From: Promethearchaeota archaeon
Lineage (GTDB): Archaea > Asgardarchaeota > Lokiarchaeia > Sigyniarchaeales > SOKP01
NCBI GenBank assembly: GCA_019058015.1
Contig: JAHLWH010000123.1
Span: forward strand, 1-27,358
DNA: 27,358 bases
Direction of reading: 5' to 3'
Part shown: positions 1-27,358 of the stretch, in pieces
Layout: each line of letters starts with the position of its first letter
How positions within the stretch are numbered: the first letter of the stretch is position 1
Translations under genes and position numbers: made by a program
The notes under the pieces: model-generated
Seen by the model: only the letters and a program-made list of their open reading frames with translations
Told to the model about the DNA's origin: nothing
Database searches by the model: none

Positions 1-12
1 TCAATTATTTAA

Positions 13-432
13 TTATGGAGTACTTTCATGAACCTTTAATATATTTCCTACATCGAATGTTAGTTTATCTGTTTGTAATTTAATTGCATCAATTGCTGTT
101 TTAATTAAATCTAAGGTGACATCAAGTTCTGTGTTTTTAGCCAAAATATTATCTAAATTTTCAGCAATTAATTCGCCTTTTTCATTAATTCTTAAAGGAG
201 ACCATCCAGATAAATCTAAAACTTCTGGCGCAGTTGCGAAATAATACCCTAATGCTTTTCTAATCGTCAATTCATCATGTTCAAATGGAGTCCATACATT
301 AGTTTTTGAATTATAATAATAAATTAACTGTTTTTTTGAATCAATACCAGGAAGTTCTTTCTTAAATTCAAATTTTGCGAATCTCTTTTTAAGTAAATCT
401 AATATTTGAAGTAATATCTCTTTCTCGTTCAT
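13..432 (-). CDS. Hypothetical viral protein, possible minor virion/spike component
   Basis: 139 aa ORF directly downstream of and co-oriented with the MCP candidate. Contains PLRINEKGELI and LTFDVGNILKV (fibre-like beta repeats) flanking a short coiled segment. Confidence 0.55.
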   Translation of the reverse strand: MNEKEILLQILDLLKKRFAKFEFKKELPGIDSKKQLIYYYNSKTNVWTPFEHDELTIRKALGYYFATAPEVLDLSGWSPLRINEKGELIAENLDNILAKNTELDVTLDLIKTAIDAIKLQTDKLTFDVGNILKVHESTP

Positions 433-516
433 AAAACATTCTATTTTTATTTTTTATTATGTGGATCCATAAAATAATTTTTTAATTATTCTAATGTGCG
501 TTAAGAATAATTTGAT

Positions 517-1350
517 TTAATAACAGATAACGATATAATAGACTTGTTTTTTAGTTCCTGCGGTTTCTGTATAAAAATTAAATTTCATACTTTCAGTTGG
601 GATTTTAAGACCTTTTTTACCCCAACTTTTCATGAAATACCCTGCAGTCAATGCTACTTTAGATTTTGATTCATGTTGCGATTTAAGTTCCGCCATTGCC
701 CCTTCGAAAACAGGTTTACCCGGAAAACTTATTTTTAATGAATCGTATGTAGTTGCAGAAAGCACATTATTATCAAAAGTAATTAGGATAAGTAAATGCA
801 ATCTAAAAGGTATTGTAGTTATAAACTTAATCAAATCACCTGTATCATCTGCGAAATTCCATAGTCCCCATGTTATATAAGGAACAATAACTCTTCCTTT
901 GATTTTATCCTCATGTTCATAGATAACATCAAAGGTTCCATCATAAGAAACTGTACAACCCATACTTGCTAATGAAGCCATTTTTGAAATTAATTGAACT
1001 TTCACATTTTTCGGAAGTGCATCTGGCAAATCTACGATAAAAATTTCATCATCCATATCTACATGGTGCTTTTGTTTATAAAACTCACGCAAAGCCCCCA
1101 TTGCCATGCTTATCTGTCCTGCAATTCCTGTTCCCCCTCCAAAATGAATAGCATCATTTCCTGCTACTCGGATTAAAATATCTTCAATTGCAGTATTTGC
1201 GACATAGGAACCACCGCCAGGTGTTCCTACATGGTGTTTTATCAAGATTTTACTTATACCTGCAACAGGCATAGTTTCGTTAATTTTACCTTCTGGAGTA
1301 TATGCAAGACCAGGTTTAAATATTTCTTGTATTGCTTCATCTGATGACAT
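517..1350 (-). CDS. Putative double jelly-roll major capsid protein (corticovirus PM2 P2-like)
   Basis: 277 aa with a beta-rich alternating pattern in two halves. IEDILIRVAGNDAIHF and YDSLKISFPGKPVFEG are each followed by a helix and a short aromatic strand, as in small DJR MCPs. GTGA RBS 9 nt upstream. Lies near a packaging ATPase. Confidence 0.7.
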   Translation of the reverse strand: MSSDEAIQEIFKPGLAYTPEGKINETMPVAGISKILIKHHVGTPGGGSYVANTAIEDILIRVAGNDAIHFGGGTGIAGQISMAMGALREFYKQKHHVDMDDEIFIVDLPDALPKNVKVQLISKMASLASMGCTVSYDGTFDVIYEHEDKIKGRVIVPYITWGLWNFADDTGDLIKFITTIPFRLHLLILITFDNNVLSATTYDSLKISFPGKPVFEGAMAELKSQHESKSKVALTAGYFMKSWGKKGLKIPTESMKFNFYTETAGTKKQVYYIVICY

Positions 1351-1385
1351 ATTTTTTTTTCACTTTTTTTTTTATTTTTTTATTT

Positions 1386-1802
1386 TTACCAGGGAACATA
1401 ATTAGTTGTAGGTGGTTCAAGACTTGCATCTTTAGCACTAACCGATAAAATCCCAAGATTTAATTTTTCAAAAATGAAATTAATTAATGGTTCTGCTAAA
1501 CCCGTCAATCCCTGCGCCAATACTCCAAGTGCTGGATATTTAAAATATGGGCTTTTCGCTTTTAATGCTACTGCCAAACCAATTCCAGATTTTGCGACAT
1601 TTAGGGCAATAATTGAATCGCTTAAATCTACTCCGGGAATTAATGCAAGTCCTTTTTTAATTCCAATATCCGATAATTTCCCTCCAACAGCCCCCACTCC
1701 TATTAAGGAAGCGGAGATTAAAGGATTTACTGATGGCTTTTTGGATGTAATCTTTTTTGCTTCTTTCTTAACTTCTTTTCCGACTTTAGTTATTGCAGAA
1801 AT
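1386..1802 (-). CDS. Putative viral membrane protein (about 138 aa if it starts at ATT 1802; track start is GTG 1697)
   Basis: Frame stays open to 1808. GTGA RBS at 1809-1812 lies 6 nt before the ATT. Lys-rich N-terminus followed by Gly/Ala-rich hydrophobic segments; directly upstream of the MCP. Confidence 0.6.
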   Translation of the reverse strand: MSAITKVGKEVKKEAKKITSKKPSVNPLISASLIGVGAVGGKLSDIGIKKGLALIPGVDLSDSIIALNVAKSGIGLAVALKAKSPYFKYPALGVLAQGLTGLAEPLINFIFEKLNLGILSVSAKDASLEPPTTNYVPW

Positions 1803-1914
1803 CTTTTTTCACTTTTATTTTTTTTTAATAGATTAAAAATTACTTAATTAATTCAGATAGGCATATTTAAATAAATGGATGATTATTTTCATTGCGTAAG
1901 CTAAAATTTTTCTA

Positions 1915-2463
1915 TTGAACAATGAAAAGGTTTTTAAATTGGAAGATAATAACGAAGGAACAATTTCCTTATCTGAATCAACGCCTGAAGTTGAGAGCGC
2001 CCCTCAAGAAAAGAATACTGAACTTATATTTACCGCCCTTGATAGGGCGATAAAAGAACAAAAACTTGGAGAAATTATAAAAAAAGCAGATGAAAAATAT
2101 TCTTTAGATAAAACATCTGAAATAGAAACAGAGCAAATTTCACTAACTGAAACAAAGGTCACCTCATCCTTAATTAATTTTTTAATGAAACCTCCTTTTT
2201 TACTAACAGATAAAATCTTTAAAAAATTTGATATTGAACAACTTTCTGAAGAGGAAAAAGAGAATTTAAAAAGTTCAATTGTACAATTAATCCTCGAAAA
2301 TTGGGATTCAAAAATAATCCAATGGTTGATAAAATATTTAAGTTTTGGAGACGCAACCAACAATTTTATAATAGCAATAATTGAAATTGTATTTCCTCGA
2401 ATTTTGAAATTAGATTTAAAAAATGATGAAAATGACGAAAACAACAAAGAAAACAACAATTAA
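1915..2463 (+). CDS. Hypothetical viral protein with a C-terminal hydrophobic segment
   Basis: 182 aa with acidic N-terminus and hydrophobic FIIAIIEIVF; overlaps the start of the ATPase ORF. Confidence 0.6.
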   Translation: MNNEKVFKLEDNNEGTISLSESTPEVESAPQEKNTELIFTALDRAIKEQKLGEIIKKADEKYSLDKTSEIETEQISLTETKVTSSLINFLMKPPFLLTDKIFKKFDIEQLSEEEKENLKSSIVQLILENWDSKIIQWLIKYLSFGDATNNFIIAIIEIVFPRILKLDLKNDENDENNKENNN

Positions 2464-3145
2464 TACTAATAATAAAAAAAAAAACGGAAAAGAAAAATTC
2501 ACTCTGAACACACTTAAACCTGGTCAGAGAATGACTATATTCGGAATGACACAAACAGGAAAGACATTTTTAGCCGATAAGATTATAAGAAATTTAGGAA
2601 AACATAGATTAGTAGTCGTCCTTGATGTAAAGGACGAATATGATTTACCAACATTACCTCTTAATAAACTAAAAAATAAAAATTCGAAAGGATGTTATCG
2701 AATTAATAAAATTAAATATAATAAAGATGGTAAAAATTACGAAATTAAGAATTTTTTGAGTATTCTTGAATTTTTATCCGAAAATCTATTTAAACGCAGG
2801 AATTGCTTTCTTGTAGTTGACGAAATTGCGCGGGTTATTAAAAAACATGGAATGATGTATGATATTGCGCCAGAATTTGGGACATATTTATTACAGGGCG
2901 CAAAAAGAAAATGCGGATTAATAGCAATTAGCCAACGCCCCGCAATGGTACATCTTAGTATTCCAAATGAATCGGAACATATTTTATCTTTTTATATGCA
3001 TGGAGAAAGAGATTTACTCGCAATAAAAAATTGGTTTTCAATTAAATCTGTTCAAAAATTAGATGACTATGAATTTATGAGATTTACAGTCCCCAAAAAG
3101 GTTATAAATCATTATAAATGGTACAAAACCAAGAAAATTGAATAA
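2423..3145 (+). CDS. FtsK-HerA superfamily ATPase, A32/P9/B204-like viral genome-packaging type
   Basis: Walker A GMTQTGKT, VVLDVKDEY, Walker B FLVVDE, GAKR arginine-finger region and ISQRP motif. Stand-alone domain of about 240 aa. Confidence 0.85.
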   Translation: MMKMTKTTKKTTINTNNKKKNGKEKFTLNTLKPGQRMTIFGMTQTGKTFLADKIIRNLGKHRLVVVLDVKDEYDLPTLPLNKLKNKNSKGCYRINKIKYNKDGKNYEIKNFLSILEFLSENLFKRRNCFLVVDEIARVIKKHGMMYDIAPEFGTYLLQGAKRKCGLIAISQRPAMVHLSIPNESEHILSFYMHGERDLLAIKNWFSIKSVQKLDDYEFMRFTVPKKVINHYKWYKTKKIE

Positions 3146-3203
3146 AATTAGAAGTTCTTAAAGCGATTTAAATTAATTTTCGTTATTAGGAAAAAAATTT
3201 TCA

Positions 3204-3395
3204 TTATTCAGGAGAAAAATTTTCATCCTGTATTTGAAAAATTTTCATAGAATCTTCTTCAAATAAATCCTGTCCAAACAATTCATAATATTCTTCCCAA
3301 ACTTTTGAATATTTAAGAATTTCATAAATCAGTAATGCTACACTAATTATTAATAATGTAATAATAATTCCCCATCCAAAAGATATTAAATCCAT
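3204..3395 (-). CDS. Small single-pass membrane protein
   Basis: 63 aa with an N-terminal TM segment (WGIIITLLIISVALLIY) and an acidic tail. Confidence 0.55.
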   Translation of the reverse strand: MDLISFGWGIIITLLIISVALLIYEILKYSKVWEEYYELFGQDLFEEDSMKIFQIQDENFSPE

Positions 3396-3550
3396 TTTAT
3401 TATTCTCTATTTAAAATATTATTTTACTAATAAAAAAAAATTACTTCTTTTTTTTTAAAAAAATTGCAAATTGCAAATTGCAATGGAAACGAAACTCTCT
3501 ATCTCTTATTTTTAATAATTAAATTTTTAAATTATGTTCTATAAATTAAT

Positions 3551-3628
3551 GGGGGGGTATGCCAACGACATCATGCATGATGCGAATACGCCATCTACAT
3601 CATGAAGCAAAACTCATAAAAGAGTTTT
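3551..3628. other. GC-richer hairpin cluster in a noncoding gap
   Basis: G7 run at 3551, perfect 14-bp palindrome CATCATGCATGATG at 3569-3582, and stem-loop AAAACTC-ataaaa-GAGTTTT at 3609-3628. Confidence 0.5.
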
Positions 3629-3704
3629 TTATTTTGGGACAGAGAGAGACCTTTATTTCCAATGCAGAATTTTAAATTTCAAAATAGAAAAATCTTTTTG
3701 AAAA

Positions 3705-3920
3705 TGTCAGACAAAAAATATTTTTGTCAGACAATATTAAATATTAACTTATTAATAATCTATCAACCTATTAATAATCGAAATATTTATATAAAATGTC
3801 AGACAAATTATAAATATGTCAGACAATAATAAATTTAGAAAAACAATTCGATTAAAAAATGAAAATCAATTAAAAAATTGGAATCCTAAAAATGTCAGAC
3901 AATTTTTGGAAAGTCAGACA
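3705..3920 (+). repeat. Six TGTCAGACA (TGTC-n-GACA pseudo-palindrome) sites in three pairs
   Basis: Copies at 3705, 3725, 3797, 3817, 3893 and 3912 (the last is AGTCAGACA). Intra-pair spacing is 20, 20 and 19 bp. Confidence 0.9.
3786..3793 (+). promoter_or_regulatory. Probable archaeal TATA box for a leaderless transcript of 3816..4076
   Basis: TTTATATA ending 23 nt before the ATG; the ATG has no GTGA RBS. Confidence 0.5.
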
Positions 3921-4076
3921 ATTAAAAAATTATCTCCAAAAATTGATTTTAAAAATATAAAAATAACACAGGATGACATGTGGTTTTTACATAAATATTT
4001 CACTCAAAAAGCCACAAGGGACGGGAAAAAAATATTAATTCCACAATTTATCGAATTATTAAAAAAAAATCTCTAA
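3816..4076 (+). CDS. Small basic DNA-binding protein, possibly ribbon-helix-helix
   Basis: 86 aa. N-terminal FRKTIRL alternating strand followed by helices; a second KITQDDMWFLHKY strand-helix unit. Repeats overlap its promoter and start. Confidence 0.5.
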   Translation: MSDNNKFRKTIRLKNENQLKNWNPKNVRQFLESQTIKKLSPKIDFKNIKITQDDMWFLHKYFTQKATRDGKKILIPQFIELLKKNL

Positions 4077-4086
4077 TTGAGTAGTA

Positions 4087-4311
4087 CTACCCAATTTTTT
4101 TTTCTTTATTTGTAAAATCACTAAATTTATTATAGTATTCATAAAATTTTTGCAAATAAATTTCTCCTAATTCTAAATCATTCAATTGTTTAATCAATTT
4201 ATTTAAAATTGTTTCAGATGTTTTATAACCATATATCTTTTCAATTTTTAAATTTAAAATTGAATCTATTAAAAATAATAATTCAAAACTTTTTATGCTG
4301 ATAGTAACCAT
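4087..4311 (-). CDS. Hypothetical protein
   Basis: 74 aa ATG ORF convergent with 3816..4076; TATA-like sequence upstream on the minus strand. Confidence 0.45.
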   Translation of the reverse strand: MVTISIKSFELLFLIDSILNLKIEKIYGYKTSETILNKLIKQLNDLELGEIYLQKFYEYYNKFSDFTNKEKKIG

Positions 4312-4344
4312 AATTAATTATAAAAAATAATTTTTCTTATATGT

Positions 4345-4418
4345 TGTAATATCTGGATATATATAAATATTCGTGAAAGAACTGTTTCATGAACTTTTAT
4401 ATATATCTGCATATTACA
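4345..4418. repeat. Imperfect inverted repeat with 34-bp arms and a 6-bp spacer
   Basis: 4345-4378 TGTAATATCTGGATATATATAAATATTCGTGAAA matches the reverse complement of 4385-4418 at 28/34 positions; spacer GAACTG. Confidence 0.9.
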
Positions 4419-4424
4419 CTAAAA

Positions 4425-4641
4425 TTCAATTAAAATGTAATACGCTAAGATGATCTATTTCTATCAATCGAAAGATGTAATATAATTTTCGGTAAATAGA
4501 AAAATGTAATATTTAGATATTCCACTATTAGATCTTTCGATTTTTGGAATAACATAATACATTTTTCGATTTTAGAAAAAACATAATATTACCATAATAC
4601 TCTTTTCTAATTTACGAATAGTAGAATATCCATTTCGATTT
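4425..4641. repeat. Mirror-symmetric array of degenerate 19-bp repeats (consensus AAATCGAAAAATGTAATAT)
   Basis: Forward copies at 4425 (partial), 4465 and 4494; reverse copies at 4525, 4554, 4594 and 4623. Spacings of 40 and 29 bp are mirrored about 4518/4519. Confidence 0.8.
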
Positions 4642-4807
4642 ATAGGAAATAATAATCCGACGATACTACAATATTTTGAATAATGAGCTCTGAAATCGAA
4701 TTAAATTGTATTAAATGATAAGATTTAAAGTTAATTTGTTATTAAACTGAATTAATTTAAATAAAATTTAATTAAAAAATTAAAAAATTATCGAAACGTG
4801 AAAAAAC

Positions 4808-6934
4808 ATGGCAGTACCATTAACTATATTTGTTGCTTTAATTGCAGGGATTATTTCTATAGCAATGGCACTATATTTTAGATATTTGGTATTAAAAGAG
4901 GATCCTGGCAATGAAAAAATGATAGAAGTTGCGGGATATATCGAGGCCGGAGCAACAACTTATCTAAAAGTTCAATATAAAGTTTTAGGTATTTTTGTAG
5001 CTTGTCTTGCAATTGCCTTATTATTTTTACCTTCTCCATTCGAAACCAGTGATACCTATACAAGAGCTGTTTCTGGTGCAATAAATTGGGAACAAATGAT
5101 TGCTTATTTAACTGGGGCTGTCGGTTCAATGTTCGCAGGCTGGCTAGGAATGTATGTAGGTGTGAAAGCAAATACTAGGGCAGCTCAAGGATGTACTAAA
5201 GGAACTAAAGAAGGATTTAATATTGCTTTCTTTGGTGGAGCAGTTATGGGGCTTGCAGTAGTAGGTGTTGCTTTAATCGGTTTATCTATTTGGTATATGA
5301 TTATTCCTGATCCTAGCATTGTTTTAGGATTTAGTTTTGGTGCAAGTAGCGTTGCATTATTTATGAAATGTGGAGGAGGAATCTATACAAAAACGGCTGA
5401 TGTAGGCGCTGATTTAGTGGGCAAAGCTGAATATGATCTTCCGGAAGATGACCCCCGAAATCCAGCTACAATCGCTGATAATGTGGGAGACAACGTTGGA
5501 GATATTGCAGGAATGGGTAGTGACCTTTTTGACTCCTATGTTGCTTCAATTATTGCTGCAATGATGTTAGCTGCATCTTTAGCTATAATTGTCGATGTTA
5601 CTTTAACAACAGAAGCTCGATTTATCTATGTTGTATTTCCCGTGGTTTTATGTGGTGCAGGTTTAATTTCTTCTCTCATAGGAATATATATAATAAAAAT
5701 GAAAGGTTCCGATGAACCTGGTAAAGCTTTAAACACTGGTACCTATTTGTCAACATTGATTTTTGCTGGATTGGCTGCCTTATTTACTTTAATTATGACA
5801 ATAGAATTAACCAATAGTGAAGCAATTATGTTGTGGAGAAATTGGGGTGCAGCTGTGATAGGACTCTTTTCTGGAATAATAATTGGTTTTACGAGTGATT
5901 ACTTCACAAGAGATGATAAAAAACCAACAAGATCAATGGCAGAAGCTGCTAAAGAAGGTCATGCTGTTGTCATTCTTAGTGGTTTCTCCTACGGGCTCAT
6001 GAGTGTAGTACCTGCTGCTTTAGGAATAATTATTGCAATGGCTGTTGCTTATTTATTAGGTGGAGTTTTTGGAGTAGCAATGGCTGCAGTCGGAATGCTT
6101 GCTATTGTAGGAACAATTGTATCTAACGATGCTTATGGTCCTATTGTAGATAATGCACGTGCTATAGCAGAACAAGGAGATTTAGGAGATGAGGTAATAC
6201 GTACAGCAGATCGTTTGGATTCTGCCGGAAATACAGCTAAAGCAATTACTAAAGGATTTGCCATTGGAGCCGCAAATTTAACAGTGCTTGCATTAATGTT
6301 TTCATTTACAACAGAAGCAAATAATATACAAGCAGGAACTATCCAAGCAATGGACTTACTTAAAATAAATGTTTTAATAGGTGCTTTTATTGGGGTTGTT
6401 ATTCCAGCATTATTCTCTGCTCTATTGATTCTTGCCGTTCAGAGGAATGCTGCTAAAATGGTTGATGAAATTAGAAGGCAATTTGAATCTAATCCAAAGA
6501 TTTTAAAAGGGGAAGAAGCCGCAGATTTTAATAAATGTATTGATATTGCAACAAAAGGTTCATTGAAAGAACTTATTTTTCCAAGTATTATTTCAATTGC
6601 AACACCATTAATGGTTGGGATTTTATTTGGTGTTGCGGCACTTGGAGCTTTCTTAGCGGGGGCTATTCTAAGTGGATTTGTCTTTGCAATTATGATGTCA
6701 AATGCTGGAGGCGCTTGGGATAATGCTAAAAAGTGGATTGAAGATGGTAATTTAGGTGGTAAAGGAACAGACGTTCATAAAGCTTCAATTACTGGAGATA
6801 CTGTTGGAGACCCATTTAAGGATACAGCAGGGCCTTCCATTAATACTTTATTAGTAGTTATGTCTTTAACATCATCAATTTTTGTGGGGTTACTCATGTT
6901 ATTCAATGCAGGAGCAGGATTAATAATTTTTTAG
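4808..6934 (+). CDS. hppA: Membrane-bound H+-translocating pyrophosphatase, K+-independent type
   Basis: GGGIYTKTADVGADLVGK, DNVGDNVGD and GDTVGDPFKD signatures. GNTAKA carries Lys at the position that marks K+-independence. GTGA RBS. Confidence 0.97.
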   Translation: MAVPLTIFVALIAGIISIAMALYFRYLVLKEDPGNEKMIEVAGYIEAGATTYLKVQYKVLGIFVACLAIALLFLPSPFETSDTYTRAVSGAINWEQMIAYLTGAVGSMFAGWLGMYVGVKANTRAAQGCTKGTKEGFNIAFFGGAVMGLAVVGVALIGLSIWYMIIPDPSIVLGFSFGASSVALFMKCGGGIYTKTADVGADLVGKAEYDLPEDDPRNPATIADNVGDNVGDIAGMGSDLFDSYVASIIAAMMLAASLAIIVDVTLTTEARFIYVVFPVVLCGAGLISSLIGIYIIKMKGSDEPGKALNTGTYLSTLIFAGLAALFTLIMTIELTNSEAIMLWRNWGAAVIGLFSGIIIGFTSDYFTRDDKKPTRSMAEAAKEGHAVVILSGFSYGLMSVVPAALGIIIAMAVAYLLGGVFGVAMAAVGMLAIVGTIVSNDAYGPIVDNARAIAEQGDLGDEVIRTADRLDSAGNTAKAITKGFAIGAANLTVLALMFSFTTEANNIQAGTIQAMDLLKINVLIGAFIGVVIPALFSALLILAVQRNAAKMVDEIRRQFESNPKILKGEEAADFNKCIDIATKGSLKELIFPSIISIATPLMVGILFGVAALGAFLAGAILSGFVFAIMMSNAGGAWDNAKKWIEDGNLGGKGTDVHKASITGDTVGDPFKDTAGPSINTLLVVMSLTSSIFVGLLMLFNAGAGLIIF

Positions 6935-7033
6935 TAATTAAGTAGAAAAATATAAAATTTTCTTTCAATTTTTTTTTATTATTTTTTTCATATAGTTTTA
7001 AAGTAGTTTAAATCTTTTAGAAAAAATTAAATA

Positions 7034-7810
7034 TTGCAAGTAGATTATATGAGTTATATTATGAGTTATATAACTGAAGTAAAAACTTCTTTAAAGAAAA
7101 TTTCATCAATAATTGAAGGAATTAACGGATTAAATAGAGATTCAATGCCTAAATTAATAGAATATACTAAAAAGATCTTAGGATTAATTGAAAAATTTGA
7201 AGAAGAAAAAAATGCTAATTTAAAAACAATAGAATTCAATACGGATAATATCAATTCATTAAAAAACAAAATTTCTCAAGATAATCGCAATATTTCAAAT
7301 TTAGAAGAAGAAATTGATGAATTAACTAAAGAACGTCAAAAATTGCTGGATACAATTCAATCTACACAAAATGACCTAACAGAAACTTTAGAGAAAATAA
7401 ATACAACAAAAAAAGAATTTGAAAATCGAAATGAGCGTCTTAAAGATTTGGAATCTAAAATTCGGGAATTAGCCAAATTAAAAGAAGTCTTTGAAGCTAA
7501 ATTAATAGAAATTCAACTTCAACTTGGTAATGATTTTGAAAAAAAAAGTAAAATTGTTGAGTCCTTTGGAAATAGAGTGGAAGCCATGAAATTATTAATA
7601 AAGAAAGATTATATCCACTCTTCACAAATGCAAGTTATTAAAACTCTACAAAAAGGTACATCTCTAGAAATAAAAAAAATAAGCGCAGCTGTAGATATGA
7701 AAGAAGAACAAATTAAAAAAATTCTTAGAAAAATGGTTGAGCTAAATGGACCAATTAAATATGATGAGACTGCTGGAACAGTTATCTTAAAAGAGGAGGT
7801 TGGTTTTTAA
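7034..7810 (+). CDS. Long coiled-coil protein with C-terminal winged-helix domain (start probably ATG 7049 or 7061)
   Basis: Heptad-rich E/K region of about 190 aa; C-terminal LEIKKISAAVDMKEEQIKKILRKMVELNGPIKYD has a wHTH pattern. Confidence 0.75.
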   Translation: MQVDYMSYIMSYITEVKTSLKKISSIIEGINGLNRDSMPKLIEYTKKILGLIEKFEEEKNANLKTIEFNTDNINSLKNKISQDNRNISNLEEEIDELTKERQKLLDTIQSTQNDLTETLEKINTTKKEFENRNERLKDLESKIRELAKLKEVFEAKLIEIQLQLGNDFEKKSKIVESFGNRVEAMKLLIKKDYIHSSQMQVIKTLQKGTSLEIKKISAAVDMKEEQIKKILRKMVELNGPIKYDETAGTVILKEEVGF

Positions 7811-8541
7811 TGAGCTCAAAAGAAATTTTGGCTTTAATAGAACAATTTGAAGGTGCATTAGATACATATAAGCAATCTCTACAGAAAAATAATGAAGAAA
7901 TTATCCAGCATTTAAGTTTGACTTGGAAAAATATGCAATCTGAACAAAAAGAAATTAAAAAATTAGAAGATACAATACATGAACAAAATTCTGAAACAAC
8001 TGAATTAAAGATCAAATCTGAAGAATTAGATAAAAAAGTCATGGACCTAAAGTCAAAAAGAGATGAATTAACCACAAAAATTACAGAGTTAAATAAAAAC
8101 CTTGAAACAGCTACCGATGAGTTGAAAAAACCACAGTTTGAATTAGAAAATCTTATCTCAAAACTAGATTCTTTAAATGAAAAAATTACTACAAAAGAAT
8201 CTGAAAAAACTAAGTTGGATCAAATAAAACTTGATAATGAACGTAGGGAGATTGAACTAAAAACTACTTTTTCCAAAGAAAAATTGGAAGAGCTAGATAA
8301 TAAATTAAGCCAACTAAAAAGTGATAATTTCTTTGTATCATTTCTAATGGAATATTCAGATGAAGAGATCCCTGAAGTTGAGATTATCACAACCATTATG
8401 CAAAAGGGTAGTTGTAAGCTTGATGATTTGAAAAAGAAACTTGATGTACCTCCGATTATGGCTGTTCGGACGATTAAACAACTAGCTGTAAAAGGTATAA
8501 TCAATCTCGATGAAACTAATAATACTGTCTCCATGCTTTAA
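7810..8541 (+). CDS. Long coiled-coil protein with C-terminal winged-helix domain
   Basis: Same architecture as the upstream gene; CKLDDLKKKLDVPPIMAVRTIKQLAVKGII. Stop and start overlap as TAATG. Confidence 0.8.
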   Translation: MSSKEILALIEQFEGALDTYKQSLQKNNEEIIQHLSLTWKNMQSEQKEIKKLEDTIHEQNSETTELKIKSEELDKKVMDLKSKRDELTTKITELNKNLETATDELKKPQFELENLISKLDSLNEKITTKESEKTKLDQIKLDNERREIELKTTFSKEKLEELDNKLSQLKSDNFFVSFLMEYSDEEIPEVEIITTIMQKGSCKLDDLKKKLDVPPIMAVRTIKQLAVKGIINLDETNNTVSML

Positions 8542-8584
8542 AATTCTTTTTATTTTAAAACTTGCTTTTTTCTCGATTTCTTTA

Positions 8585-9130
8585 TTATTCTAAAAGCATT
8601 TGAATAAGATCTGATTTAATCTCATCAAAATTATTACGATTCAAATTATATAATTTGATATCCTTCATTTGAAGTAGCATTTCTTTAATTGGATGCCTTA
8701 ACTTTTGACCTATTGTTGCCAATATTGAATTATTGGATTTAAAGATTTCAGAAATCAAGGAGATAAACTTTTTAGAATATAATTCCATTTTTCCTATCTC
8801 ATCTATTATTATTAGATTATTAGAATTGTTAATTGAAAAGCTTTCAAAACATTTTTCGAGAAACTGTTCAAACTCATCAACAAATACATTATAATTACCC
8901 ACCATAAATTTAGTTTTTTTATTTAATTTACGAGATAACCAACATTCATTTTTTAAATTTATATCAATTGCTCTAAATCCTATCCGTTTTTGACCTTTTT
9001 TAACCTCAGTAGTTATAAAACCAAAAATTTTAATATTCATTTTTTTAAGTTGAATAGAGATCTGAGAAACAAAAGTTGTTTTACCACATCTAGGAGGACC
9101 AGTTATTAAAATTTTAAGCCTTTTACTCAT
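8585..9130 (-). CDS. Nucleoside-triphosphatase, THEP1/NTPase_1 family
   Basis: ILITGPPRCGKTT, GFITTEV..RIGF, IIIDEIGKME. Confidence 0.92.
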   Translation of the reverse strand: MSKRLKILITGPPRCGKTTFVSQISIQLKKMNIKIFGFITTEVKKGQKRIGFRAIDINLKNECWLSRKLNKKTKFMVGNYNVFVDEFEQFLEKCFESFSINNSNNLIIIDEIGKMELYSKKFISLISEIFKSNNSILATIGQKLRHPIKEMLLQMKDIKLYNLNRNNFDEIKSDLIQMLLE

Positions 9131-9376
9131 CTTTTTTAATAATCGATTTTGTTAATTCTAAATATTTAAAAAATTACTGAAATTTTAAAAAAATTGGTTA
9201 ATTATATTATTTATAGAAATACACCTAAAACTCTTAAATTTTTAATTTTATTTTCAAAAAATCAAATTAGGAGAATGATCCATAATATTAGAAATCACAA
9301 TTGAAACAACTCAATTTTCTTATATATTAATCCCCTTATTACAAATTCTATTCTAAAAAATTAATAGAAGTCTAAA

Positions 9377-9877
9377 ATGACAAGTGAAATAGTAGATAAT
9401 ATAATTCGGTTAAAAAGCCAAGGGTTAACAATAGAACAAATTTCAATATCAATAGGCTTTCCAGTGACATTAATATCTAAAATTTTAAATACTCCAATGG
9501 CATGTAAAAAACTTGAAAAAAAATTAAAAAAAATAAAAAAAAATAAGATAAAAATAAAAAAATTTTCTAAATTGAAAAAAGAACAAACACTACTATTGCA
9601 AAAACATAGGCTAGAACTAAAATTTGATCTTATTTGTTTAAATAATCATAAATTTACTAGAAAAGGAGAAGATTCTCATAAGAGACTTATATTTATTGAT
9701 TATAAATGCAATAAAACAATTAAATTTTATTACAAATTTGATATGAAGGCTTCAAAAGGGGAATTTATTCTTGAATGTTGTAATTCTCAAATGGAGATGT
9801 TAAGTTCAAGTGCGTATTATATTTTTTATTGCCCTTTTTGTAAATTCAAACTCAAATTAATTGAAAAATTAGATTAA
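9377..9877 (+). CDS. HTH plus Cys-rich (zinc-binding) hypothetical protein
   Basis: N-terminal LKSQGLTIEQISISIGFPVTLISKIL HTH pattern, Lys-rich linker, and CLNNH, CC and CPFC motifs. Confidence 0.6.
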   Translation: MTSEIVDNIIRLKSQGLTIEQISISIGFPVTLISKILNTPMACKKLEKKLKKIKKNKIKIKKFSKLKKEQTLLLQKHRLELKFDLICLNNHKFTRKGEDSHKRLIFIDYKCNKTIKFYYKFDMKASKGEFILECCNSQMEMLSSSAYYIFYCPFCKFKLKLIEKLD

Positions 9878-9922
9878 TTCTACTTGTAAGATAGGATAGA
9901 TAATATTGGGTATGAAAAGTAC

Positions 9923-10243
9923 TTAAATATTATTTGAACTCTCAATTGAAAAATTCTTAAAACATTTCTCAAGAAAATCATCAAATTCATCAATAAACAC
10001 ATTATAATTGCCCACCATGTATTGAGTTTTTCTATTGATTTTTCGAGATAACCAACATTCATTGTTTGTATTGATATCAATTGCTCTAAATCCTATCCTT
10101 TTTTGATCTTTTTTAACTTCTATAGTAATGAATCCAAAAATATTTTTGTTCTTATTTTTAAGTTCAGAAGAAATCTTAGAAATTAAAGTAGTTTTTCCAC
10201 ATCGGGGAGGGCCAGTAATTAATATTTTTGAATACTTTTTCAT
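9923..10243 (-). pseudogene. 5' fragment of a second THEP1-family NTPase, truncated just before Walker B
   Basis: Colinear with the first ~106 aa of 8585..9130 (about 70% aa identity by eye); stops at SSNNI and homology does not resume. Confidence 0.85.
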
Positions 10244-10339
10244 ATTTTCTAACAATCCTTTAGTTATATAAATTAAATTTTTATTTTTTAAAATTTAAAT
10301 CAATACTTTTAAGAGATACCTATAATAAAATTTCATATA

Positions 10340-11362
10340 ATGATTGAATTTCGAATAATATTATTATCTTTTATTCTAACTGTCTCTATATATGCAAATT
10401 ACCTTTTATTTTTAATCAATTTCATTTTTGGGTTTTTATTCTTGGCAGTATTAATTATCAATACTCTATCATTACTAATAATATATTCCAAATATTTATG
10501 TTGGCCATATCACAAATGGATTTCTACTTCTTTAGTAAATATTCAAAAAGTTGAAATTCCTTCAAAAATCCAGGGTAAATATCTCAAAGGTTTAGTTATT
10601 AGAGATAAAAGAAGTGATCCAAAAGAAAAACAGATTGGAATTTTATTTCATCATGGATATTCTGGTCAAAAAGAGAAAAATTTTCACTTTATTATTCCTT
10701 TAGCCTTAAATGGATGTACAGTTTTATGTTATGACGCAAGAGGACACGGAGAATCAAAAAATAAGGCTTTTAATTCGAATGATTTTGTAGGAATCATGTC
10801 TGATGTTAAAAATGCAATTGATTTTTTAGAGAATATGGATAGGGTTGATAAAGATCGATTAATTATGATGGGCCATTCAATAGGTGCAATTGCGGCTTTA
10901 TCCCAAGGATATCAAGATAAAAGACTAAAAAAAATTGTAGGATTAGCATCATCTTATGATTTATTAGATCTTTTTAATAAATATAAACGAAAAATATACT
11001 CAGTGACTGGTATCTTTCTTAAAATTATTAAAAGAAAAATTACAAAAAATTTAACGGTACCACTGGAAGAAATTAATAAAGAAATGTCCCCAAGATATTT
11101 TTTTGATAAAAAAAACTCCCTTCCCAATAAAGATAGAGTATATCTTGTGCATTGTAAAAAAGACATACAAATTGATTTTGAGGAAGCCTTAAAAATAAAA
11201 GAAATCTTAAAATTGCCCAATGAAAATGTTCTATTTTTAGAGAAACCAGAAAGAAAATATCTTAATTCTCATAGTTTTATGGGTCAAGCAACGATTATAA
11301 GTGATTTCCTAATAAAAGTCGCAAATGGTTTAAAAAGAAAAGATTTTCCAACATCTGTTTGA
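10340..11362 (+). CDS. Membrane-anchored alpha/beta hydrolase
   Basis: Two N-terminal TM segments, HHGY, YDARGHGES, nucleophile GHSIG, and putative Asp (KKD) and His (NSHSF). Confidence 0.9.
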   Translation: MIEFRIILLSFILTVSIYANYLLFLINFIFGFLFLAVLIINTLSLLIIYSKYLCWPYHKWISTSLVNIQKVEIPSKIQGKYLKGLVIRDKRSDPKEKQIGILFHHGYSGQKEKNFHFIIPLALNGCTVLCYDARGHGESKNKAFNSNDFVGIMSDVKNAIDFLENMDRVDKDRLIMMGHSIGAIAALSQGYQDKRLKKIVGLASSYDLLDLFNKYKRKIYSVTGIFLKIIKRKITKNLTVPLEEINKEMSPRYFFDKKNSLPNKDRVYLVHCKKDIQIDFEEALKIKEILKLPNENVLFLEKPERKYLNSHSFMGQATIISDFLIKVANGLKRKDFPTSV

Positions 11363-11613
11363 AATCCACTTTAGTAGATGTTATGTAAAAATCTTGATAT
11401 AAATTATTGATTTTTATGATCTTGAGAAATCTAAATTTAATTCAAATTAATTTCTTTATTTTTTTTGAAATTGATATAACTTAAAAATGGAAAACGTATA
11501 AATATAATAAATATAAAATAATTTATATTATAATCAATTTAAATTAATTATAAAATTAGGATTAAAAAATAGCGATCCAAATTTAAAAAAGTATAATTTC
11601 CAATAAGAGAGGA

Positions 11614-11889
11614 TTGAAAAGAATGCCTAAAAAAGAACTGTTTATAAAACGCGTTTATGAAATAGTCAATGAATTGAAAATACCACTCATAGATGAACGA
11701 GTTTATGAAGATGTAAGTTTTTCTGGAAAATTAGCGATAGCGAGTGTAAGATTTACATTTGAAGAAGATGAATCTGTTATAAGAGGGTTTTTGGGTTTAG
11801 CCGAGTATTTCCACACAGTTGTTATTAAATCTAAGGATAAATTTTTCATACCCCATGCTTCAATACTCTTTCAGCTTCAATCGGCGTAA
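11614..11889 (+). CDS. Hypothetical protein (start possibly ATG 11623)
   Basis: Compact alpha/beta-looking ORF with GAGGA upstream and a T-tract downstream. Confidence 0.7.
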   Translation: MKRMPKKELFIKRVYEIVNELKIPLIDERVYEDVSFSGKLAIASVRFTFEEDESVIRGFLGLAEYFHTVVIKSKDKFFIPHASILFQLQSA

Positions 11890-12159
11890 TTCCATTATTT
11901 TTCTTTTTTTAATTTCCCTATAGTGTCATTTTCTCGTAATTTAAATAATTTAATTAAATCAAAATTAAAAATCACATAATTAGTTTAAATAAAACCTTAT
12001 AAGTTTTTAAAATGAGACTCTTATAATATTGTGATATTTTATACATTTAATTAATTTTTTAAGCCGAAAAAATATAAATACCATATAAATTTAAAAAATT
12101 TAATTTCATATATAATATTAAATTAAATGATTATTATTTTATAATTTGAGTGATTATTT

Positions 12160-12804
12160 TTGCCTTCTGATGAGAAAACAATTACACGGGTTATCAAGTA
12201 TCTACGTAAAAGCTTAGGTGATTTATCTGAAGTTTTACAAGATACAGTTGATCAAATAAATGACTTTGGTAAATCCTTGAAAAAAGCAGAGAATGATATT
12301 AAAGGAGTAAAAGTTGAAAAAGGAAAAACAATTAGTTCTTCTTCAGTAAAGCTAACTCCGGAAGTAGAAGCTGGTGGTACTGCAAAAACACAAGCCGCAT
12401 CTACTTTATTCGCTTTATTGGGTGGAGGTGGCGCAAAAACTACTGCCGCTCCAGTAGCTGCAGCAACACCATCTGCACCATTATCAGGACCGCCTAAAAG
12501 ACCAGGACCACCTACAAAAGCTGGGCCACCTGCTAAATCAGGACCACCTTCAAAAAGTTTACCTCCCCCACCAAAATTGCCACCAGCTCCAGGACAAGCA
12601 GGACCACCTGCTAAGTCTGGTGCAGTAGTTTCAGCTCCTTCATTTGCAAAACGTGCCGGACCTCCTGTAGCACCATCTCTTGGAACAACTCCAGCTGCAC
12701 CTAGTCCAGCTGTTGCATCCCAAGCAGGAGGAAGTTTAAGTACTCTAAGAGATGAAATGTTAGATGAATTAAATCGTTTAAAAAAGATTATGCGCGGAGA
12801 TTAA
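12160..12804 (+). CDS. Proline-rich protein: N-terminal coiled coil, GPP/PPPP linker, C-terminal WH2/VASP-like helix
   Basis: GTGA RBS 6 nt before TTG; repeated (A/S)GPP(A/T/S)K units; LPPPPKLPP; tail LRDEMLDELNRLKKIM. Confidence 0.8.
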   Translation: MPSDEKTITRVIKYLRKSLGDLSEVLQDTVDQINDFGKSLKKAENDIKGVKVEKGKTISSSSVKLTPEVEAGGTAKTQAASTLFALLGGGGAKTTAAPVAAATPSAPLSGPPKRPGPPTKAGPPAKSGPPSKSLPPPPKLPPAPGQAGPPAKSGAVVSAPSFAKRAGPPVAPSLGTTPAAPSPAVASQAGGSLSTLRDEMLDELNRLKKIMRGD

Positions 12805-12979
12805 ATACTTATTATTTAATTTTATATTTAGTTTGATTAATAATTAAGATACTTTAACTTAAATTGAAGTAGTTGTTGGATTTTAAAAATTTTCTTCAAG
12901 TTTTTAATTATTAATTTATTAATCTGAGAGTGTTTTTTTTTAATAAATTTTTAATATTACAGCAAGAAAGTTATATCAT

Positions 12980-13726
12980 ATGCCAGAAAAGCGTTTTATT
13001 ATATGTGAAGATGATGTTCCAATAGTTGTTCCTAAGAGAATTATGGTTTTTGCAGGACATCCGGATGATGAAATAGTAAGTTGCGGTGGAACACTCCTAA
13101 AATACTTGGAAATGGGCTCGGAAATTTGTGTTGTTGTTGCTACTGCTGGATTAGGAGGATATGCTAAGAAAGAACAAGAAGATACTATTTCAACTCAAAG
13201 AGAAAATGAATTAAAAAAATTATCAGAAATTTTAAGATGTGAATTTATAGAGTTAGAATATACTTCTTTAGAAATAAATCGTTCGAAAATATCACATATT
13301 ACAAATTTGATTAGAGATTATAAACCTCATTTAATCCTAATACCTCATCACACTGATTTTCATCGAGTGCACCGAAATTTGTCATTCATTTCTCGGGAGG
13401 CAATATATCATTGTTGTACTGGCAAAGCATATGGAGGACATGAACGATCTTGGATACCATACGGTGTTTATTATTATGAGAGTCCTTCTTGCAAGTTTCA
13501 ATATATTGAAAGTTCAGTCTTTATTATCGTAGATATTGAAGAATATTGGGAAAAGAAAAAAGAAATATTTAATCAAGTTTATGTCTCACAAAAAGAAGTA
13601 TTATCGCGCGTTTTAGATTGGGCAGAGGACACCGCTATATTAAGGGGAAATGAAATAAATTCAAAGTATGGTGAGGGATATATCCCAGAAACTACATATG
13701 TACCGTTAAGGATATTATTAGTTTAA
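12980..13726 (+). CDS. PIG-L/LmbE family deacetylase
   Basis: VFAGHPDDE..CGGTL, RENE, DFHRVH, VDI..WEKK. Confidence 0.92.
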   Translation: MPEKRFIICEDDVPIVVPKRIMVFAGHPDDEIVSCGGTLLKYLEMGSEICVVVATAGLGGYAKKEQEDTISTQRENELKKLSEILRCEFIELEYTSLEINRSKISHITNLIRDYKPHLILIPHHTDFHRVHRNLSFISREAIYHCCTGKAYGGHERSWIPYGVYYYESPSCKFQYIESSVFIIVDIEEYWEKKKEIFNQVYVSQKEVLSRVLDWAEDTAILRGNEINSKYGEGYIPETTYVPLRILLV

Positions 13727-13768
13727 AAAAAGATAAAATTTAATATGTATTTCAATTAGTTTAAATTA

Positions 13769-14908
13769 TTGAGGGAAGAAATAGAAATAATGGGAAATGT
13801 AACAATAATCTTGGACATAGGACAATTTTCAACAAAAATTGGTTTTGCCGGTGAAGATCATCCGAATAATGTTTTTTTTACATTAGTGGGGTTACCGAAA
13901 TACCAAAATGTAGATCTTACATTAAGCAATCAGATTAGTGAATTATGTATAGGTAATGAAATCCAAGATGCAATGGGGTTGTATAAGCTCTTCCATCCGA
14001 TACAGAATGGTAGAATTCAGGATTGGAATTATTATAAAAAAATTCTTGAGTATATATTTTATAATCTACGTGTTGATCCAATTGTAACTAATGTATTATA
14101 TGCTGTCCATCCTTTAAGTCCAAAACAAGATAAAAGAAGACTATTTGAGATATTTTTAGAAAAATTTAATTGTGCTAGTTTTTATCCAGTTTTAGATTCA
14201 CTTCTAACGCTTTATTCGGGCGGGTTTCAAACAGGTTTGATTATTGAAATTGGAGATAGTGGCACTAGAATTGTTCCAGTTTATGAAGGTTTTCAGCTAT
14301 CGCATGCTATTAAGATATTAGACCTTGGGGGTAATTTGATTACTGAGTTTATGGAATATCAATTAAAACAAGCTGGATTTACTGCAGATTCATCTGTTAA
14401 GAAACAAATTATCCGAGTTATCAAAGAAAAAGCATGTTTTATTTCATTGGATTTTAAGGAAGATATGAAACGTTATGAAGAATATAGAAAACAATTCTCA
14501 TTACCAGATGGTGAAATCTTAGAAATAGATAAGCTTAGATTTTTAATTCCTGAATTAATCTTTAATCCCTCACTTTATAATTTAGAAATTTCTCCATTAC
14601 ATAAAGCAATTTTAGAATGCATAGAAGAGTGTGATGTAAATATTAGACCAAAATTACTAGGCAATATTTTTCTTTCCGGGGGTTCATCAATGTTTCCAAA
14701 TTTTAAGTCTAGACTCTATAAGGAATTAGAATTATCTTTGGCTAAAAAGAAAAAGAAAATGCAAATTGTTAAAATAATTGCTCCTAAAGAACGTATGTTT
14801 TCGGTTTGGATTGGAGGATCAATATTAGGAATGATCCCTGAATTTTCAGAAAGTTGGGTTACGCGAGATCAATATTATAATGATGATATTCCAGAAAATT
14901 TATTGTAG
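13769..14908 (+). CDS. Actin-family protein (Asgard actin-related; start probably ATG 13790)
   Basis: IILDIGQFSTKIGFAGED, HPIQNGRIQDW, EIGDSGTRIVPVYEG, IKEKACF, LPDG, LSGGSSMFP, SVWIGGSIL. Confidence 0.95.
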   Translation: MREEIEIMGNVTIILDIGQFSTKIGFAGEDHPNNVFFTLVGLPKYQNVDLTLSNQISELCIGNEIQDAMGLYKLFHPIQNGRIQDWNYYKKILEYIFYNLRVDPIVTNVLYAVHPLSPKQDKRRLFEIFLEKFNCASFYPVLDSLLTLYSGGFQTGLIIEIGDSGTRIVPVYEGFQLSHAIKILDLGGNLITEFMEYQLKQAGFTADSSVKKQIIRVIKEKACFISLDFKEDMKRYEEYRKQFSLPDGEILEIDKLRFLIPELIFNPSLYNLEISPLHKAILECIEECDVNIRPKLLGNIFLSGGSSMFPNFKSRLYKELELSLAKKKKKMQIVKIIAPKERMFSVWIGGSILGMIPEFSESWVTRDQYYNDDIPENLL

Positions 14909-14920
14909 TATATTAATTAA

Positions 14921-15182
14921 TTAAATTTTTATCTTAAATGGTAATTTATAATAGGGCGTTTTAAATTTTAGTATCTCATTAAATATTCTGAGATTGGGCT
15001 TATATACTTGAAGATAAGGGGGTTATTCATTTCTTTTATGATCTATTTTAGATATAAAAGTATGAGGTATATTAGCATGTACTTTTATACTTATCCCAAT
15101 TTGATATTCAAGTGCAATTAAATCATCAACTATTAAATTTTTAATTGTCTCGTTAATTCTTGAAATTCTCTTTTCATAATTC
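14921..15182 (-). pseudogene. 3' fragment duplicate of gene 15552..16133
   Basis: About 262-bp direct repeat of 15552-15813 with about 26 mismatches by eye; in-frame TAA at 15023-15025; no 5' part. Confidence 0.9.
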
Positions 15183-15361
15183 CTTTTCTAAGTATTGCAG
15201 GTGATTACAGGTGATAAGTTTCTTTTCATTCTTATCAGTACAAGTTATTTATTATATATGTGCTTAAAATAACATAAATTTTTAGTACTAGAAAAGTTCT
15301 AGATTTAATAGTCACAAAAGGTACTTTAAGTTTACAATAAAATAGAATATGTGATAGTAAA

Positions 15362-15514
15362 ATGCCAATTTGCCCGTATTGTGAAGAAGATATTTCCATA
15401 AAAGATCTTGATATAGAAGAAAAAGCATTGATGGGAGTATACCATAAATTTAAAATGTATAGTTGTTCTAAATGTAAAAAAATATTAGGATTCTCTGAAA
15501 GCTGGGGAGAATAA
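15362..15514 (+). CDS. 50-aa zinc-ribbon microprotein (absent from the ORF track)
   Basis: Manual translation MPICPYCEEDISIKDLDIEEKALMGVYHKFKMYSCSKCKKILGFSESWGE; two CxxC motifs; GTGA upstream. Confidence 0.85.
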   Translation: MPICPYCEEDISIKDLDIEEKALMGVYHKFKMYSCSKCKKILGFSESWGE

Positions 15515-15551
15515 GATATTTCTAAAACTTTTTTTTTAATTATCTTAAAAA

Positions 15552-16133
15552 TTAAATTTTTATCTTAAATGGTAATTTATAATAGGGTGTTTTAAATTTT
15601 AGCACTTCATTAAATATTCTGAGATTGGGCTCATATACTTGAAGGTAAGGTGGTTTTTCATTTCTTTTAGGATTTATTTTAGATATAAAAGTGTGAGGGA
15701 CATTAGCATTTACTTTTATACTAACACCAATTTGATATTCAAATGCAATTAAATCATCCACTGTTAAATTATTAATTATCTCATTAATTTTCAAAATTCT
15801 CTTTTCATAATTCATTATGTTTAATCTAGAGATAATTCGGTTGGCTAGGTTAGGCACAATTAAATAAGCTATCCCTAATGCTTTCTCTTTTGAAATTAAT
15901 TGCACAACCCATTCGGGAAATGGATGGCTTTCTAAATATTGTTCTTCTTCAATATTTAGAACTAAATCACCAACTAAAAAAGTCCCACCTTTATCAAAAT
16001 TAAATCTAGGTTTGAAATTTTTTAAACCTGGTGGAGCAAGTTGAATTTCAAATAAATGTTTGAAATTTTCTTCTCTTTCAATATAATCTTTTAATCTAAT
16101 AATAGATTTTATATTATTAACATTCTCAGACAT
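15552..16133 (-). CDS. Cupin-fold protein, ureidoglycolate lyase (AllA)-like
   Basis: LESHP..E and LIAFEYQIGVSIKVNANVPH resemble the LERHP and L.AF...G...GVWH motifs of that family. Confidence 0.55.
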   Translation of the reverse strand: MSENVNNIKSIIRLKDYIEREENFKHLFEIQLAPPGLKNFKPRFNFDKGGTFLVGDLVLNIEEEQYLESHPFPEWVVQLISKEKALGIAYLIVPNLANRIISRLNIMNYEKRILKINEIINNLTVDDLIAFEYQIGVSIKVNANVPHTFISKINPKRNEKPPYLQVYEPNLRIFNEVLKFKTPYYKLPFKIKI

Positions 16134-16253
16134 TTTTTCAACACTTCAATTATATAAAATTAAATGTAATATCTGAATATTATCTTATTTTTAATTTTTT
16201 TAGAAATTATTAATATTTAATTTTAATTCAAAATTAATGGTTTTGAAAAAGAA

Positions 16254-16598
16254 ATGGATAATATTGATGATTTATCTAAAATTGAGGATATATATTATAA
16301 ACCTAATTACACAATGTTATTAAATCGTATTCAAAGAATTAAAGATGCTAGAAAAAATAAACTCATAGAAATCATGTTAGACGGCCATTGGCATTCAGAA
16401 AATGAATTAGTTAGGTTTGCAAAAAGATTTGGCTATATTGGTGTGGTAACATTAAGTACAATGATGACTTCCTTAAAAAAAAAAATTGATTCAAATTTTT
16501 TAATTAGAAAATCTGTAAATAATATGAATTATTACAAGATTTCGGATAATTATGTTGGGTTAGCACGTGCAGCCTTCACAGATTATAGATCTCTATAA
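16254..16598 (+). CDS. Hypothetical protein, probable winged-helix
   Basis: LIEIMLDGHWHSENEL, then a helix and a LIRK..YYKI wing pattern. Confidence 0.65.
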   Translation: MDNIDDLSKIEDIYYKPNYTMLLNRIQRIKDARKNKLIEIMLDGHWHSENELVRFAKRFGYIGVVTLSTMMTSLKKKIDSNFLIRKSVNNMNYYKISDNYVGLARAAFTDYRSL

Positions 16599-16658
16599 TA
16601 ATGTGTATCTTTTTTTTTAAATTCTCAAGAAAATAGAATTAATTTAGAAAAGGTTATT

Positions 16659-17138
16659 TTAGGACTTTTTTAAAATTTTTATCGAAATTATATTTAAAAC
16701 AAGGATTATATATAGTAAATAATATCCAAATCCAAAAAATGCAGTAGATAAGCTATTAAATATAACAAAAATATAATCTAAAGTATAAATAAATAAGGTT
16801 AGCAATATAAATAATATATTAAACTTATATAGTTTTTTTGAATGTTTAGGATTTGATTTAGGGGACGATGCCATTATTCCAAACAATCCAGTTAGAAAAA
16901 ATAGCAGCCAAATAGATATTGCTATGAAATTTTCAATCGAACTAAATCCAAGTGATGTATATCCAATATCATTAGAAATATAGCCCCAAGAAAAGTATTC
17001 TACATTATTAATGATCAAAATTGAAAAATTTAAGATGGAATTAGCTGTCTCATTTGAAAAACTAAATGGAACACCTGCAATAAACGCTAATATTATTGAA
17101 AGGAATCCAGCTGCAAATCCAGTTTTTCTTAATTTCAT
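16659..17138 (-). CDS. Four-TM membrane protein
   Basis: Four hydrophobic segments; first loop with FSWG; last TM preceded by FGFGYYLL. Confidence 0.75.
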   Translation of the reverse strand: MKLRKTGFAAGFLSIILAFIAGVPFSFSNETANSILNFSILIINNVEYFSWGYISNDIGYTSLGFSSIENFIAISIWLLFFLTGLFGIMASSPKSNPKHSKKLYKFNILFILLTLFIYTLDYIFVIFNSLSTAFFGFGYYLLYIILVLNIISIKILKKS

Positions 17139-17182
17139 TTTAAATTTTCTCCAACATATTCTACTTTTGATTTACTTTATAT

Positions 17183-17695
17183 TTATTCTGTTTCAAGGGG
17201 ATGACTGCGTATGGCAATTAAAGCGAGTATTAAATTAATTATTAATACATAATAACCATTTCCGAGAGAGGTAAATAAACCCATAAAATCTATTGCAATA
17301 CGAATTAACTCAATACTATTTAGCGGTATAAAAATTGAGATATAAATTATCACAATAAGTATTAATAATGAATTAAGGGACATTATTGCCTTACCTGACA
17401 TCCTTTCCATTGTACTTCCCACTATAGTTATGATTCCAGTAATTATCATAAAAAGATTTAACATAAAGAAACTGATTAAATTAGCTTCTAACCATGATTG
17501 AACCACTAATTTTGATTGGTCGATGGTTCCCCAGATAAAAAAATCAATATTATTATTACTGAATAAACTTAGTGAAATTGACGCATAAGAAGAAATTCCA
17601 GAGTCGAAGTAAATTCCTAAAGGAATAGACTGAAGAAAACTAATAATAATACTTAGAATTCCTGAGCAAAATCCTATTTTATTCATAAATGTCAA
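17183..17695 (-). CDS. Four-TM membrane protein, paralog of 16659..17138
   Basis: Shared K.GF..G.LSII, F.WG and G.GYY.L motifs. Confidence 0.75.
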   Translation of the reverse strand: MTFMNKIGFCSGILSIIISFLQSIPLGIYFDSGISSYASISLSLFSNNNIDFFIWGTIDQSKLVVQSWLEANLISFFMLNLFMIITGIITIVGSTMERMSGKAIMSLNSLLILIVIIYISIFIPLNSIELIRIAIDFMGLFTSLGNGYYVLIINLILALIAIRSHPLETE

Positions 17696-17767
17696 TCTTG
17701 AAAAAATTATTTTAAATAATTTTTAGTTTTAAATAATAAAAAGTTATGTTAAACTTATAAAAAAATA

Positions 17768-19066
17768 TCATCCATAAAATAAACTTAGAAAAATTAAAAA
17801 GACAGAAGATATTAAAATGTGAATCCCTGCAAAAATTGCTCCATTTTTTAATAATCTTTTATAAGTAAAATTTTCTACTTTATTTTCTTGAGCCATTTTT
17901 AAAGTAAAAACGTCACACATAGCACCTTGAGGTAAAATATTACCACCCAAATTTACCCCAACTAACAAAGCAAATATTAGGGGAATTGGTGAAAAATTAT
18001 AATCTCCAATCAAACTATCGATAATTGGTAAAAATAATAACATTGTTGGAGTGTTTGCTAATATTCCTGATAAAAAACTTACACTCAATAAAATTATTAG
18101 ACTTATGATGTATATATTAAAATTTTGTAATGCGCCCAATTGAAACAAATCAAAAATTCCAACAATTTGCAAACATCCAATCACTACAAATAATGCAATA
18201 AGAAAGAATATAATTTCCCAATTAATTTCTTTTAAAATTTCTTTTAAAGGACGTTCTCCGCGTTTATTATTTACAAGAACCATGATCATAGCTGCAATTA
18301 ACGCTACAATATATATCTCAGGAATTATGACAAAGGATATTATTATTAATAGAAAAGCTATTCCATTAAATATGAATAATTTTTTATCAGTTATTACCAT
18401 GGATGGATCTAAAATTTCCATTATTAATTGACTTTGCTCGAATTCCATTTTTGGTTCTTTTCTTAATATTAGAATATCAATAAAAAGAATTGTTAGAAAA
18501 AGTAATATTAATGCGATAGGCCAGTAGTTGATAACAAAATATATTGTATCAAGTTGGAAATGCTGGGCTATAATAATATTTTCTCCGGAAGAAAATGGTG
18601 TGAAAATACTTCCAATATTAATAACAATTGTTAAAGCAAGTAAATAAGTGCCAGCCTTTATTTTTAAAAAATTACATATCCTTATTATTATTGGAACTAA
18701 GATTAATGCAACAACAACATCAGAGATCACTGCAGCTAATATAGCGCCGGTCAAACAAATTATATATAAAAATAACCGCTGATTTCCCCTTGACAGTCGA
18801 AACATCCTAATTGCTACATATTCTAATACATTCGACTCTTGTAAAATTTGAGTAATTATTTGCATACTTAAAATAACAATAAGCGCTTTAAATTCAATGT
18901 AATTCATAAATTCCTCAAATGTAATTGGTGTGCTTAAACTTACAATAACTATACATAAGATCATTCCCAATAATGAAATACTTACAAAATCCAACTTCTC
19001 TTTACTATATGAAACGAGAATGATAATAAAAATAATAAAAATAAGAATAGCACTAATAATCTCCAT
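17768..19066 (-). CDS. ArsB/NhaD (IT superfamily, P-protein-like) transporter
   Basis: About 12 TMs; NIGSIFTPFSSGENII, INWEIIFFLIALF, SGILANTP, NLGGNILPQG. Confidence 0.88.
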   Translation of the reverse strand: MEIISAILIFIIFIIILVSYSKEKLDFVSISLLGMILCIVIVSLSTPITFEEFMNYIEFKALIVILSMQIITQILQESNVLEYVAIRMFRLSRGNQRLFLYIICLTGAILAAVISDVVVALILVPIIIRICNFLKIKAGTYLLALTIVINIGSIFTPFSSGENIIIAQHFQLDTIYFVINYWPIALILLFLTILFIDILILRKEPKMEFEQSQLIMEILDPSMVITDKKLFIFNGIAFLLIIISFVIIPEIYIVALIAAMIMVLVNNKRGERPLKEILKEINWEIIFFLIALFVVIGCLQIVGIFDLFQLGALQNFNIYIISLIILLSVSFLSGILANTPTMLLFLPIIDSLIGDYNFSPIPLIFALLVGVNLGGNILPQGAMCDVFTLKMAQENKVENFTYKRLLKNGAIFAGIHILISSVFLIFLSLFYG

Positions 19067-19309
19067 GATTTACACTAATATACTTAAGATTTTAAATCTT
19101 GCGTGTTTGATGATATTTCTTAAATATTGCAATTATATCTTCATAATAATTGATTATGATGATTTAACGTAAAATTTTTTATTTATATACAACCTCTCGT
19201 AAAATATATTAAAAATTCAGTAAAATACTAAATAAGATATTTATTTAAATTAAACAATTATTTAGATTTTTTATAAAAAACAAATTGTCTCACTTTCATA
19301 GTAAAGATT

Positions 19310-21475
19310 TTGAATGAATTAATAATTTGTGAAAAAAGAAAGGCAGCAGAAGCTATTGCAAATGCAATAGGGATACCGGATAAATTATCATTTAATAAAT
19401 TATTCTATTATTACATTAAAGATAAAAATATTTATGTAGTTCCTCTACGCGGTCATATTAAAGAATACCGTAATACCGACAAGTATAAGAGTTGGACTAA
19501 GACTGATCCCCGTGATATTTTAACAAATTCCGACTCAATTTTTAAATTCCCCTCTACATATGCAAATAACTACATCCGTTTATTAGCATTTATTTCTAAA
19601 AAATTGAATATTAATTCTTGTATCATAGGTACCGATGCGGATGTCGAGGGTTGTAATATAGGCTTAGTTGACGCATATTCAGTTGTAAAAAATTCTAAAA
19701 ATATTACTAAGATAAGTCAATTATGGCTTAGTTCGCTTCAAAAACAGGATATTATCAGAGCTTATAACAATCAGATACAACCTAAATGGAGTTGGGCTTA
19801 TGCAGGTGAGGCACGGGCAATTATCGATGCAATTATCGGTTTTTCAGCCACAAGAGAAGTTTCTTTAACATTGAAGTCTTTGACAAAGAAAGCTAATGTG
19901 CAATTTGTTTCTATTGGAAGAGTTCAAACATGTCTCTTATATCTAATATTTTTAAGAGAGACTCAAATTAGAAACTTTATTCCAAAGCCGTTTTGGGTAA
20001 TTAATGCGATTGTAGAGAATAATGGTTTCAAATATGTTTGCCCGAATCTAAAAAATCCCATTCAGGATAAGAAAACTGCAGAAAATGTTTTTAACAAAAT
20101 TCAGAATGAGAGAATTGGATTCATAAAAAATAAAAATTCTAGAACCGTTTTGAAATATCCTCCCACACCTCTAAATACTTCTAAAGCCTTGCAACTTATT
20201 ATTAAACACTCAAATGTTACAGCTATGCATGCATTGAAGATTATGGAAGACCTTTATCTTAATCAGTTAATTACCTATCCAAGAACGGATACGGATAAAT
20301 ATAAGGAAAGTTTTAACCATAAAGAAAATATTACTCAGTTTCTTACACATACAGATTATGGAGATTTCTCTCGATTCTTAATAAATAAAAATAAAACTAT
20401 TCCCAATCAAGGTAAAAAAGATGCACAAGACCACCCTCCAATCACTACGATAAAAAGTGTAGATTTAACAGATAAAATCTTTCCTTCCCAACTTCATTCT
20501 AAAGTATACGACCTACTGGCAAGATATTATTTATCACTTTTTTCTAGCCCAGGAAAAGCAATTAAAACTAAGTGTATCTTTTCCGTAGGAAATGAAGATT
20601 TTGTCTTAAAAAATGCTGTACTAATAGAAAAAGGACCATATGAAATTGCTCCATTTTTAATGCAGAAGTATAATCCACCTTTAAAACTACCTGACAAACA
20701 TAATAATTTAGATATAAAATCAATCGAACTTGACGATCGGGAGACAAAACCCCCTCCGAGATATACTGATAATTCATTAATAAAATTAATGGAGACACAA
20801 AAAATCGGGACAAAAAGCACGAGACCAGGTATGATTCAACTATTGATAGATAGAAAATATATTGAAAGAGAAAAAAAATCTGTTCGATTAACTGAATTAG
20901 GATATGTTTTAATTGACAACTTAAAAGATATCTGGTTAGAATTTTTGCAGCCAAGTTTTACTGCTTATGTAGAAAATTATTTAGAACAAATAAAGGAGGG
21001 CAAAATCGATTGGAAATTCGTATCAGAAAAAATAAAGCTAGAATTTTTAAATTTATTCGATAAGTTCAGGAAAAGAAAGCCTATTTTTTTAAAGAAGTTC
21101 GAAGATTCACAAATTTCAATTCAAGCAAATATACGGCAAGAAACAAAATCTCTATGTTCGGTATGCAAAAAAGCACCGATGGTTGTCATAAGAACAAAAA
21201 AGAAAACAAGATTTCTGGCTTGTAAGTCAGAAGATTGTAAAACTACTTTTGCTTTACCTCAGAGAGGGACTATTTCCATTCTAAAGAATGCCAACTGTCA
21301 AAAATGTGGTTTTAATGTATTTAGAATAAAAACATCAAAAAAAGGTAAATATTTTGATTATCATTTATGTCCTCTCTGTTGGAATTATGGATTAAAGGAG
21401 AAAATAGACGGTTATGGCTTTTGTTCTAAATGTGAGAATTTTGAAATTAAAAATGGACAGTGTATAAAAAAATAA
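19310..21475 (+). CDS. topA: DNA topoisomerase type IA with C-terminal zinc ribbons
   Basis: LIICEK, TDADVEG, SIGRVQT, catalytic ITYPRTD, HPPI, IGTKSTR, and several C-terminal CxxC motifs. Confidence 0.95.
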   Translation: MNELIICEKRKAAEAIANAIGIPDKLSFNKLFYYYIKDKNIYVVPLRGHIKEYRNTDKYKSWTKTDPRDILTNSDSIFKFPSTYANNYIRLLAFISKKLNINSCIIGTDADVEGCNIGLVDAYSVVKNSKNITKISQLWLSSLQKQDIIRAYNNQIQPKWSWAYAGEARAIIDAIIGFSATREVSLTLKSLTKKANVQFVSIGRVQTCLLYLIFLRETQIRNFIPKPFWVINAIVENNGFKYVCPNLKNPIQDKKTAENVFNKIQNERIGFIKNKNSRTVLKYPPTPLNTSKALQLIIKHSNVTAMHALKIMEDLYLNQLITYPRTDTDKYKESFNHKENITQFLTHTDYGDFSRFLINKNKTIPNQGKKDAQDHPPITTIKSVDLTDKIFPSQLHSKVYDLLARYYLSLFSSPGKAIKTKCIFSVGNEDFVLKNAVLIEKGPYEIAPFLMQKYNPPLKLPDKHNNLDIKSIELDDRETKPPPRYTDNSLIKLMETQKIGTKSTRPGMIQLLIDRKYIEREKKSVRLTELGYVLIDNLKDIWLEFLQPSFTAYVENYLEQIKEGKIDWKFVSEKIKLEFLNLFDKFRKRKPIFLKKFEDSQISIQANIRQETKSLCSVCKKAPMVVIRTKKKTRFLACKSEDCKTTFALPQRGTISILKNANCQKCGFNVFRIKTSKKGKYFDYHLCPLCWNYGLKEKIDGYGFCSKCENFEIKNGQCIKK

Positions 21476-21565
21476 ATAGAGATGGATAAAAGATTATGTA
21501 TCAAATCATATCTCTCTTTTTAAAAATTAAATAAAATATTAGAAGGAATCTTCTTTAGTAATCAT

Positions 21566-23485
21566 GTGTCTAAAAAATTTATTAATAAAAATCCTGAATG
21601 GCTAAAAAACTATTCCAAAAAACAAGTTTCTATCGAGAAAGCAATCACAAAATTTATTAAACCTGGAGATAGAATTTTCATTGACTCTGGTTGTTCTGAG
21701 CCTATTGATCTTATTAAAAAATTAATAGAACTTGGACCAACACTTCCAGATGTTGAGATATTACATTTTTTAAGCCTTAGTGATCTTAATTATTATGAAA
21801 CCGCTAGTGGAATAGAAGATCTCTTTAGACATAACGCTTTTTTTATTGGAGCAAGCCTTAGAAAAGCAATCCAAGCAGGATTAGCAGATTATACTCCAAT
21901 GCTTTTATCTGAAATTCCTCGTCTTTTTAAGCAAGGACGCATGCATTTGGATACTTCCCTTATCCAAATTAGCACTCCAGACAAATATGGATTCTGTAGT
22001 TATGGGATTAATGTCGATATTGTAAAACCAATTACGGAAGAAGCTAATTTTGTCGTAGCCGAAATCAATCCCAATATGCCAAGAACATTGGGTAATTCAT
22101 TTATTCATATGGATGATATTGATGCATTTATTTTATCTGATCATGATATAATTGAATTTAATTATAAACCTCCAAATGAGGTTGCAAATAAGATTGGTAA
22201 ATTTGTAGCTTCCTTAGTTGAAAACGAGTCAACTCTACAAATGGGTATTGGTCAGATTCCTAATGCATTTACGAGATATTTAGATGATAAAAAAGATCTT
22301 GGAGTACATAGTGAGGTTTTCTCAGATGGTGTAGTTGATTTAGTTGAAAAAGGTATTGTTACTTGTAAAAAGAAAACAATTCATAAAGATAAAATTATTG
22401 TTTCTTTTGTGATGGGTTCTCGCAGACTTTATGACTTTGTTGATGATAACCCAAGTGTTGAATTTTACCCATCTGATTATGTTAATGATCTATTCATTAT
22501 TGCCCAAAATAGGAAGCAAGTTGCAATAAATGCAGCACTCACTGTAGATTTAACAGGACAGGTTAATGCCGATTCTCTTGGACATCATTTTTATAGTGGC
22601 ATAGGAGGGCAAGTAGATTTCATTAGAGGGGCGAGTAGATGTAAAGAAGGAAAACCAATTATAGTCTTGCCCTCAACAGCTGTTTTACCAGATGGAAAAG
22701 ATGTTTCAAGAATAGTTCCTTATTTAGCACCAGGGACAGGAGTTGTTATTACACGTGGAGATGTTCATTACGTCATAACAGAATGGGGAATAGCATATTT
22801 ATATGGAAAAAGTATAAGAGAAAGAGTTCTTCAGATGATTAATATAGCGCATCCGGATTTTCGGGAAGACTTATTAGAACATGCTAAAAAATGGCATTAT
22901 GTGTATTCAGATCAAAAATTACCCATTTCTGTTGATGGGAGAATTAGTCTATATCCTGAAAAGTATGAGACTAGATTAATCTTATCAAATAATGTTTCAT
23001 TGAAAGTTCGGCCTATTAAGCCAACTGATGAAAGAATGTTACAAGATCTTTATTATTCCTTAGATAAACAAGATCGATATTATAGATTCTTTTCGCCTAT
23101 TATAGATTTTCGACACAAGAAAATTCAACCATATGTCAATATTGACTATTCAACGGATATGATCATAGTTGCAATATATGAAAATAATGGAAATGCAAAA
23201 ATCGTGGGAATAGGTGGGTTTTTCAAGACGCACATGCCTTCAAATTGTGAATTAGCTTTTACTGTACGTAAAGAATGGCGAGGATTGGGCATTTCAAAAT
23301 TTTTATTACATTATTTAGCAACTATTGCACGCGAATTGCGATATAATTCATTTTCCGGATCAATACTTTTACAAAATAAACCAATGCTTCATATAATCCA
23401 TAACTCAGGATATCCATTAATTGGAACGCAAATTGAAGGAGGAATTACAACCTTCACTATAGATATCACAAAAAAACAAAAGTAG
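21566..23485 (+). CDS. Acetyl-CoA hydrolase/4-hydroxybutyrate CoA-transferase fused to a C-terminal GNAT acetyltransferase
   Basis: LQMGIGQIP, GVHSE, SGIGGQVDF, VITEWGIA; GNAT part VRPIKPTD..RYYRFF..ELAFTVRKEWRGLGI. Confidence 0.92.
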   Translation: MSKKFINKNPEWLKNYSKKQVSIEKAITKFIKPGDRIFIDSGCSEPIDLIKKLIELGPTLPDVEILHFLSLSDLNYYETASGIEDLFRHNAFFIGASLRKAIQAGLADYTPMLLSEIPRLFKQGRMHLDTSLIQISTPDKYGFCSYGINVDIVKPITEEANFVVAEINPNMPRTLGNSFIHMDDIDAFILSDHDIIEFNYKPPNEVANKIGKFVASLVENESTLQMGIGQIPNAFTRYLDDKKDLGVHSEVFSDGVVDLVEKGIVTCKKKTIHKDKIIVSFVMGSRRLYDFVDDNPSVEFYPSDYVNDLFIIAQNRKQVAINAALTVDLTGQVNADSLGHHFYSGIGGQVDFIRGASRCKEGKPIIVLPSTAVLPDGKDVSRIVPYLAPGTGVVITRGDVHYVITEWGIAYLYGKSIRERVLQMINIAHPDFREDLLEHAKKWHYVYSDQKLPISVDGRISLYPEKYETRLILSNNVSLKVRPIKPTDERMLQDLYYSLDKQDRYYRFFSPIIDFRHKKIQPYVNIDYSTDMIIVAIYENNGNAKIVGIGGFFKTHMPSNCELAFTVRKEWRGLGISKFLLHYLATIARELRYNSFSGSILLQNKPMLHIIHNSGYPLIGTQIEGGITTFTIDITKKQK

Positions 23486-23495
23486 AAAATATTTC

Positions 23496-24245
23496 TTATT
23501 TACTTATTATTTTAATTATTGTTTCAATCTCCGAAAAAAATATACCTTTAATTTCCTCCGATAAATTGGAATTATCTAATGCCTCTTTTAACTTATACAA
23601 TTTAAAAACAGAATCTGAAAAAAGAACTACCAAATTCCTTATGTGAAATTTATTTAATTTTAATTTAGAATTTGTTAAAATTTCAACTAAAGTATTCTCT
23701 TCTTTTATAAGCATCTTCAATATTTTTGATGCATTCTTTTTTATGGCAAGATTTTGATTATCTAAGAAAGATATTAGTATGTAAGCATATTTAATTGATT
23801 GATATTTCTTATCTGTTGCTAGAATCTCTAAAGCTTTTAGTCTCAACTCAACATAATCATCTTTTAAAGAATTGTAAAATAGTTGAATCGAGTTTTCATC
23901 TAAATCTTGGCTCTTTCCAATTTTACCTAATGATTCAATTATTTCCTTTCTTACCCATTGATCGGATTTATAATAAAAATTATTTAAAAATTTGATTATA
24001 TCTGATGGGATTTCATTACTTTTCCCGATTTCTCCAATAGCATAAACAAGATTTAATATAACTTTTTCAGTTAATTCTTGTGGTATTTTTTTTATTAATG
24101 ATATAATTATTTGTAAATTGTTGGTACTTGGATTTTTAGCCAAATTAAGAATTTGATCATTTAATTCATCTAAAAAATCATCATTAAGATAACCTAAATT
24201 TTTTTTATTTTTTAGAAGTTCAATAATATCTTTTTCTTTTTTCAT
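23496..24245 (-). CDS. HEAT-repeat protein
   Basis: VYAIGEIG, DQWVRKEIIESLGKIG, DDYVELRLKALEIL, DNQNLAIKKNASKIL. Confidence 0.85.
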   Translation of the reverse strand: MKKEKDIIELLKNKKNLGYLNDDFLDELNDQILNLAKNPSTNNLQIIISLIKKIPQELTEKVILNLVYAIGEIGKSNEIPSDIIKFLNNFYYKSDQWVRKEIIESLGKIGKSQDLDENSIQLFYNSLKDDYVELRLKALEILATDKKYQSIKYAYILISFLDNQNLAIKKNASKILKMLIKEENTLVEILTNSKLKLNKFHIRNLVVLFSDSVFKLYKLKEALDNSNLSEEIKGIFFSEIETIIKIISK

Positions 24246-24387
24246 ATTAGATCAGATTATTAATTAACATTTTTAAAAAAAAGTCAAATATTAAATAATG
24301 GAAGTGTATAATATTATTCTAAGGTTACTTTAAAACCTTTATTTACTTTAAAATGTAATTTAACCAGAAATCAAAAGTGATTTAAAT

Positions 24388-27358
24388 ATGAAAATTATTT
24401 TTAAAAAAAGATTAACAAGGAAAATCTTAGCACTGAGTTTCTTAATTCTTATCTTAATGATGCCGTTTTTAGTTATGATTCCATTGAATTATGCTAGTCC
24501 AGGTTTAAATAATAATATTAAATCTCAGGCGGAAAACTCTGGTGTAGATTCAATATTATGGAAATTAGGTAAAGGATTACCCGGTACTGGTGCTACAATG
24601 CAACCAAGATTAGTAAATTTTACTAATGGAGGGGAAAAATTAATAGTCGTTGGAACAGATGGAGGCATCGCTACAATTACATTAAATGGATTAATCAATA
24701 TGAGTTATAGGACTTTTGGAAGTGTTATTAATTTTGCAACTATCAAGGATATTTCAGGTGATTTAGCAGATGATCTTGTTCTTATTACTTATGATCAAGA
24801 ATATCCGAATGTAATTGCAATAGCTTCCAACAATGGCTCAGAAATATGGAAATTTAAACCTACAATAGAAGGAATTGATCCCACAACCTATGCAATGCAT
24901 GATTTTATTACTAATACTTGGGACATCAAAATTATAAACGATATTAACGATGATTCCATACCTGAAATTGCAATTTCTTCATGGTTTAGATTATTTATTG
25001 TAAGTGGAAAAGATGGAAATGAATTATGGATAAATAAAAATGATTTTACTAATGATATTTGGAAACTAGAAGTATTGGAAGATATAAACGGTAACGGATT
25101 TGAAACTATTATCGCAGGTTCAGAGGAAGGGAAATTAGGGGCATTTGATTCAAAAGATGGGACAAAACTATGGACATATAATGTTGAAAAATCGATTATA
25201 CCAGTTTATGCGATGTTCGGGGTTTCTGATGAAGAAGTACCTAATTCCATTGATGATATTAAAATAATTAGCGATGTAGATAATGATAATTATAATGATA
25301 TCTTAATTGCTGCTGATGATGGATATTTAAGATTAATATCAGGGTTTTCTGGTCTTGAACTAGATAATGTTATGTGTTTTGATATGGCTAATATTACAAT
25401 GCCAATATATATATCTGGTTCATCCGTTTCTCCTTATACTTCGGCTAAAAGAATATTTATGAAATCTGGAATAAAAATATATGAAATTCCAGACATTAAC
25501 AATGATAGTATAACTGAATATATATCAATTGCTTGTGACCTTGATTATAAAGAACTAAACCAATATTATATTTATGGTAAGATATTTAATATTAATCCAG
25601 AGCCCGGAGATGATAAAATTAATATTACTACTAGTTTAAATTGGTCCTGTAATAAGTTTTATTTTGGTTCCTATCCAGAAATAATTGACTTAGAGTCAAA
25701 TATACAAATTTATTTATATTCACTTACAGAAAGTGGTTGGGAATCTAAGACGTCAGTGATTAATCGATATGCTATTGATGATACAGAATCACAAAATCCA
25801 ACAATTGTTTATGAAGATGAGGATACGGTTGATTATTATAGCTATAGCACTTATTTTCCAGAAAAAGAAGAAGGTCATTATCTATTAAATATCGGAGATG
25901 TAAATTCGGATGGTGTAGATGATTTATTTGCGATTAGTGCCAATGGTCGTTATTTATGCATTGATTGTAAAAATGACAAGACAATATGGGTAAGAACTAG
26001 AAGTGAGGCTTCTGAAACTGAATTACTAGAAATTGAAGATATAAATAATGATGGTTTAGAAGATTTCTTAGTTAAGAAAATTGGTATTTTTGATCCAAGT
26101 TGGATTATATCTGATGATGGTGGTTATACAGAAGAGCCAGAACCGGAAGCTCAAATTATAAATGAATTATTTGTAATTGACGCCAAAACAGGAAATATAA
26201 TTTGGTCCTTTAATATTCCCTCTCCTCAATATTATGAAGGATTAATGGACCTTTTAAATATAGGAGATGTAAATAATGACAACATTAGTGATTATGCCGC
26301 GTGGATTATACCCTCTGGAATACCCTCTGAAATAACTGATATTATAAGAAACCTTTCAGATGACGATTCTCTTCCATCAGATACTAACATGGAAAATGTG
26401 TACAGAGCTTTATTATATGAATATACAAAAATTTTAGCCATAGATGGTTCAGATGGTGCAATATTCTGGAATACATCATTGTTAGGGTTTCCATATAAAT
26501 TTTATAGACATTATGAGTATAATGGAAACTATACAGGTCCAATTAAAGTGGATACTGGAGAATTTCAGATTATTAATAGAATAAGTGAAAAATTTCCAGA
26601 TAGTTGGTTTTCGGGTCAAGATATCGACTGGAATAAATATTGGGAAATACAAACACTTTCACACGCAAACGAGTTGCAAATCGAATATGGTGAATCTTCT
26701 GATAATTTAATTAATCTACAAGGAAAACAAGATGGAAACTATACAATTACTTCCCAAAACTCTTCAGAATCTTCAGAATCATTAAAAATAGGCAATTCGT
26801 TAAATAGCACTTCAATTGGAACCATTGAAAGTGATGATAATCTTTATTGGGTTATAAATTCAAATAATAACAAAACACAAATAGAATTATCATTTAATCA
26901 GTCTCAAAATATTGGAAAGGAATTACAATATCTAGTTGTGGATTATAAAGGATTTATTTTTAATAATCCAATTGAGCAAATAGATATCTCTATCTATAAT
27001 TTCTCTAATACAAATTGGATGAAATTAAGTATTAATGGCATCAATCAAACTGATACCGATACAAAAATGACTAAGCACTTACAAAACATCAGTGGCTTAA
27101 CATCTGGTTCTAATGATTTAGTAAAAATAAGATTAGAAGCACAAGATGAATCCTTATTTACTCTTATTATTGATTTATTGGTAGTAAAATATATCTACAC
27201 TTATGGGAATTATAGCATTAAGGCTGCACAAGATGGAAGTTCATGGAAAGCTATTTTAAATCTAACAATACCTGTAGATCTTAGTGACGATAAATCTTTA
27301 GGACTTATAGATTATCCCCTTTCCCAAATCGAAAGATTTTCTGCTCTTAAAATGCAAA
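24388..27358 (+). CDS. Large secreted/surface beta-propeller protein with FG-GAP-like Ca2+ loops and PQQ-like repeats; 3'-partial
   Basis: Manual reading gives ATG 24388 after a GTGA RBS and no stop seen to the window end (at least 990 aa). Basic plus hydrophobic signal/anchor; repeated DINDDSIPE, DINGNGFE, DVNSDGVDD, DINNDGLED loops; G..(L/I)W motifs. Confidence 0.88.
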   Translation, partial: MKIIFKKRLTRKILALSFLILILMMPFLVMIPLNYASPGLNNNIKSQAENSGVDSILWKLGKGLPGTGATMQPRLVNFTNGGEKLIVVGTDGGIATITLNGLINMSYRTFGSVINFATIKDISGDLADDLVLITYDQEYPNVIAIASNNGSEIWKFKPTIEGIDPTTYAMHDFITNTWDIKIINDINDDSIPEIAISSWFRLFIVSGKDGNELWINKNDFTNDIWKLEVLEDINGNGFETIIAGSEEGKLGAFDSKDGTKLWTYNVEKSIIPVYAMFGVSDEEVPNSIDDIKIISDVDNDNYNDILIAADDGYLRLISGFSGLELDNVMCFDMANITMPIYISGSSVSPYTSAKRIFMKSGIKIYEIPDINNDSITEYISIACDLDYKELNQYYIYGKIFNINPEPGDDKINITTSLNWSCNKFYFGSYPEIIDLESNIQIYLYSLTESGWESKTSVINRYAIDDTESQNPTIVYEDEDTVDYYSYSTYFPEKEEGHYLLNIGDVNSDGVDDLFAISANGRYLCIDCKNDKTIWVRTRSEASETELLEIEDINNDGLEDFLVKKIGIFDPSWIISDDGGYTEEPEPEAQIINELFVIDAKTGNIIWSFNIPSPQYYEGLMDLLNIGDVNNDNISDYAAWIIPSGIPSEITDIIRNLSDDDSLPSDTNMENVYRALLYEYTKILAIDGSDGAIFWNTSLLGFPYKFYRHYEYNGNYTGPIKVDTGEFQIINRISEKFPDSWFSGQDIDWNKYWEIQTLSHANELQIEYGESSDNLINLQGKQDGNYTITSQNSSESSESLKIGNSLNSTSIGTIESDDNLYWVINSNNNKTQIELSFNQSQNIGKELQYLVVDYKGFIFNNPIEQIDISIYNFSNTNWMKLSINGINQTDTDTKMTKHLQNISGLTSGSNDLVKIRLEAQDESLFTLIIDLLVVKYIYTYGNYSIKAAQDGSSWKAILNLTIPVDLSDDKSLGLIDYPLSQIERFSALKMQ

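Follow-up and report, generated by a model that had tools for sequence, protein, structure and literature searches.

Is the proline-rich protein encoded upstream of an actin-like gene in a Promethearchaeota archaeon an actin regulator, and is it related to the WH2 and Ena/VASP proteins? The gene lies in a 27,358-nucleotide stretch of DNA (the window), and we refer to its product as the proline-arm adaptor (PP). To our knowledge, no membrane tether for actin filaments has been found in Asgard archaea. According to two papers, these archaea possess actin, profilins, and gelsolins, and no actin nucleation or elongation factor was known in them as of 2022 and 2026 (PMC9433394, PMC13716822). Section 7 of the 2026 paper reports a Lokiactin co-immunoprecipitation that recovered profilins, gelsolins, an ARF GTPase, and BAR proteins, and it names no PP-like protein, which speaks against an actin role for PP (PMC13716822).

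PP is encoded on the forward strand (12160..12804) by an ORF of 214 aa with a TTG start, 6–7 nt downstream of the Shine-Dalgarno-like word GAGTGAT. The opposite strand of the same interval carries no ORF of at least 60 residues. In relatives of higher GC content, long Gly-rich ORFs run antisense to the proline-rich part, and these may have been annotated in place of PP. Because its helices and short motifs are kept across 25 aligned relatives, the features of PP are beyond chance. PP is a real, conserved, Asgard-specific gene.

PP is modular, with three helices predicted by AlphaFold2 (residues 3–48, 75–87, and 193–211), outside which the confidence is low. The N-terminal long helix (12166..12303, forward strand; pLDDT about 96) has a heptad pattern. 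In the best register 11 of 14 a/d positions are L, I, V, M, or F, and the hydrophobic moment muH is 0.53, in accordance with the N-terminal coiled coil noticed in the preliminary description. Residues K17, L19, L22, L26, I33, F36, and L40 are invariant in the 25-sequence alignment. Sequence and model together make an oligomerising or anchoring coil probable. A short conserved helix, AKTxAASTLFxLL (residues 75–87; 12382..12420, forward strand), is predicted with low confidence, and its residues L83 and L87 do not vary across 53 sequences. The basic proline-rich arm (residues 95–190; 12442..12729, forward strand), defined by composition and mostly below a pLDDT of 60, contains 28 prolines in 96 residues, nine lysines or arginines, and no aspartate or glutamate. 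The GPPxK repeats and LPPPPKLPP (residues 134–142; 12559–12585), described earlier as a proline-rich linker, are present in the translation, as is PSFAKR (12637–12654); LPPxPKLPP, F162, and K164 are kept in the 25-sequence alignment.

The translation ends as described earlier, with ...LRDEMLDELNRLKKIMRGD. This end is formed by a C-terminal amphipathic ‘docking’ helix, LSTLRDEMLDELNRLKKIM (residues 193–211; 12736..12792, forward strand), predicted with a pLDDT of about 95. Nowhere is the family better conserved than in these 19 residues, which are near-invariant among the 25 aligned relatives; in a set of 53 sequences that extends to distant members, E199 and M200 never change. At two loci of one other archaeal family (L099 and L100), a transmembrane helix and a coiled coil precede the same arm and tail. 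The end helix, kept while the anchor varies, thus appears to be the key element of PP. A possible second copy of the end helix in the genome was rejected; the sole other match (E 0.14) is internal to an unrelated 555-aa zinc-ribbon protein.

PP matches no Pfam family at E ≤ 0.01 in hmmscan. Its 173 relatives at E ≤ 1e-3 are all unnamed, it falls into 31 representative clusters within 1.84 billion proteins, and its cluster in the Atlas consists of 357 unnamed Promethearchaeota proteins with no Pfam family. PP was detected in 160 of 400 Asgard genomes; with a profile built from Loki members, it is absent from the archaeal families that we number f13 (0/31), f15 (0/12), and f16 (0/22). Among 195 candidates of 376–2000 aa, none carries the end helix in a longer protein at E ≤ 0.01, which is weak evidence. 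A single 549-aa form of PP has a transmembrane segment in its N-terminal part and is extended at the C-terminus, perhaps through a fusion or an assembly error. Full-text literature searches, whose scope leaves the supplementary tables of PMC13716822 outside, returned no paper describing the family. PP therefore represents an undescribed and unnamed Asgard-archaeal family.

The actin homologue downstream of PP (13769..14908, forward strand) begins 965 bp past the PP stop on the same strand, and a PIG-L/LmbE-type deacetylase gene (12980..13726, forward strand; PF02585, E 3.6e-21) intervenes, both as the preliminary description had it. The actin-like protein matches PF00022 with 289.1 bits against a cut-off of 27 (E 5.8e-86), and its best solved relatives are conventional actins (E 1e-88 to 1e-80). 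Since relatives start with MGN..., its translation probably begins at the ATG at 13790. An identification of this neighbour as Lokiactin does not hold: a gene on contig C83 (C83:56332–57444; L081:1498–2637, minus strand) scores 443.8 bits, compared with 283 for the window gene, and the two are 42% identical. By these comparisons, the window actin is a divergent ARP-like paralogue, and the Lokiactin-like actin of the genome is the one on contig C83.

We compared the locus with 80 near loci, retrieved with two exact end-helix peptides and hence a kin-biased sample, and with 16 loci from eight other families. The ARP-like gene lies downstream of PP on the same strand in 77 of the near loci, and at one near locus (L027) other genes occupy the actin position. 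The PIG-L gene is present in 53 near loci and missing in 27, where the actin-like gene directly follows PP; it is probably outside the PP system. A small conserved protein encoded after the actin-like gene, orf114 (16254..16598, forward strand), has no Pfam family above the cut-off; it is found in 76 of the near loci and is part of the local synteny block only. A topoisomerase gene is also kept in 72, indicating that the block is plain inherited synteny.

The picture differs at the 16 other loci, none of which has an actin within about 9 kb of PP. The expected linkage of PP with actin genes across Asgard genomes is thus borne out among close kin and fails elsewhere, and the adjacency appears, from gene order, to be a trait of one archaeal family. 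In a scan of 14 distant neighbourhoods, which covered 106 of 126 neighbouring ORFs, all but the 20 at L094 and L100, we found no actins and mostly housekeeping genes. One of these neighbourhoods has a gelsolin-domain gene 3.8 kb from PP; this gene and the same-strand ARP-like gene of the near loci are the hints of actin around PP. Two Ras-family GTPase genes lie directly upstream of PP in two loci of family f3.

What might such a protein do? The reading that we favour, tentatively and by analogy, is that PP is a ‘tether’ adaptor whose end helix docks on a conserved partner, the groove of an actin-fold protein being the likeliest site. The N-terminal helix would oligomerise or anchor the protein, the arm would serve as a flexible spacer and as a platform for proline-binding partners, and the end helix would fit a groove on some highly conserved protein. 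By analogy, the partner may be an actin-fold protein that offers its hydrophobic groove, above all the universal actin of the Lokiactin type; in the one family with the adjacency, PP may bind the ARP-like paralogue as well. Models for the docking could be crenactin with the C-terminal helix of arcadin-2, ParM with ParR, and actin with WH2 helices. PP would work like the WH2 or Ena/VASP families without belonging to either.

The closest parallel is arcadin-2. As described in PMC5173319, the last 17 residues of arcadin-2 bind the hydrophobic groove of crenactin, the Kd of crenactin:arcadin-2 is 31 nM, and the same groove also serves ParR, thymosin, and WH2. In that description, arcadin-2 (Pyrobaculum calidifontis; PDB 5LY3) is a small protein of archaea that, like PP, lacks an enzymatic domain, its key element is a conserved C-terminal α-helix (predicted in PP at 193–211), and it is encoded near an actin homologue, an adjacency that PP has in one family only. 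Unlike PP, arcadin-2 has neither a proline-rich arm nor a long heptad helix, and its groove binding is proven, whereas the docking of PP is a candidate by analogy, not homology. FtsZ offers a further parallel. Its disordered linker ends in a conserved C-terminal peptide that binds membrane anchors, including the actin-fold FtsA. The likeness is one of design only, as PP has no tubulin/FtsZ core.

The partner of PP could also be encoded next to it. The steadiest gene neighbour of PP is orf91 (11614..11889, forward strand), which encodes a small conserved protein of 91 aa and adjoins PP in 71 of the 80 near loci and in 7 of the 16 distant loci (families f3, f5, f7, f19, and f27). The relative orientation of PP and orf91 varies among loci, which argues for retention over simple inheritance. 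The two genes have a similar phyletic spread: orf91 is present in 178 of 400 genomes, both occur in f1–f7, f19, and f27, and orf91, like PP, is absent from f13 (0/31), f15 (0/12), and f16 (0/22). AlphaFold2 folds orf91 confidently (pLDDT 90.1, pTM 0.81) into a domain of no recognised fold. The best Foldseek match in the PDB has an E of 0.25 and the best VIA-align match among 48,161 chains a Z of 4.3, values that are not proof of a new fold. The joint absence of PP and orf91 from ten f1 genomes was considered as evidence and discounted, because adjacent genes vanish together at assembly gaps.

These observations are consistent with a pair that serves a non-actin process, in which PP would tether or concentrate orf91 or orf91 would regulate PP. 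We regard this as unlikely. The two genes are at least 25 kb apart in three complete f3 genomes, and family f9, whose adaptor is transmembrane-anchored, lacks orf91 (0/3). Conversely, f21 (6/6) and f26 (3/3) carry orf91 with PP not detected, and many f1 genomes have extra orf91 copies elsewhere.

A bolder form of the actin reading is that PP is the missing actin-assembly factor of Asgard archaea, a minimal functional analogue, or even a forerunner, of Ena/VASP or WASP-type proteins; we consider this rather unlikely. Several of the flexible, basic proline arms would project from a base that is oligomeric or anchored in the membrane. With their terminal helices they would hold on to Lokiactin, as monomers or at filament ends, in its barbed-end groove, and with their proline motifs they would bring in profilin-actin or another adaptor. 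Filament growth would then be driven or tethered at membranes in cell protrusions. Ena/VASP proteins, like PP, are rich in proline in the middle, carry short helical motifs that are conserved, include one helix fit for oligomerisation, and follow the logic of a flexible-arm tether; the PP tail may also resemble the F-actin-binding block of VASP. Unlike PP, they have an EVH1 domain and the EVH2 coil VASP_tetra (PF08776). The oligomerising helix of VASP is C-terminal, whereas the putative one of PP is N-terminal, and the proline runs of PP (GPPxK, one PPPP) are short compared with the long polyproline of Ena/VASP.

The ARP-like paralogue itself, rather than Lokiactin, might be the target. Each of the 76 full-length actins in the neighbourhood of PP is orthologous to the window paralogue (58–92% identity, compared with 37–43% to the Lokiactin-like actin). 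The paralogue is strongly conserved (mean column identity 78%), with fixed changes in the first phosphate loop and at the catalytic positions that correspond, in actin numbering, to Q137 (to D) and H161 (to R). Q137 is named as an actin position in PMC5173319. Together with the same-strand adjacency in the near loci, direct in 27, this conservation could suggest that PP is a dedicated regulator of the paralogue, with the end helix in its groove, as the C helix of WASP-type proteins on Arp.

The range of the paralogue argues against such a dedicated role, to which we give a low probability. Single PP-bearing genomes from f5, f7, f19, and f27 have no orthologue of the paralogue, their best actin matches being 40–44% identical, that is, at the Lokiactin level. 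In one f3 genome, a copy with 50% identity lies 44 kb from the PP gene. The paralogue thus appears to be narrower in range than PP. The different genes at the actin position of L027 point the same way. In addition, the PP stop is followed by a T-run and then by a 176-bp AT-rich gap before the PIG-L gene, indicating that the genes need not be co-transcribed.

Another reading takes the end helix for a MIM1-like tail with the Vps4 MIT domain (L102:2228–3445) as its docking site, which would make PP an ESCRT-linked adaptor. As in the tails of ESCRT-III proteins, a proline-rich linker in PP leads to a terminal amphipathic helix that is rich in leucine, acidic where it begins, and basic where it ends, and the two Snf7-family proteins of this genome end in comparable helices, ...IKDLENELKELKESDD and ...LKDEIAKLKKELEE. 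PMC7240154 reports that Asgard Vps4 MIT domains are predicted, by modelling and assays, to bind MIM1 and MIM2. The resemblance of PP to these tails is superficial. Unlike ESCRT-III proteins, PP has no Snf7 core (PF03357), and the two Snf7 genes of the genome lie elsewhere.

The MIM1 consensus is (D/E)xxLxxRLxxL(K/R). Compared by eye with this consensus, the hydrophobic and charged positions of the end helix are off in every register: with D198 as position 1 only L201 and K209 fit, and if M200 is taken as the first hydrophobic residue, an E stands at position 7 where the consensus has R. The tail profile misses the ESCRT-III tails of the genome, its only other match there being the one at E 0.14, and no ESCRT gene is present in the near loci or the 14 distant neighbourhoods. 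A MIM1-type function is therefore improbable.

The relationship first proposed for PP fares worst. WASP/WAVE proteins (PF02205) resemble PP in build, with a helix at the N-terminus, a region that is basic and rich in proline, and an amphipathic helix with LKK[I] at the C-terminus. According to PMC9433394, Asgard archaea have actin, profilin, and gelsolin, and linkers of the gelsolins carry WH2-like LKKT-type motifs. Nevertheless, when 25 PP members were searched against Pfam at E ≤ 10, 23 weak families were listed; WH2 (PF02205) and thymosin (PF01290) were not among them, and VASP_tetra (PF08776) matched neither PP nor any of the 25, contrary to the claimed WH2/VASP relationship. A profile of the PP tail run against PDB chains of at least 20 residues, a library below whose limit the solved arcadin-2 peptide falls, gave two chance matches and no WH2, WASP, or VASP chain. 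PP also has no EVH1/WH1 domain in Pfam, its N-terminus being a single long helix, and lacks the acidic or tryptophan tail of WASP/WAVE. We know of no Arp2/3 complex in these organisms.

The canonical WH2 pattern is R..LL..I..G..LKKV. From R197 onward PP reads R..ML..L..LKKI, with LKKI 3 residues too close to the helix core, so that the earlier caveat about a short helix-to-LKK spacing was justified. LKKI lies inside one continuous predicted helix (193–211) with no linker ahead of it. It is invariant in close relatives, but LKK is lost in distant members, which have IKEI, LRHV, LKSV, LKSI, or LKGI. The tetrapeptide by itself carries no weight, because LKK[ITV] is common in this genome (304 of 3640 ORFs of at least 100 aa, in 54 of them within the last 30 residues). 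What remains of the proposed proto nucleation-promoting factor is its layout, in which a helix of oligomerising type and a proline-rich arm precede an amphipathic end helix, and true homology of PP with WH2/VASP-type factors, or a proto-form of them with a WH2 motif at its tail, is very improbable. Annotation should adopt neither the WH2 label nor the ‘actin operon’ argument.

As no nucleator, elongator, or membrane tether is known for Asgard actin, PP is a concrete candidate that is cheap to test. If the end helix binds a non-actin partner instead, PP would still represent a family of adaptors that is specific to Asgard archaea, has not been described before, and carries a docking motif of unusual invariance, and the family also brings with it a steady small partner gene, orf91, of no recognised fold.

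PP, the 214-residue proline-arm protein, is encoded by an open frame of 214 codons (12160–12804, + strand) with a TTG start, 6–7 nt upstream of which lies a Shine–Dalgarno-like GAGTGAT. From a 53-sequence alignment, AlphaFold2 models three helices, comprising residues 3–48 (pLDDT about 96), 75–87 (low confidence), and 193–211 (pLDDT about 95); everything outside them is predicted at low confidence. The N-terminal helix has hydrophobic residues at 11 of 14 a/d positions in the best heptad register. The arm (residues 95–190) contains 28 prolines among 96 residues, nine K/R, and no D/E, and carries four GPPxK repeats, LPPPPKLPP, and PSFAKR. The end helix, LSTLRDEMLDELNRLKKIM, is amphipathic (muH 0.44). 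The N-terminal helix, Pro-rich arm, and terminal helix listed in the preliminary description are all recovered in the translation and the AlphaFold2 model. In the low-GC window, the strand opposite PP has no ORF of at least 60 aa. Gly-rich ORFs of 143–251 aa do lie opposite the proline-rich region in higher-GC relatives (L087, L090, L092, L093, L094, and L095), where gene callers could choose them over the true PP gene.

PP matches no Pfam family in hmmscan. A word-indexed search over 5679 candidates recovers 173 relatives at E ≤ 1e-3; they lack Pfam domains without exception, and every one is a 'hypothetical protein' of Lokiarchaeota, Odinarchaeota, or Promethearchaeota. Scanned exhaustively with HMMER, 1.84 billion cluster representatives give 31 matches at E ≤ 1e-3, and the ESM Atlas cluster that includes PP, which has no name, comprises 357 Promethearchaeota proteins. 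A full-text literature search found no description of the family. PP is a member of a real, unnamed Asgard family.

Twenty-five aligned relatives keep the N-terminal helix, TVSTSS, AKTxAASTLFxLL, LPPxPKLPP, PSFAKR, and the whole tail AGGxLSxLRDEMLxELxRLKKIMRG, and vary in the number of GPPK repeats. Including distant members (53 sequences) leaves only L83, L87, P141, E199, and M200 invariant. In the f9 relatives, 266–268 aa long, a transmembrane helix at the N terminus is followed by a coiled coil, a proline-rich stretch, and finally the tail ...DLRREMMDELNRLKRLIGRA; one 549-aa representative likewise begins with a transmembrane segment. The architecture varies at the base and not at the tip, which fits a tether with the terminal helix as its working end.

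The family profile matches 160 of 400 genomes of the phylum, including 117/134 in f1, the family of the window itself, 14/14 in f3, 3/3 in f5, 2/2 in f7, 3/3 in f9, 12/19 in f19, and 2/4 in f27. The counts are zero in f13 (0/31), f15 (0/12), f16 (0/22), and three further families together (0/89), which does not prove absence, because the profile is built from Loki-type members. Several loci with coordinates matching f1 genomes carry MAG titles of Odin-, Thor-, Hod-, or Hermodarchaeota; L056, for example, is titled 'Candidatus Odinarchaeota' and corresponds to the f1-matching G256:C10:7890-8567. Because such titles disagree with the GTDB family f1, the taxon names in them are unfit for claiming a wide spread of PP.

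The small gene orf91 (11614–11889; 67–97% identical among near relatives) adjoins PP in 71 of 80 loci of close relatives (near loci), mostly divergently, and in 7 of 16 distant loci (f3, f5, f7, f19 ×3, and f27), in convergent or tandem orientation. It is a steadier neighbour of PP than the actin-like gene. Its spread (178/400 genomes) overlaps that of PP and is not identical to it: f9 lacks orf91, f21 and f26 have it where no PP is detected, and three complete f3 genomes carry the two at a long distance from each other. A partnership between orf91 and PP is improbable, if the best placed of the alternatives. The predicted orf91 fold is helix-strand-helix-three strands (pLDDT 90.1, pTM 0.81), with no clear structural relative in Foldseek (best E 0.25) or VIA-align (best Z 4.3).

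Inserts with a stop codon (UAG or UGA) interrupt orf91 homologues in 8 of 68 evaluable near loci (L007, L024, L025, L039, L051, L053, L060, and L064), always at the same codon, between ...ELFI and KRVYEIV...; six are 30 nt and two 33 nt long. A ninth locus, L057, has a 30-nt insert at another site, between IPL and IDERVY, and the window copy is without insert. The insert lengths are all multiples of three. The insert folds as an 11-bp-type hairpin, separated by opposed 4–5-nt loops from a 6-bp helix of the two flanking exon-like sequences, and the hairpin-arm differences among three variants preserve pairing. The insert resembles a bulge-helix-bulge-like mini-intron within a protein-coding gene; a full-text literature search turned up no account of introns of this kind in protein genes of Asgard archaea.

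Downstream of PP, on the same strand, lie a PIG-L/LmbE-type gene (12980–13726, +) and the actin homologue that had been described there (13769–14908, +; PF00022, 289 bits; relatives start at ATG 13790). The genome has three actin-family genes, of which the Lokiactin-like actin on contig C83 scores best against PF00022 (443.8 bits, versus 283 bits for the window gene), and the two proteins are 42% identical. In the window protein and its orthologues, the first phosphate loop is fixed as DIGQF, versus DNGTG in the C83 actin, and D and R are fixed at the positions of the catalytic actin residues Q137 and H161, respectively. The adenine-pocket motif GGSSMF is retained (alignment A2). The window gene is an ARP-like paralogue, and these substitutions suggest that its ATP hydrolysis is altered or lost.

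An orthologue of the paralogue lies downstream of PP on the same strand in 77 of the 80 near loci, a sample drawn from species genomes with two exact end-helix peptides and hence biased towards close kin. Of the other three loci, two stop at a contig edge and L027 truly has other genes. At least 13 near loci, L056 among them, have the same coordinates as f1 genomes. All 76 full-length neighbour actins are nearer to the window paralogue (58–92% identity) than to the C83 actin (37–43%). The PIG-L gene intervenes in 53 loci and is absent from 27. The same block retains orf114 (16254–16598, +) in 76/80 and a topoisomerase gene in 72/80 near loci, indicating ordinary inherited synteny. Among the 16 distant loci, from eight other families (f3 ×6, f4, f5, f7, f9 ×2, f18, f19 ×3, and f27), none has an actin gene within about 9 kb of PP. 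In one f3 genome an orthologue of the paralogue (50% identity) is 44 kb away, and the best actin matches in single genomes from f5, f7, f19, and f27 are at Lokiactin level (40–44%). Linkage to actin genes is therefore local, with actin adjacency limited to one family; lack of conserved linkage is one of the two outcomes that the preliminary description named as refuting its reading. PP is older and more widely distributed than the paralogue, and so is very unlikely to be its dedicated regulator, in spite of their proximity.

Compared with most relatives, the window lineage has extra genes between the actin-like gene, orf114, and the topoisomerase gene; 15552–16133, 16659–17138, and 17183–17695 (all -) encode a 193-aa protein that matches no Pfam family and occurs in 2/80 loci only, and two similar small multi-pass membrane proteins. 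Two NTPase_1 (THEP1-like) P-loop genes (8585–9130 and 9923–10255, -) lie within 1.7 kb; the second, shorter ORF (110 aa) has the same GPPxxGKTT Walker A start and may be a truncated duplicate. In two f3 loci, a Ras-family small GTPase gene is directly upstream of PP and divergent (L086:8054-8635 and L088:7763-8311, -), and behind it are genes for two uncharacterised proteins, about 300 and 425 aa long.

The end helix superficially resembles the ESCRT-III tails of the same genome, but neither register nor profile fits MIM1, making a MIM1-like tail for Vps4-MIT a poor prospect. The tail may also resemble the VASP F-actin-binding block and the WASP C helix, and had been called WH2/VASP-like. None of 25 PP members matches WH2, thymosin, or VASP_tetra at E ≤ 10, the weak families listed at that threshold being coiled-coil noise such as DUF948. 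Searching 177,635 PDB sequences with a profile built on the 40 C-terminal residues gives two chance matches only, with no WH2, WASP, VASP, or thymosin chain among them. LKKI falls within one continuous predicted helix, and its distance to the helix core is 3 residues shorter than canonical WH2 would have; distant members carry IKEI, LRHV, LKSV, LKSI, or LKGI in its place. In this lysine-rich proteome, 304 of 3640 ORFs contain LKK[ITV]. True homology to WH2 or VASP can practically be dismissed.

PP has a modular build, a defined conservation pattern, and an interchangeable anchor. We propose that the N-terminal coil would oligomerise or anchor, that the basic PPII arm would act as a spacer and may recruit proline-binding proteins, and that the end helix would dock in a groove of a partner. 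The leading candidate, by analogy, is the hydrophobic groove of an actin-fold protein. The putative docking is modelled on arcadin-2, whose last 17 residues bind the crenactin groove and depolymerise filaments, the same actin-fold groove being used by ParR, thymosin, and WH2 (PMC5173319). Lokiactin co-immunoprecipitation is reported to yield profilins, gelsolins, an ARF GTPase, and BAR proteins (PMC13716822), and, as a 2022 article puts it, nucleation machineries 'have yet to be discovered in Asgard archaea' (PMC9433394). The proposal as a whole, with coil base, flexible arm, docking end helix, and actin-fold groove as leading candidate, is tentative, a little short of an even chance; within it, an actin partner, taken alone, would stand at about one in three. 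If PP is such a tether, its partner must be strongly conserved.
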